IMG/VR virus record: IMGVR_UViG_3300031963_000006
Span: 151,251 to 215,250 of that record
Strand: one strand, 5' to 3'
Length of the DNA: 64,000 nt
Part shown: piece after piece, positions 1 to 64,000 of the stretch
Position numbering within the stretch: the stretch's first letter is position 1
Layout: every line of letters begins with the position of its first letter
Notes under the pieces: generated by a model
Told to the model about the DNA's origin: nothing
Seen by the model: only the letters and a program-made list of their open reading frames with translations
The model's database searches: none
Program-made: the position numbers and the translations under genes

Positions 1-760
1 TGTTGGAGTTTTAGTTGATGTTCTTGTTGGTGTTGGGCTATCAGTTGGTTGTGGTGTTGGGGTTGGAGTACTTGTTGATGTTGGAGTTTCAGTTTTAGTT
101 GGAGTTGGAGTTTTAGTATTAGTTGGAGTTTTTGTTGAAGTTTTTGTAGGGGTTACTGTTGGCGTCGAAGTTTTAGTTGGAGTTTTAGTTTGAGTTGGAC
201 TTATTGTGTTTGTTGGGGTATTAGTTTGAGTCGGAGTCTGAGTTTTAGTTGGAGTTTTAGTTTGAGTTCTGGTTTGAGTTTGTGTTTTAGTTTGTGTTGG
301 GGTTTGAGTTACGTCAGGAGTCGGAGTTTGTGTTTGAGTCGATGTTTTAGTTGGAGTTTTGGTGGGTGTTTGTGTTCTAGTTTCAGTTCGTGTTTGTGTT
401 TGTGTTATTGTATTTGTGGGAGTATTTGTTGGGGTTTGAGTTGTTGTTGGGGTTTGAGTATTAGTTCTTGTTGGAGTTCTTGTTGGAGTTTTTGTAACAC
501 AAAATGTTTGAGTTGGAGTTGGTGTTGGTAAATCGTTATTGGTAGGTGTTTGAGTTTTAGTTGTGGTAACAGTTGGAGTTACGGTATTTTGAGGAGTTTT
601 TGTTTGAGTTCTAGTCTTTGTAGGTGTTTGAGTCCTTGTTGTTGTATTTGTAGGAGTTTTCGTTGGAGTTGGAGTTTTTGTAGGAGTTTTTGTTTGAGTC
701 TGAGTTTTTGTTGGAGTTTTTGTTTGAGTTTGAGTTATGGTCGGAGTTTGTGTTACGGCT
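1..760 (-). repeat. Low-complexity coding repeat (ACT-CCA-ACA-type codons; Thr-Pro/Gln/Lys)
   Basis: Repeated gttggagtt / gtttgagtt units on the + strand. Confidence 0.9.
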
Positions 761-1248
761 CCTGGAGCTCCTCCTGGACAACAATAAGATGTTGTTGAAC
801 ATTCTGCATTAGGCAATAAAAATTCCGTAAAATTTGTAGGGTAATCCTCGGTACTAAAAGAAATATCCTGAACTAAACCACAAAAAGTGTATTCAACTAA
901 ATTAATAGGGTCCAAACAATTTGATAAACATATTGTAATACGCCATAAATCAAAAGGTTGTGTGTTGGTACCTAAGGTGACATATCTATTAATACCAGCA
1001 CAACAATCGTATACCTCGAAAACGTCTTGAGGGATAAATGATTTAAAATTTTGACAATCGGAAGCAACTAATTTTACCCCTACTTCAGGAGAATTTTCAT
1101 AAGGGTAGGGTACTGTGATATCTATTGGTTTTGATGTGTAAGTAATAACTCTTGAAACAAATACACAATTTTCACCATTTGGTTCACAAACATAAATGTC
1201 ATAAGGTGCCGTTAAACCTGATATGTCTGTTATTTTAACTGTTGCCAT
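1..1248 (-). CDS. Thr/Pro-repeat, Cys-rich protein, 3' end outside the window; probable virion or surface protein
   Basis: Not in the ORF track. ATG at 1248 overlaps the stop of the upstream gene. Reads [28 protein letters not shown]..., then a long TPT/TQT/TKT tract open to base 1. Confidence 0.85.
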
Positions 1249-3797
1249 TAGTTACATAAAATTGTTGAATTACAAATATTATTTATAGTACCTTGACTGA
1301 ATGATGACTGACAAGCCTCAATTACTACCGCACCTGTGACAGGGGTATTAGATTGTCGACAGAAGCAAGCGGCTCCAGCAATCCCTGCTCCACCTGGTAC
1401 GGTAATTTGTGCGGGATTTCCATCACAATCAGTATAAAACGCAGTTCCTTGAAAACCTGATATAGTCCTAACTGCAGTACATTGACATGTTATGGATGAT
1501 GGGTTTGGGCCTCCATCTGGAGTATTGCCATTATTACCACCTGACCCGCCAGAACCACCGGTTCCATTAGGGTTTGATGGTGAAGTACCATTTTCAGGAT
1601 TACACGGCCAAAGATTGACAATGACACAATTTGAAAGCTCGACTATAGTGTATATATTAAGGATAAATGACCTAATATAATAAAAACCATCTCCATAACA
1701 ATTACAATTTGCTTGGTTAAGATACGCGTAACTTCCGACCTCTAATGATTCTAAATAAATCGGTTGACTAGAAACACCCCAACTATCAATAACATTATTA
1801 CTTAAATCCTCAACTAAAGAATATATAATATCACAAATTTCAGTTTCAGATTGAGGCCAATTAATATTGGGTCCATTATTAAATTTATATGCGAATGAGA
1901 AAGGATAACTTGTTAAGTTTGATGGAGGGTTACATTCGGTTTCTGAAATACATTGAGCACAATTTGTGTATATTGTTGAAGAAACTTCAGTAAAGTAATT
2001 TCCTTGGTAAACTATGATGTCGTCTGTAGTATTTTGTGGTATTGTTGTTGAAGAACCGTTGTATTGCCAACAAGTATTAGTAGTTAAGTTAAATATTGTT
2101 TGAGTACCTATAGTTGTTAACGAAGGTTCGGTTTGATAAACTATTGTTTGAGGTCCATTAGTATCATTACAAAGTCTGTATTTGTAATACGTTGTTGGGG
2201 TAAATTCAAATGATACGTTATTACAACTTATACTATTAGAAGCCCCGTAAATATTAATACTTGGTGATGTAATTACCGTTACTGTATACGGAGGAGATGT
2301 TTCAATATTATAAACTATAGCGTTATTGTCTGTAACATATATTAAACCATTTTCTACAAAAATAGAAGTTGGCGTTAATATTGTTGGAGATATTAAAATT
2401 TCAACCTCAGGGTCTCCATCTGGATAAGAATATTGTGATAAGTAAGTATTATCACCTTCTCTTGAAAGTATTAAAATTTTGTTATTAGTGGTTGCCAATA
2501 AATCCCCCGCAAACAGCCTTCCTGGTGGTAAACTAAATAATTCATTATAATTTAAATTACTTAATGAAGTTTGACCCGCTGAAGGTAAATATATTTCAAA
2601 TACTGTTTGAGGTGATAAACCAACTTGAACATTACATGTTAACAACTTGTTATTATTAATTGCAAAAAGTCCGGCACCAAATGTAACGTTAGATTCTGTG
2701 TCATTTAACTCCCTAACAAATGTTGCAGAGAATGGGTTTAAAACAATATCCCATTCTTTAATTTTATCTGTTGTTGATATGAATAATTTTGTTTGAGTAT
2801 TTCCAATATCATTCCAATTTGATAAATTTGGAATAGTTAGTGATGTTGTGGTATTAGTATCTACAACATATGTATACACCCCTCCTTCTCCGATTATAAA
2901 TGTAGGACATAAATTCAATATTGACGGAGATGAAGGTGTCATTGTCATTGTAGGTGTTGGAGTTGGGGTAAGTTGAACTGCGCACAATGAACATTGACCT
3001 AAATTAGAATAACCAATTGGCCCACTCGATAATGTAATGTTATTAGTACCAATATAAGTTGAATTATTACCTATGTATGTTATACATCTTTCGTTCCCAT
3101 CCACAACTCCTAAGAAAATCATAAATTGGGATAAATCACCACCTGAAGGGTTATTTACCACATTTGTGGTATAATACATAAATCCGTTATTACAATCTTG
3201 GAATTGTTTACTAACAGGACAATTTATAACAGAATCTATGGTGACAAAAGTAACGTCACCTGAAAAATTACACTGAATTTGATTACTCCTATTTCTATAA
3301 ATCATTATTGTTGGAGTCATTGTTGGTGTCGGAGTCATAGTAGGGGTTATTCCTGTTATATAAGCATCGACATAAATATTGGGACAGAAATTTGATGACG
3401 TAGGGGTGTTTGTCATTGTTGGAGTGTAAGAAGGGGTATAAGACGGTGTTGGAGTTGGTGGAATATCAATTAGTGTTGCCTCAAAATTGAAGACATCACA
3501 ATTAACAGTTGGTGTAGGAGTAGGGGTCAAACAAACTGACGAGTTTACATACTCAAAAGTTAAATCAGGGCATACTCCGTTATATGGGTATTTTCCCTGT
3601 AAAAAACAAGGACTACCACCTAAAGTCGTTGCTAAACACCAAAAACCACCAGAGTCGTAAAATATATAATATCCGTTAGTTGAACCAACATAATAATCTC
3701 TTAAATTGTATACACCTGATTGGGTATATACATCATCATAGGCCGGAAATCCAGTACCACTTACACAATAATCATCATTTGCACAATATACGGCCAT
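1248..3797 (-). CDS. 849-aa Cys-rich modular protein with PT linkers and a possible beta-propeller-like middle
   Basis: Long ORF; TPTPTPT linkers separate Cys-rich modules; Gly/Asn-rich linker near the C-terminus. Confidence 0.85.
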
Positions 3798-3798
3798 A

Positions 3799-4014
3799 TT
3801 ATAACGTTAAATTTGTTGTAACTTCACAACCTATTGAGTCTACAATTTTTAGAGTAAATTCAGAAAAGTTTAACATTATTGTGGGAATCTCAAATGTATA
3901 TGGTGCCGAGTCAGTTCTGTCTATATAAATGCATTGTGTTTGAGGGTTGTCACATATATAAATGTCATATGGTGTTGTTCCTGAAAGGTCGTTAATTGTA
4001 ACTACAGTTGGCAT
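3799..4014 (-). CDS. Small protein homologous to the N-terminus of the 1..1248 gene
   Basis: TINDLSGTTPYDIYICD vs [18 protein letters not shown]; TATTTAT upstream. Confidence 0.8.
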   Translation of the reverse strand: MPTVVTINDLSGTTPYDIYICDNPQTQCIYIDRTDSAPYTFEIPTIMLNFSEFTLKIVDSIGCEVTTNLTL

Positions 4015-4063
4015 TAGTAAATTTTATTTCAATAAATATAATACTGACCCAAAACTTGTGAAG

Positions 4064-4092
4064 TTGACATGAACTAATTTGTACCTTATTTT
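4064..4092 (+). promoter_or_regulatory. TTGACA-N17-TATTTT promoter, 6 nt before the primase ATG
   Basis: Read directly from the sequence. Confidence 0.6.
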
Positions 4093-4098
4093 TACCTG

Positions 4099-5001
4099 AT
4101 GTCCGATGAAAAAGAAATATTGGTTGAGTTACTACGTGAAATTCTTGGTGATGAAAAGATGCACTACGAACACAGAGGACAAATCTCATTCAACTGTCCC
4201 CTCTGCGACGAGGACCGAAACAAGGGTAATTTAGAGGTCAACTACCTACAACACGTATACAAATGTTGGAGTTGTTCGGAAACAAACGGTATGCACGGAC
4301 CTCTTGGTAAACTAATTGATAACTACGGAAACAAAAAACATAAAAAGGTTTATAAACTTTTTCAACCTGAGGACATAAAACCAAAGGAAAAACCAAAACA
4401 AAAGTTAAGGCTACCTGAAAGTTTTGTTTTATTCAAAGATTCAAACCCAATCTATCCGGTATATAAACAAGCATACAACTACCTGAAAAACAGAGGGATA
4501 ACCGATGAGATTATCGAAAGGTATTCAATAGGATTTTGTGACAACGGAAGTCACGCTGGTAGAATTATTGTACCATCATATAATATTGAGGGGGAATTGA
4601 ATTATTATATTGCAAGGAGTTGGGACCCCAAGTCACGAGCCAAATATAAAAACCCTCAAGCCGAAAAGGATAAGATAATCTTTAACCAACACTTAATTGA
4701 CTGGAAAAAGGATGTGTATCTTGTTGAGGGGGTATTTGACGGATTCTTTTTATCAAATAGTATTCCGATGCTTGGTAAACATATGTCAGAGTTGTTGTTT
4801 AATACCCTATACGATAAGGTTAAAAAGAATATCATTATTGCCCTCGATGGTGATGCTTGGGACAACGCTGTTAAATTATATCGTGAGTTAAATGGGGGTA
4901 AATTATACGGAAAAATAAAAATTATTCATCTACCCAAAGATAAGGACGTATGTGATTTGAGGGGTCAGATAGATGAATACTATGTACAAATAAAGGATTA
5001 A
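4099..5001 (+). CDS. DNA primase (zinc finger + Toprim)
   Basis: CPLC...YKCWSC zinc finger; GRIIVP; VEGVFD and LDGD Toprim motifs. Confidence 0.85.
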   Translation: MSDEKEILVELLREILGDEKMHYEHRGQISFNCPLCDEDRNKGNLEVNYLQHVYKCWSCSETNGMHGPLGKLIDNYGNKKHKKVYKLFQPEDIKPKEKPKQKLRLPESFVLFKDSNPIYPVYKQAYNYLKNRGITDEIIERYSIGFCDNGSHAGRIIVPSYNIEGELNYYIARSWDPKSRAKYKNPQAEKDKIIFNQHLIDWKKDVYLVEGVFDGFFLSNSIPMLGKHMSELLFNTLYDKVKKNIIIALDGDAWDNAVKLYRELNGGKLYGKIKIIHLPKDKDVCDLRGQIDEYYVQIKD

Positions 5002-5002
5002 T

Positions 5003-5857
5003 ATGGATTTAAACAAAATTAGAGACGAAATTAACGGTATAATAAAAAAAAGACAGGAAGAAATTCAATTAACATTTGAGGAGGAGACCCACACTTACAC
5101 TATGATGAATAATCAAGGGGTTCTTGTATCGAATTGGATATCAGTAAGTAAAGTCCTGAAAAAATTTTATGAAGAATTTCCGGCTGAAGAAATATCATTA
5201 AAAAAAGCGAAAGGAGATGTTGTAGAACAACAAAGATTACTTGCGGAGTGGAAAGCCGCGGGTGATTACTCGACAAATATGGGAAGTAGGGTTCACTATT
5301 TTTTGGAAAAAAAATCGCATGAAATTTTTAACATTGTTAAGGAAGTGAGAAAACCTGAATTTGATTGTGACTTTACTCAAATTTTAAAGGGTGATAGTAT
5401 GATAAACGCTGGAACAAACTTTCTTAAACTGATGAAAGATAGAGGGGCTATTTTACTTGACACTGAAATTGTTTTAGGTGACCCTGATTTATCATATGTT
5501 GGCCAACCCGATAAAGTTTGGGTTATTGAGAGTAAAGACAAAAAAAGTGTTGGGTTAATAGTGACCGACTACAAAACCAATAAACCGAAGAACTTTGAGG
5601 AGAATCAATTTACTAAAAGAATGAAACCTCCATTTCAAAAACACCCTGACAATGCGTTAGGTCACTACTTTTTACAACTACCATTTTATGGGAAATTACT
5701 TAAGGAAATGTTAAAAGGGTCAAAATATGAGGATATTAATTTTTTTGGTTGTATCATTGTGCTACTGAAAGAAAATTCCGATTTCGAGGAGTTTAGAGTA
5801 CCAAAAGATGTTATTGATACGGTATTTTCTATGAATATGAAACAATATTTATCTTAA
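5003..5857 (+). CDS. PD-(D/E)XK exonuclease (RecB/Cas4-like)
   Basis: GSRVH, E..., GQPD...DYKT, Y.LQL..Y motifs. Confidence 0.75.
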   Translation: MDLNKIRDEINGIIKKRQEEIQLTFEEETHTYTMMNNQGVLVSNWISVSKVLKKFYEEFPAEEISLKKAKGDVVEQQRLLAEWKAAGDYSTNMGSRVHYFLEKKSHEIFNIVKEVRKPEFDCDFTQILKGDSMINAGTNFLKLMKDRGAILLDTEIVLGDPDLSYVGQPDKVWVIESKDKKSVGLIVTDYKTNKPKNFEENQFTKRMKPPFQKHPDNALGHYFLQLPFYGKLLKEMLKGSKYEDINFFGCIIVLLKENSDFEEFRVPKDVIDTVFSMNMKQYLS

Positions 5858-5875
5858 CACTAAAAAATAAATGCT

Positions 5876-6412
5876 ATGAAAAACTTATTAATTTTATTTT
5901 CACTCATTACAACAATTTTTATTTATGCTCAAGTAACACATAAAAATCCTGATTGCCAACCTAAAACAAATGCGGAAAAAATGTATGAATCAATTTTAAT
6001 TCATGCGGATTCGTTTAACATACCGCTTCATATTGCTTTTAATGTTGCCCGAATGGAAACAGGGTATTTAGGCCCAAACCATGAAAATTATAATCACAAA
6101 CAAGTATCAAAAGCGGGTGCGGTTGGACCAATGCAAATTATGCCACAGTACGCCTCATTTTTTGCGGGATTTCCCGTAAATAAAAAAGAGCTAAAAGAGA
6201 ATATCGATTTAAATGTTTATATATCGATGAAATTGTTAGCCCAACATTTTAAAAAGTATGGTGATTGGAAAAAAGTATTAGGTGCTTATAACACAGGTAG
6301 ACCAATTATTAATAAGTATGCTCAACAAGGTGTCAAAAAGGATTATTTGAAATATTGGATACCGAATCCTATTGAAAGAGATACCATTGAGTTTTTAACA
6401 ATCAAAGGATAG
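5876..6412 (+). CDS. Lytic transglycosylase (SLT) with signal peptide
   Basis: Catalytic ETG, GAVGPMQIMP, AYNTG. Confidence 0.85.
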   Translation: MKNLLILFSLITTIFIYAQVTHKNPDCQPKTNAEKMYESILIHADSFNIPLHIAFNVARMETGYLGPNHENYNHKQVSKAGAVGPMQIMPQYASFFAGFPVNKKELKENIDLNVYISMKLLAQHFKKYGDWKKVLGAYNTGRPIINKYAQQGVKKDYLKYWIPNPIERDTIEFLTIKG

Positions 6413-6458
6413 GTACTTGATTGTTTGGTTTTTGTTTAGTATGTTTTCATAAAAAAAT

Positions 6459-6683
6459 ATGGAAGACTTATTACCAAAAATTGATTTAAAAGAACAACCT
6501 AGTGAGGTTTGTGAAAGCTGTGGAAGTGAATATTTTAAGGAAGTCGTTTTAATTAAAAGGGTGTCTAAACTCTACACAGGTAGTTCTGAAGACACCCTTG
6601 TTCCTTTTCCTACATACATGTGTGAAAAGTGTGGACACGTTAACAAAGATTTTGCTTTATTTGATAAAGGAACTCAACTATGA
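6459..6683 (+). CDS. Small zinc-ribbon protein
   Basis: CESC and CEKC pairs. Confidence 0.75.
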   Translation: MEDLLPKIDLKEQPSEVCESCGSEYFKEVVLIKRVSKLYTGSSEDTLVPFPTYMCEKCGHVNKDFALFDKGTQL

Positions 6684-7459
6684 TAAAAAAACTAGTACAC
6701 TTTAGTGACCTACATGTTAGGTTGTTTAAGGACCATAACCTATACCGAAGTATATTGGAAGAAGCTTTTAGTCAATGGAGAAAAATTAATCCTGACCGAA
6801 TAGTTTTTACAGGTGATTTAGTTCATAGTAAAAACCAAATGACTCCTGAACTTGTTGAGTTCATAGCGTGGACATTAAACGAGTGTTCTAAAATTGCAAA
6901 GACTATTTTGATACCCGGAAACCACGACTTCTTGGAAAATAATATGGAAAGACTAGACGCTCTTACTCCTGTAGTAGACTCACTTCAAAATGAAATGGTG
7001 GTTTATTATAAAAACAGAGGAGTTTATCAAGATGCAAATATTGACTGGTGTGTTTATTCACTTATGGACCACAATATCCCACCCGATATTACAAAAAATA
7101 ATAGAAAGAAAATCGGATTGTTTCATGGACCAGTTCAAGGGTTGACAACTGATGTTGGATACAAGTTTGATAGTGGATTTGAGTCAGATAAGTTTGATGG
7201 GTGTGACCTTGTTTTGTGTGGTGATATTCATAAAAGACAAGTTTTTAACATACCTGGAGGCAAGAAGGCTTATATGATTGGCTCAACAATTCAACAAAAC
7301 TTTGGTGAAACAATTGAAAAACATGGATATGGTATATATGATGTGGAAAATGACAAATATGAGTTTGTTAATTTGGTAAACCCAAAACCTTTCCTATCAT
7401 TCAAATTAAATTCTTATGACCAAATAATTGATGGAACAGAAAAACTCCTTAACTATTGA
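6680..7459 (+). CDS. SbcD/Mre11-like metallophosphoesterase nuclease
   Basis: SDLH, GDLVH, GNHD, HG, GDIH motifs; near an SbcC-like gene. Confidence 0.85.
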   Translation: MIKKLVHFSDLHVRLFKDHNLYRSILEEAFSQWRKINPDRIVFTGDLVHSKNQMTPELVEFIAWTLNECSKIAKTILIPGNHDFLENNMERLDALTPVVDSLQNEMVVYYKNRGVYQDANIDWCVYSLMDHNIPPDITKNNRKKIGLFHGPVQGLTTDVGYKFDSGFESDKFDGCDLVLCGDIHKRQVFNIPGGKKAYMIGSTIQQNFGETIEKHGYGIYDVENDKYEFVNLVNPKPFLSFKLNSYDQIIDGTEKLLNY

Positions 7460-7925
7460 TTTAAGTATTCAAGACTATAAAGACTTAATGACTTTTTGTA
7501 ACCTTAATGAAATTAAGTTAGTTGACGATTTTGTAAGACTTTGTTTTAGAAAAGGGTATTACATAGAGAAATATGGTTTATTAAACCAAGGTCAATTACC
7601 TGAAGTTATTGACCGTGAATTAGAGAAAGAAGTTATTAAAGAAGTTATAGTTGAGAAAGAAATTTTCATCGAAAAACCTGTAGTTGATAATACAAAGATT
7701 GAAGAGTTACAAAACGAGATTTATATTTTAAAAGGTAAACTTGAAAATCAAAAAGAAGTTGAATGTGGTAAATTACAGGAAACTCTGATGAACTTAAACA
7801 GACAACTAGGTGAAAAGAATGAGGTTATAAAAGAATTAAGAAATAAGGTTGATGACCTTGAAAATCTCACAAAAACTTCTTATGCTTTCTACATGAAAAG
7901 TTCAAATTTAAAAGATAGATTATAA
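7431..7925 (+). CDS. Coiled-coil hypothetical protein
   Basis: In-operon ORF; EKEVIKEVIVEK tract. Confidence 0.7.
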   Translation: MEQKNSLTIDLSIQDYKDLMTFCNLNEIKLVDDFVRLCFRKGYYIEKYGLLNQGQLPEVIDRELEKEVIKEVIVEKEIFIEKPVVDNTKIEELQNEIYILKGKLENQKEVECGKLQETLMNLNRQLGEKNEVIKELRNKVDDLENLTKTSYAFYMKSSNLKDRL

Positions 7926-7935
7926 AACAAATAAA

Positions 7936-8280
7936 ATGATGACAACTTTAATTGCGTGGTTCGTGTTGGCCTACGGGTTTTCCAACATTATGGTTTATGG
8001 TAGTATTTTCGAAGGATTTAGAAATACCATAAGTTTATTGGGAATTAGATTCTCACTATTTAAATTCTTTTCTGACCTATTGTCATGTATGATGTGTACG
8101 TCTACATGGGTTGGATTTTTCTTGGGACTTGTCCTTATTTCCCCCTCTCACCATCTTTTCCTAACACCAAAATGGATATCTTGGTTCTTTGATGGACTTA
8201 TGGCTTCAGGAGCGGTATGGGCGATTAACTCCATCGTTGAATGGTTTGAAGAAAATAGACCAAAAACTAATCATTTATAA
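7936..8280 (+). CDS. Membrane protein, DUF1360-like
   Basis: TM segments with CMMCTSTWVG. Confidence 0.6.
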   Translation: MMTTLIAWFVLAYGFSNIMVYGSIFEGFRNTISLLGIRFSLFKFFSDLLSCMMCTSTWVGFFLGLVLISPSHHLFLTPKWISWFFDGLMASGAVWAINSIVEWFEENRPKTNHL

Positions 8281-8290
8281 ATTTAATATT

Positions 8291-8485
8291 ATGCCAAAGT
8301 CAAGACAACGTAAAAATCACAAACAAAAGGTTGAAAATCGTAACAACCTACTCAAGGGTGTTCGTCGTAAGATGGAAAAAGAATATACTGAAATGTTGGA
8401 AAAACAACTTCAGCAATATCAAGAACAAATGTCAGCCATGACAGAAGAGAACAACTCAGAAGTAGTTGACGTTACCCCAATTTAA
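8291..8485 (+). CDS. Small basic/coiled-coil protein
   Basis: Start moved to MPKSRQRK after the upstream stop. Confidence 0.7.
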   Translation: MPKSRQRKNHKQKVENRNNLLKGVRRKMEKEYTEMLEKQLQQYQEQMSAMTEENNSEVVDVTPI

Positions 8486-8488
8486 TAT

Positions 8489-10861
8489 ATGGATTTGTTT
8501 AATCCACCGCCCAATTTTAATTATAAAAATATGACTCACGATTTAGAAGTAGAAAATTTAGAAAACCCTTATATACAAGTCGTTTGGGAGGATTATGCGG
8601 AGAACTTCACTCAGGAAAAGATTAAAAGTGTTAGACAGTATTTCCAAAAAAAATACTTCTCAACTAATGTGAATGTTATAACCAAAACAATCATAACTGA
8701 AGAGACGACACATACTGTTGACATATCTTTTAATATTCTTGATAAGAACTATCAACATGAACTAATAAAGTCATATTTGAAATCCAAATCAAATGAGGAA
8801 TTATTTGAAGAAGTTTATAAATTGGATTCAGTGGTGGATAACAAATTGGTGTTAGACCAGTCAGAAGCGTCCCCATTCAAAAGATGGTACATTAAAAACA
8901 TTGAGTTCTCAAATTTTCTATCTTATGGTGAAAACCAAAAGTTGGATTTTGAAAAGTGTAATGGTATTAGTGTAGTTGAGTCTAATCCGCCAAATTTTGG
9001 TGGTAAGACGGTTCTGACGGTTGATTTACTTTTATTTCTTTTCTTTAATGAAACAACCAAAACAACAAAGGCTGAGGAAATCTTTAATAGATTTACCGAT
9101 AAGAATAAAGTATCGGTTAAAGGTGAAATTGTTATTGATGGAGATGAATACATTATTGTTCGTAACATTGAAAGAAAGAAAGCGAAATCGGGGGAATGGA
9201 ATGTTAAGACTGAATTAGATTTTTTTAAAAAGTTATCCGATGGTAGTTTACAGAACTTCACTGGTGAACAACGTAGAGAGACTGAGTCCTTTATCAAAAC
9301 TTCTATAGGTTCTAAGGATGACTTTTTGATGACAATACTAACAACGGCAACAAACCTTGAGGAATTGATTGACTCTAAACCAACAGCAAGGGGTCAAGTA
9401 TTGTCTCGTTTTATGGGATTAGACTTTCTAAAGAGAAAGGAAGAAGCGGGTAAGGAGATTTATTCTGAGTTTTCTAAGTCAATGATATCAAATGTTTACA
9501 ATAGTGAACAACTTAAGAATGACATCGAGACTTATGAGGAGACTATTAAAACCAATGAGAAACTTATCACAACTGAACAAGGTAACTTGATTGATGTTCA
9601 AGGACGTATTATAAAAGGACAAGAGTATCGTGATGGATTGTTGAAGAACAAACACATGGATATTGATAAGGAGATTGGTTTATTACAACCTGATAAAGTT
9701 AAAGTTGAAATTTCAGGTTTTGAAACTCAAAAATCCCAAGTTGAGAAACAATTATCCGAAGTTAAAGTTGTTGAACCTAGCGAATACTATCATGAAGACA
9801 AACATGATGAGGTCAAGGACGAATACAACACAGCGTTTAAGAAAAAGGTTGAAGTTGAAACCAATATTTCATCAATCGAAAAGTTAAAAAGTTCTGTTAG
9901 TGGTGGTATTAAATGTGAACACTGTGGTATTGAATTAATGAACGCGGCCATAACACAGTCAAGAATCTCAGAACTTGACGGATATCTCACGAATAAAAAG
10001 GAAATTGAGGACTTAATGAATGATTTATCAAACAAAGAGAAGGGATTTGTTAACCTAAAGAAAGAGTTTGATGAGTATGAAAAAAATAAGTTAATCAAAG
10101 AGAAGTTGGAACTTAACATAGAAAGTTTCAATATGAAAATTGAAAAACTTAATGAAAAGCTTACAAAATACGAACAGGCTCAAGAAAAAATACAAGCAAA
10201 CAATAAGATTGACGAATTGTTAATAAAGGCCGACATTAGACTTGGTGAGTTGGAGAGAGAAAAGGACGATATCAACAAAAAGATAACAGGTTATCAATTT
10301 GAAATTGACAGTCTTAATGAAAAAATTGACAAAAACAAAAAGTTAATTGAAAAAATTAAGGAAGAATCGTCAAAGGAACGGGTTTATAAGGTATATTTGG
10401 AAACATTTGGAAAAAATGGTATTTCCAAACTAATTATGAAAACAATGATGCCTTTAATTAATTCAGAATTACAAAGGTTGCTTGAAGATAGTTGTCATTT
10501 TAGATTGGAAATTAGAATCAATGACAAAAACGAGGTTGAGTTTTTGATGATTGATAACAATACTCAAATTGAAAAGTTAATGTCATCGGGTTCGGGATAT
10601 GAAAGAACTATCGCTTCCTTAGCTTTGAGAGCGGTATTGAGTAAAATATGTTCTTTACCAAAACCAAACATCATAGTTTTTGATGAAGTATTCGGAAAGA
10701 TTTCAAATGAAAACTTAGATATGGTTTCAGAGTTCTTTAAGAAAATTAAAGAATATTTTGAAAAAATATTTGTAATAACACACAACCCTTTGGTTACAAA
10801 TTGGTCAGATAATGTTGTTAGAATAGAAAAAGTTGATAACATTAGTTTTGTGAATCAATAA
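8489..10861 (+). CDS. SbcC/Rad50-like ATPase (recombination nuclease subunit)
   Basis: Walker A NFGGKT, coiled coils, CEHC zinc hook, SGSGYE signature, IVFDE Walker B, ITH. Confidence 0.9.
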   Translation: MDLFNPPPNFNYKNMTHDLEVENLENPYIQVVWEDYAENFTQEKIKSVRQYFQKKYFSTNVNVITKTIITEETTHTVDISFNILDKNYQHELIKSYLKSKSNEELFEEVYKLDSVVDNKLVLDQSEASPFKRWYIKNIEFSNFLSYGENQKLDFEKCNGISVVESNPPNFGGKTVLTVDLLLFLFFNETTKTTKAEEIFNRFTDKNKVSVKGEIVIDGDEYIIVRNIERKKAKSGEWNVKTELDFFKKLSDGSLQNFTGEQRRETESFIKTSIGSKDDFLMTILTTATNLEELIDSKPTARGQVLSRFMGLDFLKRKEEAGKEIYSEFSKSMISNVYNSEQLKNDIETYEETIKTNEKLITTEQGNLIDVQGRIIKGQEYRDGLLKNKHMDIDKEIGLLQPDKVKVEISGFETQKSQVEKQLSEVKVVEPSEYYHEDKHDEVKDEYNTAFKKKVEVETNISSIEKLKSSVSGGIKCEHCGIELMNAAITQSRISELDGYLTNKKEIEDLMNDLSNKEKGFVNLKKEFDEYEKNKLIKEKLELNIESFNMKIEKLNEKLTKYEQAQEKIQANNKIDELLIKADIRLGELEREKDDINKKITGYQFEIDSLNEKIDKNKKLIEKIKEESSKERVYKVYLETFGKNGISKLIMKTMMPLINSELQRLLEDSCHFRLEIRINDKNEVEFLMIDNNTQIEKLMSSGSGYERTIASLALRAVLSKICSLPKPNIIVFDEVFGKISNENLDMVSEFFKKIKEYFEKIFVITHNPLVTNWSDNVVRIEKVDNISFVNQ

Positions 10862-10887
10862 TTTTGGTTATTTTTGTAAAAAATTAT

Positions 10888-11442
10888 ATGAAGTACATTA
10901 TTTTTATATTCGGAGAGACAGATAATCAAGACAAATTTGTTAATTTGTTATGTGACAATATTATTTTGAACATCAATGTTGATTATATAAAGTTTTTTTA
11001 TGGAGATACCTCTTGTGTGTTTACATTTAAAAGTGAAACACAGTTCGAAGAGGTATCTAAAAAAGTTACTAAAATATTAGAAAAGATTGATATTTCTTAT
11101 TTCTTGTTACCTTATAGTGATTTTGAAATTAACGCGAGAATTGATGATGCGACTCTTGAACATTTGTTTGGTAAAGAGTTAGACGAAGAAACACCCGATT
11201 CGGATGAGATGGATTTGGTTGAACCACAAACTTTTTTCTCAAGACTTGATGAGGCACTGGCAAATATGAAAGATAATATAGAAGATTATGATGATGAGAT
11301 TGATATTGACATATTACCAAGATTGAAGAAGAAGAAACCAATAAAAACTCTTGATGAAATTTTGGACCAGATTAACGAAAATGGATTAAATTCGCTCACA
11401 GAAGAAGACAAACAACTTTTAGAAAAATACTCAAACATATAA
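10888..11442 (+). CDS. Hypothetical protein with a C-terminal DUF6576-like helical motif
   Basis: TLDEILDQINENGLNSLTEEDKQLL; TATTTTTG upstream. Confidence 0.65.
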   Translation: MKYIIFIFGETDNQDKFVNLLCDNIILNINVDYIKFFYGDTSCVFTFKSETQFEEVSKKVTKILEKIDISYFLLPYSDFEINARIDDATLEHLFGKELDEETPDSDEMDLVEPQTFFSRLDEALANMKDNIEDYDDEIDIDILPRLKKKKPIKTLDEILDQINENGLNSLTEEDKQLLEKYSNI

Positions 11443-11443
11443 T

Positions 11444-12244
11444 ATGAAAGAAAAAAACACCGGTATTCCAATTAATCAAGAAGAAATTCAACATTACCTA
11501 AAAGATATTCGTAAAATTAAGGTTATGACCCCCGAGAGGGAACGTGAGTTGGCTAAGATGATTCAATCTGAAAATCTAACCAAACAACAACGAGATGAAA
11601 TCAACCAAGAAATTTTGGAAGGTAATCTCAGGTTTGTTATCACGGTGGCAAAACAATATCAAAATCAAGGTTTGGATTTTCCTGACTTGATTGCCGAGGG
11701 TAACTTAGGACTATTGAAAGCCATTCAAAACTTTGATTGGAGTAAAAACTTGAGGTTTATATCATATGCGGTTTGGTGGGTTAAACAATCTATCTTACAG
11801 TCCCTCAACGACAACGCTCGTACTATTCGACTTCCAGTAAATGTGGTTCAGGACCTACAACGAGCAAAGAAAGAGGTGGAATCTAAGGGTGGTAAATTGG
11901 ATGAGAGATTTGAAATGTTACCGTCTATTATTGATTTGGATATGAACATCAATGAAGAAGGTGATACTTTGGTTGATGTTATTAAGAACGAAGACGCGGA
12001 TATGCCTGATGCGGTGTTTAATAACAAAGACGTTCTTAAGATGGAACTAGTTGGATTGTTAAACGTTTTGGATGAGAGAGAACGAATAATCATATTGGAT
12101 TATTTCGGACTATCAGGTACACCAAGAACACTCGAAGACATAGGGTCTGACTTTAATTTGACGAAAGAGAGAGTACGACAAATTAAAGAAAAGGCTCTAA
12201 GAAAACTGAGGAACGAAAGTTCGGTTTTGTTCGACTACATGTAA
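11444..12244 (+). CDS. RNA polymerase sigma-70 factor, Bacteroidota sigma-A-like
   Basis: NLRFVITVAKQYQNQG, DLIAEGNLGL, FISYAVWW, TLEDIG..TKERVRQIKEKALRKLR; no region 1.1. Confidence 0.95.
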   Translation: MKEKNTGIPINQEEIQHYLKDIRKIKVMTPERERELAKMIQSENLTKQQRDEINQEILEGNLRFVITVAKQYQNQGLDFPDLIAEGNLGLLKAIQNFDWSKNLRFISYAVWWVKQSILQSLNDNARTIRLPVNVVQDLQRAKKEVESKGGKLDERFEMLPSIIDLDMNINEEGDTLVDVIKNEDADMPDAVFNNKDVLKMELVGLLNVLDERERIIILDYFGLSGTPRTLEDIGSDFNLTKERVRQIKEKALRKLRNESSVLFDYM

Positions 12245-12251
12245 AAAACAG

Positions 12252-12289
12252 AAAACCTTCTATTTATTATGATAGAAGGTTTTTTATTT
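12252..12289 (+). terminator. Intrinsic terminator after the sigma gene, with TATTTAT inside the hairpin
   Basis: 12-bp stem aaaaccttctat/atagaaggtttt followed by a T-run. Confidence 0.7.
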
Positions 12290-12309
12290 TATTTAAAAAC
12301 TAATTTGAT

Positions 12310-12603
12310 ATGAAAAATTTTTTAAACATTTTGGATGTGTGGGGAGTTAGATTAATGACCCTATTAATTCTTATTATTTTTATGAAAACTTGTTCTACAA
12401 ACTCTCGAGTAGATAAGGTTAAAACACAAGTACAATTAAACAATGCAAAAATAGATTCTTTGACCATTGAGTTGAGAAAAGAAATCAGAATCGAAGGTCT
12501 CGAAACTGAAAGAAGAATGATTCAATCAACTGACAGAGACATCATGGATGTAAATAGACAGGGTAAAATTGGAGAGATAATCGACAGTTTAAGAGCCCAA
12601 TGA
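12310..12603 (+). CDS. Membrane-anchored coiled-coil protein
   Basis: N-terminal TM segment. Confidence 0.7.
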   Translation: MKNFLNILDVWGVRLMTLLILIIFMKTCSTNSRVDKVKTQVQLNNAKIDSLTIELRKEIRIEGLETERRMIQSTDRDIMDVNRQGKIGEIIDSLRAQ

Positions 12604-13340
12604 TAAAGAAATCTTTACAGTGGATTAAGGATAATCCAAACAGAACAATGTTCTTGGTCCCAATTATATTGGTAGCCGGAATATCAATCTCTCACGTAGT
12701 TGCATGGTACGATATCGCCAATCCAATTAATTGGGCAATTTATCTTTCAATCGCAATCGAGGTAGGTGCGATGACAGCTCTTGTTGCGGCAACAAATAAA
12801 ATAAAGGGTGGAGTTTGGTTTATGTTTGGATTGGTCACCTTAATACAAATGATAGGTAATATTTTTTATTCGTATAAAGAAATCGATGCTAATAGTGAAT
12901 TGTTCAAAGCATGGGTGGAGTTAACCTCACCACTTTGGGAGGCTTTAGGGTCCGATACGAATGATGTTATCTCACTAAAAAGATGGTTGGCGTTTTTAGA
13001 AGGGGGGTTACTTCCGATAATTTCATTAACATCATTACACTTCTTTACAAAATATGATAGTGGTAAAAAGTCTGAAGTAGTTGTTGAAGAAAAGTTTGTT
13101 GAGATAGAAAAAATAGTTGAAGTCGAAAAGATTGTAGAAGTACCGGTTGAGGTAGAAAAAATTGTTGAAAAAGTAATTGAAGTACCGGTTGAGGTTGAGA
13201 AAATTGTAGAGGTTCCTGTCGAAGTTGAAAAAATAGTTGAAAGAATAGTGGAAGTTCCGGTTGAAAATAAGTTAGATGAAGTGATTGAAGAACCAACAGA
13301 AACTGATTCACAGGTAAAAAGACTAACCTACAGAAAATAA
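12600..13340 (+). CDS. Multi-TM membrane protein with C-terminal EKIVEVPV repeats
   Basis: About 4 TM segments plus tandem VEKIVEVP repeats. Confidence 0.8.
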   Translation: MIKKSLQWIKDNPNRTMFLVPIILVAGISISHVVAWYDIANPINWAIYLSIAIEVGAMTALVAATNKIKGGVWFMFGLVTLIQMIGNIFYSYKEIDANSELFKAWVELTSPLWEALGSDTNDVISLKRWLAFLEGGLLPIISLTSLHFFTKYDSGKKSEVVVEEKFVEIEKIVEVEKIVEVPVEVEKIVEKVIEVPVEVEKIVEVPVEVEKIVERIVEVPVENKLDEVIEEPTETDSQVKRLTYRK

Positions 13341-13360
13341 ATCACAAATTGTGATATATT

Positions 13361-13966
13361 ATGATAGAAGTTATCAAATACGGTGATTTCAAGCCGACAG
13401 GTAAACAGAAGAAAAAACAACAAATTATATTACAACACACCTCAAGAAATATTGAGGAATATCTCCTTAGTTTGAAATATAGATTTAACGGTGGGTATAA
13501 AAAAATACCTAACTACGTTGTCAGTCGAGATGGAAAGATATTACAACTTTTAGAAAACGAATCTCACTCTAAAATATTTTCTGAAGAAAACATAAACAGA
13601 AATTCCATAATTATTTCATTGGAAAATTTGGGATGGTTAGAAAAAGAACCATTAAATAATCAATATGTTAACTGGATTGGAGATATTTATAAGGGTGACG
13701 CTTATGAAAAAAAATGGAGAGACTATTTTTTTTGGCAACCTTATACCGAAACTCAAATAGAATACACTGCTAAATTGTGTAGAAAAATTTTAGATGAGAC
13801 AGGAATACCAAGAGAGGTTGTGGAACATAACACACGTATAAATGGAGTTGAGAAATTTAGAGGGGTAACCTCAAAAAGTAATTTCGATAGTGTTTTTACT
13901 GATTTGAGTCCGGCCTTTAATTTTGAAACATTTTTAAAATATTTGAATGATGAACAATTCACATGA
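13361..13966 (+). CDS. N-acetylmuramoyl-L-alanine amidase-like protein (Amidase_2 fold, divergent)
   Basis: IILQHT, NYVVSRDGKI, SIIISLE, YTETQ, DLSPAF. Confidence 0.65.
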   Translation: MIEVIKYGDFKPTGKQKKKQQIILQHTSRNIEEYLLSLKYRFNGGYKKIPNYVVSRDGKILQLLENESHSKIFSEENINRNSIIISLENLGWLEKEPLNNQYVNWIGDIYKGDAYEKKWRDYFFWQPYTETQIEYTAKLCRKILDETGIPREVVEHNTRINGVEKFRGVTSKSNFDSVFTDLSPAFNFETFLKYLNDEQFT

Positions 13967-14555
13967 TGAAATTAAAAAATTATTAAAAGCTTCGAGGAGT
14001 ATGCTCTCGAATAATACCATCAACGAACAGATAAGTGAGATTAAGAATAGATATGGTATTATTACAGAACAGGGTTCGGACTTAGCGTCAGATAACATCA
14101 CTAAAAAAATGAATATTGCTAAGTCTGTTGAGGATAAAATCGAAGACGATACTGAACCCGACAGAGATAAAAGTCAGGGTTATAGAATATCAGGGGGAAT
14201 AATGGTTTTACACGGAAAAGATTCCTCAGATTTAGAATTGACAACCGACGATAAAATCGCGTTCCAAGAAACAATGGATGAGTTTGTTAATGAGGTATCA
14301 GACTTGGTAGATTTTAATAAATTAAACGTATATCCAAACAATGTTGAATGGTCAGGAAAAATTATCGATTTTGATATTGAATTTTTCTTTTCAATAGGTG
14401 AAGACGGAGGAATGTACATTAATGGAGATATGATTAAGGCTGATGAAAATTTTGTGGAGATGATTAATAAGTTAAAAACTTATTATGATAAGTTCAAGTC
14501 AAAATGGGCTAAAGTTTTGGCTTCACGTAAAAAAACAAATAAGGTAGAAAAATGA
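13947..14555 (+). CDS. Hypothetical protein
   Basis: ORF; INE/ITE motifs in the N-terminus. Confidence 0.75.
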   Translation: MMNNSHDEIKKLLKASRSMLSNNTINEQISEIKNRYGIITEQGSDLASDNITKKMNIAKSVEDKIEDDTEPDRDKSQGYRISGGIMVLHGKDSSDLELTTDDKIAFQETMDEFVNEVSDLVDFNKLNVYPNNVEWSGKIIDFDIEFFFSIGEDGGMYINGDMIKADENFVEMINKLKTYYDKFKSKWAKVLASRKKTNKVEK

Positions 14556-14899
14556 ACGAAATTTTAAAAACAGTATTGTTATTTGTTATAGTAGCTTTGG
14601 TGGGATATTCAGTTTTCTTGACTAATGGTATAAAAACTGATGTTCAATCGCACTATGATAAGATTGATAGTTTACAAATATCTATAGATTCCGCAACGGC
14701 TGTAAACTCAATGATAGACGAAAAATTACTAAAATTAGATGCCGACATAAACAATGTGACTAACGAAATTTTGGCGGTAGACCAAACAATAAACGATATT
14801 AAAATTCAAACAAATGGTAAGGTTATTAATGTTGATAAGTATACTCATACTGAGCTTAAAAAGTTTTTCTCAAAAAGATACAACTCAGCTGGAAATTAG
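14552..14899 (+). CDS. TM + coiled-coil protein (spanin-like architecture, unproven)
   Basis: N-terminal TM and coiled coil; overlaps the next gene. Confidence 0.6.
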   Translation: MNEILKTVLLFVIVALVGYSVFLTNGIKTDVQSHYDKIDSLQISIDSATAVNSMIDEKLLKLDADINNVTNEILAVDQTINDIKIQTNGKVINVDKYTHTELKKFFSKRYNSAGN

Positions 14900-15218
14900 T
14901 ACTCAGACTGCACGACTGATTATAAAAGATTTAATTAAGTATGATGGATGTAAAGACGAGTTGACTCAAGCTTATATAAAAATTGGAAAGCTTGAAGAAA
15001 GAGAATCTCTTAAAGACACCATGATAACTTATTTGGAAAAGAAAGATTCAACATACCAATTTATTATTCAACAAAAAGATGGTCAAATAGTTGAGTACGG
15101 TAAAGTAAATACAAAACTCCAAAGTGAATTGGACTCTAAGAATAAACAATTCAAATGGTATAAACGAGGTACTATCGCAGGAGGAGTATTTCTTATACTA
15201 TTACTATTAGCAATTTAA
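14814..15218 (+). CDS. Signal peptide + coiled coil + C-terminal TM protein
   Basis: Hydrophobic ends. Confidence 0.65.
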   Translation: MVRLLMLISILILSLKSFSQKDTTQLEISTQTARLIIKDLIKYDGCKDELTQAYIKIGKLEERESLKDTMITYLEKKDSTYQFIIQQKDGQIVEYGKVNTKLQSELDSKNKQFKWYKRGTIAGGVFLILLLLAI

Positions 15219-15220
15219 CT

Positions 15221-15466
15221 ATGGCACTTTCAGATTCAGATAAAAAACAAATAGAAGTTATGATTCGAAAGGAAATTAAGGATTTCATCGGAAGTAACAC
15301 TATGAGACAGTATGAGGATAAGATTTTAGAATTAGTGTCTAAAGAAATCCGTAGAGGTAAACTTGAAAGTGACACTAAAGAAATAGTAATAAAAGTCTTC
15401 AGAGAGTTCTACAATTTTATGTGGTCTCAACGAGGATATTGGGAACCAAGATTAAAAAATGCGTAA
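15221..15466 (+). CDS. Hypothetical protein
   Basis: In-operon ORF. Confidence 0.7.
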   Translation: MALSDSDKKQIEVMIRKEIKDFIGSNTMRQYEDKILELVSKEIRRGKLESDTKEIVIKVFREFYNFMWSQRGYWEPRLKNA

Positions 15467-16394
15467 AATTAAATTAACCGAGAATATTCTCAAGCAACTT
15501 TCTTCAAAAATTTCAGACAATATTTTGTCTAATTCTAATATTATGTCAACAAATCCTATCGAAGGAATGAAAGACATTAATGTTTTACAAAAAAAGATAG
15601 AGAGTAATGAGGAAATTGAAGAAAAATGGTCTGAAAAATACAAAAAAAGTATAGATTGTAACAATCCCAAAGGATTTAGCCAAAAAGCCCATTGCCAAGG
15701 AAGAAAAAAGAAAGTAAAGGAAGAGATTGAAGAATCTGAAGTTAAAGACATAAAACTGTATGACTTGGCAAAACAACATTCTAAAAGTGATTCTACTGAA
15801 AAAATTTCCAAAATATATAATATTCTCAAGAGACAACTTAAAAAAGGGATGAAAGTTGAAATGGAACATGAGATGGGTCTTAAAAAGGCTAAGAAAATTG
15901 CAATGGACCACCTTAAGGAAGACCCAAAATATTATGATAAACTAGAGAAGATAGAGAATAAGGAAGCGACTGGTGCAGGGGTGGCCGGAGGTTTTGTTGG
16001 ACCTGTAGGATTTAATCCTGATAGTGATTTTGTTAAGAAAAGCTTTAAAGAGACTCCTAAAAAAATTGAATCAAATGAAGCCACGGGCGCTTCCTCAGCT
16101 GGCGCATATGACGCTCCTGGATTTGAAGATGTTAATATGAAAGGTAATCATGAACGTGGTTCAGGTAAGTCGTTCAAAAAAACACAGATACCCCAAGGAA
16201 AGTTCGTTCAAGTAAAAAAGAAATGTAAAAAGTTTCCTTATTGTAATCAAGGAGATATTAAAGCTTTAAACATATTTGAAAATAACACTCTCAACAAGGT
16301 TATTAAAGATGTTAGTAAAAAGTATAACATCAGTGAACAGGTCGTTAAAAATATTATAGAGTACGAATATAATTTGATAAAAGATAAACTATAA
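15459..16394 (+). CDS. DUF5661-like domain protein
   Basis: GMKVEMEH...KIAMDHLKEDPKYYDKL. Confidence 0.65.
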   Translation: MRKIKLTENILKQLSSKISDNILSNSNIMSTNPIEGMKDINVLQKKIESNEEIEEKWSEKYKKSIDCNNPKGFSQKAHCQGRKKKVKEEIEESEVKDIKLYDLAKQHSKSDSTEKISKIYNILKRQLKKGMKVEMEHEMGLKKAKKIAMDHLKEDPKYYDKLEKIENKEATGAGVAGGFVGPVGFNPDSDFVKKSFKETPKKIESNEATGASSAGAYDAPGFEDVNMKGNHERGSGKSFKKTQIPQGKFVQVKKKCKKFPYCNQGDIKALNIFENNTLNKVIKDVSKKYNISEQVVKNIIEYEYNLIKDKL

Positions 16395-16429
16395 CGTAAA
16401 AATTAGATATTTATAAATAAAAAAATCGC

Positions 16430-17647
16430 ATGAAAAAGTCTTTAAACAACTATATTAATTCGTTAGTAAATAAAATTATTAACGAAACTATTGAAGAAAG
16501 AGCTGACGAATTAGTTACAAAATTAACCGAAGGTGATAAAATGGTTTGTGAACAATGTGGTGGAGAAACGAGAGAGGGAATTTGTGAACAGTGTTCATCT
16601 GGTTCTATGAATGAAACTGATAATTTTGACTATGTTGCTGAAGAAGAGGAATTTGGTTCAGACCCGGCAGGTATGATTGATAAATTCTGTGATACAAGTA
16701 GTGATGAATATAATAAAGCTGCTTGTAAATATCATGAAGAAAGATTTATGGGTGGTGAAGTAAGTGAAAAATTACACGGTGGGCAGAAAAAAATTGATGT
16801 TGCAGAACCTAAAGGTAAAATTACAGGTGCTGACTTCAAAAAATTAAGAAGCATGAAAAAAGAAACTGATGAAGAAGTTGAAGAAGGTAATGCTTTTACA
16901 GGCGCTTTGGCTAATGCTAAAGAAGAAGGATATGAAACTTTTGAAGTTGATGGTAAAAAGTATAATGTTAAAGAATCTATTAGAATGACAGAAAGTGAAA
17001 TGATTGATTTCATTGAAAAAATTGTTTTGCAGGAGGAGGAAAAATTAAAGTCTATGGGTAAAACTAAAGGTCTTAATGTTTATCAAAAGGCCCACACCGC
17101 TTCAGGAAAGGAAAATAAAGAATACTTACAATCTGTCGTTAAAAAAATGAAGGATTATTTGAAAGATGGTTCTAAAGGAGAATATGATATGAATCCTGAA
17201 ATATTTCCAAAGGGAAACGGAGAGTTAGCTAAGATGGATAAAAAGGCTTACACACCTTCAGATGCGGTTAAAGATTATACAGATAATTTTATAGCTGCGG
17301 GATTAGAAAATCTTGATTATGATGAAATTCATCCTAATGAGGATTGGGTTGATGACAATGTTGAGGGTTCTTCAAGAACTGGAAACAATCCTGAATGGGT
17401 AAATACAGGTAAATCTGATGTTAACAAAAAAAGAAATAAAATTAGAAAAGACAACATGTTAGCGAAGGTTAAAAGAAAAGCTTACAATAAGTCACCACAA
17501 CCAGTCGTTCAAGACACTCAAGATGGAGAAAAGGCTAATAAGATTTTGATGAAATTGGAGTCAGTTGATGAAAAAACCACAAAACAAATAAATGAAGAGT
17601 TTGAAAGAATGAAAAATTTAATTGGTTATAATCAAAAGACTCAATAA
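16430..17647 (+). CDS. Acidic protein, probable head/internal protein
   Basis: TATTTAT upstream; several (I/L/M)xE sites; C-terminal INEEFERMKNLIGY. Confidence 0.7.
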   Translation: MKKSLNNYINSLVNKIINETIEERADELVTKLTEGDKMVCEQCGGETREGICEQCSSGSMNETDNFDYVAEEEEFGSDPAGMIDKFCDTSSDEYNKAACKYHEERFMGGEVSEKLHGGQKKIDVAEPKGKITGADFKKLRSMKKETDEEVEEGNAFTGALANAKEEGYETFEVDGKKYNVKESIRMTESEMIDFIEKIVLQEEEKLKSMGKTKGLNVYQKAHTASGKENKEYLQSVVKKMKDYLKDGSKGEYDMNPEIFPKGNGELAKMDKKAYTPSDAVKDYTDNFIAAGLENLDYDEIHPNEDWVDDNVEGSSRTGNNPEWVNTGKSDVNKKRNKIRKDNMLAKVKRKAYNKSPQPVVQDTQDGEKANKILMKLESVDEKTTKQINEEFERMKNLIGYNQKTQ

Positions 17648-17694
17648 TATACATTAAAAATATCTTAACTATATTTTATCCATAAGAGTTTCTT

Positions 17695-18162
17695 ATGGAT
17701 AATTTTTTTAATTACGTTACAAAACAGGTTAGCCCTGAAGAAGTTGATTTATGGTTCAAAAGTAACAACATAATTCCTGAAAAATTGGAATTGTTCTCTG
17801 ATTTTTGTAGGTCATTAAATGAGTTAATAATCGAGACTTATTTAGGAGAAACGGATTCACCGAATGAAACAAAAGTTAATATGTCTGAAGAGGATAAGAT
17901 TAATCACTTTATTTGGTGCTGGAATAAAGTCATAGATAACTTTTTAAAAGAAAACATCAAGTTCAGCAAAAAAGGAGAACACTTCGATTACATGGTTTCA
18001 TTTTTCGAAGAAATATTCTACAAACAAGAAAATAAAAAAGTAAGAGATTCAGTTACTGATTTTTTTGAAGACCTTTTTGATTTGAAAACACCGTTCACCA
18101 AATCTGATTTGGACATGATAAGTACTGTCTATAAAAGTCTCGATAAAAATATGAATAAATAA
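17695..18162 (+). CDS. Hypothetical protein
   Basis: ORF. Confidence 0.75.
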   Translation: MDNFFNYVTKQVSPEEVDLWFKSNNIIPEKLELFSDFCRSLNELIIETYLGETDSPNETKVNMSEEDKINHFIWCWNKVIDNFLKENIKFSKKGEHFDYMVSFFEEIFYKQENKKVRDSVTDFFEDLFDLKTPFTKSDLDMISTVYKSLDKNMNK

Positions 18163-18240
18163 AAAAATTGTTTTTCTCTTTACTACTATCAAGGAAAAAT
18201 TAATATTAATTATTATAATAAATTTGTAAAAATAATTACG

Positions 18241-18423
18241 ATGGAAACTTTAGAAAAAATCAAATCACTGACAGAAGAACTGTCAATGGATGCGACCAAA
18301 TTCTTCAAAGGTAATAAAAGTGCTGGGACAAGAGCTAGAAAATCTGCTCAAGAACTTAAGGCTTTGTTACAAACCTTGAGAGGTGAAATTTTGGAAGAAA
18401 GAAAAAAAACTGATAATGCTTAA
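18241..18423 (+). CDS. Histone H1-like (Hc1-family) small DNA-binding protein
   Basis: GNKSAGTRARKSAQEL motif. Confidence 0.8.
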   Translation: METLEKIKSLTEELSMDATKFFKGNKSAGTRARKSAQELKALLQTLRGEILEERKKTDNA

Positions 18424-18601
18424 TATAGATAATTTATTTTTTTTCATTTTCATTTTTTCAGTTTTAGTTGTTTTAAGAACAACAGTTAGGTTAATAGGCG
18501 CCCTGTCACAAAACTCTGAAACAAGAGTTATTAAAAGTGATAGGGAGCTTGTTATCCTCGGATTAACAATATCATACATCATAACTTACTTATTTCGATA
18601 A
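18416..18601 (+). CDS. Small 2-TM membrane protein
   Basis: Start at MLNIDN; two hydrophobic segments. Confidence 0.6.
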   Translation: MLNIDNLFFFIFIFSVLVVLRTTVRLIGALSQNSETRVIKSDRELVILGLTISYIITYLFR

Positions 18602-18605
18602 TCAT

Positions 18606-19037
18606 ATGAGTCTATATAAAGAATTTTCAAGTTTATTTCCTTATTTACAATCGGTTAGGAAGTTAAAAAACTATTTAAGTTTTGATGTAAGTTTTCCTGA
18701 ATCATGGAAGTTACCCAAAAAGTATGTTGAAGAGGATAAAATCCTACAACAAGAATCACAAACACCGGGTGAAAAACTATTCTCATTTGTTTCTGAGTTT
18801 AATGAAGAAGAAGTAGAGAGAGTATCCGGAAATGTTAAAAATATTATCAATTATAATTTGGAAAGAGAAGAAAAAGAAAGATTATTCCAATCCAAAGTTG
18901 ACGAGTTAAAAAATGTATTTGAAAAACAAAGTCTAACAAATTTAAAAAATCTCAAATTTGATATTAAGTCAACACAAACTTTAGAATTAGAAGACAATGA
19001 AGACGAGCTCAAAACAACTGCAGTGGCTACAAAGTGA
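18606..19037 (+). CDS. Hypothetical protein
   Basis: ORF. Confidence 0.75.
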   Translation: MSLYKEFSSLFPYLQSVRKLKNYLSFDVSFPESWKLPKKYVEEDKILQQESQTPGEKLFSFVSEFNEEEVERVSGNVKNIINYNLEREEKERLFQSKVDELKNVFEKQSLTNLKNLKFDIKSTQTLELEDNEDELKTTAVATK

Positions 19038-19173
19038 AATTGAGAAGGATAAACGAGACATTGAAAATGAAAAACTTAAGTTTATCCAACAAATTAAAAA
19101 AATAAAAAAAGAGGATGTAGTTCCTAAAAAACTGAGTCTATGGAAAAGAATCCTGAGATTATTTATGGGATGA
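18997..19173 (+). CDS. 58-aa hypothetical protein (not in the ORF track)
   Basis: MKTSSKQLQWLQSEIEKDKRD...LWKRILRLFMG; fills the gap in the operon. Confidence 0.6.
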   Translation: MKTSSKQLQWLQSEIEKDKRDIENEKLKFIQQIKKIKKEDVVPKKLSLWKRILRLFMG

Positions 19174-19406
19174 TAGAAAGAATGGCGTTAATTTCTGACG
19201 CTATTGATAACTTATTTATTAACGGTAGAAAAGTTATTGTTATTGAGCTTAATAAGATTGATTTTGAGGAAACCAAAAAACAATTTAAGAATGTAAGTCC
19301 TGATTTAAACCAGTTCAAAATTGATATATCAGGAGTTGAATTTATCTTTATTTTGGATGAGTTGTTGAATGTCTCTGAAGATAAGTCCGAGGAAACCCTT
19401 GGGTAA
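19140..19406 (+). CDS. Hypothetical protein
   Basis: ORF. Confidence 0.65.
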   Translation: MEKNPEIIYGMIERMALISDAIDNLFINGRKVIVIELNKIDFEETKKQFKNVSPDLNQFKIDISGVEFIFILDELLNVSEDKSEETLG

Positions 19407-19989
19407 CCAAAATATCATATAAGTATTTCCTATGGATTGTTGAGTAATCTTTTACTAATATACAATCGTTTTTGTTTGTTTTTCTTAAGTATTGACCTAA
19501 ATCGTCCAAAAACCTATCAGCATCTGAGTTATTCTTAAAAGTGAATAAATTGTAACTCTCATCTATTTGAACCACAATCTTATTATTTAATTTAGATATC
19601 ATCTTGATACCGACCACCGAAAGATATTTTCTAACAAAATCTTTAGAGTTTATTTTCTTTTTAGTTTGATAGTCTAAAAATTCTTCCTCAATTTCAAATG
19701 AAATTATTTTACTGATAGTAAATTCATCATCATCTAAATCAACTTTGATTTGCCTGCCGAGCTCATCTTTGATGAATATTTTATCATTCTTTGAACTTTT
19801 TCTTTCTAATATTGCAAGTTCATAAAATGAGGGATTACCGTTTTCATATTTAACTGGGAAAATAACATTATTAGATTCATCAATAAGACTTTTGAACTTA
19901 GTATTTGTTTTTTTATAAGTTTTAAACTTATTGATTATTTTCTTTTTTACTTTATTTTTGAATAAAACAATTTGGAAATTATAGTCCAT
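19348..19989 (-). CDS. Hypothetical protein
   Basis: 213-aa ORF. Confidence 0.75.
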   Translation of the reverse strand: MDYNFQIVLFKNKVKKKIINKFKTYKKTNTKFKSLIDESNNVIFPVKYENGNPSFYELAILERKSSKNDKIFIKDELGRQIKVDLDDDEFTISKIISFEIEEEFLDYQTKKKINSKDFVRKYLSVVGIKMISKLNNKIVVQIDESYNLFTFKNNSDADRFLDDLGQYLRKTNKNDCILVKDYSTIHRKYLYDILVTQGFPRTYLQRHSTTHPK

Positions 19990-20030
19990 ACTAAATAATA
20001 AGAATCATTAAATAATATTAAATATTGATT

Positions 20031-20957
20031 ATGAGTACTGAAAGTTATTATGACATTTTAGGTGTTTCAGAAACCGCAACACAAGATGAAATTAAAAAGG
20101 CGTATAGAAAGAAGGCGGTAGAACATCACCCTGACAAAGGTGGGGATGAACAAGTATTTAAAAAAATATCAGAGGCGTATGATACGGTAGGTGATGAGAA
20201 TAAACGCAGACAGTATGACGCTCAGAAAAATAATCCGTTTGGAGGAGGGTTCAATCCTTTTGAAGACTTTTTCTCTCAATTTGGAGGAAGACAACAACGT
20301 CAACAAAGACCTCAAGTACCTGATAAGGTTGTAAATCTTGATGTTACGGTTATTGAATCTTATTTGGGTGTTGATAAAACTATTAATTATAGTCGTAAAC
20401 ACGCTTGTAATACTTGTAGCGGTAGTGGGGGTGATAGGAATACCTGTAGTAAATGTAATGGACAAGGTTTCGTTACAGTTAGAATGGGTAATGGAATGTT
20501 CATTCAAATGATGCAACAGATGTGTGATTTATGTGGAGGACAAGGTTCTGTATTGACAAGGAGATGCGGTACTTGTAACGGACAAGGTACAAGGTCTGAA
20601 ATGGAAAGTGTGACATTCAAATTACCGCACGGCTCAGACAACGGTCAATTCTATAGAATGAATGACTTAGGTGATTATCACAATGGTTTTTACGGAAACT
20701 TAGTTATTAAAGTCAACTTGGTTAATTCCGATAACTTTGAAAAAATGGGTAATGATTTAATTTATAACTCTTACCTCAATTTAGATGATTTAAATAAAAA
20801 TTCTGTTGGTGTTCCTCATCCTGACGGTGAAATGAGAGTTAACTTTCCTTTAGAGTTTGATACATCAAAACCCCTTAGAGTAAAATCTAAAGGGTTCAAA
20901 AATGGAGGTCAAGGAGACCTTTATGTAAAATTGTTCGTTAAGTTTAAAAGAGGTTGA
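20031..20957 (+). CDS. dnaJ: DnaJ chaperone
   Basis: J-domain with HPD, G/F region, four CxxCxGxG repeats, C-terminal domain. Confidence 0.95.
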   Translation: MSTESYYDILGVSETATQDEIKKAYRKKAVEHHPDKGGDEQVFKKISEAYDTVGDENKRRQYDAQKNNPFGGGFNPFEDFFSQFGGRQQRQQRPQVPDKVVNLDVTVIESYLGVDKTINYSRKHACNTCSGSGGDRNTCSKCNGQGFVTVRMGNGMFIQMMQQMCDLCGGQGSVLTRRCGTCNGQGTRSEMESVTFKLPHGSDNGQFYRMNDLGDYHNGFYGNLVIKVNLVNSDNFEKMGNDLIYNSYLNLDDLNKNSVGVPHPDGEMRVNFPLEFDTSKPLRVKSKGFKNGGQGDLYVKLFVKFKRG

Positions 20958-21117
20958 TTATATTCTCGATAATTTTAACGGTCCCATAAACTGCGGATAT
21001 TAAAAAATAAACTGTAAAAACAATCAAAGAAGTTGGAAGAGTCTCCAACTTTTTTTGTGCGCTACACTTACTACATGATTTTTTTTCAGGGGTGACATCT
21101 ATTATATTGTTTGACAT
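20944..21117 (-). CDS. 57-aa membrane protein with CxxC (not in the ORF track)
   Basis: MSNNIIDVTPEKKSCSKCSAQ...TM segment. Confidence 0.5.
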   Translation of the reverse strand: MSNNIIDVTPEKKSCSKCSAQKKLETLPTSLIVFTVYFLISAVYGTVKIIENIINLF

Positions 21118-21172
21118 ATTATTAATTTTAAATAAAATATAAGGGTTATTTTCAAATCTATAAATATTTTAT

Positions 21173-21201
21173 TTGCCTTTTTAAAATTTATTGTTTATTA
21201 T
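21173..21201 (+). promoter_or_regulatory. TTGCCT-N17-TATTAT promoter, 6 nt before the MTase ATG
   Basis: Read directly from the sequence. Confidence 0.55.
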
Positions 21202-21207
21202 TAACTC

Positions 21208-22050
21208 ATGTTAAGCTATATAGGAGGAAAATCAAAAATAGGTAAGTGGATAGTTCCATATTACCCAACTGACATGGAAACATACGTGGAAACATTCGGA
21301 GGAATGTTTTGGTGTTTCTTTAATATGGATTTGAAACAATATCCCAACCTAAAAAGGGTTGTTTATAATGACTTCAATCCGCTAAATTACAATCTGTTTA
21401 TGTGTTTACAGAACCCAACAGTCTTGTTAAACGCAATAAATAATATACCTTGCCAACAACAAGGAGTTGAGGAGACACCGTCAATCTATCGAGAACAGTT
21501 TAACACATTCCAAAAAGAAATATTTGGAGATGGATTTACAATAAACTATCCAGATTATGATGTCGCCGCTAAGTATGCGTATGTTCTTACACAAGTGTTC
21601 AGTGGGTCAAAACCTGAAACAAGTTCGTTTATTGATTTGAAGGGTAAGTATAAATCAAAGTATCTTACGTTCAGAGACAAGTTATCAAAGCCTGATTGGG
21701 TGGAACACTTTAACAGGATAAGTCATTTTAGATTGGGGGATTTTGAGAATGTCATTAAGGAGTTCGATAGCCCAACAACTTATTTCTATTTGGACCCCCC
21801 GTATTGGAAGACCGAGAATTATTATTCAAATCACGACTTTGACCGTGACGACCACGAGAGACTGGCAAATGTGTTGAAAACTATTGAAGGAAAGTTTTCG
21901 TTATCTTACTATGATTTCGTACTTTTGCACGAGTGGTTTCCTGAAGACCAATATAGATGGGAAAAGAAAGAATTTGCTAAGGCCGCGGCCGCCAAAAAAG
22001 GACAGACCCAAAATATGGGAGAGGAACTACTTATTATGAATTATTTTTAA
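21208..22050 (+). CDS. DNA adenine methyltransferase (D12/Dam family)
   Basis: YIGGKS, ETFGG, NDFN, DPPY. Confidence 0.9.
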   Translation: MLSYIGGKSKIGKWIVPYYPTDMETYVETFGGMFWCFFNMDLKQYPNLKRVVYNDFNPLNYNLFMCLQNPTVLLNAINNIPCQQQGVEETPSIYREQFNTFQKEIFGDGFTINYPDYDVAAKYAYVLTQVFSGSKPETSSFIDLKGKYKSKYLTFRDKLSKPDWVEHFNRISHFRLGDFENVIKEFDSPTTYFYLDPPYWKTENYYSNHDFDRDDHERLANVLKTIEGKFSLSYYDFVLLHEWFPEDQYRWEKKEFAKAAAAKKGQTQNMGEELLIMNYF

Positions 22051-22083
22051 TTTATTTGATATTTATTAAGTAAAAACATTCAA

Positions 22084-23475
22084 ATGAGATTTACACAACT
22101 TCTAACAAATTTGATTTTGGAACAATCACGTTTCCAAGTTCTGTATGACAAAATGGTTAAACCCGCAAAAGGTTCTGACGAGGAGGGTAAAAAGGCAAAA
22201 GGATTGATGCCCTTTGAAGTATTAAAACATATTATTTTTGCTGACCCAACCACAGTAGGCCCAAGATTTACAGATAATGAAAGTCGCTTGGAGTTTATAT
22301 TAACTGCCACAGAGGAAGAAATGGAGAAAGTTAAAGTTGGTAAGTATACTCAATGGTTGTTGAAGAATTTTGTGGCTCCTACGTTTGATGACATAGATGA
22401 GAGAGCTAATATAGAAAAAGGTACTACCGAGTATAAAAGAATGATGAAAGATTATCAAAGTTTGTTCTTGGAAGACTTACACAAAATTACCGAAGACCTT
22501 AAAAAGTACGAGAGATTTAAGAATCAGTTACCTCAAGATAAAAGAGATATCAATAAAATCTCCGCTAGTGAACTTTATGATTTGGTTAAAGATTTTAAAT
22601 TAGAAAAGACCAAAGCATCCAAAGAGGAAAAAGAACAAGCTAAAACATCATACCAATATCCTGGTAGTGAAATCATGTACAGAGGTTCTGATTGGACTTT
22701 GATTAAGATTGAAGATAAAGGTGAGATTGGAAAAAATGCCGCAATATTTTTCGGAGGTTACCAAGATGGAGATAATGGTGAATCAAGATGGTGTACATCC
22801 GCACCTGGATTAAGTTACTTTAATACATACATTAAAGATGGACCTTTGTATGTTGTTTTACCAAACGATGATAAAGGACAAGTTGGTAAAAGAACAGGAC
22901 TTCCAGTTGAAAGATATCAGTTTCACTTCCCATCTAATCAATTTATGGATAGACACGATAGAACTGTAAGTTTAGTTGAATTGTTAAATGGAAAAATGTC
23001 TGAACTTAAAGAGTTCTTTAAACCTGAATTTGCAAAAGGTTTGGTAAGTAAAGGTGGAAATAAAGTTGAAGTTAATTATCCTGATAGTTCGGCGGGTAAG
23101 TTTATTGCTCTATACGGATTTGAAGAATTATTTGAAAGTTTACCTGATACAATTGAACATCTTATTGTTACAAACAAATCAAAAGAAAATATTGCTTTGG
23201 ATGTTCCAGAAAGTATCACAAGATTTAAGAACCTTGATGCGTTACTAATGTCAAATATTGTTAGAACATTACCTGAAAATTTGGGTGACCTGAAAAATTT
23301 GAAGTTTTTGAATTTGGCAAATAACAAAGATTTAGTATCTTTGCCAGAATCAATCAAGGACATACCTAATTTGGCCCTACTCAACCTTAAAGGAGCAAAT
23401 CCAAATGTTGAGATACCACCGGCACTTAAAGAGGTATTGTCTGACGAAGGAGAAGGATTTTACTATCTTACTTAA
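22084..23475 (+). CDS. Protein with a WCTSA-motif domain and C-terminal leucine-rich repeats
   Basis: LPENLGDLKNLKFLNLANNKDLVSLPESIKDIPNLALLNL; TATTTAT upstream. Confidence 0.8.
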   Translation: MRFTQLLTNLILEQSRFQVLYDKMVKPAKGSDEEGKKAKGLMPFEVLKHIIFADPTTVGPRFTDNESRLEFILTATEEEMEKVKVGKYTQWLLKNFVAPTFDDIDERANIEKGTTEYKRMMKDYQSLFLEDLHKITEDLKKYERFKNQLPQDKRDINKISASELYDLVKDFKLEKTKASKEEKEQAKTSYQYPGSEIMYRGSDWTLIKIEDKGEIGKNAAIFFGGYQDGDNGESRWCTSAPGLSYFNTYIKDGPLYVVLPNDDKGQVGKRTGLPVERYQFHFPSNQFMDRHDRTVSLVELLNGKMSELKEFFKPEFAKGLVSKGGNKVEVNYPDSSAGKFIALYGFEELFESLPDTIEHLIVTNKSKENIALDVPESITRFKNLDALLMSNIVRTLPENLGDLKNLKFLNLANNKDLVSLPESIKDIPNLALLNLKGANPNVEIPPALKEVLSDEGEGFYYLT

Positions 23476-23487
23476 AAAATATTTTGT

Positions 23488-23778
23488 ATGAAGAACATTG
23501 ATGTTGAAATTTACCTAAACCAACTTATCTCATTTTTTGAGAAAAACCCAAACGATTTGACCGAACTTATTGGAACTTCAATGAAAGAGACCTTTTTTGA
23601 TAAAGTAAGGGAAGCCTGTACTGAAAATGTTGAAAATGGAGACGAAGTAACTCTAACAAATCAACAATTAATTAATATTGTATTGGATATCAAAGGTGTT
23701 AAAGGTACCAAAGAAGAATTGGAAGTTATTAACAAAATATTTGTTAAAAACAAGTTCGGAACTTTTTGTTTAAATTAA
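23488..23778 (+). CDS. Hypothetical protein
   Basis: ORF. Confidence 0.7.
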   Translation: MKNIDVEIYLNQLISFFEKNPNDLTELIGTSMKETFFDKVREACTENVENGDEVTLTNQQLINIVLDIKGVKGTKEELEVINKIFVKNKFGTFCLN

Positions 23779-23834
23779 TTTGGTGGGATAGAGTTTCCGC
23801 CATATATTTGTACCACAATTAAAAACAATAACCC

Positions 23835-24584
23835 ATGATGACAATCCAAGAACTTCAATCAGTAGCACCATCAGTATTCACCACAGAAAAATCCCCAAAA
23901 CTATCTGACCGTTATATGATGGTCCCAACCATTGATGTCGTAAATAAATTTATTGACGCAGGTTGGGAAATATCAAAAGCTAATCAAGTAGGTTCGGGTC
24001 CGTTTGGACGACACTCAGTTCGTATGAGGAACTCAGTCCTACCAAAAGTCGGTGATTCTTTGGTTGAGGCTATTATTACCAACTCACACAATGGTACATC
24101 TAAACTCGAAATCGGAGCAGGACTATTCCGACTCGTATGTTCCAACGGGCTTGTTATTTCACAACAAGAATTGATTTCACTCAATCAACGTCACATGAAA
24201 ATCTCAATGGACGAGGTTGAGATGATTACTGAGACATTCATCAAGTCAACTCCTGTGATAGAACGTTCTGTTAACCGTATGACTGAGGTTAAGATGGATA
24301 CAGACAAACAGGTTGACTTTGCAACCAAGGCGATGGGAATCCGATGGAAGAATACCGAGGATATCTCAACAATGACCATCGATAGTATTCTTAATCCAAT
24401 CCGTCGTGATGACATGGACCCGACACTTTGGAACACATTCAATGTAGTTCAAGAGAAACTAATTCGTGGTGGTTTTGTTAAACAACAGAGTAACAAAACA
24501 CGTCAGGTGAAACCAATCACATCCCTGACTATGGACACCATGATTAACCAAAAATTGTGGGAACTCGCTGAGTCCTACATCTAA
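23835..24584 (+). CDS. DUF932/DUF945-family protein
   Basis: NSHNGTS, AGLFRLVCSNG, LWNTFNVVQE; host-type TATATTTG promoter upstream. Confidence 0.85.
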   Translation: MMTIQELQSVAPSVFTTEKSPKLSDRYMMVPTIDVVNKFIDAGWEISKANQVGSGPFGRHSVRMRNSVLPKVGDSLVEAIITNSHNGTSKLEIGAGLFRLVCSNGLVISQQELISLNQRHMKISMDEVEMITETFIKSTPVIERSVNRMTEVKMDTDKQVDFATKAMGIRWKNTEDISTMTIDSILNPIRRDDMDPTLWNTFNVVQEKLIRGGFVKQQSNKTRQVKPITSLTMDTMINQKLWELAESYI

Positions 24585-24591
24585 TTAAACA

Positions 24592-24616
24592 TGGGGGAGG
24601 AAACTCCCCCACTTTT
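24592..24616 (+). terminator. Intrinsic terminator
   Basis: tgggggag-GAAA-ctccccca followed by ctttt. Confidence 0.75.
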
Positions 24617-24627
24617 AACTTTATTTT

Positions 24628-26352
24628 ATGGAAGAAGTATTTGGTAAAAAATTTGAAACTCATAAGGTCATAGAATATTATGACTTCAATCCCCTTAAGG
24701 AACCAGTCCCTGAGGGAGAAATCGATGTTTTCGGTTTGTATCCTTTTCTTTATAACCCACCTGTAACGGTATGGAATGAAAAAAGGAGGTCTGAAAGTAA
24801 TGAAGATTTTGAGGTAAATAAAACCAATACTTTATGTAGGTTGGAACACAAGAGACTTAGCGTGTTTGTGGTTAAAAATGAGAACAAAATCACCCTCAAA
24901 TGGTTTTTGTATGCAAGAATAAAAGCAGTTGGTAAAAAGTATTACAAAATTACAACTAATTGTTCTTATATTTCTTATAACATTAAAAAGAACTGTTTGT
25001 ACGTAGGTTCAATTAATAACTTCCATAAGAAAAGAAAAACCTCAAAGTCAGTAAGGATTTTTACTTTCACAACTGACATAGTTAGAGATAAAATTAGTAG
25101 TATTAATTTACTGTTTAATCACATATTTGAGGACCATCCCGGTAAAAAAGTAAACGTAACAATTGGTCACGATGCATTCAGAGAGTTTTTATCCCACATA
25201 CCAAAAATAAGATATGAGGAAAACAAAATCTCTACACAGACTTTGTATGGCACCATTCTAAATAACAAAGGTATAAAACTTTGTAACAATTGGGGAGTCT
25301 TTGGTAACATGTGGCCTCAACCAAAAACTATAGATTACAAAAAGAATGGACCAAAGTATTTGGACTCTATTATGAAACTTAACGGTTTAAGTGGGGATAA
25401 AATTAAACGGGTACTACACAGAGTTAGACATTTTAATGCGGACTTTTTTAAAACCGCCGTAAATTTATTCGGGAATGATTTTATTTTGGGTCAAAGTGAT
25501 GACGTGGTTCAAATTTTATTTGAATGTACAGTTAATTCTGAACCACGTATGGATTTCTCAGTTATAACATCTAAAAAGGAACGTAATAATATTTTTGAGA
25601 TATTCAAATTGGTTGCCAAAAATGAGGTGGACCTCCACACATTTTCCGACCACATAACCTTCATTAAAAACATTCGACGATTTGAGGATGTTAGATGGAA
25701 CTCAACAACTTATGATGAGTTTAGGGAAGAACATTTGAATTTAACTGAACTTAATCAATATTATACCAAAGGAACCTTCCGTAGAATTTACGGAGATAGA
25801 TTTGAGGATTATCTAACTCAACCGATTAAGGATGGGGATAACACATATTACCCTGTAATACTTAAAACCTCCAAAGAGTATAACACAGAGTCCTTCATTC
25901 AATCTAATTGTGTGAAAGGTTATATTCAAAGAGCTGAGGCCTTAATTATTTCCTTCAGAAAGAATGACCCTGAATCAAAGGAAAGAGCCACGGTTGAATA
26001 CAAAATCCTCAAAGAAAAAGAAATTGAAATCCAAAGGGTACAAACCAGAGGAAGGTTTAATAAAGATTTAGAGGAGAGTTGGGAAATACCACTTCAAATA
26101 TTAGATAAGAGAATGTTTGAATCCACCGAATACAATTTATTTGAGTTACCTAAGATTGTTTGTAAAGTTGGAAACAAAGAATTTATTTCTGGCTCAATAT
26201 TCGAAAAACCACAAAGTTATAGTGGTTTAAGATATCAAATGTATGTATTAAATGCGACTGACATCTTAGTTTGGGAGGATAAAAAGGTTTTAAATATTGA
26301 TTATAGTGGTAATGATTTAGTTACTATTTTAGATGATGATTTAAATTTCTAA
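24628..26352 (+). CDS. PcfJ-like protein
   Basis: ESFIQSNCVKGY, RATVEY, QTRGRFN. Confidence 0.7.
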   Translation: MEEVFGKKFETHKVIEYYDFNPLKEPVPEGEIDVFGLYPFLYNPPVTVWNEKRRSESNEDFEVNKTNTLCRLEHKRLSVFVVKNENKITLKWFLYARIKAVGKKYYKITTNCSYISYNIKKNCLYVGSINNFHKKRKTSKSVRIFTFTTDIVRDKISSINLLFNHIFEDHPGKKVNVTIGHDAFREFLSHIPKIRYEENKISTQTLYGTILNNKGIKLCNNWGVFGNMWPQPKTIDYKKNGPKYLDSIMKLNGLSGDKIKRVLHRVRHFNADFFKTAVNLFGNDFILGQSDDVVQILFECTVNSEPRMDFSVITSKKERNNIFEIFKLVAKNEVDLHTFSDHITFIKNIRRFEDVRWNSTTYDEFREEHLNLTELNQYYTKGTFRRIYGDRFEDYLTQPIKDGDNTYYPVILKTSKEYNTESFIQSNCVKGYIQRAEALIISFRKNDPESKERATVEYKILKEKEIEIQRVQTRGRFNKDLEESWEIPLQILDKRMFESTEYNLFELPKIVCKVGNKEFISGSIFEKPQSYSGLRYQMYVLNATDILVWEDKKVLNIDYSGNDLVTILDDDLNF

Positions 26353-26353
26353 T

Positions 26354-26671
26354 ATGATTGAAATACCTAAATTTTGTGTTGACAAATTTAAAACCACATT
26401 TGGTTATGAACCGTCATTTATTCAAATAAAGATGGATAACGATGAACGTATTGAAAAACTAACTTCTAAATCAAGAACAATATGGTTTTCATCCGTTTTT
26501 AGATATAACGGTGTGTTTATAAAAGAGAAATTAGTTGAATATGATGCGATGGGTATCTATATTTATATTTTAAGAGATGACGAATCTCCTATAACCGATG
26601 TGACATTCATGACCACTATTGATAGACAAAGTGTTTCAGAATTCACAATACACAATCTAAATAAAAAATAA
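26354..26671 (+). CDS. Hypothetical protein
   Basis: ORF. Confidence 0.7.
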   Translation: MIEIPKFCVDKFKTTFGYEPSFIQIKMDNDERIEKLTSKSRTIWFSSVFRYNGVFIKEKLVEYDAMGIYIYILRDDESPITDVTFMTTIDRQSVSEFTIHNLNKK

Positions 26672-26710
26672 AATTTAGGCACAATGGTGATATTTATACA
26701 AAAGACACCA

Positions 26711-27370
26711 ATGAGCACAGAAAAAGGAAAAATATACAAAATAACAAACTTAGTTAATGGTTTGATTTATATTGGGTGTACTGTGAATCCAATCAAACAC
26801 AGATTCGAAGAACATTTGTATAGATGTCTCAAAACTGATTATAAGTCAAAGTTATACAATTCAATAAAAAAATACGGTAAAGAAAATTTTACTATAGAAT
26901 TGATTGAAGAATGTGACTTGAATATTATTTACGAAACCGAAAAAAAATATATTGAAAAATATGATACTTTTAAAAATGGTTTAAATTCAACATTAGGAGG
27001 AGAAGGTTGTTTAGGATATGTTCATTCTGATGATATAAGAAAAAAAATATCGGAAAATACTAAAAAAGGAAATTCTCATAAAGGAAAGACTTATGAACAA
27101 TTATATGGTGATAGAGCCGAAGAGGAAAAATTAAAAAGGAGAGAAAATTCGGAATGGAAAGAAATGACCGAAGAAGAAAGAAAAAAAAGAGTAGAAAATA
27201 TTAAAATTGGAAATAGAAAAAAATCAAAGTACAGTTTTGAATTAGTAAAAGAAATTAAACAAAAAATAAATGAAGGGTTCAAAATAAAAGAACTTAAAAA
27301 ATTATATCCCCAAGTCTACGAAAATTTTTTCTATGATTTGAAAAATAATAGAAGATGGTCGGATATATAA
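26711..27370 (+). CDS. Free-standing GIY-YIG homing endonuclease (NUMOD3-like)
   Basis: GKIYKITN...IYIG, GLNSTLGGEG, HSDDIRKKIS; own TATTTAT promoter. Confidence 0.85.
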   Translation: MSTEKGKIYKITNLVNGLIYIGCTVNPIKHRFEEHLYRCLKTDYKSKLYNSIKKYGKENFTIELIEECDLNIIYETEKKYIEKYDTFKNGLNSTLGGEGCLGYVHSDDIRKKISENTKKGNSHKGKTYEQLYGDRAEEEKLKRRENSEWKEMTEEERKKRVENIKIGNRKKSKYSFELVKEIKQKINEGFKIKELKKLYPQVYENFFYDLKNNRRWSDI

Positions 27371-27383
27371 AAAAACAAAAAAT

Positions 27384-27707
27384 ATGGAAATAGGAACGCA
27401 AGAACTAAAGGAAAAAATTCAAAAAGGGGAAAAATTAATTGTCGACTTTTATGGAAGTTGGTGTGGTCCCTGTAAAATCTTAAAACCAATTTATGAAAAA
27501 GTTGCTAAAGATTTGGAAAATCAAAAATCTGAAGTAAAACTTTACACTATGGATGTCGATAAAAATAGAGAAATGGCGGCGTCATTAGGTATTAGAAGTG
27601 TGCCAACCGTAAAAAGTTTTGCGAATGGTAAAGAAATGAACACTAAAGTGGGATTGTTACAGGAAAATATGATATTAGATTTAGCAAAAAATTTATTAAA
27701 TGGATAA
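27384..27707 (+). CDS. trxA: Thioredoxin
   Basis: WCGPC, IRSVPT. Confidence 0.92.
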   Translation: MEIGTQELKEKIQKGEKLIVDFYGSWCGPCKILKPIYEKVAKDLENQKSEVKLYTMDVDKNREMAASLGIRSVPTVKSFANGKEMNTKVGLLQENMILDLAKNLLNG

Positions 27708-27981
27708 GATTGTAGTTGTGTTCACAATGAAAACATGTGGATTCTGTGAACAATTTAAAACAAAATTGACTGAGAATAACATTGGGTTCGTAAATAGAGA
27801 TATTAACGAAAACAAAGAGGAATATGACGCTTTCGTGAAAGCCACGGGAAATGATTTTGTTCCTTCTTTTATGGTTATAGAATCTCCGAATGAAAATCCA
27901 AAGTCGTATTTGTACGCACCTGGAAAAGATTTCGAAGATTTGGACAAAGCTTTAGGTATTATCAAAGAACACTTAGGTTAG
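27700..27981 (+). CDS. Glutaredoxin-like protein
   Basis: CGFC, FVP. Confidence 0.8.
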   Translation: MDKIVVVFTMKTCGFCEQFKTKLTENNIGFVNRDINENKEEYDAFVKATGNDFVPSFMVIESPNENPKSYLYAPGKDFEDLDKALGIIKEHLG

Positions 27982-27983
27982 TT

Positions 27984-28508
27984 ATGAACCTTTCTTTTAG
28001 AAAAAAAGGAGTATTACACGTACCTGTCAACTCATGGGAGTTGGATGATGGTAATACCGTTGTTATATATCAGGGTTCGCGTGGTGCGAATCCTGATTTA
28101 GATTTTATTGTCAAATATAAAGCTCCGAATAAAAGATTGAGAGCACCATCCCATACTCATTGGATTGTTGATTTAATTATCAAATCTAAGTTTGCTCCCG
28201 ATGAACTATGTTTATTTGTAAATGAATGGATTGAACTCTATGATGTTATTGAACCGTTCAAAACGGTTGAAGAGAGGGGTAACTACCAATTGATATATAA
28301 AGACTACTTCAATGAAAAACATTTTACGTTAGATAATTTGGGAGAATTTTCACTCGAGTTTGTTTCTACACTTATTGAGTTATTTATACGTTGTGAAAAA
28401 CAAACGCCAAACGCGTTCATGTTCAAAAATCTACTCCAACTCATGAGTGATTATTGTCAAAATAAAAAAGATTTCTATCAAGTCGTATCTTACTCAAAAA
28501 GAGTTTAG
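27984..28508 (+). CDS. Hypothetical protein
   Basis: ORF. Confidence 0.75.
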   Translation: MNLSFRKKGVLHVPVNSWELDDGNTVVIYQGSRGANPDLDFIVKYKAPNKRLRAPSHTHWIVDLIIKSKFAPDELCLFVNEWIELYDVIEPFKTVEERGNYQLIYKDYFNEKHFTLDNLGEFSLEFVSTLIELFIRCEKQTPNAFMFKNLLQLMSDYCQNKKDFYQVVSYSKRV

Positions 28509-29329
28509 ATAATATACAACTCTGAAATTCTATCTTTAATCAGCCAAGGTTTGGTTTCTAATTGACTATCAATTTCTTTGGACAAGTCGTACTTCTTAAG
28601 TGTTGTATTTCTGAATCTTTGTATATTGAAGTCAAATACATCTAAAACCATTGAACGAACTTGTTCAGTTAAGTATGGAGATGAGGAGATAATCTGAATA
28701 TCTAAATCACTGTTATCGTCTTTAATATCACTGATTTTAAATGTAATCTTATCTGTCTTGATTGATGAGAATAATTGGTTACAAATATATTCAGAATAAT
28801 ACATATGGGCTCTCCCAGTATCTAAACCATAACCATATGGGAATTCTGATGTAACACATATGAAATTTTCAGTGAAAAAAGAATTGGGTTCAGGTAAATC
28901 GTTGTATTCCAAATCAAACGTTAATTCTTTTTTAAAGTCTAAACTGTTGAAGGTTAATTCTTTGTGATTATATACATAATTCAGTACTCTATCATGAAAC
29001 ATCGGACGAGGAGTACTGTGAAATTCAAAATAGTATTCGTAAGTTTCTTTCCAATAACTCTCATCATATTTTATCAAATCAATGGTATTGAGTCTTTCAT
29101 AATTTAAATCCACCATAGTTTGTTTATTCTCCTCGTAAAATCTTTCTTTGAGTTCAGTTAAATCGATTACGTTTTTTGATTCAGTTTTACCCGCAACAAT
29201 CAAAAAATTTTTGAAATCAGAAACTTCAATTATCGTTTTATATTTTTTTTCTTTCTGAATCTCACAAAGAATAAAATCCGCAAACTTATTCACAATACCT
29301 CTTCTCGATTTTGGATTAATGTACCTCAT
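28505..29329 (-). CDS. Hypothetical protein, weak resemblance to the SAM-synthetase fold
   Basis: VNKFADFIL, IVAGKTES, FPYGY. Confidence 0.6.
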   Translation of the reverse strand: MRYINPKSRRGIVNKFADFILCEIQKEKKYKTIIEVSDFKNFLIVAGKTESKNVIDLTELKERFYEENKQTMVDLNYERLNTIDLIKYDESYWKETYEYYFEFHSTPRPMFHDRVLNYVYNHKELTFNSLDFKKELTFDLEYNDLPEPNSFFTENFICVTSEFPYGYGLDTGRAHMYYSEYICNQLFSSIKTDKITFKISDIKDDNSDLDIQIISSSPYLTEQVRSMVLDVFDFNIQRFRNTTLKKYDLSKEIDSQLETKPWLIKDRISELYII

Positions 29330-29386
29330 ATAAAATGTTTTTGAAATAGATAAACAAAAAAATTCAAATCCTAAATACTTTAAATT

Positions 29387-29412
29387 AAAAAAGGGGTCAA
29401 AACCCCTTTTTT
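29387..29412. terminator. Symmetric intrinsic terminator
   Basis: aaaaaagggg-tcaaaa-cccctttttt. Confidence 0.7.
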
Positions 29413-29426
29413 AATTTTTCGAAAAA

Positions 29427-29588
29427 TTACTTTTTGTAGTATTTCTCCACTGTCTTCCTAATAGACTCCTGAATATTTTGATTGTTACTCGGTGGTGGAG
29501 CCTGTTGAGGTTGAGGTTGTGGAGGAACCTGTTGACCCAACGGTTGAGGTTGAGCCTGATTACCTTTGTTTTTACATCCGCATCCCAT
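29427..29588 (-). CDS. 53-aa MGCGCK Gln/Pro-rich protein (not in the ORF track)
   Basis: TATTTAT upstream and a terminator directly downstream. Confidence 0.7.
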   Translation of the reverse strand: MGCGCKNKGNQAQPQPLGQQVPPQPQPQQAPPPSNNQNIQESIRKTVEKYYKK

Positions 29589-29680
29589 ATCTTTTTATTT
29601 TTAAACGTTTATATATCATAAATATCTAAATTTGGTATATATTGTAAATATTTTATTTGAATTAACAAATATTTATGATT

Positions 29681-31075
29681 ATGACAAAAAGTCTTAGTTT
29701 TAAAAATACCGTAAAAAATATATTGATAGAACAGAATGAAGAAGAGTTCTACAAAATTTCACCTGAAGAGTTTACAGAACTAATGAAGTTTGGAAGTTAT
29801 AATGGTAAAGGTGTGAGTAAACTTAAAATGTTCGGAGGTAAACCAATATGGATTACTGGTAATTTAGATTTGTCAAATACACCAACAGACTCGTTGGGTA
29901 ATGTTAAATATGTTGAGGGTAGATTAGATATCAGTAGAACAAATATTAGTGATTTGTCAGGTGTTAAGGTTAAAGGGTATATTTGGGATGGAGGTTCACC
30001 TATTGAAAAAAAGAGACTTGCGGCCATTTTAAAGGAAAAGATGAGAGAGGCCGATGAAAGAAGACAAAGAGATGAATGGAGTATAGATGGAGGAGACGAA
30101 ATAGGTTTAAGAGCCCAAGCGTTATATAAAAATTTGATAAATGATGAAAAAATTTTCGCCCCAACAGGAGAATACGTAGGAGAAATAGAAGGTTTAAAGG
30201 CCGACTTGGAGGAATTAACTATTAGGTATAATGAAACTGAAGGGGAAGACGATGAATTATATAATAAGATAAGTGATATAGAAGAGAGAATTAACGAACT
30301 CCAACAAGGAGTGGTGGATGTATATAACATAGTACCAATGAATTATAACTATTATGGTTTACCTCAGTTTGAAGTTATTGGTGTTGATGATTTAGTAGGG
30401 GAAGAATATGCGGTTGGTGATGAAAGTGAAATGGATGCCGCGGCACTTCAATACGCTAAAAATTATCTTGATGAAGCCGGTGTTGAAGGTTTAAGAGATT
30501 ATTTTATTGAGGACAATTTAGATACCGATGCGATTGAACAATATTTCAGAGATTTTTATGATGATGATGTTAGGAATAATCTTGAGGTTTATTTTGACGA
30601 AAGTGAACTACCTAACACAGAAGAACAAGAAGAAAGGAAACAGGAATTAGAGGAATACATTGACAAAGCAGAAGGAGTAGTTAAAAAATTTGAACAAAAA
30701 CAAGAAGACCTTAAAAATAAAATTGAAGACCCCGATGAATATACTAAACAGTATAACGAGATTCAATCAAAAATAGATATCATTCAAAATCATATTGATA
30801 ACTCACAAGAGGAAATTGATAATATAGAATCCACAGGACAGATAACTGAGGAGATGATTGAAGAAAAGATTGAGGATATGGTATCAGATAAAATGAGTGA
30901 CCCGAGGGGTTCTTTATCTGAATTTGGTATGGATATTAGTGAATATGTTGATATGGATTCACTGGCTGAAGCGCTTGCTGAAAGTGATGGATATGAAGTA
31001 TTAGCATCTTATGATGGAAGTTATGATGGTGAATACATTGACAACAAGTTTTACTACGTAATCAGAGTTAACTAA
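29681..31075 (+). CDS. Acidic protein with short LRR-like repeats and a coiled coil
   Basis: GNLDLSNT..LGNVKYVEGRLDISRT; TATTTAT 4 nt before the ATG. Confidence 0.8.
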   Translation: MTKSLSFKNTVKNILIEQNEEEFYKISPEEFTELMKFGSYNGKGVSKLKMFGGKPIWITGNLDLSNTPTDSLGNVKYVEGRLDISRTNISDLSGVKVKGYIWDGGSPIEKKRLAAILKEKMREADERRQRDEWSIDGGDEIGLRAQALYKNLINDEKIFAPTGEYVGEIEGLKADLEELTIRYNETEGEDDELYNKISDIEERINELQQGVVDVYNIVPMNYNYYGLPQFEVIGVDDLVGEEYAVGDESEMDAAALQYAKNYLDEAGVEGLRDYFIEDNLDTDAIEQYFRDFYDDDVRNNLEVYFDESELPNTEEQEERKQELEEYIDKAEGVVKKFEQKQEDLKNKIEDPDEYTKQYNEIQSKIDIIQNHIDNSQEEIDNIESTGQITEEMIEEKIEDMVSDKMSDPRGSLSEFGMDISEYVDMDSLAEALAESDGYEVLASYDGSYDGEYIDNKFYYVIRVN

Positions 31076-31116
31076 ATCTTTTTTTTATCACTAATATCAA
31101 CTATATTTGTGATAAC

Positions 31117-31908
31117 ATGTCTAAAAAAACCAAAAATAATAATTCGTTTGTAATGGATACCGATTGGCTCTTCAATGGGACAATCGACGCCGAACAAAAA
31201 GAATATGTACTTTTAGGTTATTTCCAAAAAATGAATAAAAATTTGGAGGAGATGAGAATTTACCCTATGTTTACCGAACTTTCAATACATTTGGGTAATA
31301 TTCAAACATTGTTAACTCAAAACAAAATATTATATACTGACAAAAAGTTAACTACAGATAATGATGAAATCTTCATTAAAGATTTGAAGGTTAAAGATAT
31401 ACCTGATTTAACTGATGAGGAATTTGCCGAGTATCAAAAAATAATCAAAGTAAGTCAACCAATGTTATTTGATTATTTTAATATTGCCAAATCATTGTGG
31501 TCTTTAGCTTATGACTCAGTAACTGTAAATGCTAAAAGAAATAAAAAGAATTTAACAAGTAAGACAGGATTTTATTACACAATTTATAAAGATAATCTTT
31601 ATGTTTGGAGATATACGATGAAAAAAATAAGGGGTTTTAACAACCAAATTAGAACCGATGCTAAGTTGATGTTTAGTGGAAGTCCTGATTCAACTGTTAT
31701 TAAGATTATTTCACAAACATCACCAACATATCGAAAAAACAACGAAAGTAAGTTACCTGTGATGGAAGTTGTTTGTCATGAAATGTTTCCATTAAATGAA
31801 ACATTGGTACCAATAATGAAAAGAAAAGTAGTATCTTTGATACACCAAAGTATGAAAGTTGAAAAGTTATTAGAAGAAAATAAAACTGTTGAAAATGGGG
31901 TTCAATAA
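31117..31908 (+). CDS. Hypothetical protein
   Basis: ORF; TATATTTG upstream. Confidence 0.75.
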   Translation: MSKKTKNNNSFVMDTDWLFNGTIDAEQKEYVLLGYFQKMNKNLEEMRIYPMFTELSIHLGNIQTLLTQNKILYTDKKLTTDNDEIFIKDLKVKDIPDLTDEEFAEYQKIIKVSQPMLFDYFNIAKSLWSLAYDSVTVNAKRNKKNLTSKTGFYYTIYKDNLYVWRYTMKKIRGFNNQIRTDAKLMFSGSPDSTVIKIISQTSPTYRKNNESKLPVMEVVCHEMFPLNETLVPIMKRKVVSLIHQSMKVEKLLEENKTVENGVQ

Positions 31909-32068
31909 AATAGTAGTCGGAAAAAATAAAATAAACGAAATTGAGTCGGATTTAAATTTGATTGAAATTTATAAAAAGTACGACGCCATGATATTTGAAT
32001 CTAATGAAATAAGAAATAAATTTAAATTTTTTGAAAATGAATACAATCAAAAAAAAGTTATTGGATAA
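31895..32068 (+). CDS. 57-aa hypothetical protein (not in the ORF track)
   Basis: MGFNKIVVGK...; bridges neighbouring genes. Confidence 0.55.
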   Translation: MGFNKIVVGKNKINEIESDLNLIEIYKKYDAMIFESNEIRNKFKFFENEYNQKKVIG

Positions 32069-32222
32069 GTTAAGAAGACCCGTCCACATTACGTTTATTT
32101 CTAAACACATTTTAAAACTTTCTATGGAAGAAACTGAAAAAGTTATAAATGAAATGGTGGATGAAGGGTTGGTAGAAGAAAGTAAGTATGGTAAAGGTTA
32201 TTATGTTGTAAAAAGTATATAA
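32037..32222 (+). CDS. Small winged-helix-like protein
   Basis: ISKHILKLSMEETEKVINEMVDEGLVE. Confidence 0.6.
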   Translation: MNTIKKKLLDKLRRPVHITFISKHILKLSMEETEKVINEMVDEGLVEESKYGKGYYVVKSI

Positions 32223-32226
32223 AATT

Positions 32227-32451
32227 ATGAAAGAAATGGTGAATCATCCTGACCATTACGGTGGTGAGGAAAACACATATGAAGTAGTAAAAGTATGTGA
32301 GGCTTGGGGACTTGACATGGATGCTTATCTATTCAATGTGGTTAAATACGTGGCAAGAGCGGGCAAGAAAGATTCAGATAAGGAACTCCAAGACCTAAAG
32401 AAGGCCCTTTGGTATTTAGATAGAAAAATTCAAAATCTTGAAAAAAAATGA
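32227..32451 (+). CDS. DUF3310-family phage protein
   Basis: VNHPDHY...NVVKYVARAGKK...DLKKALWYL. Confidence 0.85.
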   Translation: MKEMVNHPDHYGGEENTYEVVKVCEAWGLDMDAYLFNVVKYVARAGKKDSDKELQDLKKALWYLDRKIQNLEKK

Positions 32452-32580
32452 ATTTGATTTGGTGGGTGTTTGTTTTTTCAATATTTTTTTATCCATTGTT
32501 TATATTTGTGGTAATTTATACTAACAAATATCCAAACAATAGATTTTCGAAGTGGTGGAAAAAACACATTATAGATAAAA

Positions 32581-33447
32581 ATGAAAATTATGATTGAAAA
32601 CTATATAAATAAAGTAATTAACGGAGATTGCATCAAAGTTATGGGTGAAATGCCCGAAGGTTCTATTGACTTGATTGTTACTAGTCCACCCTATGGAGTG
32701 AACATTGCATATGACACCCATGATGATGATATGGAAATTAATGAGTATCTTGAGTTCAGTAAGAACTGGCTAACCGAGGCTTATAAAGTTTTGAAAGACG
32801 ATGGAAGAATTGCCTTGAATATCCCCTACGAGATTAACCGTCAAGAAAAGGGTGGTCGTATATTTTTTGTATCCGAGGTTTATCAGATTATGAAACAAAT
32901 TGGATTTAAATTCTTTGGAATTGTTGACCTTGAAGAGGATAGTCCCCACAGAAGTAAGACAACGGCTTGGGGTAGTTGGATGAGTCCGTCAAGTCCATAT
33001 ATCTATAACCCAAAAGAGTGTGTAATACTTGCATATAAGAAAAACCACATTAAGAAAGTTAAGGGTCAACCACAATGGAAGGGCGAACCAATAACAACCG
33101 AGGAAGGTAAGACAAAGATGTTGTACACCGAACAGGACAAAAAGGAATTTATGGAATTGGTGTTCGGGCAATGGAAGTATCTTAATGACTCAAGACCACT
33201 AACCAAGGCAACTTTCTCAATGGACATCCCAACCAAGGCAATTAAGATATTGTCATATAAGAATGACATAATATTAGACCCCTTCAATGGTAGTGGAACA
33301 AGTTGTGTGGCTGCAGAAATTTTAGATAGAAGGTGGATTGGTATTGAACTTTCTGAAAATTATACTAAAATTGCTACAGAAAGGATACAATCTTTCGTTG
33401 ACCAAAAAAGGCAACAAGTTTTAGAGTTTGAAAATGGGGGTGAATAA
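32581..33447 (+). CDS. DNA methyltransferase, N4/N6 beta class
   Basis: TSPPY precedes DPFNGSGT. Confidence 0.9.
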   Translation: MKIMIENYINKVINGDCIKVMGEMPEGSIDLIVTSPPYGVNIAYDTHDDDMEINEYLEFSKNWLTEAYKVLKDDGRIALNIPYEINRQEKGGRIFFVSEVYQIMKQIGFKFFGIVDLEEDSPHRSKTTAWGSWMSPSSPYIYNPKECVILAYKKNHIKKVKGQPQWKGEPITTEEGKTKMLYTEQDKKEFMELVFGQWKYLNDSRPLTKATFSMDIPTKAIKILSYKNDIILDPFNGSGTSCVAAEILDRRWIGIELSENYTKIATERIQSFVDQKRQQVLEFENGGE

Positions 33448-33489
33448 CCTCCATTTTTGTTTTTGTGAATATTTATATAAAAAAAATCT

Positions 33490-33675
33490 ATGAGAGGTAA
33501 AATTCTATCTGAAGAACAATTTAAAGATAAGTTAATCCAAATTTATAATGAGGAGAAACATTCTTTGGTCAAAGAAAAAATTCAAATGTATGTTGAAAAA
33601 AGAAAGTCTTCCGTTAACGAAGAGGTTCAAGATTCATTAATAACATTGAAGAATATTTTTGGAGGTAAAAAGTAA
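33490..33675 (+). CDS. Small protein with an ILSE leader
   Basis: TATTTAT upstream. Confidence 0.6.
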   Translation: MRGKILSEEQFKDKLIQIYNEEKHSLVKEKIQMYVEKRKSSVNEEVQDSLITLKNIFGGKK

Positions 33676-35075
33676 TGAAAAAAATACTCTCAGAAAGTGG
33701 TATAAGAGATATCAAAGCTTTATCTCAAAGATATCCAAAGGCTGAAATATATTTTCACCAAGACCTTGATGGGGTCACTACGGCCATAGCCATGAAATCA
33801 TATCTTGAACAACATGGTATTGAGGTAATTGACGCTCACGTAATTCAATATGGTGACAAAGAGTTTTCAATAAAGAAAAACGACGCAACAGGTGATGTGA
33901 TGCCGGTTCTTGTTGATTTTGCCCACGGTAAACCAATGTTCGTTATTCATACTGACCACCACGATAGACAAGCTGGCGCCGAAGATACCAAATCAACATC
34001 TTTCAGACAATCTCGTTCAAATGTAGAGACAATATCACAGATTGTTTCACCTAAAGAAATATTTCCAGAAAAAGATATTTTATTAATTTCAACAGTTGAT
34101 TCTGCCAACTTCGCAAAATATGATATTACTCCTGAACAAGTAATGAATTATTTGTTTAAGTTTGATAAAGACTCGTCATTATTAAAGAATAAAATGGCGA
34201 TGGGTATGGTTGCTAATAAATTATTATTGGCGTTTAAGAACAAACCTGGATTCTTAGAAAGATTAGTTATGGAATCAACTCCATCTTTAACTAATATTCT
34301 TGTTAATATAAGACAAATTATGAAGGAAAAGGGATATGCTGATATTCCCGAACTTGAAAAACATAAGGAGGATTATGTTCAAAAAATGAAGAGTTATCCT
34401 GAAGTATCTAATAATATAATAGTTCAATACGGTGGTGGTAGTATGATGAAACCAGGTTCATATGATAGATATACACCATTTAGAAATAACCCTGAGGCGG
34501 ACTTTTTAGTTATTGCCTGGCCAATGGGACTGTTACAGGCTTCTTGTAATCCATTTAAAAAAGATAGAGAATTGAAAGGTGTTAACTTAGGTGATATTGC
34601 CCAAGAGGTATTATCTAAATGGGAAGGACAATTAAAGGACAGACAAATACCACTATCAACTATCAAATGGATATCTGAAGACGTTAAAGGTTTTGGACCT
34701 GAGTCAGTTGGATTTACCTTCAAAGATTTTGTGGCTTTATATGGTAAGAACTATAAGTCAATGCAAAATGGAAAAGAAGAGTTGATTAACATAGGTAATT
34801 TGATGGAAAAACCATTTGAACAGTTGACCGATGAAGAGAGACAAATATTAGATGATGTTACGGTTAGTGCTTGGGATGTCATTCAATCCAATTCAGGGGG
34901 GCACAAATGTATTACAAACATTTCAGGTTTAATGTATATGGGAAGGTCCAATAGACCACCACAAGGAAAATACAAGTATGACCCCGAGAGAGAGGATTCC
35001 CCATACGTTAAATTTCTTAAGATGTTACAAAGAGAATTTGTTAGAGTATTACAGGAAAAGATTGGTCAGTCTTAA
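33675..35075 (+). CDS. DHH-family phosphoesterase
   Basis: HQDLDG, VDF, TDHH, GGH. Confidence 0.8.
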   Translation: MKKILSESGIRDIKALSQRYPKAEIYFHQDLDGVTTAIAMKSYLEQHGIEVIDAHVIQYGDKEFSIKKNDATGDVMPVLVDFAHGKPMFVIHTDHHDRQAGAEDTKSTSFRQSRSNVETISQIVSPKEIFPEKDILLISTVDSANFAKYDITPEQVMNYLFKFDKDSSLLKNKMAMGMVANKLLLAFKNKPGFLERLVMESTPSLTNILVNIRQIMKEKGYADIPELEKHKEDYVQKMKSYPEVSNNIIVQYGGGSMMKPGSYDRYTPFRNNPEADFLVIAWPMGLLQASCNPFKKDRELKGVNLGDIAQEVLSKWEGQLKDRQIPLSTIKWISEDVKGFGPESVGFTFKDFVALYGKNYKSMQNGKEELINIGNLMEKPFEQLTDEERQILDDVTVSAWDVIQSNSGGHKCITNISGLMYMGRSNRPPQGKYKYDPEREDSPYVKFLKMLQREFVRVLQEKIGQS

Positions 35076-35413
35076 TAGACTAATTCATCACCCTCTAATA
35101 TACCTTTTTGTTTACAGGTTCCACCCTTTACTTCTAAAACCATATCACCTTCACCACAATAATTCCTACATTCATCGTCTTTACATGGAAGACAATTGTG
35201 ATGTATTTTTGTTATGATGTCATCTTTAATAAAAATGATATCCAAATTTATAATACAGTTATTCATCCAAAAACAATGTTCATCACTACCCATCATGAAT
35301 AACATACCGTTAAAGTCTTTGTCGAATTTTTTACCCATCATACCTTTTTGGGTTTCTTTTTCCGACACTAAAACTTTAACTTTGAATTTAGTGTTATTTA
35401 TACTTAACATCAT
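35072..35413 (-). CDS. DUF192-family protein
   Basis: GMM...GMLF...FWMNN...LDIIF...VLEV. Confidence 0.85.
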   Translation of the reverse strand: MMLSINNTKFKVKVLVSEKETQKGMMGKKFDKDFNGMLFMMGSDEHCFWMNNCIINLDIIFIKDDIITKIHHNCLPCKDDECRNYCGEGDMVLEVKGGTCKQKGILEGDELVY

Positions 35414-35620
35414 AATGATAAATACTTTATGATATGAAAATGATTTATTTTATAAAATAATTAAGTTTTTTTGTTTAAAATTTAACTTTTTAATAATTTA
35501 TACATATTTATACGAAAAATAAGCCCAACACCCCTTTCTAAATAGTTGGTTAAAACTAAACCCTAAAATTCCCCCAAAGATTTTTAGGGTTTTTGTTTTT
35601 TTCGTATATTTGTACCCATT

Positions 35621-36052
35621 ATGAAAAATAAACTATCCATAGTTAATAAGAAAGCTCGTTATGAATATGAGTTTATTTCTACGTTCACTGCAGGTATCCA
35701 ATTGATTGGAAGTGAGGTAAAGACAATAAAAAAGGGTAAACTTTCAATAAATGACGCCTTCTGTATTTTTAAAGAAAATGAACTTTTTATTAAAAATATG
35801 GTTTTGACTGAGAAAGTTAATGAGTTTTCACCTGATGTTAAACGAGATAAAAAATTGTTGTTAAAAAAGTCCGAACTAAATGGATTGAAAAGAGATATGA
35901 TTAAAGGACTAACAATAATTGTTAATAAAGTGTTTGAAAATGATAAAGGGTTGATAAAAGTTGAAATTTCTCTTGCAAAAGGTAAAAAACTGTACGATAA
36001 ACGTAATACAATTAAGGAAAGAGAACTAAATAGGGACAAAAAATTTGTATGA
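35621..36052 (+). CDS. smpB: SsrA-binding protein SmpB
   Basis: NKKARYEY, AGIQLIGSEVK, KKLLL, AKGKKLYDKR. Confidence 0.93.
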   Translation: MKNKLSIVNKKARYEYEFISTFTAGIQLIGSEVKTIKKGKLSINDAFCIFKENELFIKNMVLTEKVNEFSPDVKRDKKLLLKKSELNGLKRDMIKGLTIIVNKVFENDKGLIKVEISLAKGKKLYDKRNTIKERELNRDKKFV

Positions 36053-36089
36053 TTGTAAATTATTCGTATATTTGTAAAAATTATAACTC

Positions 36090-36365
36090 ATGACCACAAT
36101 TACCCACACAATCAAAATAGAAAACGAAAAGTTCGGAGTTATCCTTAATGAGACTTTTATTGACCCTATCCAGTTTAAGTTGTTTCTTAAAATGATACAA
36201 GCTTGTATTGAACTTAAGAATGACCTATCATTCTTCAACGGGGTTGAATTTTTAGTTCACGTACCGCATCGGTTCCTCTCTGATTCTATTATTACTACAT
36301 CTCTTAGTTCAATCGAGATGTCAGAAATTGTAAAAAGTAAAATCGAAGCACTAGTAACAAAATGA
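36090..36365 (+). CDS. Hypothetical protein
   Basis: TTTG...TATATTTG promoter upstream. Confidence 0.75.
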   Translation: MTTITHTIKIENEKFGVILNETFIDPIQFKLFLKMIQACIELKNDLSFFNGVEFLVHVPHRFLSDSIITTSLSSIEMSEIVKSKIEALVTK

Positions 36366-36718
36366 TTATAGATTCAAATACATTCGGTTGGTTATTGTCA
36401 GCGGCTATTGCCGTGTTGATATTAGTAAAGTTTTGGAAACGAACCATCAAATTTATTTTGATTGCGGTTGCTGCTTTATTTGTATTAATGGTTGTTCAAA
36501 TTAAGTCATTTTACGATTCTGTCATTCTTCCCGATAAAGTAAATAAAACTGAAAAGGTTGATATTAAAATTGAGGATGACACCAAAGTTAAGATTCCAAA
36601 AAAAGATACTGTAAAAACAAAATCATCAGAAAAACAATCAAAGGTTATGGTTCATGCCAAGTATGATACCTTAACCAAAAAGATTGAAATTGAGGATATT
36701 GAGGTTCTGAATGAGTGA
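36362..36718 (+). CDS. Membrane protein
   Basis: Two N-terminal TM segments. Confidence 0.7.
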   Translation: MIIDSNTFGWLLSAAIAVLILVKFWKRTIKFILIAVAALFVLMVVQIKSFYDSVILPDKVNKTEKVDIKIEDDTKVKIPKKDTVKTKSSEKQSKVMVHAKYDTLTKKIEIEDIEVLNE

Positions 36719-36765
36719 TTTTCTTGGTATATTAAAACCAAGTGGTGGACCGGTAAAACGGGCTC

Positions 36766-36793
36766 AAAAAAGGAGAGAAATCTCCTTTTTTTT
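36766..36793. terminator. Intrinsic terminator
   Basis: aaaaaggaga-GAAA-tctccttttt. Confidence 0.75.
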
Positions 36794-36822
36794 GTTTTTT
36801 GATATTTATAATAAAAGACCAT

Positions 36823-37137
36823 ATGAAAAACATTCTTATATCTGAAAAACAACTTGCCGACTTGGTCGGTAAAGTTAAAAATAATGTTAGTGAGTCTAAT
36901 GAACCTGGTTCATACATGGCAAAACAACAACTTTTTATGTTGGCGACCATGGCTTATACCATGTGGGAAAAAATGGAAGACGGAGAACAACTTGAGGATT
37001 GGATGGAGAGTAAAATTGCTCAATCCGAACAAAGTATTTTGTCAGTTGTTAAAGCTTACATGTATGATGAATTCGTAGAAGACGAGAATTCAGGTATGGG
37101 TAAATTAAATTTTGACGAATTAGTTATAGGTAAATAA
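36823..37137 (+). CDS. Protein with an ILISE leader
   Basis: MKNILISEKQL; LEDWMESKI; TATTTAT upstream. Confidence 0.75.
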   Translation: MKNILISEKQLADLVGKVKNNVSESNEPGSYMAKQQLFMLATMAYTMWEKMEDGEQLEDWMESKIAQSEQSILSVVKAYMYDEFVEDENSGMGKLNFDELVIGK

Positions 37138-37157
37138 CCTTTAAAAAAAAAATTGAA

Positions 37158-37598
37158 ATGAACCTCTCTGAACTAAAATTAGTTAAGTTTCAATATTTAC
37201 TTAATCCTGATGAAGTTGATGACTTTTTGGCTACTAATATGACCAAGAAACAGAGAGAATGGGCTCAGAAAGTTTCTGAAACTGTACCAAGCGATAGTTC
37301 AAGTGAGGATTCTGGAAAGGCATGGGATGTGTTCTTGGCTGACGAAGACATGTTAAAACAAATCGAAAAATTTATAAAAGAGATTGGATTGTCGTTTCAT
37401 AAGATAGATTTATCCGAAGAATACTGTAAAAACGAAGGTATTGCTGATTCCATCCTTCAAAATAAAATTAGACGTTTTTTAGAGACCAATTATTCCATAG
37501 ATTATATATTAGATAGAATTAATGAAGTTGGAATAAAAAACTTAAATGTTTTTGAAAATTTTTATTTGGAAAAATATGGTGGTAAACAAGAGGAATAA
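37158..37598 (+). CDS. Hypothetical protein with a DUF6576-like C-terminus
   Basis: SIDYILDRINEVGIKNL. Confidence 0.7.
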   Translation: MNLSELKLVKFQYLLNPDEVDDFLATNMTKKQREWAQKVSETVPSDSSSEDSGKAWDVFLADEDMLKQIEKFIKEIGLSFHKIDLSEEYCKNEGIADSILQNKIRRFLETNYSIDYILDRINEVGIKNLNVFENFYLEKYGGKQEE

Positions 37599-37626
37599 AT
37601 AAAAAATTTATATTTATAAATAAAAA

Positions 37627-38076
37627 ATGGACAACAAATTTAAAAACAAACTCTTTGAAGAAGTTAAAAAAAGAGGATTGTTATCGGAACAAGAAGAAAC
37701 CGAAAAAAAATCAGGAAGTCTAACAGAAATGTTATCAATACTACTTCATTCAAGAAATCAAATTCATGTATTTCACTTACAAACTGAATCATACGCCGAA
37801 CATAAGGCTTTGGGTGATTTCTATGAAGGGATTGGTGATTTAATTGATGGTATTGTTGAAAGTCACCAAGGTAAACACGGAATTATTAAAGGATATGGTA
37901 CTGGTAAAATTGAAGACTACAAAAGTGGAGAACAAGTTATAACATATCTTGAAAAAATTGATTCAGTTATTGAAAAAAATAGAAAGTCAGTTAAAGAATC
38001 ATACATACAAAACCAAATTGATGAGGTTCAAACCTTACTCTATTCGACTTTATATAAAATGAAGTTTTTAAAATAA
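37627..38076 (+). CDS. Ferritin/Dps-like (DUF5856-like) protein
   Basis: HVFHLQTESYAEHKALGDFYE...QNQIDE. Confidence 0.7.
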   Translation: MDNKFKNKLFEEVKKRGLLSEQEETEKKSGSLTEMLSILLHSRNQIHVFHLQTESYAEHKALGDFYEGIGDLIDGIVESHQGKHGIIKGYGTGKIEDYKSGEQVITYLEKIDSVIEKNRKSVKESYIQNQIDEVQTLLYSTLYKMKFLK

Positions 38077-38145
38077 CTTAAATTGTCTTATCTTTGAACC
38101 CTCACCAATGGTGGGGGTTTTTAAATTTAAAGATATTTATACAAT

Positions 38146-38721
38146 ATGACAAAGTTCGATAAAACATTAATATCTTATATCAGTACAACTACTGATTTTG
38201 CAGATATTGATATAAGTGTGGAGGAACATCACGGTAGTAAGTATTTGATTGCTCGAGTTGATGTTGAAAAGATTGACGAAAATAGTCCAAAGTATGACCA
38301 ATCTTATGCGGAAAAATTAATCAGAAAAAGAAGACCAAATCAACCGGCTTTCATCACCCCTATGAATGCTTTGGAAAAAAGATTAGTAGAAGCGGGAAAA
38401 TTTTTTGGTGAATTAGAATATAAGACGGCTTTTTTACCAAAAAATCATGAATTTTTAGATGATATTGAGAAAAAAGTTCAAGAAGCGGTTAAAGAAATAA
38501 GTCCTGAGTTTGACGCTGGAATTTCGTGGGACTCCGATTACCCAAAACCTGTATTAACAATATATCTTGGTGGTCATAAAAACTACAATCAATTTTATAG
38601 AGCAAAATATGGTCTTGGCGGTGAAAATTTCTTAGAGGACATAGAAAAAAAAGTAGGTGATAATATATCACTCAGACATTATCAATGGAGAATTTCAAGT
38701 AGTAAGAAAACCGCTGATTAG
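38146..38721 (+). CDS. Hypothetical protein
   Basis: TATTTAT upstream. Confidence 0.75.
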   Translation: MTKFDKTLISYISTTTDFADIDISVEEHHGSKYLIARVDVEKIDENSPKYDQSYAEKLIRKRRPNQPAFITPMNALEKRLVEAGKFFGELEYKTAFLPKNHEFLDDIEKKVQEAVKEISPEFDAGISWDSDYPKPVLTIYLGGHKNYNQFYRAKYGLGGENFLEDIEKKVGDNISLRHYQWRISSSKKTAD

Positions 38722-39410
38722 AATTCTACATAACCAACAGTACCGTCACCTTCATCTTCCTCAATGTTTTGTTCAAATTGAAGTTCTATCAATTTTCTTG
38801 ATGGGTAAATATAAAACGAACCCTGAGACCCTTCATTAATCTCCCAACCACCAAAATGATATTGTAACATATCGTAACACCATTCTTCAATAAATGATGG
38901 TATGTCCATTGATTGACCGCTAGATAATTCAATATTGTCATGTATTTGACCTGAGTCACCACTACCATCAAAACTTAGTTTACCGGGCTCGTCACCCATT
39001 TGTTCAAAGAATCTATCAAAATCCTCTTTTAAATCACCAAAATCATCATCCTCACTATTCCATTCTTTATAAGAATCATCGGTTGAATATTCTCTATGAT
39101 AACCTTCAATATTCATTTTGCGCTCTTTAACATCAATTTCAAAGTGTAATGTACCGGAGCCATCGTAGTCATAATAATTCAATAATTCGGTTTCCCTTAA
39201 AATATAATCAATTAATTCATTAATTTTATCATAAGTATCAATTAGTGTATTTGTTTCAGAATACCAATAACTATCTACCCAATCTATACTACCACCTTCA
39301 TTAAGATATACTGTTAATGTTGCCGTTTTAGCACCATAACTACCGCAGTAGTATGAAAACAATTTTAAAGTTTTTAATTGTTCTTCTGATAATTTAAGAT
39401 TTTTTGTCAT
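38718..39410 (-). CDS. DUF6878-like acidic protein
   Basis: FDGSGDSGQI, GWEINEGSQG. Confidence 0.65.
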   Translation of the reverse strand: MTKNLKLSEEQLKTLKLFSYYCGSYGAKTATLTVYLNEGGSIDWVDSYWYSETNTLIDTYDKINELIDYILRETELLNYYDYDGSGTLHFEIDVKERKMNIEGYHREYSTDDSYKEWNSEDDDFGDLKEDFDRFFEQMGDEPGKLSFDGSGDSGQIHDNIELSSGQSMDIPSFIEEWCYDMLQYHFGGWEINEGSQGSFYIYPSRKLIELQFEQNIEEDEGDGTVGYVEF

Positions 39411-39423
39411 ACCAATAAATATT

Positions 39424-39780
39424 CTAATCTAGATTTAAGTCCAAAGTCCTAATCATCCACATTGGTTTTTCTTTGGACTCAATGGCTTGTATCCATTCAC
39501 GAGCCGATGGTATATAATTGTAACAATCCTCCTTGACATGTTGTTCTCCTACATAACGAGTATAGACAGTTTTACCATCACTATTTTCAAATGACATACC
39601 GAACTTCTTCTCACATTCAAAAATACCCTCAGAGTGATGTCTCATCATTCTGTGATAAGAACTACCAATCCATGACTTGGTTTCATCAAACCAATTGTGA
39701 ATCTCAATATAATCTTCAACTTTACCACCCCACTTTTTAACGGATGATTTTGAATGTTGTAAAGGATGAGCCATACTCAA
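39424..39780 (-). CDS. DUF6915-like protein
   Basis: MAHPLQHSKSSVKKWGG..DYIEIHNWFD..RHH..EQHVKED. Confidence 0.7.
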   Translation of the reverse strand: MSMAHPLQHSKSSVKKWGGKVEDYIEIHNWFDETKSWIGSSYHRMMRHHSEGIFECEKKFGMSFENSDGKTVYTRYVGEQHVKEDCYNYIPSAREWIQAIESKEKPMWMIRTLDLNLD

Positions 39781-39809
39781 AAATAGTAATTTTGATTATA
39801 TTTATCAAT

Positions 39810-40361
39810 ATGAAGTTTATTATCTCTGAACATCAACAAGAAAGATTGAGTGTTTATGACAAGGCTCAAAGAATGTTTTTTAAATTTTGGGACAAAAACG
39901 GGCCAAAGGCTGATGACTTGTTCTTCAAACTTTTTGGATTTACTAATATTGGTTTAGAGTTCGGAGGATTTATGATAAGTAGAAACGACGTTTATAGAAT
40001 GTTAAGAAAGTGGTATGGTGGTGATAACGCAAAATCTAAGGCAATTGACTTATTGAAACAAAAAAACTATACGGTTAATTCTTGTGGAGGATATAACTTT
40101 GATTTTGAAGTTGTTCATTATAAAATTGATAATGATATTGGTGAAATATATGTTATAGTAAAACCTGATGTAGAAAATGGAACAGTTACTTTATTAATGA
40201 TTGGAGGTGAGGAAGAAAATTTGGGTGATGCAATAAACAATCCTGATTATGGGTTTGAAATAGAAGGAGAAATAGCCGATTGCATCTATGAATTATTGAT
40301 TAAAAAAATCACAGAAACAACCGGCTTTTTAATTAGTATCGATAGATTAATTTTAGATTAA
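39810..40361 (+). CDS. Protein with an MKFIISE leader
   Basis: Start moved to the ATG 4 nt after TATTTAT. Confidence 0.75.
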   Translation: MKFIISEHQQERLSVYDKAQRMFFKFWDKNGPKADDLFFKLFGFTNIGLEFGGFMISRNDVYRMLRKWYGGDNAKSKAIDLLKQKNYTVNSCGGYNFDFEVVHYKIDNDIGEIYVIVKPDVENGTVTLLMIGGEEENLGDAINNPDYGFEIEGEIADCIYELLIKKITETTGFLISIDRLILD

Positions 40362-40966
40362 ACAATATCCGTAGATTCAACCAAAGTATAAGAAAACTTA
40401 TTACCATGAATTTTGGCGGCTTTCTTACATATTGACATAAATACGTCAAAATCTTTAACTCTTTTAAATACCTGACATCCCTCGCTCCAATTTTCCACCC
40501 ATTGAGAATCTTGACCGGCTTTGTGAATATTGATACCAAAGATACCAGTATCTGTTACTTTTTCTTCAAAAATTAAATCTTTGTTAGCATCTCTCCAAAC
40601 AGTAACGTTACCTAATCTCTGACACAAAGCGTCGTATTTACCCTGATGTTTGTCAATTTTCCAAACACCTCTGTATTGGTTTGGTACCAATCTAGCAACG
40701 CCCTTTTTATTGTGAAATTCCATAACACCTTTTTTACCTGGGTCTGTTGTGGCGCTCCAGCAGTGGAACTTCCAATTTCCTGTTTCATCCTTATAGGTGA
40801 TAGTAAGACAATCATCAAAAAGATTTGTAACTTTGTCTGCAATTGATGGGTGATTGTTTCTCACACCAACAATGTTAACATCGTAAGTTTTATTACTTGC
40901 ATCCTCAAACCAAGTGTAACCTTTTGATTTGACTGTTTTTTCAATTTGTTCTCTTGTGTAGCACAT
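40358..40966 (-). CDS. Putative peptidoglycan enzyme (YkuD/L,D-transpeptidase-like catalytic motif)
   Basis: GINIHKAG...WSEGCQV. Confidence 0.55.
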   Translation of the reverse strand: MCYTREQIEKTVKSKGYTWFEDASNKTYDVNIVGVRNNHPSIADKVTNLFDDCLTITYKDETGNWKFHCWSATTDPGKKGVMEFHNKKGVARLVPNQYRGVWKIDKHQGKYDALCQRLGNVTVWRDANKDLIFEEKVTDTGIFGINIHKAGQDSQWVENWSEGCQVFKRVKDFDVFMSICKKAAKIHGNKFSYTLVESTDIV

Positions 40967-41021
40967 AACTTATTTTTTTTGTTTTATTTAATCATAAATA
41001 TTTATTATCATATAAAATGTT

Positions 41022-41429
41022 ATGTCTAAAATTAAAGAAACATTAAGAGATAGGATTGGTAAAATTTTGGTTGAGACAGCAACCGAAAAATACTTAGAGA
41101 TTATCAAACACACATTAAAGGGTGATAGGGAATTTAAAGGTAAATACCTCATGCCTTATACTGATAAGGATGACTATGTTGATTTTATAATTAATTACCA
41201 TGTAACCAAAGTTAGTCTTTGGAAATCAAATGGAAAACATTGTCAGTACGAAGGTGTCGTTTATGTTAAAATAGATAAAATAATGGTTGGGTTTGAAGGT
41301 ACAAATGATTGGGAAGAAGTTAGAAGAATACAATATTTACCTTCTTGGGTTGAAGATGAGTTTAAAGATTTGATTCAAAACGAATTAAGTGTATTTGATA
41401 ATATCTGTATGGACGTTGATTACGAATAG
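41022..41429 (+). CDS. Hypothetical protein
   Basis: TATTTAT upstream; KILVE. Confidence 0.7.
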   Translation: MSKIKETLRDRIGKILVETATEKYLEIIKHTLKGDREFKGKYLMPYTDKDDYVDFIINYHVTKVSLWKSNGKHCQYEGVVYVKIDKIMVGFEGTNDWEEVRRIQYLPSWVEDEFKDLIQNELSVFDNICMDVDYE

Positions 41430-41441
41430 TCTAATTTTTGA

Positions 41442-41834
41442 TTATCTAACCGTTTTAACTTTATAGGGGAATTTACTTTCAAACCAAGTTTTTATACCAC
41501 TGTGCCATATCTTTTTCCCGAACATCTCATCCAATAAATTTTCTATTGGCACTTCTACCGATAACATTGGGGAATTTGACCTCCTTATATCCCCTGTTGG
41601 ATTATTACTTGTCCAATAACCTACACCATACCAATAAAATAAAACGTCATCCTCATCGTACTTACCCATGTAGAATATAACTTTATTTGGGTCTAGACCC
41701 TCAAAATGATTACCTTCTTCATCTACAAAATAGTCATAGGGATGAAAATAATTTATTTCTTCATTTTTAAAGTAGTTCTCTAAGAACTTTATAACTACTT
41801 CATCTAATCTATTTTGATTAATTTCATATTCCAT
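41442..41834 (-). CDS. Distant member of the MKYLITESQ family
   Basis: MEYEINQNRLDEVVIKFLE...IKTWFESKF. Confidence 0.7.
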   Translation of the reverse strand: MEYEINQNRLDEVVIKFLENYFKNEEINYFHPYDYFVDEEGNHFEGLDPNKVIFYMGKYDEDDVLFYWYGVGYWTSNNPTGDIRRSNSPMLSVEVPIENLLDEMFGKKIWHSGIKTWFESKFPYKVKTVR

Positions 41835-41902
41835 GTTAATAAATAGTTTTAAAATAAAAAAACCCCTCTTTATTGGAGGGGTTTAACTTACTGATTATCA
41901 GT

Positions 41903-42262
41903 TTAAGGCTTAACAGTGTAAGTTCTTAGACAGTGAGCTGACCATGCCAAACTACCAAGTAGGATTGGCATAAAGATACCAACTCCACCTAATATTGCAA
42001 AGTGAACTGCAACAGCTCCTGACATAGCAGATGATACTCCGAGAGCTCCCAATACTGAAGTTCTTGGATAAACCAACAGTGCTAATGAAGCTAGTTCAAA
42101 AACACCAATCCATGTCATTTGAGGAAGCATTCCGAAGAATGTAAAATTCTGAACCATTTCCTCTGAATGAGTAACTTTTGAAATTGCTCCCATTCCTAGC
42201 ATAAACACCACAACTGCGGTGATAAGCCATCCTAAATTTTTAAGTGTAAGATATTTTTTCAT
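41903..42262 (-). CDS. DoxX-like membrane protein
   Basis: 4 TM; IGVFEL...PRT..LG...MSGAVAVH. Confidence 0.75.
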   Translation of the reverse strand: MKKYLTLKNLGWLITAVVVFMLGMGAISKVTHSEEMVQNFTFFGMLPQMTWIGVFELASLALLVYPRTSVLGALGVSSAMSGAVAVHFAILGGVGIFMPILLGSLAWSAHCLRTYTVKP

Positions 42263-42268
42263 AAATGA

Positions 42269-42297
42269 ATTATACACAACAATATCAATATTGTCAA
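42269..42297 (-). promoter_or_regulatory. Perfect TTGACA-N17-TATAAT promoter, 6 nt before the DoxX ATG
   Basis: Read directly on the reverse strand. Confidence 0.75.
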
Positions 42298-42308
42298 TAT
42301 TTATGAAT

Positions 42309-43418
42309 ATGAGTTTGAAAATGAACATTCAAGAGGAACCAAAAAAATCATCAAGGGATGAGACTATATTGGATTTAGTTGATAAATTTAATAACAACGA
42401 AATAGATTTAGAGTTTTTGGAATCATTTGTTGGAGGTTTGGATAGTTTCATTAATATTTTATCAAAAAAAGGTTGGTTACATTTAATTAATCCATTTGCT
42501 GACGGGGCAAAAGATTTACAAAATTCTTTATTTTATTCATTCTATAAAAATGACAAGAACTTTGTTTGGAAAATAGTTGATAATTATTTATCAGATGTTA
42601 CCAAAATTGGTAATGATTATTATTATGATACAAATTCAGAGGAATTAAGTGAATATTTTTACGAAGGTAGAGGGGGTGTAAGTAATAATATCATCAGAAC
42701 AATTTTGAATTTTGATTATGACGGTAGTTGGTATGGTGATTTAACAGATGATGAATATGGTGATGTGTATTCTGTTTTAACTCCTGAAAATAAAGAACTT
42801 GTTGACCAAGAAATCATTAAAGAATTAAAAAGTATGACCCAAATCAATAATGGGTATAAGTCACCCAAAGTAATCAATACTTTGGCTAATGAGCAAGGAC
42901 ACGAAGAATACGTTGAGCTCGATGATGAAATTATTACACAGTTAATTCAGGATAAAGATTCTTTAAAGTATCTTATTAACCAAGAACTAGATGATGTTAG
43001 GGGTAATCTTTATAACATATATAGTATGTGTTATAACGATACTTTGACTGATGATTGGTATGATGATATTATGAATGGACTCGTTGGATTTGTTATTGAT
43101 GACACAAAAACAGAAGAATACAAATATCAAAAATCAGGTTGGGATAAAGAGGGTAACAGGGTTAGTAGAACTTTGTATGGTAAAAGATACAAAGCAACAA
43201 GAGCTATTTATAATAATATGGTTATATGGTTAGAAAATAATCATAATCATAATAATAGTTATGACGACACGATTGAAAGTTTAGGTTCGTTTTATTATCT
43301 CATGAAGGATTTAATAAATGACGGAGACGTTGAGGAAATAAGAATCAGTTTGAGTGAATATCCTGATTATAGAAAAATTTATAACTGTATAAATGACAAC
43401 GTAACAAGTTATTTTTAA
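42309..43418 (+). CDS. Acidic hypothetical protein
   Basis: Start set to the ATG 4 nt after TATTTAT. Confidence 0.75.
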   Translation: MSLKMNIQEEPKKSSRDETILDLVDKFNNNEIDLEFLESFVGGLDSFINILSKKGWLHLINPFADGAKDLQNSLFYSFYKNDKNFVWKIVDNYLSDVTKIGNDYYYDTNSEELSEYFYEGRGGVSNNIIRTILNFDYDGSWYGDLTDDEYGDVYSVLTPENKELVDQEIIKELKSMTQINNGYKSPKVINTLANEQGHEEYVELDDEIITQLIQDKDSLKYLINQELDDVRGNLYNIYSMCYNDTLTDDWYDDIMNGLVGFVIDDTKTEEYKYQKSGWDKEGNRVSRTLYGKRYKATRAIYNNMVIWLENNHNHNNSYDDTIESLGSFYYLMKDLINDGDVEEIRISLSEYPDYRKIYNCINDNVTSYF

Positions 43419-43798
43419 TTTTCTAATTCATACATCCAAGATTCATTTTTTGAATTGACCATCAAATATTTTCTATCAAAGTCATCCTCTGTAAAAAGAT
43501 ACACTTTCAATTTTTCATTTTTTGTATTGTGAACGTCAAGAACCATTGCTTCCCCTGACTTCAAATTATCATTGATTTTATCAACGTAATAAATCTGTTT
43601 AGTTAAAGAATTGATGATAATACTATCGGAAGATATATGTATCGATATTGGTTCGATTCTCACCCATTCATTCCACTCAAATTTACCCGTATTAATATTC
43701 TTTGTACCAAACTTAAATTGTTCGGTTATCCCGTTAAATTGTGAAAATAGACATGTTGCGTTAAGTAAAAAGATTACTGAGATAATTAAGGTTTTCAT
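43415..43798 (-). CDS. Secreted hypothetical protein
   Basis: Signal peptide. Confidence 0.7.
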   Translation of the reverse strand: MKTLIISVIFLLNATCLFSQFNGITEQFKFGTKNINTGKFEWNEWVRIEPISIHISSDSIIINSLTKQIYYVDKINDNLKSGEAMVLDVHNTKNEKLKVYLFTEDDFDRKYLMVNSKNESWMYELEN

Positions 43799-43814
43799 AA
43801 GATATTTTTTACAA

Positions 43815-44492
43815 TTATACTACATTAATATAAGTTGACCAAACCATCCAATCGGGGTCATAAAATGATTGCAGCGAAGATAGGGTATTTCTTGAACAAC
43901 GCCAAATTGGGTCCTCAAATCTTTCGCTGTAATCCCATTTAATATAGTTAATTATATTCTCCATTTCATTATCGGGAATGCTTTTTATAACATTGTACCT
44001 ATCTTCACCCACAACGTCAATTTTAATTGGCTTAAAGTCCACCCACCATATAAGGCCATCACTTTCATGTTCAAACCAATAATTACCAGTGAATTGCCCC
44101 TCAACCGTATAATTCGCATTTGTTGTATAAATAACTTTATTAAAATTTACTGATTGCAAACACGCTGAAAGTTCTTTTCTAATTCTTTCGGGTATGTAGA
44201 TATCCAATACAGAGTCATCAAATTGAATTAGATTTTTTACACCTATAAAGTCGGCAGAAACAAATTGGCTGAATTTAGTTACTTCGTCTAATAAAAACTC
44301 TAAAATGGCTTCTTTTGTATACGGTAAATCTTGTGGATTATCTATGGTAAAAACAGGTACCTCAAATCTTTCACCTGTAACACGATAAACGGTTTCTAAA
44401 TACTCATCTTCATGAGTTTTAATAATAATCCCGTTTACATCAATATTCTTAACAAAATCGGGTAATAATTTGAAAAATTTACTTATTTTCAT
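43815..44492 (-). CDS. Hypothetical protein
   Basis: Start MKISK after TATTTAT. Confidence 0.75.
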   Translation of the reverse strand: MKISKFFKLLPDFVKNIDVNGIIIKTHEDEYLETVYRVTGERFEVPVFTIDNPQDLPYTKEAILEFLLDEVTKFSQFVSADFIGVKNLIQFDDSVLDIYIPERIRKELSACLQSVNFNKVIYTTNANYTVEGQFTGNYWFEHESDGLIWWVDFKPIKIDVVGEDRYNVIKSIPDNEMENIINYIKWDYSERFEDPIWRCSRNTLSSLQSFYDPDWMVWSTYINVV

Positions 44493-44526
44493 TACTAATA
44501 AATATAAAAAGTTATATATTTGTCTA

Positions 44527-44889
44527 ATGAATAGTTTAGAAAGGTTCAAAAAATATGTTGTTGGAAAAGAGTTTAACTTTCAAACAATGATATTCAAGGG
44601 TAAATTTACGTTAGTTAGAGTGAAAGAACGTAAATTAAACTATTTTGTACATACAGCTTACGGTGAATATGATACCGAATATGATTTAACCGTTAATTTA
44701 AACAAATGTCAGTGGTGGGCATTGGCGGGTTATTGGTTCGAACCTGTAAAAGGATTTAGGAGAGGTAAAAAAACCGCTAATGCGGGGTTAAGAGTTATTA
44801 TCGATGAAGAAATAAGAAGTATGATGAAATTGATTGGTGATGATAATGGAATTGGTAAAATAACCATTAAATGGTTACATGAGCATTAA
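44527..44889 (+). CDS. Hypothetical protein, possible paralog of 55509..55940
   Basis: TATATTTG 4 nt before the ATG; GKEFNF...KGKFTL vs GKKLFPF...KGTLRF. Confidence 0.7.
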   Translation: MNSLERFKKYVVGKEFNFQTMIFKGKFTLVRVKERKLNYFVHTAYGEYDTEYDLTVNLNKCQWWALAGYWFEPVKGFRRGKKTANAGLRVIIDEEIRSMMKLIGDDNGIGKITIKWLHEH

Positions 44890-45338
44890 GATTTATAAAT
44901 GAAGTTGTCTGCAGATATACTTGGCTTATTTTCAGACCTTAAACTACCTGTACCAAAACTATAAAAAATACTCATATCATCTGGAATAAATTGGTAGGCC
45001 TTTGACAAAGTATCATTAATTTTTAGCCTCAAATTATGAGATATGTCTGAAATTTTCTCCCAATTATCAGTACCATAATCACCCCAATCAAACGGAGTTA
45101 GTAAAGCTCCAGTTACAAACTTTTCACCACTTTTAATACTTTCTAACCAATATTCTCTAACTTCCATATTCAAAAATTTACCAAGCTCAATAAAATCAAT
45201 ATAAAGATTGACGTAAATCACAGTGGAATATTTTTCCCAATCAGGTGTAAATTCCCAACCTTTAACAAAAGGAAATACCTTTTTAGTTGCTCTAACCGAT
45301 AAATCAATACCTTTAATTTGTTTTTCTGAAATTGCCAT
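44886..45338 (-). CDS. Hypothetical protein (MAISE leader)
   Basis: TATTTAT upstream; resembles 48230..48559 (KK.F/YP). Confidence 0.7.
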   Translation of the reverse strand: MAISEKQIKGIDLSVRATKKVFPFVKGWEFTPDWEKYSTVIYVNLYIDFIELGKFLNMEVREYWLESIKSGEKFVTGALLTPFDWGDYGTDNWEKISDISHNLRLKINDTLSKAYQFIPDDMSIFYSFGTGSLRSENKPSISADNFIYKS

Positions 45339-45372
45339 TGTATTGAATAAATATACAATAAACTAAAAGGGG

Positions 45373-45834
45373 TTACTTGACCCCCTTTTTTAACTTACCA
45401 CCTACAACCCTATTCTTCTTTGCTATATTCAAGTTTGACCAATCCTTATTACCCGTGATTTCTTCACCACAATAATCAGGAATATTAACAAGATTAATCT
45501 CATATTCTATTTCTGCCGATGTTTTACCATCAGGGTATACATCTATATCAACTTTGTTACCTTCAAACGTTGTTTTATATCTTGTTTTTTCAAGTTTAAT
45601 ATCGGTAGATTGATACAGGTGATTTGCATCCTGTATAGGAATTTCATATTCATACTCAGACTTTGTCGTCTTATCAATCTTAACTTTGTAGGCAACCCAT
45701 GCTTCCTTATCATCAATGATTCTAACCCTGAATTGTTTCTTCTTATCAAACATAAGATAGGCTTGTTTGATATGAATCGGGGTTAGACCTTCAGGTAGAT
45801 ACTTGAGTTTGAATTTACGTTCCCTTTCTATCAT
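45373..45834 (-). CDS. CYTH-domain (triphosphate tunnel) protein
   Basis: ERERKF, RVR, EYEY, EKTRY, DVY, AEIE. Confidence 0.85.
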   Translation of the reverse strand: MIERERKFKLKYLPEGLTPIHIKQAYLMFDKKKQFRVRIIDDKEAWVAYKVKIDKTTKSEYEYEIPIQDANHLYQSTDIKLEKTRYKTTFEGNKVDIDVYPDGKTSAEIEYEINLVNIPDYCGEEITGNKDWSNLNIAKKNRVVGGKLKKGVK

Positions 45835-46100
45835 CGGTATTTGTTATAAAGGTTTTCTAAAACCTCAATTTCCTCAGTTGTCATCTGATAATATTTGTCA
45901 GATAACAATAGCATTTTATCACTGAACTCAATTTCATTTGCGGTCATTTTTGTGTCATCCTTAACTTTGTGACGACTCAAATGACCCACTTCTCCAAGAT
46001 AGTTAATTAATAGTTGAATTTCTCTGTCAGTACAAGAATCAACAAATTCATCAATTTCAATGTCAACATCAACGTCGACTGTAGTGTAAATGGTTCCCAT
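45831..46100 (-). CDS. Hypothetical protein
   Basis: ORF; TACATTTG promoter near 46210. Confidence 0.7.
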   Translation of the reverse strand: MGTIYTTVDVDVDIEIDEFVDSCTDREIQLLINYLGEVGHLSRHKVKDDTKMTANEIEFSDKMLLLSDKYYQMTTEEIEVLENLYNKYR

Positions 46101-46239
46101 GTTATTTATCTTTTTCGGTTTTAATTGTTATTACACAAATTAAGAACAAGTATACGTAAAACGATATAATTGCTAATATTACTCCTACCACTTGTTTAAT
46201 TTTCTACAAATGTAAGAACAAAAACCTAAACAGACAAAT

Positions 46240-46572
46240 TTAATTTGGTGTGATATCTGAACAAATATCTAACAAAGATTCAAGACTGATTTTGATATTC
46301 TCAGATTCCAACTTGTTAAGGATTCTTTTTAGACTTAAACCAATAATAAAGTGGTCAATACCACCAACAGTTATTGTTCCAATAAAGGCAAAAGCCCAAT
46401 AAGTAATTGGCCATGGAGACCAAATTAAAGCCATTGATAATACGGCAACAAACGTTAATGCAAAAAATGGTTTAAGCCAATTCTTCATTCTGTTTAACCA
46501 TCTGTAGATTCCTAAATCGAAATAGTTATCGTGGAATACTTTTTTGATTCTGTTAATTTCTAATTGTGTCAT
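46240..46572 (-). CDS. Membrane protein
   Basis: 2 TM segments. Confidence 0.7.
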   Translation of the reverse strand: MTQLEINRIKKVFHDNYFDLGIYRWLNRMKNWLKPFFALTFVAVLSMALIWSPWPITYWAFAFIGTITVGGIDHFIIGLSLKRILNKLESENIKISLESLLDICSDITPN

Positions 46573-46576
46573 AGTA

Positions 46577-47089
46577 TTAATCTCTTATATAGTTATCTGG
46601 TATAACCTCTAAAACTTCTCTATCACTTACTCCACCCCCCAATAATTGAAATATCTGACCATTTATTTGGTCTACGTGAATCCAAATTTCTTTCATATTT
46701 AATTTACTGTCATTAAAACTTCCAACCTCAGACCCCATATCAGTAAGATAATCAAATAACCAAGACAATAAAATTTGTTTTTCTCTACTCTCTGTTAATT
46801 CAGGTATTATAACATTAACAGTTGCATCATAATGGTCTGGCATTTCTTCATCAAGTACTTGAAGTTCAGTTATAATAAATGGTAATTCAAACGGAATCAT
46901 AATTTCATCCTCATCTGCCGCTGAACAATAAAGATAACCACCAAGTTTGGACTGTACCATTGCTTGTAGGTAAGGATATTTTTTGGTAATATCTAATAAT
47001 TCATCTATACCACCAAAATATTTTGCAATGTCAAAAATATCTTGACCTTTATCCATCATTGATATTATGGTTTCAGAAACTCTACTCAT
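46577..47089 (-). CDS. Hypothetical protein
   Basis: TATTTAT upstream. Confidence 0.75.
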   Translation of the reverse strand: MSRVSETIISMMDKGQDIFDIAKYFGGIDELLDITKKYPYLQAMVQSKLGGYLYCSAADEDEIMIPFELPFIITELQVLDEEMPDHYDATVNVIIPELTESREKQILLSWLFDYLTDMGSEVGSFNDSKLNMKEIWIHVDQINGQIFQLLGGGVSDREVLEVIPDNYIRD

Positions 47090-47137
47090 AATCTATAAAT
47101 ATAAATATTATGAGATATTTATAATAAACTTAAAGTC

Positions 47138-47413
47138 ATGGATTGGATATTATTTTTAACAGTCATTTGGAAGACATGGAAATATCATATGGGAATGTGT
47201 TTATTGATATTAACTGGGTATTTTATGAATGAGTTTGGTTTTTGGGAAGATGAATACAGTTTATTTTACACATATGGTTTTGTTAGTTTGATTATCCCTG
47301 CTTTGGTTGTTATACCAATGATACTTATGGTTAGGGATTCGTATAAACATTATTTAGGTGTTAAAAAATACTATCCAAACGGATACATTAATAGAGATAA
47401 AACCAATAAATAA
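47138..47413 (+). CDS. Membrane protein
   Basis: TM segments; TATTTAT upstream. Confidence 0.65.
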   Translation: MDWILFLTVIWKTWKYHMGMCLLILTGYFMNEFGFWEDEYSLFYTYGFVSLIIPALVVIPMILMVRDSYKHYLGVKKYYPNGYINRDKTNK

Positions 47414-47814
47414 TGTTACTTAACGCTTTTATTTTTTTAGTTTTTGCAGGTATAACCAAAGGATTTTTGGATTATTATGCCGACTCAGGAATTAAAGAGA
47501 AGGAATGGAGAAACAAATATAAGATATCCGAACACGGTGATTTGATTAAGACTGAGGATATAAAACATTGGTGGTATTTAGGTTTATATAAACCAAGATT
47601 CGCAGAAAGATTTCCATTTAGTACGACAATATTGGTGGCTTTCACAGATAGATGGCACTTGGCTCAGTTAATTATGTTAAGATTCTTCTATTTGGCGGTA
47701 GCTGTAGGTGTGAGTAATAGTATATGGTGGGAATTATTATTATCATTCGTTGTATTTCCTATGGTAATAGGGGTGTTCTTTGATTTCACCTATTGTAAAC
47801 TCAAAAAGAGATGA
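47413..47814 (+). CDS. Membrane protein
   Basis: W.NKY...FPFSTT.LV..TD.WHL. Confidence 0.7.
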   Translation: MLLNAFIFLVFAGITKGFLDYYADSGIKEKEWRNKYKISEHGDLIKTEDIKHWWYLGLYKPRFAERFPFSTTILVAFTDRWHLAQLIMLRFFYLAVAVGVSNSIWWELLLSFVVFPMVIGVFFDFTYCKLKKR

Positions 47815-48233
47815 AATTTATAATCAAAGAAAGTAAGTTTAAAGAAACTATTATTGATAACATAGACAAGAATGGTCTATTAGATACACTTACTGTTACA
47901 AATATGAGTTTTACCAAATTGTTCTCAATGATTGGTATGGATTTTCTAACCAACAAAGTAATGATTAATTTTATTAGAGATTTTATAAAAGATTATGGAG
48001 TTTTTTCAGTTCACGATATAGGTGAAGACCCAATTCCATATAATAAAACGGGTGATGAATATAGAGAAATATCATATTTTTCAAAACAATATGTATATGT
48101 TGATGTTTATAGTGGAAATAACAATTTGGGTAATTTCAAAGTACATTATGAAAATTTATCTGATGATATACTGACGGAAGTCTTTGATTTAGTTATGGAA
48201 GCATATGAGGATGGAAAATTTAACAACATATGA
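47811..48233 (+). CDS. Protein with an MKFIIKES leader
   Basis: N-terminal motif. Confidence 0.75.
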   Translation: MKFIIKESKFKETIIDNIDKNGLLDTLTVTNMSFTKLFSMIGMDFLTNKVMINFIRDFIKDYGVFSVHDIGEDPIPYNKTGDEYREISYFSKQYVYVDVYSGNNNLGNFKVHYENLSDDILTEVFDLVMEAYEDGKFNNI

Positions 48234-48559
48234 TTCTCAACAATAAAATATTAAATAAACTTATTAACTCGGATTATATCAAAAAGATATATCCGATGAT
48301 TGACCGTATTGACACAAGAGTTGTTTGGGATGGGGATGAAGAATTTCCATTTTACAATATCGAATTGAATATACATTTAAATGACCCTGATATAACAACT
48401 TTCAATATGTTTGAAAAAGGGTTTGACCCACATTATTTGATTAATGAACATATGATTTTCATACTTAAAATGGCGGGAATTAACAGAAACACCGCAACAA
48501 TAGAACAAGTTTATATTAATGTATTAAGTCCTAACGGAGAAAATATATATAGGTATTAA
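48230..48559 (+). CDS. Hypothetical protein
   Basis: ORF. Confidence 0.7.
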   Translation: MILNNKILNKLINSDYIKKIYPMIDRIDTRVVWDGDEEFPFYNIELNIHLNDPDITTFNMFEKGFDPHYLINEHMIFILKMAGINRNTATIEQVYINVLSPNGENIYRY

Positions 48560-48570
48560 AATTAAATAAA

Positions 48571-49062
48571 ATGAATAATAATTTAAAAGAAGAATTACAA
48601 AGGATTAAAGAAATAATGGAGGTTTTAAATGAACAACTTCCATCAGTTCCTCAGTTATCTGATATAGGACTATCTTTACCCACGCCAGCAAGTACCTTTA
48701 GTGAACCAAGTTGTAAAGAAGAATATACGAAAGAAGAACTAGTTAAGGGTCTTGTGAAATGGTGTAAAAGTAAACCAAATTTTAATAAAGATGCCGGTAA
48801 CAGAGCAGGTGTAATACACAACGATTTAATTAATGTGTCAACTTCAATGATTACTACAGGTGAACTTAAAAATACCAAAACAACAGAGTCTTTTTGTGGT
48901 GTAATTAATAATTATTATTCAAAAGGATGGGACTTTATAAAGGACATTGATAATAAAACTCTTCTTAGTTGGGATAATGTCTATGAATCAATTCCTCAAA
49001 GTATTAAAACTGACTCAAAACAACAAAAATGTAAAATAAGACGTACTAGTTTTGATGCCTGA
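48571..49062 (+). CDS. Protein with an LKEELQRIKEIM...LNEQ leader
   Basis: N-terminal motif. Confidence 0.7.
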   Translation: MNNNLKEELQRIKEIMEVLNEQLPSVPQLSDIGLSLPTPASTFSEPSCKEEYTKEELVKGLVKWCKSKPNFNKDAGNRAGVIHNDLINVSTSMITTGELKNTKTTESFCGVINNYYSKGWDFIKDIDNKTLLSWDNVYESIPQSIKTDSKQQKCKIRRTSFDA

Positions 49063-49081
49063 TTAAGTATAACAAAAAAGA

Positions 49082-49480
49082 TTAATATACTGGTGTGTTT
49101 CTTCTGTGAGGGTAGATTGATACTTCATCAATATCAACATCAAACTTCTCACTAAACCAATCGGCAACAACATCCATAACCTTTGTTTCTCTAATTGATA
49201 CCATGAGACGGATTGTCTCTACAATATCAGGATGGATGTGTAAGTTACCAATACCATAATGTTTGCGTGCCTCCATACCAAAGTACGCGTCATCAAATTC
49301 GCCTGAACCAAAAAAGTAATATGTGATTCCCCCATTCCCTGTATTAGGGAGTAATGCAATTCTATATGCGTCACGATTATGAGGATTTACAATTTTTTTG
49401 CCATCTGATTCTGAAAATTTCTCATCCAAATATTTGTAGATGATACTATGAAGTTGAGTTTGTGTTATTATATATCTCAT
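49082..49480 (-). CDS. MKYLITESQ-family member (divergent)
   Basis: MRYIITQTQLHSIIYKYLD...VVADWFSEKF. Confidence 0.8.
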   Translation of the reverse strand: MRYIITQTQLHSIIYKYLDEKFSESDGKKIVNPHNRDAYRIALLPNTGNGGITYYFFGSGEFDDAYFGMEARKHYGIGNLHIHPDIVETIRLMVSIRETKVMDVVADWFSEKFDVDIDEVSIYPHRRNTPVY

Positions 49481-49481
49481 A

Positions 49482-49787
49482 TTAGGATAACGAATTTATT
49501 TTTAAATCATATTCTTTTTCTAAGTAAAGTGCCATCATGTCTATGAACGTGATAATTTTTATACTAAACATATCCCACTCATTACTAAAATATCCTCCAT
49601 TAAAATAATAATTATGGAGCTCACCTTCTGAGGGAGAGCCAACTAATAACTCTCCATCAGGACCCCATAATACTTTCCATTTTTCACCGTCATAATTTCT
49701 TATCTCCAATTTTGAATTCTTAAATCTTGAATCAAAAAACGGTTTCATTAGTTTGTAAAGTTGTTCTTGGTTTAAAAGGTATTCCAT
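49482..49787 (-). CDS. MKYLITESQ-family member (divergent)
   Basis: MEYLLNQEQL; TATTTAT upstream. Confidence 0.7.
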   Translation of the reverse strand: MEYLLNQEQLYKLMKPFFDSRFKNSKLEIRNYDGEKWKVLWGPDGELLVGSPSEGELHNYYFNGGYFSNEWDMFSIKIITFIDMMALYLEKEYDLKINSLS

Positions 49788-49799
49788 AACGTATAAATA

Positions 49800-50117
49800 T
49801 TAACCAGCACCGTAATCTGAGTAGGGGTATTTAATTTCAATACCAATTTTACCCTCAACCCATTTTGCAATTATCATTAAAGAACGAGTCAAGTTCAAAG
49901 AAAAGAATTCTGCAACTTCGGTTAGAATATCTGAACTTATATAACAATCATCACTCATGTAATAATATGCAATTTTTGCATATTGATTGTCTTTATAACT
50001 ACGTTCAGATTCAAAGAAATAATGACCTCCACCATCTTCACGATGATAAAAGTCCTGAGTATTAAGATACTTAAATACTATACTATCAATTTGAGATTCG
50101 GTTATTAGATATTTCAT
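49800..50117 (-). CDS. MKYLITESQ-family core paralog
   Basis: MKYLITESQIDSIVFKYLNTQDF...FFSL...IIAKWVE. Confidence 0.85.
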   Translation of the reverse strand: MKYLITESQIDSIVFKYLNTQDFYHREDGGGHYFFESERSYKDNQYAKIAYYYMSDDCYISSDILTEVAEFFSLNLTRSLMIIAKWVEGKIGIEIKYPYSDYGAG

Positions 50118-50118
50118 A

Positions 50119-50502
50119 TTAAGAGATATTAGCGTTTCTCACATCAAATACTTTATATTCGGGGAACACAACATTAAAGGCGTCTGACATTAAATATTTA
50201 CCGTGAACATACCAAAAAGGATGTGGAAGTATCTTTTCAAACAAGTCACCAAATTCTCTACTATAATATAATTCACCTGTCATACCATCCTCATATATAA
50301 CAAAAACACATATTGTTTCACCATTAGAATTGGATATGAAAATTCTATTAGTTCCATCATCATATGAATCAAATTGGTCAACAATGTAAGGAATAATTTT
50401 ATCCTTTATCTTATTGTATTGTTCCTCATATTGAAAATCCCTCCAATCCCTTTCAAGTTCGGAGATAAGTTTAAGTTGTGATTCTGTGATTATATATTTC
50501 AT
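50119..50502 (-). CDS. MKYIITESQ-leader protein with a different body
   Basis: Shares only the leader. Confidence 0.8.
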   Translation of the reverse strand: MKYIITESQLKLISELERDWRDFQYEEQYNKIKDKIIPYIVDQFDSYDDGTNRIFISNSNGETICVFVIYEDGMTGELYYSREFGDLFEKILPHPFWYVHGKYLMSDAFNVVFPEYKVFDVRNANIS

Positions 50503-50505
50503 GTT

Positions 50506-50817
50506 TTAAAAATAATATACAACGATATCTGATTGAACATCAACCGCACTATAATGTGTGCCAGTTTTACTTTCAACCCACTTAGAAATTGCGGAAATAG
50601 CATCGATATTACTCAAAGAAAAGAAAGAAACGATTTCATCCATTAATTTTCTATCAATCGTACACCAATAACTATTGAATCTAATTTGAGCGTATTCATC
50701 TTTCTCTGAATTAAGGAAATAACCGTTTATTCCATACTCCATATAAACAAAGTCCTGATTATCCAAATACTTAAAGATTAGGTTTTCAATTTGAGATTCG
50801 GTGATTAGGTATTTCAT
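50506..50817 (-). CDS. MKYLITESQ-family core paralog
   Basis: True start 50817 (track ORF over-extended); TATTTAT 5 nt upstream. Confidence 0.85.
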   Translation of the reverse strand: MKYLITESQIENLIFKYLDNQDFVYMEYGINGYFLNSEKDEYAQIRFNSYWCTIDRKLMDEIVSFFSLSNIDAISAISKWVESKTGTHYSAVDVQSDIVVYYF

Positions 50818-50842
50818 ATGATTATAAATATAACGTATTACT

Positions 50843-51160
50843 CTATCTAACGTGTACTTCCCTAACATTCGTATCCAATTTATTTTCAACCCATCTACCG
50901 ATAATATATTTAGAATCATTAAAGTCCAATGAAAAGAATGTGGTAATCTCATCAATCAATTCATGATTTATCCAACAATCACCATCTCGATAGAAATTAA
51001 TTAATGAATCAGTATATAAATCTTCACTTGAATTAAGAAAGTGAATTATATTGCTAAACCCAAAAGACGTTTTAGGTGATTTTTTTATAATAAAGTCCTG
51101 ATTATCGAGGTACTTAAAAACAACATTATCAAGCTTAGATTCGGTGATAAGATATTTCAT
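50843..51160 (-). CDS. MKYLITESQ-family core paralog
   Basis: MKYLITESKLDNVVFKYLDNQDF. Confidence 0.85.
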   Translation of the reverse strand: MKYLITESKLDNVVFKYLDNQDFIIKKSPKTSFGFSNIIHFLNSSEDLYTDSLINFYRDGDCWINHELIDEITTFFSLDFNDSKYIIGRWVENKLDTNVREVHVR

Positions 51161-51172
51161 ATGATATAAATA

Positions 51173-51502
51173 TTAGTTAGGAGTTCTTAAAGAAGAAACC
51201 ATATCTTCAGTGACAAAGAATATGTTGGTAACCTTCATTTTTAAATTATTTTCAACCCACTTACCAATAACTTTTTTAGAATTAGATTCTCGCAGAGAAA
51301 AGAAGGAAGAAATTTCGTTAACCAATTTATAAGATATAAAACACCACTCATCATTTTCATCATATCTAATCTGAGCATATTCATCATTTTCGGAATTAAC
51401 AAAAAATAAACTAACACTATCGCCGACAACAATAAAGTCCTGATTATTCAAGTACTTAAAGATTACATTATCAATTTGTGATTCGGTGATAATATATTTC
51501 AT
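51173..51502 (-). CDS. MKYLITESQ-family core paralog
   Basis: MKYIITESQIDNVIFKYLNNQDF. Confidence 0.85.
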   Translation of the reverse strand: MKYIITESQIDNVIFKYLNNQDFIVVGDSVSLFFVNSENDEYAQIRYDENDEWCFISYKLVNEISSFFSLRESNSKKVIGKWVENNLKMKVTNIFFVTEDMVSSLRTPN

Positions 51503-51524
51503 ATGATATAAATACTAGTTATAT

Positions 51525-51830
51525 CTATCTAATTATAATTTCTTTAACTCTTCTACCCAAAGTATTTTCAACCCATCTGGCAATAACATATTTAGAACCA
51601 TCAAATTCCATAGAGAAGAATTCTGCAATTTCATTAATTAACTCAAAACTCATGACACACTCACCACCACTTCTATAGTATTGGATTAATCCGCCCGAAA
51701 ATTCATCATTTTCTGAATTAACGAAGTAAGTTATATTATCACTATTCATTTTCTTAATAATAAAGTCCTGATTATCCAAATACATGAATATAAGGTTATC
51801 AATCTGTGATTCGGTGATAAGATATTTCAT
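51525..51830 (-). CDS. MKYLITESQ-family core paralog
   Basis: MKYLITESQIDNLIFMYLDNQDF. Confidence 0.85.
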   Translation of the reverse strand: MKYLITESQIDNLIFMYLDNQDFIIKKMNSDNITYFVNSENDEFSGGLIQYYRSGGECVMSFELINEIAEFFSMEFDGSKYVIARWVENTLGRRVKEIIIR

Positions 51831-51842
51831 ATGGTATAAATA

Positions 51843-52178
51843 TTAATTATAATAGGGTATTCTCAACGCAAACCACTTCGTGTTGTTGCGCCATTCGGTG
51901 TTTGTGACCTTCATTTGTAGTCTATTTTCAACCCATCTACCAATAACTGGTTCAGAATCATAATGTGACATAGAAAAGAAGGTGGAAATTTCTTCAATTA
52001 ATTTATAATGTACATAACACCAATTATCATTTTTATCATATTTAATTTGAGCGTATACATCATTCACTGAGTTCACGAAGTATATTTTTTCATCAAAGTT
52101 AATCTGAATAAAATCTTGGTTATCCAAATACTTAAAGATTACTTTATCAATTTGTGATTCGGTGATTAGGTATTTCAT
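51843..52178 (-). CDS. MKYLITESQ-family core paralog
   Basis: MKYLITESQIDKVIFKYLDNQDF. Confidence 0.85.
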   Translation of the reverse strand: MKYLITESQIDKVIFKYLDNQDFIQINFDEKIYFVNSVNDVYAQIKYDKNDNWCYVHYKLIEEISTFFSMSHYDSEPVIGRWVENRLQMKVTNTEWRNNTKWFALRIPYYN

Positions 52179-52486
52179 TTGATTAATATTACGTCTATTG
52201 TTATACCATAAACTTCATACGGGGGAAAACCTGTATTGGGGCTATAACCACTTGTTTTAATATCCAAATAAGTCAATATTGTTCTCCTAATCTCACGTTC
52301 AAAATTTCGTTCTTTTAATTCGTCAGGGTTATAATGGTTAGGGTTGGTTATGTATGAATCATCAATATCATAAAAATAAACATCAATTAATATCTCATCA
52401 TCATATTCACTCTTTCTAACTTTAATCTTTTCAGGTGAGTATAACGATTCAATCAACTTAACAATGGCTTTAATTTTACTGTTCAT
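52175..52486 (-). CDS. Unrelated gene inside the array, sharing the upstream TTTATATCATATG signal
   Basis: Start MNSKIK. Confidence 0.75.
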   Translation of the reverse strand: MNSKIKAIVKLIESLYSPEKIKVRKSEYDDEILIDVYFYDIDDSYITNPNHYNPDELKERNFEREIRRTILTYLDIKTSGYSPNTGFPPYEVYGITIDVILIK

Positions 52487-52496
52487 ATGATATAAA

Positions 52497-52826
52497 TTAC
52501 GACCATATACCACCGACGCGTTTCTGAGCCGCGGAGAGAGGTTTAATGTGAGACACCTCTACCTCTAAAGTTTTTTCAACCCATCTAGCGATAACTACTT
52601 TAGAATCAGATTTATCCATAGAAAAGAAGTCGGAAATTTGATTAATTACTTTGTCACTAAGCATACAAACTCCACTTTCTTTATTGTATACAATTATAGA
52701 GGTGACATCTCCCTCAGATTTTTTAAAGTATATTTTATTATCCTTTTTAACTTGAACTAATCCTTGACTATCCAAATACATGAATATAAAGTTATCCATT
52801 TGTGATTCTGTTATAATGTATTTCAT
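52497..52826 (-). CDS. MKYLITESQ-family core paralog
   Basis: MKYIITESQMDNFIFMYLD...FFSM...VIARWVE. Confidence 0.85.
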   Translation of the reverse strand: MKYIITESQMDNFIFMYLDSQGLVQVKKDNKIYFKKSEGDVTSIIVYNKESGVCMLSDKVINQISDFFSMDKSDSKVVIARWVEKTLEVEVSHIKPLSAAQKRVGGIWS

Positions 52827-52910
52827 ATGATATAAATATAATGACGCAACAAAATAACCACCTTTACTTAACGGGGGGAATTTACTATAATTAAAATAAA
52901 AAATATAGAT

Positions 52911-53540
52911 ATGAATATAATCGAATCGTTGCAGTGGAGATACGCCACAAAGAAAATGAATGGGGAGAAAATCCCACAGGATAAATTAGATAGAATATTA
53001 GAGGCAACACGACTGGCCCCGAGTTCATATGGACTAACACCATATAATGTAATCGTGGTGGAGAACCAAGAACTAAAGGAACAACTTGTTTCAGCATGTT
53101 ATGGTCAGACACAACTGGCAGATTCATCAGCGGTATTAGTATTTGCCACATGGGACACAATCAATGAAGAATCGGTGGACAAGTATATGAATGAAATTGC
53201 CACCCAAAGAGGAATCGGTGTAGATATGTTAGCTGACTTTAATGGTATGGTTAAAGGAACACTCTCATATATGAATGAAGAACAGAAAACAACATGGGCT
53301 CAGAAACAAACATATATAGGATTAGGTTTCGCATTAGTAACAGCGGCATTAGAAGAAGTAGATTCAACTCCAATGGAGGGATTCGTTCCAGCACAAGTAG
53401 ATGAAATATTAGGTCTTAAAGAGTTAGGTCTAAAGTCATCAGTACTTCTTACATTAGGATATAGAGATTCAGACAATGATTACCTATCAGCACTTAAGAA
53501 AGTAAGATGGGATAATGAGATGTTCTTTATTAGAAAATAA
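52911..53540 (+). CDS. NAD(P)H nitroreductase (NfsB-like)
   Basis: WRYATK, LAPSSYGL, DSTPMEGF, LGY; TTTACT-N17-TATAAT upstream. Confidence 0.9.
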   Translation: MNIIESLQWRYATKKMNGEKIPQDKLDRILEATRLAPSSYGLTPYNVIVVENQELKEQLVSACYGQTQLADSSAVLVFATWDTINEESVDKYMNEIATQRGIGVDMLADFNGMVKGTLSYMNEEQKTTWAQKQTYIGLGFALVTAALEEVDSTPMEGFVPAQVDEILGLKELGLKSSVLLTLGYRDSDNDYLSALKKVRWDNEMFFIRK

Positions 53541-53614
53541 TATAATATACTCACTCACTACAATGGGGACTCCTAAAGGGTCCCCTTTTTCGTTCATTCG
53601 TACATTATATTATT
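53536..53614. terminator. Terminator hairpin nested in a longer bulged inverted repeat
   Basis: Inner ggggactc/gggtcccc + T5; outer aataatataat/attatattatt. Confidence 0.7.
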
Positions 53615-53686
53615 ATACCCGATTAGTTTGATATTTAATATAATATACGTATATTTGTATATATTTATAATGTAAAGGGTATAATT

Positions 53687-54235
53687 ATGGAACAAATGAT
53701 GATTTACGGACTATATTGTCCGAATACAAATAAGCCAGTATATGTTGGGCAATCAAAGGTGGGGTTATATAGACCCTTTGCACATATAAATGAGAAGTCA
53801 CATAGTGATAAAGTAAACGAGTGGGTTAAGTTTCTAAAGAAGGATGGACAAAGTCCCGTATTAGTTATATTAGAACAAAACTTCCCAAACAAATATACAA
53901 ATGATAAGGAGTTGTTTTGGATTAATAAGTTCATCAATGACGGGAATGTATTACTAAATCAGGCGGGAATCAAACCATACTATTTCTATCACACGCAACT
54001 AAAGAACGAGAATGAGGATGATTACCTATTAGAACTCAGGAACTTTGTGAAGACGAGGAGAAAGATGTTAAAGTTAAGTCAGAAAGAACTTGCTGAAAAG
54101 TCAGGTCTCGGACTACGATTCATTAGAGAATTCGAACAGGGGACAAAGACAAACTTCCAAACTGATTCAATATATCAACTGTGTAGAATGTTCGGACGTA
54201 ATAAGATGTCAATTACATTTGTGGTAGATAATTAA
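53687..54235 (+). CDS. GIY-YIG-like domain fused to an XRE HTH
   Basis: IYGL...VYVGQS...E..WI...LLN; LSQKELAEKSGLGLRFIREFEQG. Confidence 0.8.
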   Translation: MEQMMIYGLYCPNTNKPVYVGQSKVGLYRPFAHINEKSHSDKVNEWVKFLKKDGQSPVLVILEQNFPNKYTNDKELFWINKFINDGNVLLNQAGIKPYYFYHTQLKNENEDDYLLELRNFVKTRRKMLKLSQKELAEKSGLGLRFIREFEQGTKTNFQTDSIYQLCRMFGRNKMSITFVVDN

Positions 54236-54332
54236 TAAGATAATCTCATTCCCCCCATTTTACTACGTAATCGTTCCACTCCACTATCGTTACGTTCCAC
54301 TAATGGGTTCATTCGTTTATCTTATTAATTAT
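54228..54332. repeat. Perfect 16-bp inverted repeat closing a bulged hairpin
   Basis: ataattaataagataa (54228-43) / ttatcttattaattat (54317-32); inner cccatt/aatggg. Confidence 0.8.
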
Positions 54333-55186
54333 TCCCCCATATATGAGGGACACAATGTATAGGACATATAGTAACCCATAGTGAAATAATGTGTGAGATG
54401 TATAAGATTATACTATATGGTATTATACTAATGGGTATAATTTTGGTGTGTGATTATGGTGGGAGATTACAGGTCATTAATGACAATGATTTCTCCCACA
54501 ATTTACCACACATATTATTGTCCATATGTAAGGTGTCTATGTTTAAGGGGAAGTATAATGTCCCACTAAAGTGGTTTCGTTGAAGGTCTATCCTAACACA
54601 CTACGTGTTCCCCCGCTGTATGGGGATTAATAGACATTTTTTGCTGGGTTTTATATATAGTAAAAAAAATAGTGTTCCTGACTACTACAGAGGGGGAAAA
54701 TCCCCTTTCTTATACCCTACGTGACCATTAGTGGTGGTAAATTGTGGTAAGACATGGTGGTAAAAGGTGGGAGAAATACGTCAAAAGGGATTATCCCCAT
54801 CTTAACGTTCACCTGACATTTTGACAAAATCAAGTTTTTTAACACATTTAACAATAAAAAAATGGACCTGACACTATGACAGAATTGACTTCCCCCTATT
54901 ATATCTTATCATTATAACATGTACTTAAACAAGTTTTCAACAAGTGTGGAAAAAAAGGGTGAGGACTTTATTGTGAATTATGAAGACAACACTCACTACG
55001 GACATTGTATATACAGGACAATGGAACTTACGGGAAATAAGAAACCCATCCGTCAGTCAGTACTCTTAATGACTCACTGTCAGATGGGGGGAATTATTGA
55101 TTCAATAAATAATCAAACTCCACTTACAGAAAAGGACCACGAAGGTCTATCCAAAGAGATTAGGGAACACTCACTACAGACTCTGA

Positions 55187-55582
55187 CTACTTGGCTCTCA
55201 GGTCAGAAAGAAGATAACGATTAAACTTCTTCTCAACAAACCTAGCCTCAACCTCAAAGGGGTTGTCCCAATAACCATGTGTAATAAGAGCGGGGATATA
55301 CTTGGTACGAACAGGTTGTAAGTAGTGAGTATATTCATGAATGAATGTGGAGGTTAAACGACCAACAGTCTTACACTCGGTAAGAGATACATGGATATGA
55401 TTATTGACGGGACAATAAAAACCATAGAACCCATCATCATCTTTTCCAAAGGAGTATGTGAGACCAGAGCGTTTTCTATTGTTAACCCCCATGTTCTCAT
55501 AACACCACTCAGCGCAGAACTGAAGAACTTTCTTGATTTGTTTCTTGGTTAAGGTTTCTATTGGTGTTTTGCTGTATATCAT
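55187..55582 (-). CDS. HExxH zinc-metallopeptidase-like protein
   Basis: TFIHEYTHYLQ...NPFEVEAR. Confidence 0.75.
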   Translation of the reverse strand: MIYSKTPIETLTKKQIKKVLQFCAEWCYENMGVNNRKRSGLTYSFGKDDDGFYGFYCPVNNHIHVSLTECKTVGRLTSTFIHEYTHYLQPVRTKYIPALITHGYWDNPFEVEARFVEKKFNRYLLSDLRAK

Positions 55583-55940
55583 TCTTTTTCTTTTTATAGG
55601 TGAACTTATGAACTCGTGAACTTTGGATACCATAGAACATCAGCATGGTATGTAGAAGATTATTGGGGAAAAAATAGTACATATTATTATTCCTTCTTCG
55701 GGTAATGGCCGTCTTGCTATACCAACCATTCTCTGCCATTCTTTGGTACCTTGGATTATCCTCGGTGATATCCACTTCAACATTGATTCTTGCCCAAGCA
55801 ATCTCCCCATCATTATGAGGGTATGACATCTCATGAATGGAGATAAACCTAAGGGTCCCTTTCATGCCATCACAGTCAAAGGGGAATAACTTCTTTCCCA
55901 TTGTCTCTCTAATAATCTTGGTGAGTCGTTTGTTATCCAT
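55509..55940 (-). CDS. Hypothetical protein
   Basis: TTTG...TATATTTG 4 nt before the ATG (MDNKRL). Confidence 0.7.
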   Translation of the reverse strand: MDNKRLTKIIRETMGKKLFPFDCDGMKGTLRFISIHEMSYPHNDGEIAWARINVEVDITEDNPRYQRMAENGWYSKTAITRRRNNNMYYFFPNNLLHTMLMFYGIQSSRVHKFTYKKKKNDIQQNTNRNLNQETNQESSSVLR

Positions 55941-56400
55941 GACACAAATATACGGCGACTTCCCCATTGTACAAATCTACTTATCAACAATATTATTTGT
56001 TAAATCTCTTGGAGGATATTAATCTGTGCCGTACCTTTGGTTGATGCCTTTCTGTGTGGGGGAAACAATAAAGCATCATGCTAAGTTACGACCCCCAAGG
56101 TTAACTACCAAACAATTTAACACTTATAGTTATTAACAATCCTTGTATATATCCCCATTCTGACATGACATCATTAGAGACCATTTAACAACAGGGGGGA
56201 CCCACTATGTCAGACTGTCATAATAGGTGGGGGTATGGGGTATATAGGGGGGTGGGTCCCTATAGTGGGGGTATCCCCCCTCCCCCTCCCCGTCATATTG
56301 TCAGTAAAAAGGGGGGACAATCCCTTTTGCAAAATATGGAAATAAAATTCTGGAAAAATTTTCTGGAAAATTTTGGTATTTATATGTAAAATAATACACT

Positions 56401-56739
56401 ATGAAAAAAGTTATAAGATTAACGGAGTCTGATTTAACAAAACTTGTTAAGAGGATAATTAACGAAATGGATAATGATGATTTTTATTATAAGGCAAAAC
56501 CTGATATGAATTATTATTATGATAAATTTGATAATGTGGGTCCATCTGATGATGAATTCGGTGACTATGATGTTGATGAGTATGGTGAAGACGAATTTGA
56601 AAGATTCATGTCAAAATATCCTTTTGGGGATAAACAGAATACTTTCCCTGATGATGAACATGGAAGAAGATATTTCAAGGGGTATTCCAAATCACATGGT
56701 GGTAAATTTCCTGTATATAAAAGAAAAGGTAAAATGTAA
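56401..56739 (+). CDS. Protein with an MKKVIRLTESDL leader
   Basis: TATTTAT upstream; terminator downstream (56768-56798). Confidence 0.8.
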   Translation: MKKVIRLTESDLTKLVKRIINEMDNDDFYYKAKPDMNYYYDKFDNVGPSDDEFGDYDVDEYGEDEFERFMSKYPFGDKQNTFPDDEHGRRYFKGYSKSHGGKFPVYKRKGKM

Positions 56740-56842
56740 CCCCTCCGATGATAGTATTGTCGGACTGACCCCATCTCTAATAAAGGTGGGGTTTTTTTAT
56801 TTGATATATACTTATTGGTATAAACCTTGTTATAATTTAATT

Positions 56843-57022
56843 ATGAAAAAAATACTTATATCTTTTCTTATGATTGGTTTGTTTGGATGTGCCAGTGTTA
56901 ATGGGTCCACTTGTTGTGACTCAAAGACTGAATGTGTAAAACAAACTGAGTGTTGTGGTATGGACCACTGTGATAAAACAAAATGTGAAGGACAATGTTG
57001 TGACAAATCTTGTTGCGGTTAA
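56843..57022 (+). CDS. 59-aa Cys-rich lipoprotein
   Basis: Lipobox LFGC plus 11 further Cys; terminator after the stop. Confidence 0.7.
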   Translation: MKKILISFLMIGLFGCASVNGSTCCDSKTECVKQTECCGMDHCDKTKCEGQCCDKSCCG

Positions 57023-57196
57023 TTGTTTTTTGTAAACTAATTAAACCCCATTCCAAAAAGAGTGGGGTTTTTTATTTCCCCATATATTGACCCCCTATTC
57101 TAAAATGTCCCCCAATGTAGAAAAAAAATTTCTGGAAAAATTTTGACAATTTGGGTATTATCTTATATCATTAGGTAAATTAAAAAAATACATATT

Positions 57197-57841
57197 ATGA
57201 AAAAAATTAATTATTTATTTGCGGTTGTGTTAGCAACAATGTTTTTAACGAGCTGTACTGTTTATTCAGGAACATATCAGGTTGAACTCCAAGGAGTAGA
57301 GAGTCCCGAAAATTCAGAAGAACAATTTGGTAAAACCAAAATTGTAAATCTACAAGAGGGAGGAATAACTAAATATAGTTACGAAGATAGTCTTATTAAA
57401 ATTATTTGGTTACCTGAAAGAACCCAATTTAGTTTTAACCTAACTAACAAATCAAGTCACTCAATTAGGGTAATGTGGGATGAGGCGGTTTATGTTAATG
57501 TAAATGGAGAAAGTCAAAAAGTATTTCACTCAGGGGTAAAGTTTATCGATAGAAATAATTCTCAACCTCCTACTATTGTAGTTAAAGGGGCTAGTATTTC
57601 TGATGTGGTAATCCCTACCGATAATGTTTATTATGTAAAACCAAGTCAATACTCGGCAGGCGGATGGCAAGTAAGTGGGCTATTTATAACATCTTCTTTC
57701 TCGGCTGAGGAAATGGAAAAGGCGAAATCATCTTATGTTGGAAAAACTGTCAAAGTACTATTACCAATTAGGATTGAAAATACTAATAATGAATATTTGT
57801 TTTCTTTTAAAATTGAAAACTTTAAATACAATACCAAATAA
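57197..57841 (+). CDS. Lipoprotein
   Basis: Lipobox LTSC; TTGACA-N17-TATCAT at 57143-57171. Confidence 0.8.
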   Translation: MKKINYLFAVVLATMFLTSCTVYSGTYQVELQGVESPENSEEQFGKTKIVNLQEGGITKYSYEDSLIKIIWLPERTQFSFNLTNKSSHSIRVMWDEAVYVNVNGESQKVFHSGVKFIDRNNSQPPTIVVKGASISDVVIPTDNVYYVKPSQYSAGGWQVSGLFITSSFSAEEMEKAKSSYVGKTVKVLLPIRIENTNNEYLFSFKIENFKYNTK

Positions 57842-57958
57842 ATTTAATAAGACATTAACCCCCTTTCTTTTGATTGGGGGTTTTTTATTTTCTAAAAATT
57901 TTTTCGACGGTTCCCGATTCCCCCTACCCCCTTTTTTATTTCTGATATATTTATTGAT

Positions 57959-58495
57959 ATGAAATTTATTCTTACAGAGTCACAATACGCAGGATTAATG
58001 AAACTAATCAAAAAACATGAAGACGATTTAAGTTTTTTGAAAAGTAGCGTGGTCACATCAATTGAACATGATGTAACAGATTTATTAAACTCCAAGTTTC
58101 AAGGTAGATTTGGACACTATGGTTATATGCAATACCCCTCATTTTTTATTTATCCCGAAAAATTGGCGTCCGAACTTGCGAAATATAATGTAAGGGAACC
58201 ATTTTTGGTTATTGAGTATCATGTAAAAAAATCCACAGGTAAAGTTGAAATTAACATCTTTTGGAATTCAAACATATATTTTGATTATAAAAAAGAAAAT
58301 GGTAGATGGGAAAGACATAGACAACCCAAAAATAGTATTAAGTGGGACTATATAAATAACCCTGATGGACAAGAGGAATTCTTATCTAAATTGGAAAAGA
58401 CCATTAACGGAAGAATTAGTGAAAAGGCTCAAAACAAAATTATTAATGATTTTGAAAAACTTTATTCAGGGCCATCACCTAAGTTTTTTTCCTAA
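57959..58495 (+). CDS. Protein with an MKFILTESQ leader
   Basis: TATTTAT 4 nt upstream. Confidence 0.8.
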   Translation: MKFILTESQYAGLMKLIKKHEDDLSFLKSSVVTSIEHDVTDLLNSKFQGRFGHYGYMQYPSFFIYPEKLASELAKYNVREPFLVIEYHVKKSTGKVEINIFWNSNIYFDYKKENGRWERHRQPKNSIKWDYINNPDGQEEFLSKLEKTINGRISEKAQNKIINDFEKLYSGPSPKFFS

Positions 58496-58696
58496 ATTTT
58501 TCCCTTCGGGTTGTCAATCCCCCTACCCCCTTTTTTATTTGGTCTATTTGCTTTATCTTTGCCCAAAGATTAATTAACAATATATTTATTACTATGAAAC
58601 CTGAAGAAATCAACATTCCAAAAAACTACGTAGACAAAACTGACGAGACAAGGAACAAATTGATTCGAGATATGTTTCCTATTAGTGAAAAAAAGA

Positions 58697-59803
58697 ATGA
58701 ATCTAAAACAAAGAATTAAGTTAATCTTAAATGAAGCTTTAGGAATTCCCGATGATATTGATATGATTGTCAATATCTATACGGACCTTATAATTGATAC
58801 CATTAAAAACGATATTGATAATGTTGACTCCAAAGAAGTTCAAATCAACGTTGAAGGGTATGAAGATGGGGAAGCATTCAAATATGATTTCAAAATAAGT
58901 CCAAAAGAGTCTTGGGAGTATCTTAAAAACTCACCACTTTTCAATATGGAAGATTGGAAGAAGTTTCCAACCTTCATTAATAAAATTAGTTTTTCTTTAA
59001 TTACATTCCCTGATGGAATGTTTGAAGACCGGGGAGTTACATCCCCACAGATTGAAGCAACACATATTTTCCAACCATCAACATTTCAAGTTAAACAAGT
59101 TAAGAAATGGGGTGAAGTTTATGCTATAAGTTCATATGACTTTTCAATTAATATGAAACAGTCCGACCTTGATAATATTGAGAATATTAGAACAAAACTG
59201 AAATCAGTTATCGCTCACGAAATCTTCCACTCATATCAGTTGTATAAAAAATATAAGGGTACATCTAAAGTGGGATTTGGAAAGGAGGCCGTTATGAATT
59301 CTTTCCAACAGATTTTACAGAGTCAGTGGAACCCAGAGTGGAATAACTTTATGAGGGGGATATATTATGCTTTAAGGTTTGAACAACAAGCAAGAACCCC
59401 CCAATTATACTATGAACTCAAAGACAAAGGTATAAGTTCATATGAGGATTTTATGAGAGAACTATCAAAGACAGAATATTTTAATGAGATTAATTTTTTG
59501 AGAAACTTCTCGGCTCAAAAAATGATTGATTCCATTACAAAAATTGAAAGTTTTGAGGACCTAATTTTACAAGGGGCGAAAGGTCAAGAATTTAGAGAGA
59601 ACATAGAAAATTGGAATGAATATCTTCAGATTATTGCTCGTAAGTTAAGGAATAATGGCGTTGATGTTGATAATTTCAGGGGAATAAGTAATAGAGTTAG
59701 ACAAGACCCAAGAACCTTCTTTGAATATTGGGAAAAGTTTTTTGACAAAAGAGCCGAAGAAATGTTTAGAAGAGCAACAAGGATTTACGATAAGATTAAA
59801 TAA
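58697..59803 (+). CDS. HExxH-motif protein with an ILNE leader
   Basis: IAHEIFHSYQ...FEQQAR. Confidence 0.75.
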   Translation: MNLKQRIKLILNEALGIPDDIDMIVNIYTDLIIDTIKNDIDNVDSKEVQINVEGYEDGEAFKYDFKISPKESWEYLKNSPLFNMEDWKKFPTFINKISFSLITFPDGMFEDRGVTSPQIEATHIFQPSTFQVKQVKKWGEVYAISSYDFSINMKQSDLDNIENIRTKLKSVIAHEIFHSYQLYKKYKGTSKVGFGKEAVMNSFQQILQSQWNPEWNNFMRGIYYALRFEQQARTPQLYYELKDKGISSYEDFMRELSKTEYFNEINFLRNFSAQKMIDSITKIESFEDLILQGAKGQEFRENIENWNEYLQIIARKLRNNGVDVDNFRGISNRVRQDPRTFFEYWEKFFDKRAEEMFRRATRIYDKIK

Positions 59804-59873
59804 TTTATAACATATTTCCCTTCGGGTTGTCAATCCCCCAACCCCCTTTTTTATTCCTAGTATATTTATTGAT

Positions 59874-60218
59874 ATGAATAATATTGAACAATATAGAAAA
59901 AGGTTCTTTATGTTAATGGAGTCATCAATGGGTGATGTTAAACCATTAATCTTGGAAACCAGTTTAGATTTGAATACTGCAACCATATATTGGATGAGTT
60001 GTGGAGGTGATGAAGTTGAATTAACTCCCGATTCTAAGAAACTGTTATTACCTGGTAAGGTAATAAATAATACACAATATTATTATTTTGATTCTGAACC
60101 TAATGACGCCATTGGTGAATATAAAATTATGGAATGTCTTGGACCTGAGATTGGCAAACAAGATGATTTGTATATTGATGGGGATTCGGGTAAATTATTC
60201 TTAACTAAGAATTATTAA
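59874..60218 (+). CDS. Hypothetical protein (LME...PLILE leader)
   Basis: TATTTAT 4 nt upstream. Confidence 0.75.
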   Translation: MNNIEQYRKRFFMLMESSMGDVKPLILETSLDLNTATIYWMSCGGDEVELTPDSKKLLLPGKVINNTQYYYFDSEPNDAIGEYKIMECLGPEIGKQDDLYIDGDSGKLFLTKNY

Positions 60219-60223
60219 GAGGT

Positions 60224-60499
60224 ATGGACTACATTGTAAATTACTCACAACTTGCGGCATGCATTCGTAGAAGGTTTTCTATTGAAGACATAAATCAGAT
60301 TATACGTTCAGTTAAGGAACAGATTGAAGATGGTGAGAGTGTGGACACGGCGGTGTATGATACAATCAGACATTATATCGCATTAAAACGACCTACCCGT
60401 ATTAATGACGAGGGAACCGAACAACAATATTGGGATTCTTATATCAAATATGAAATCCCCCTTGTTGAATTTGTTAAACATGTTTTGGAATTAAAATAA
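60224..60499 (+). CDS. Hypothetical protein
   Basis: MDYIVNYSQL, leader-like. Confidence 0.7.
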   Translation: MDYIVNYSQLAACIRRRFSIEDINQIIRSVKEQIEDGESVDTAVYDTIRHYIALKRPTRINDEGTEQQYWDSYIKYEIPLVEFVKHVLELK

Positions 60500-60638
60500 T
60501 TCCTAAAATTTTTCCCTTCGGGTTATCAATCCCCCTACCCCCTTTTTTTAAAAGGGTTCCCCATTGTTGAAAAAAAATTTCTGGAAAAAATTTTGGGGAA
60601 TTGGGACTTTGTGGTATCTTTGTCAAAAATTAATCACA

Positions 60639-61562
60639 ATGAGTAAAGTTACAATGGAAATCGGACAACGTTTAATTATTGAGAAGTATGTGCAAGATGC
60701 TTATGACAGATTGAAAAATGTTCCAAACCCCAAAATGACAGATAGTCTTCATAAATTCATATGTGATTGTGTGGGACATCTTCCGGCAACCTATGGTCCT
60801 AAGATTCAGAATAAAATTATTCGTGAACTTAAAGCCATTGTTGTATCAAGTGATAAGGAACGAGGTGACTTTAGAAAGAATGTCACATTCTTTGAGGTTA
60901 AATGTTCATTCCTTTCAAAGGGGGTTAGCTATTCAATTACCAATATTCGAAATTGGCATAACTTTGACTATTATGTTCTTTGTTTTATTGATGTTACCAA
61001 TAACTTTACTCCAAACTTCTATGTTATCAAAAAGGATGATATCAATAACTTCAAACTAAGGGGGATGAACGGTACTGCCGAATCTAATACCGTTAATCAG
61101 AATGTTGGTATGCGTACCGCCATTCAAGTTGATTCCCCTGATATGGAACTTTTGAAAAGTTTGAATCTTTTGAAGGACAATAGTTTTGAATCTTTATATG
61201 AGTTTGTTGATTCATTCAAGATGAAAAAGACAAAACCTAATGGATTTAAATTTAAATTCAATGGACAGAATTTTGATAGTGATAATGTTACCGAGAACTA
61301 CATTAATTTCTTGAAATATTTTTTGTATATTAATCAGGGTTCCAATTCTTTGGGTATTCAAAACATTCAACGTTCTTTGGGTAAGTTCTTTTCTTTCAAT
61401 GTTAAAAATCTTTCAAGTTGTACAAGAAAGAAAAAACAATATGTTAAGATTATGGATACGTTCTATGTTTCAACATACACATCAACCCAAAAGAAAATTG
61501 GTCATATTCAGAAAATATGTGACTCTTATCCATATGAACTTAACTTTGAATTCTATGGTTAA
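60639..61562 (+). CDS. Possible PD-(D/E)XK endonuclease-like protein
   Basis: RGD...FEVKCS...FDYY; TATCTTTG upstream. Confidence 0.55.
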   Translation: MSKVTMEIGQRLIIEKYVQDAYDRLKNVPNPKMTDSLHKFICDCVGHLPATYGPKIQNKIIRELKAIVVSSDKERGDFRKNVTFFEVKCSFLSKGVSYSITNIRNWHNFDYYVLCFIDVTNNFTPNFYVIKKDDINNFKLRGMNGTAESNTVNQNVGMRTAIQVDSPDMELLKSLNLLKDNSFESLYEFVDSFKMKKTKPNGFKFKFNGQNFDSDNVTENYINFLKYFLYINQGSNSLGIQNIQRSLGKFFSFNVKNLSSCTRKKKQYVKIMDTFYVSTYTSTQKKIGHIQKICDSYPYELNFEFYG

Positions 61563-61673
61563 TTTGCTATCCCCCATTTCTTATTGTAGAGTGGGGGATT
61601 TTTTTCTATAAATTTTTTTCGACGGTTTCCGATTCCCCCTACCCCCTTTTTTATTTATAGTATATTTATTTAT

Positions 61674-62735
61674 ATGTCTAAAAGATTTGTAATTAGTGAA
61701 AACGAAATCCGAGAAATCAGGTCAATGTACGGATTATTAAATGAACAAGAAAGAGTTATAAATGCGTCTACATCTCCTGAAAAAATGTCCAACTTTCCTG
61801 GAAATCAAAAATTTGGTTTGAGAGGGGATAAAACTAAAGAAAATTTTTATTTCAAGTCAACATTAAAAAATTTAATATTTGCCAGTACTGGTGATGCAAC
61901 AAATTATCTCTCAAGTTTCACTCCTACAAATGATGCTAAACAATATGTTGACTACATAAAAATTGGGGATAATGAATTAACAAATCAAGGAAGTATTAGT
62001 TTTGATTTGAGAACTTTACCTTCCTCAACTGAAGTTATTGCGACTCACAATGGTTTATTGTTATTGAGAAGAATGATGAATGAATTGGGAGGACAAAAAA
62101 ATGGAAAAGTAACTTTGAGTATGAGTTCGGAGGTTAGAGAGTCGGGGCAAAAAAACTATACAATATCAGGTTTATCTTCCTCAATAATTGCCGGATTCAA
62201 TGGGTTATCATCTGTTTTGGGAGTTTTGATTGTTCCCCAACAAGAAAGAGAGAAAATAAGTGATGGATACGCTGTCCAATATTTTAAAGATAAAAGTGAC
62301 GATGAACTTAAAAGTATGGCCCTAAAATTTATGAAAAACATAACATCTTACTATTTTTTGGCAAAACAAGATGTTCCCCAAATAGATACAATAATTACTG
62401 ATAAACAATTTACAACTGCTGCTGACACAAGTGCATTTGAAACTTATTATGGTAATGGACTAACCAGAGATAATTTATCTGTTTTAAATTCATCTTGGAA
62501 AAAATTACAAGACGAGTTAAAAAGTATTATGATATCCAACATGAAATTGTATTACCCTGAGGATTTCCAAGGGTTAGCCGAGAAAGCGGCTGAGATGGTT
62601 AAATCAGCATATTCTACAGATAAGTTTAATGAAAATTACAGTAGATTATTCAAACAAAGTGAACTTGGTAGATTATCTCCAATCCAACAAGGTACAAAAA
62701 CCCAATCTTCCACTTCTTATCAATTAGGAAAGTAA
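61674..62735 (+). CDS. Protein with a VISE...LLNEQ leader
   Basis: TATTTAT 4 nt upstream. Confidence 0.8.
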   Translation: MSKRFVISENEIREIRSMYGLLNEQERVINASTSPEKMSNFPGNQKFGLRGDKTKENFYFKSTLKNLIFASTGDATNYLSSFTPTNDAKQYVDYIKIGDNELTNQGSISFDLRTLPSSTEVIATHNGLLLLRRMMNELGGQKNGKVTLSMSSEVRESGQKNYTISGLSSSIIAGFNGLSSVLGVLIVPQQEREKISDGYAVQYFKDKSDDELKSMALKFMKNITSYYFLAKQDVPQIDTIITDKQFTTAADTSAFETYYGNGLTRDNLSVLNSSWKKLQDELKSIMISNMKLYYPEDFQGLAEKAAEMVKSAYSTDKFNENYSRLFKQSELGRLSPIQQGTKTQSSTSYQLGK

Positions 62736-62737
62736 TT

Positions 62738-63022
62738 TTATTTATAAACTTTTACCGTCTTAACGTTAAACCAAGTCGAAGTTTCAGGTGCGACATAACT
62801 TTTTCCATCAATAATAATGAATTCGTTTTCATAGATTACGGTGGTGTCGCCCTGAGAAAAAACAAGTTCTTTATAAACCGTGAGAGCTGGCTCCTCAACA
62901 TATGAAGTATCAGTATAAACTGTAATTACCCTGTCACTATCGGAATCCTTGACTGACAATTGGGTTGTCTTACAAGAAAACAAGTATAGAGAAATAAAAG
63001 AGAATACGATTATTTTTTTCAT
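62738..63022 (-). CDS. Lipoprotein
   Basis: Lipobox LFSC; TATTTTTG upstream. Confidence 0.75.
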   Translation of the reverse strand: MKKIIVFSFISLYLFSCKTTQLSVKDSDSDRVITVYTDTSYVEEPALTVYKELVFSQGDTTVIYENEFIIIDGKSYVAPETSTWFNVKTVKVYK

Positions 63023-63176
63023 GTGGTTTATTATTTAACTACAAAAATACAACAAAACTAACCTAAAACAAAATTTTTTATTCTGTGTTACCAATCTCCT
63101 ACCCCCTTTTTTATTTAAATCTATATTGACATAGTAATTCATTTTGTTTATCATTATGAAAAATTAATTAAACAAT

Positions 63177-64000
63177 ATGAAAAAAACATTATTTTCTTTT
63201 ATCCTAACCGTATTGAGTATTTGTTCATTCGCTCAAAACACGGTTGTTGACATTATCGTTAACAGTGCTGAACATGACACATTGGAAGCTGCCGTTATTG
63301 CTGCAGAACTTGCCGATGATTTATCGGGACCTGGTCCATTTACAGTTTTTGCCCCAACTGATGAGGCTTTTGCGGCTCTTCCTTCAGGTACAATCGAAAC
63401 TCTACTAGCTGACCCAACTGGAACACTTGCTCAGATTCTTTTGTATCACGTTGTTGGTGGTCAAGCTCTTTCAACAGATTTGAGTGATGGTCAAATTATT
63501 GCAACACTACAAGGACAAACTGTAGAGGTTACTATTAATGCCGAGGGAGTATTCATCAACGATGCTCAAGTTATAGTTGCTGACATCACGGCTACCAACG
63601 GAGTAGTTCACGTAATTGACGCTATCCTTCTACCACCGGCTCCACAACCAACAACTACTGTTGTAGATGTAATTGTTAATAGTGATGTTCACAATACACT
63701 TGAAGCGGCTGTTGTTGCAGCAGGTTTGGTTGAAACACTTAGTGGTACTGGACCGTTCACCGTATTTGCTCCTACTGATAACGCGTTTGCCGCACTTCCT
63801 GCCGGTACAGTTGAGGCTCTTTTGGCGAACATCGGAGAACTACAAAACATATTACTTTACCACGTTGCGTCAGGTTCAGTTTTGTCAACTGATTTGACAA
63901 ATGGTCAAGAAATTCCAACTTTAACGTTCTTCCCTCCACTTGTTGTAACAATTGATAACAATGGTGTTATGATTAATAACGCAATGGTTACAGTTGCTGA
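63177..64000 (+). CDS. Secreted tandem fasciclin (FAS1) domain protein, runs off the window
   Basis: Not in the ORF track. Signal peptide; twice GPFTVFAPTD.AF and ILLYHV; NGVVHVID; TTGACA-N17-TATCAT at 63126-63154. Confidence 0.92.
   Translation, partial: MKKTLFSFILTVLSICSFAQNTVVDIIVNSAEHDTLEAAVIAAELADDLSGPGPFTVFAPTDEAFAALPSGTIETLLADPTGTLAQILLYHVVGGQALSTDLSDGQIIATLQGQTVEVTINAEGVFINDAQVIVADITATNGVVHVIDAILLPPAPQPTTTVVDVIVNSDVHNTLEAAVVAAGLVETLSGTGPFTVFAPTDNAFAALPAGTVEALLANIGELQNILLYHVASGSVLSTDLTNGQEIPTLTFFPPLVVTIDNNGVMINNAMVTVA

What the first reader, a model, noticed from the sequence alone, without database searches (positions are those of the whole stretch)
57894..63116. Polar ~45-bp C-rich repeat delimits six consecutive gene cassettes
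Seen: AAATTTTT(C)..CGG(G)TT..C.AT.CCCCTACCCCCTTTTTTATT recurs at ~57894, 58494, 59815, 60504, 61609 and 63071. It is always intergenic and in the same orientation, 0.6-1.5 kb apart, each followed by a promoter and one or two unrelated genes. There are two sub-types (ttcccttcgggtt.tcaat vs ttcgacggtt.ccgatt). It has no long stem, so it is not a terminator; real terminators sit just upstream of copies 1 and 5. It occurs only right of the 56.2 kb G/C-tract element. Inference: recombination sites for a cassette array, or polar protein-binding sites for replication, packaging or DNA entry.
Basis: partly seen in the sequence, partly recalled or inferred. Interest (0 to 1): 0.7.

Follow-up and report, generated by a model that had tools for sequence, protein, structure and literature searches.

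The report
Shuffling promoter cassettes in a giant phage
A roughly 47-base C-rich repeat in a 321-kb T4-related phage of Bacteroidota is most likely the upstream half of a portable promoter placed in front of accessory genes, and related phages have swapped those genes exactly at the repeat, as T4 does with its known mobile regulatory cassettes.

Summary
There are six same-strand intergenic copies in the window (0.05 expected by chance). The whole 321-kb phage genome has eight copies plus one decayed copy, all within 10 kb. The core is conserved in dozens of related uncultivated freshwater jumbo-phage contigs, and all copies point the same way in every locus that holds two or more.

The repeat does not fold, and the genome has no tyrosine recombinase, so it is neither a terminator nor an integron site. 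It starts at the stop codon of the gene before it. The C block CCCCCTACCCCC usually ends 13-19 nt (mode 15) before the phage's general TATTTAT box, and that box lies 11-13 nt before an ATG. I read it as the upstream part of a phage-specific promoter with a leaderless or short-leader start. This rests on geometry only; no transcription start was mapped.

Relatives carry the same genes in different orders, and homology begins and ends at the repeat. Contigs from other lakes also diverge at its edges. The phage is T4-related, and the closest known things are T4 PeSLs and the T-even internal-protein loci.

The parts
57894..57941 (+). Repeat copy 1 (A/T tract, CGACGGTTCCCGATT spacer, C block 57920-57931, T run)
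58494..58540 (+). Repeat copy 2 (CCCTTCGGGTTGTCAAT sub-type). It begins inside the TAA stop of the gene before it. The next TATATTTAT box is about 50 nt on, at 58581-58589, with an ATG at 58594.
59810..59856 (+). Repeat copy 3 (C block CCCCCAACCCCC)
60506..60552 (+). Repeat copy 4. It is followed not by the usual box but by a second promoter type (see 60568-60638).
61610..61656 (+). Repeat copy 5 (same sub-type as copy 1)
63070..63116 (+). Repeat copy 6, degenerate (TCTCCTACCCCC). The gene upstream is on the opposite strand, so this copy can only serve the downstream gene.
57946..57955 (+). TATATTTATT box, starting 14 nt after the C block of copy 1 (16 nt to the TATTTAT core); ATG at 57959. 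The same arrangement occurs at 59861-59870 (ATG 59874) and 61661-61670 (ATG 61674).
57857..57893 (+). Intrinsic terminator-like hairpin plus T run just before copy 1. A second one lies at 61569-61606, before copy 5.
60568..60638 (+). Second promoter type: TTTCTGGAAAAAATTTTG, 19 nt, TATCTTTG, which fits the host-like -33/-7 pattern. Also present at 56337-56400 and 57119-57196.
   Evidence: (families D12, D14)
57959..58495 (+). Cassette gene of 178 aa with no Pfam or PHROG family. This is the gene found in four different contexts in relatives.
58594..59803 (+). Cassette after copy 2: a 41-aa ORF (58594-58719) overlapping a 368-aa ORF (58697-59803) that contains an HEIFH motif. No family match.
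59874..60499 (+). Cassette after copy 3: 114-aa and 91-aa ORFs with no family match
60639..61562 (+). Cassette after copy 4: 307-aa ORF with no family match
61674..62735 (+). Cassette after copy 5: 353-aa ORF with no family match
63177..64000 (+). Gene after copy 6: fasciclin-domain protein with a type IX secretion C-terminal sorting domain. It runs on past the window's end.
56229..56287 (.). The G/C-tract hub holds one inverted C-block-like 12-mer (GGGGGTATGGGG, 56229-56240) and one direct degenerate one (56275-56287). It lies between diverging transcription units.
11444..12244 (+). Phage sigma-70-family factor (regions 1.2, 2 and 4), a candidate reader of these promoters

Best explanation
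The repeat is the upstream half of a compact intergenic regulatory module that is specific to this phage lineage. The module runs: stop codon of the previous gene inside an A/T tract, a variable 8-12 nt spacer, CAAT or CGAT, the near-invariant block CCCCCTACCCCC, a T run, the phage's general -10-like box TATTTAT(A/T), then an ATG 3-14 nt further on.

Inferred, not shown: host RNA polymerase, redirected by a phage factor, starts transcription just after the box and makes leaderless or short-leader mRNAs. The redirecting factor could be the phage's own sigma factor or an activator that binds the C block. In the commonest arrangement the C block occupies the -35 region, where Bacteroidota promoters normally carry TTTG.

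Because the module is repeated in one orientation before many accessory genes, it also supplies short stretches of homology. Related phages have exchanged, gained and lost gene cassettes at these stretches. This exchange is shown by comparison; that it proceeds by homologous recombination is inferred.
For: Polarity and locality:
- The genome has 8 forward and 0 reverse copies.
- In 30 related loci with two or more copies, all copies share one strand.
- Five related 223-322 kb records have 2-4 copies each, on one strand, within 1-5 kb.

Promoter geometry:
- In 87 distinct instances, the first TATTTAT or TAnnTTTG box starts 13-19 nt (mode 15) after the C block in 54%, against 1.8% for random positions.
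- That spacing stays the same whether the ATG is 27-30 or 35-43 nt away.
- The same box is the dominant upstream motif across the genome: ATATTTAT occurs in 59 of 169 upstream regions. It precedes the terminase and portal genes.
- The box sits 11-13 nt before the ATG in about 27 of 100 promoters, which suggests leaderless starts.

The module belongs to the downstream gene:
- Copy 6 and five relatives' copies follow a gene on the opposite strand.
- No clear case has a convergent gene downstream.

Selection and context:
- The core is identical in phages whose adjoining coding sequence is only 77-83% identical.
- The phage has a sigma factor with regions 2 and 4, and six related large (223-322 kb) records all have an ortholog.
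- No Rpb1, Rpb2 or T7-type polymerase domain was found.

Shuffling:
- Homology to three different relatives runs from 57894-57919 to 58540-58549, with unrelated flanks.
- The SAM-lyase block ends at 65695, exactly where copy 8 begins.
- Contigs from other lakes have loose ends at 57886, 58540, 60503/60504 and 63100, and hybrid copies joined within the C block or T run.
Against: - No transcription start was mapped. RNA data hold only six short contigs; one starts at 57954, 5 nt before the ATG, which is an anecdote.
- The spacing is not rigid. In about 10% of instances a host-type TAnnTTTG box starts only 8-9 nt after the C block. Copies 2 and 4 are followed by other promoter types 45-60 nt away. 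The upstream half may therefore be an independent binding site rather than a -35 element.
- The fixed spacing could partly reflect inheritance of whole modules.
- Other TATTTAT promoters do without any C block, and some relatives have a single copy. What the block adds is unknown.
- Genes that lack the repeat are also shuffled, so the repeat is one of several recombination substrates.
- The related loci were found by searching for the exact 18-mer, which inflates the apparent invariance of the C block.
Confidence: 0.6

Rival explanations
1. The C block is an operator for a phage repressor or timing regulator. It would be an orientation-dependent roadblock, like the mycobacteriophage L5 'stoperators', that switches these accessory genes off or insulates them, rather than a site that recruits polymerase.
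For: A near-invariant asymmetric 12-mer implies a sequence-specific protein. It is strictly co-oriented with transcription. Its position overlaps or abuts the promoter. It occurs before three different promoter types. Related 12-mers lie in both orientations at the divergent hub at 56.2 kb.
Against: No candidate repressor was identified. The sites are few (1-8) and local, not spread over the genome. The genome has no tyrosine-recombinase (integrase) gene, so a lysogeny repressor is not indicated. This reading is compatible with the promoter-module reading and is not exclusive of it.
Confidence: 0.12
2. The upstream half is the 3' boundary of the preceding cassette. It would be a hairpin-less, factor-dependent (Rho-type) terminator or insulator made of pyrimidine-rich, G-poor RNA followed by a U run. 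The whole module would then be a terminator-plus-promoter composite like a PeSL.
For: The C block starts a tight 19-31 nt (mode 22) after the upstream stop codon. The strand is almost all pyrimidine. Most modules lack an intrinsic terminator. The upstream half is independent of the promoter type that follows it. Elsewhere in the genome, terminator-plus-box composites have the same T-run-to-box layout.
Against: The full module persists where the upstream gene is on the other strand (copy 6 and five relatives). The last gene before a convergent gene (61674-62735) has no module after it. Rho-loading sites are not normally conserved base for base. Copies 1 and 5 have a strong intrinsic terminator directly upstream, which would make a second terminator redundant.
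Confidence: 0.1
3. The repeats are dedicated site-specific recombination sites of an integron-like cassette system.
For: Polar repeats bound cassettes whose content differs among relatives, with breakpoints at the repeats.
Against: There is no tyrosine recombinase anywhere in the genome. There is no attC-like inverted repeat or fold. Each cassette has its own promoter-like box. Crossover points vary from the A/T tract to beyond the box, as expected for homologous exchange. No circular-excision joint was seen.
Confidence: 0.04
4. The repeats are polar sites for replication, packaging or stepwise DNA entry.
For: Only their strict polarity and their position to one side of the G/C-rich hub.
Against: They are confined to 10 kb of 321 kb and number 1-4 in relatives. 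They are tied to gene starts at a fixed distance. Their polarity simply follows transcription. They lie far from the record's terminal repeats.
Confidence: 0.03

Closest known systems
PeSLs (promoter-early stem-loops), the mobile regulatory cassettes of T4-type phages (Arbiol et al. 2010, PMC2839356; Comeau et al. 2014, PMC4122927)
   Same: Both are short conserved intergenic modules that start at the upstream stop codon in an A/T-rich stretch, contain a promoter, and end at the next start codon. Both are concentrated in hyperplastic regions in front of ORFans, and differences between relatives break at them (for PeSLs; here). The phage here is itself T4-related.
   Different: There is no stem-loop inside the module. 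The promoter is not the host consensus; it combines a phage-type TATTTAT box with an unusual C-rich block. There is no Shine-Dalgarno sequence, and starts appear leaderless. The host is Bacteroidota. There is no sequence homology to PeSLs, and no mini-circles were seen.
Conserved flanking elements of the T-even internal-protein (IP) loci (Repoila et al. 1994, as described in PMC2839356 and PMC12373910)
   Same: Both are small polymorphic loci whose cassettes are flanked by conserved transcription-control blocks that are not host-consensus promoters and lack strong G/C stems. The T-even proteins share only an N-terminal leader. Here, genes behind the repeat are enriched for a few shared N-terminal leader peptides, and the phage has a gp21-type prohead protease.
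   Different: Here there are several leader families rather than one. Packaging into the capsid and cleavage are untested. There is no sequence similarity to the T4 leader.
T4 middle promoters (a MotA box at about -30 replacing the -35 element; review PMC2988021)
   Same: A normal -10-type box is combined with a phage-specific element in the -35 region, in a T4-type phage that uses host polymerase.
   Different: MotA and AsiA homologs were not sought. The element is about 45 bp long, not 9 bp. Its spacing is looser. This comparison rests on my own knowledge of T4, not on a test made here.
Integron attC sites
   Same: Polar repeats lie between gene cassettes.
   Different: There is no integrase, no hairpin-forming inverted repeat, and the cassettes carry their own promoters.
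Mycobacteriophage L5 stoperators and cluster K start-associated sequences (from my own knowledge)
   Same: Short asymmetric intergenic repeats are oriented with transcription and lie close to gene starts.
   Different: Those are 13-bp sites present genome-wide and tied to a known repressor or to translation starts. This is a local 45-bp module with no known binding protein.

Membership tests
PeSL-type mobile regulatory cassettes | Repeated intergenic motif concentrated in a hyperplastic region, mostly directly upstream of ORFans | tested here: met
   8 copies within 10 kb. The in-window cassette genes have no Pfam or PHROG family; two further genes behind copies do match Pfam domains (a fasciclin/T9SS protein after copy 6, a SAM lyase after copy 7). 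Gene neighbours are highly variable among relatives.
PeSL-type mobile regulatory cassettes | Contains a functional promoter with an A/T-rich upstream region | tested here: inconclusive
   The A/T tract and the genome-wide TATTTAT box lie at a preferred spacing. Activity was not measured and RNA data are too thin. The promoter is not the host consensus type.
PeSL-type mobile regulatory cassettes | Contains a stable stem-loop acting as terminator or attenuator | tested here: not met
   The six copies fold no better than shuffles, except weakly for copy 3. Only copies 1 and 5 have a separate terminator upstream.
PeSL-type mobile regulatory cassettes | Insertions, deletions and replacements between related phages break at the motif | tested here: met
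   Homology blocks are bounded by the repeats. Metagenome contigs have loose ends and hybrid copies at the repeat edges.
PeSL-type mobile regulatory cassettes | Mini-circles formed by exchange between neighbouring copies | tested here: inconclusive
   No circular joint appeared among assembled contigs of four DNA runs. The one 'goes back' joint is explained by a paralogous promoter lying outside the stretch that was laid. Contigs are a poor test for rare circles.
T-even internal-protein (IP) loci | Each cassette protein begins with a conserved leader that targets it to the capsid | tested here: inconclusive
   53% of genes behind the repeat have one of four leader types, against 20% of other ORFs. 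The motif hydrophobic-hydrophobic-[N/S/T]-E occurs in residues 5-35 of 32 of 303 proteins, against 14 of 303 in residues 36-66. There are several leaders rather than one, and their function is untested.
T-even internal-protein (IP) loci | T4-type head with a gp21-family maturation protease | tested here: met
   Peptidase_S77 at 87.6 bits, Gp23 at 212 bits, and portal and large terminase matches.
T-even internal-protein (IP) loci | Proteins are packaged in the capsid and injected | not testable with these tools
   This needs virion proteomics.
Integron (IntI plus attC) | Tyrosine recombinase next to the array | tested here: not met
   PF00589 has no match in the 321-kb genome, while the control genomes all match.
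Integron (IntI plus attC) | attC: imperfect inverted repeats that fold as single strands | tested here: not met
   No stable fold.
Intrinsic terminator | G+C-rich hairpin directly followed by a U run | tested here: not met
   A U run is present but no hairpin. None of the six repeat copies is called by the terminator scan.
Standard Bacteroidota sigma-A promoter (-33 TTTG, -7 TAnnTTTG) | TTTG about 19-21 nt upstream of TAnnTTTG | tested here: not met
   In the main class the box is TATTTAT(A/T), without the final G, and the -33 position is occupied by the C block. True host-type promoters occur nearby, for example at 60568-60622.
L5-type stoperators | Many asymmetric sites across the genome, bound by the phage repressor | tested here: not met
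   The co-orientation with transcription is met, but the sites are local and few. No repressor is known.

The most novel reading that the evidence does not exclude
The array is the Bacteroidota counterpart of the T-even internal-protein loci. The C-block modules would head genes for proteins that carry N-terminal leaders ending in hydrophobic-hydrophobic-(N/S/T)-E. The phage's gp21-type protease would cut off these leaders after they have carried the proteins into the capsid. The locus would then be a swappable arsenal of injected anti-defence proteins; the SAM-lyase-like gene behind copy 7 would be one of them. A dedicated phage factor would read the C block. A still more remote reading also remains open: the C block plus U run could be half of a terminator that is completed in trans by G-rich RNA from the 56.2-kb hub.
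Probability: 0.2. Interest if true: 0.7.

Novelty: new variant of a known kind. Interest (0 to 1): 0.5.

Why it matters
This would extend the mobile regulatory cassette principle, so far described in T4-type phages of Proteobacteria, to very distant T4-related jumbo phages of freshwater Bacteroidota. The promoter grammar there is different: no stem-loop, a C-rich block where the -35 element would be, and leaderless starts.

In practice the 18-mer is a sequence tag. It picks out the hyperplastic accessory-gene region in dozens of uncultivated phage contigs. That region is where anti-defence and host-takeover genes are likely to sit; one cassette is a SAM-lyase homolog. The tag also points to an unknown DNA-binding specificity, either of the phage sigma factor or of another factor, that could be tested directly.

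Tried and rejected
- Similarity to deposited phages: blastn of 56000-63200 against 50,697 phage records found nothing.
- Families for the cassette proteins: Pfam and PHROGs gave no family for the in-window cassette proteins. A homolog search for the 112-aa leader protein returned only unnamed metagenome proteins.
- RNA families: Rfam on 53.5-64 kb gave only sub-threshold noise, and there are no tRNAs.
- RNA evidence: two metatranscriptomes hold 5-8% of the sampled words, and six short contigs were laid. This is too little to map starts or ends.
- Phage-encoded polymerase: no Rpb1, Rpb2 or T7-type domain (the T7 model matched none of the control genomes, so it is uninformative). A crude scan of large ORFs for a DxDGD motif found nothing convincing.
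- E. coli-type promoter scan: 45 found against 36 expected, and it is not suited to this host.
- Structured RNA at the 56.2-kb hub: neither strand folds better than shuffles.
- Bacterial genomes: the 18-mer occurs in 54 stretches but in other sequence contexts, about half of them an unrelated hairpin (CCCCC-TTTTTT-AA-GGGGG). This gives no sign of a host site or prophage.
- Literature: no paper among those listed holds the motif in a phage or promoter context, and none holds the leader peptides meaningfully.
- The 'joints': I first read them as deletions between copies. Their short side is only 20-52 nt, that is, the repeat itself. They show hybrid repeat-cassette combinations, not proven deletions.


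Full report
**What the window is.** The window is bases 151,383-215,382 of a 321,403-bp IMG/VR virus record with direct terminal repeats, estimated complete. G+C is about 31%. The same DNA occurs in many lake and freshwater metagenomes.

The phage is a distant relative of T4. It has a large terminase and a portal, a gp21-type prohead protease (Peptidase_S77, 87.6 bits) and a gp23-type major capsid protein (212 bits). Its terminase is 24-29% identical to those of uncultured huge phages, Flavobacterium phages and other T4-like phages.

The host is very probably a member of the Bacteroidota. The fasciclin protein that begins at 63177 ends in a type IX secretion sorting domain. No multisubunit or T7-type RNA polymerase domain was found. 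The phage does encode a sigma-70-family protein with regions 1.2, 2 and 4 at window 11444-12244.

**The observation.** The six copies are at the stated places and share 72-100% identity over 47 nt. The core CCCCCTACCCCCTTTTTT matches six times on the + strand, with 0.05 expected. In the whole genome there are 8 forward and 0 reverse matches, all between 209.3 and 217.1 kb. A ninth module at 219.0 kb has lost its C block but keeps the T run and box.

The repeat does not fold. The hairpins just before copies 1 and 5 do.

**Conservation elsewhere.** The exact 18-mer occurs in 66 stretches of the IMG/VR collection. Most of these share the long consensus: A/T tract (AAAAAATAATTTTTTTT), CCGTTGTTCCAAT or a variant, the C block, a T run, then (G/A)TTTT..GTATTTAT and an ATG.

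In all 30 loci with two or more copies, every copy is on the same strand. Five related records of 223-322 kb have 2-4 copies each, on one strand and within 1-5 kb, and all five encode an ortholog of the sigma factor at 68-89% identity. More distant fragments have single copies; one 74-kb fragment has two on opposite strands.

Bacterial genomes do not hold the family-type module. There the 18-mer lies in other contexts, about half of them an unrelated hairpin element.

**Anatomy.** The TAA within the A/T tract is the stop codon of the gene before. The C block begins 19-31 nt (mode 22) after that stop.

Downstream, the first TATTTAT or TAnnTTTG box starts 13-19 nt (mode 15) after the C block in 54% of 87 distinct instances. 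For random positions the figure is 1.8%. This spacing holds whether the ATG is 27-30 or 35-43 nt from the C block. The block is therefore positioned relative to the box, not relative to the start codon.

The same box is the commonest upstream motif in the genome: ATATTTAT occurs in 59 of 169 upstream regions. It precedes the late genes for terminase and portal. It very often lies 11-13 nt before the ATG, which fits leaderless messages. Those other promoters have no C block. A second, host-like promoter class (TTTG, 19 nt, TAnnTTTG) also occurs, three times in this region.

If transcription starts a few bases after the box, the C block covers about -39 to -28. That is where Bacteroidota promoters carry TTTG; this comparison rests on established knowledge of the -33/-7 promoter.

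**Which gene the module belongs to.** Copy 6 and five relatives' copies follow a gene on the opposite strand yet keep the whole module. The gene at 61674-62735, which is followed by a convergent gene, has no module behind it. This asymmetry favours a 5' (promoter) role over a 3' (terminator) role.

**Limits of the promoter reading.**
- In about 10% of instances a host-type box starts only 8-9 nt after the C block.
- Copies 2 and 4 are joined to other promoter types further away. The upstream half behaves as a separable unit that can sit before three promoter types.
- This fits a binding site for a phage factor better than a rigid -35 hexamer. It keeps two rivals alive: a repressor operator, and a hairpin-less factor-dependent terminator.
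- RNA evidence is almost absent.

**Cassettes.** I predicted ORFs in the related loci and clustered them. The same gene families recur in different orders. The 178-aa gene at 57959-58495 has four different left and four different right neighbours and always has a repeat in front of it.

At the DNA level, homology to three different relatives runs from 57894-57919 to 58540-58549. That is from copy 1 to the end of copy 2, at 77-83% identity, with unrelated flanks. The same gene carries different spacer sub-types in different phages. Exchanges have therefore occurred inside the module, near the C block and T run.

The block holding the SAM-lyase-like gene ends at 65695, exactly where copy 8 begins. 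Contigs from four other DNA runs stop matching the window at 57886, 58540, 60503/60504 and 63100. They also include hybrids in which one copy's upstream half is fused, within the C block or T run, to another copy's downstream flank. The short sides of these joints are only the repeat itself, so they are not proof of deletions.

Genes without the repeat are equally mobile. Other small conserved pieces also recur across loci: terminators, the TTTCTGGAAAA promoter, and the first 25-30 codons of several genes. The repeat is therefore one of several homology substrates in a hyperplastic region.

There is no tyrosine recombinase in the genome, and the crossover points vary. Homologous recombination is the economical mechanism.

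**Comparison with what is known.** The closest described things are the PeSLs of T4-type phages. These are compact modules that run from the upstream stop codon through an A/T-rich stretch, a promoter and a stem-loop to the next start. They cluster before ORFans in hyperplastic regions and mediate modular shuffling.

Equally close are the analogous elements at the T-even internal-protein loci. These are described as not host-consensus-like and as lacking strong G/C stems. The proteins of those loci share only an N-terminal capsid-targeting leader.

The present module meets the distribution and breakpoint criteria of a PeSL but fails the stem-loop criterion and has a different promoter grammar. 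I therefore call it a new variant of that kind, not a member by homology.

**A side observation.** Genes behind the repeat often begin with one of a few shared leaders: MKYLITESQ; MKKVIRLTESDL..RVINE; MKRLIISEEEK; MNNI..Y..RF..MESTMGDV. They do so in 53% of cases, against 20% for other ORFs. These leaders end in hydrophobic-hydrophobic-(N/S/T)-E, a motif enriched near N-termini. From my own knowledge, T4's gp21 protease cuts after (L/I)-x-E.

In a phage with a gp21-type protease, this suggests capsid-targeted, processed proteins like the T4 internal proteins. This is untested. I give it as the most novel reading that remains open.

**Verdict.** The cassette interpretation is right as evolutionary behaviour and wrong as a dedicated recombination system. 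The best mechanism is a portable, phage-specific promoter module. Its polarity is simply the direction of transcription, and its repetition makes the region recombine.

Noticed in passing
window 49082-52826 (- strand) and genome 207.8-226 kb; genome-wide list: Many small proteins share a few N-terminal leader peptides: MKYLITESQ; MKKVIRLTESDLxRIVKRVINE; MKRLIISEEEK..LLNE; MNNIxxYKxRFYGLMESTMGDVxPIxxE. Their bodies are unrelated. The leaders end in hydrophobic-hydrophobic-[N/S/T]-E, which occurs in residues 5-35 of 32 of 303 proteins against 14 of 303 in residues 36-66. With a gp21-type protease in the genome, this may be a capsid-targeting or propeptide signal.
   Followed up: partly
window 55980-56260: This non-coding stretch is almost invariant between this phage and two related contigs whose neighbouring genes are about 72% identical. 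It contains inverted TGACAT/ATGTCA repeats and G runs. It has no Rfam match and folds no better than shuffles on either strand. Part of it is the promoter of the leftward gene; the rest is unexplained and could be an origin or a regulatory hub.
   Followed up: partly
L077:1460-2077 (genome 216460-217077, just beyond the window, behind repeat copy 7): A 205-aa protein matches the S-adenosylmethionine lyase family (PF23780, E 2.5e-9, above the curated cut-off). This is the family of the phage T3 anti-restriction enzyme.
   Followed up: no
whole genome; examples at window 53687, 57959 and 59874: The genome-wide promoter-like box TATTTAT(A/T) lies a sharp 11-13 nt before the ATG in about 27 of 100 upstream regions. 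This implies that many messages are leaderless. The box also precedes the terminase and portal genes.
   Followed up: partly
window 49082-52826, - strand: A tandem array of about ten paralogous genes of roughly 100-130 aa (MKYLITESQIDN...) has 320-700 bp periodicity. It was found as repeat families D1-D5.
   Followed up: no
window 63177-64000 and on to genome 215701: The phage carries a two-domain fasciclin protein with a signal peptide and a type IX secretion sorting domain. This looks like a host-like gene that would be secreted by the infected Bacteroidota cell.
   Followed up: partly
window 53687-54235: A 182-aa protein has a C-terminal Cro/C1-type helix-turn-helix and an N-terminus that reads like a GIY-YIG nuclease motif (IYGLY...VYVGQS). 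The nuclease part has no Pfam support. It lies 2 kb left of the hub and is a possible regulator or homing-type nuclease.
   Followed up: no
loci L085, L086, L100, L102, L103, L109, L112, L122, L130, L131 (one Bacteroidota MAG) and scattered other bacteria: The same 18-mer occurs in bacteria inside a different repeated element, CAT-CCCCCTACCCCC-TTTTTT-AAGGGGGAAT. There the second C run pairs with the G run as a hairpin. One metagenome-assembled genome has more than ten copies. It is unrelated to the phage module.
   Followed up: no
genome 12558-12722, - strand (outside the window): A 250-aa ORF gives a weak second match to sigma-70 region 2 (E 0.05). It could be a diverged late sigma factor of the gp55 kind.
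   Followed up: no
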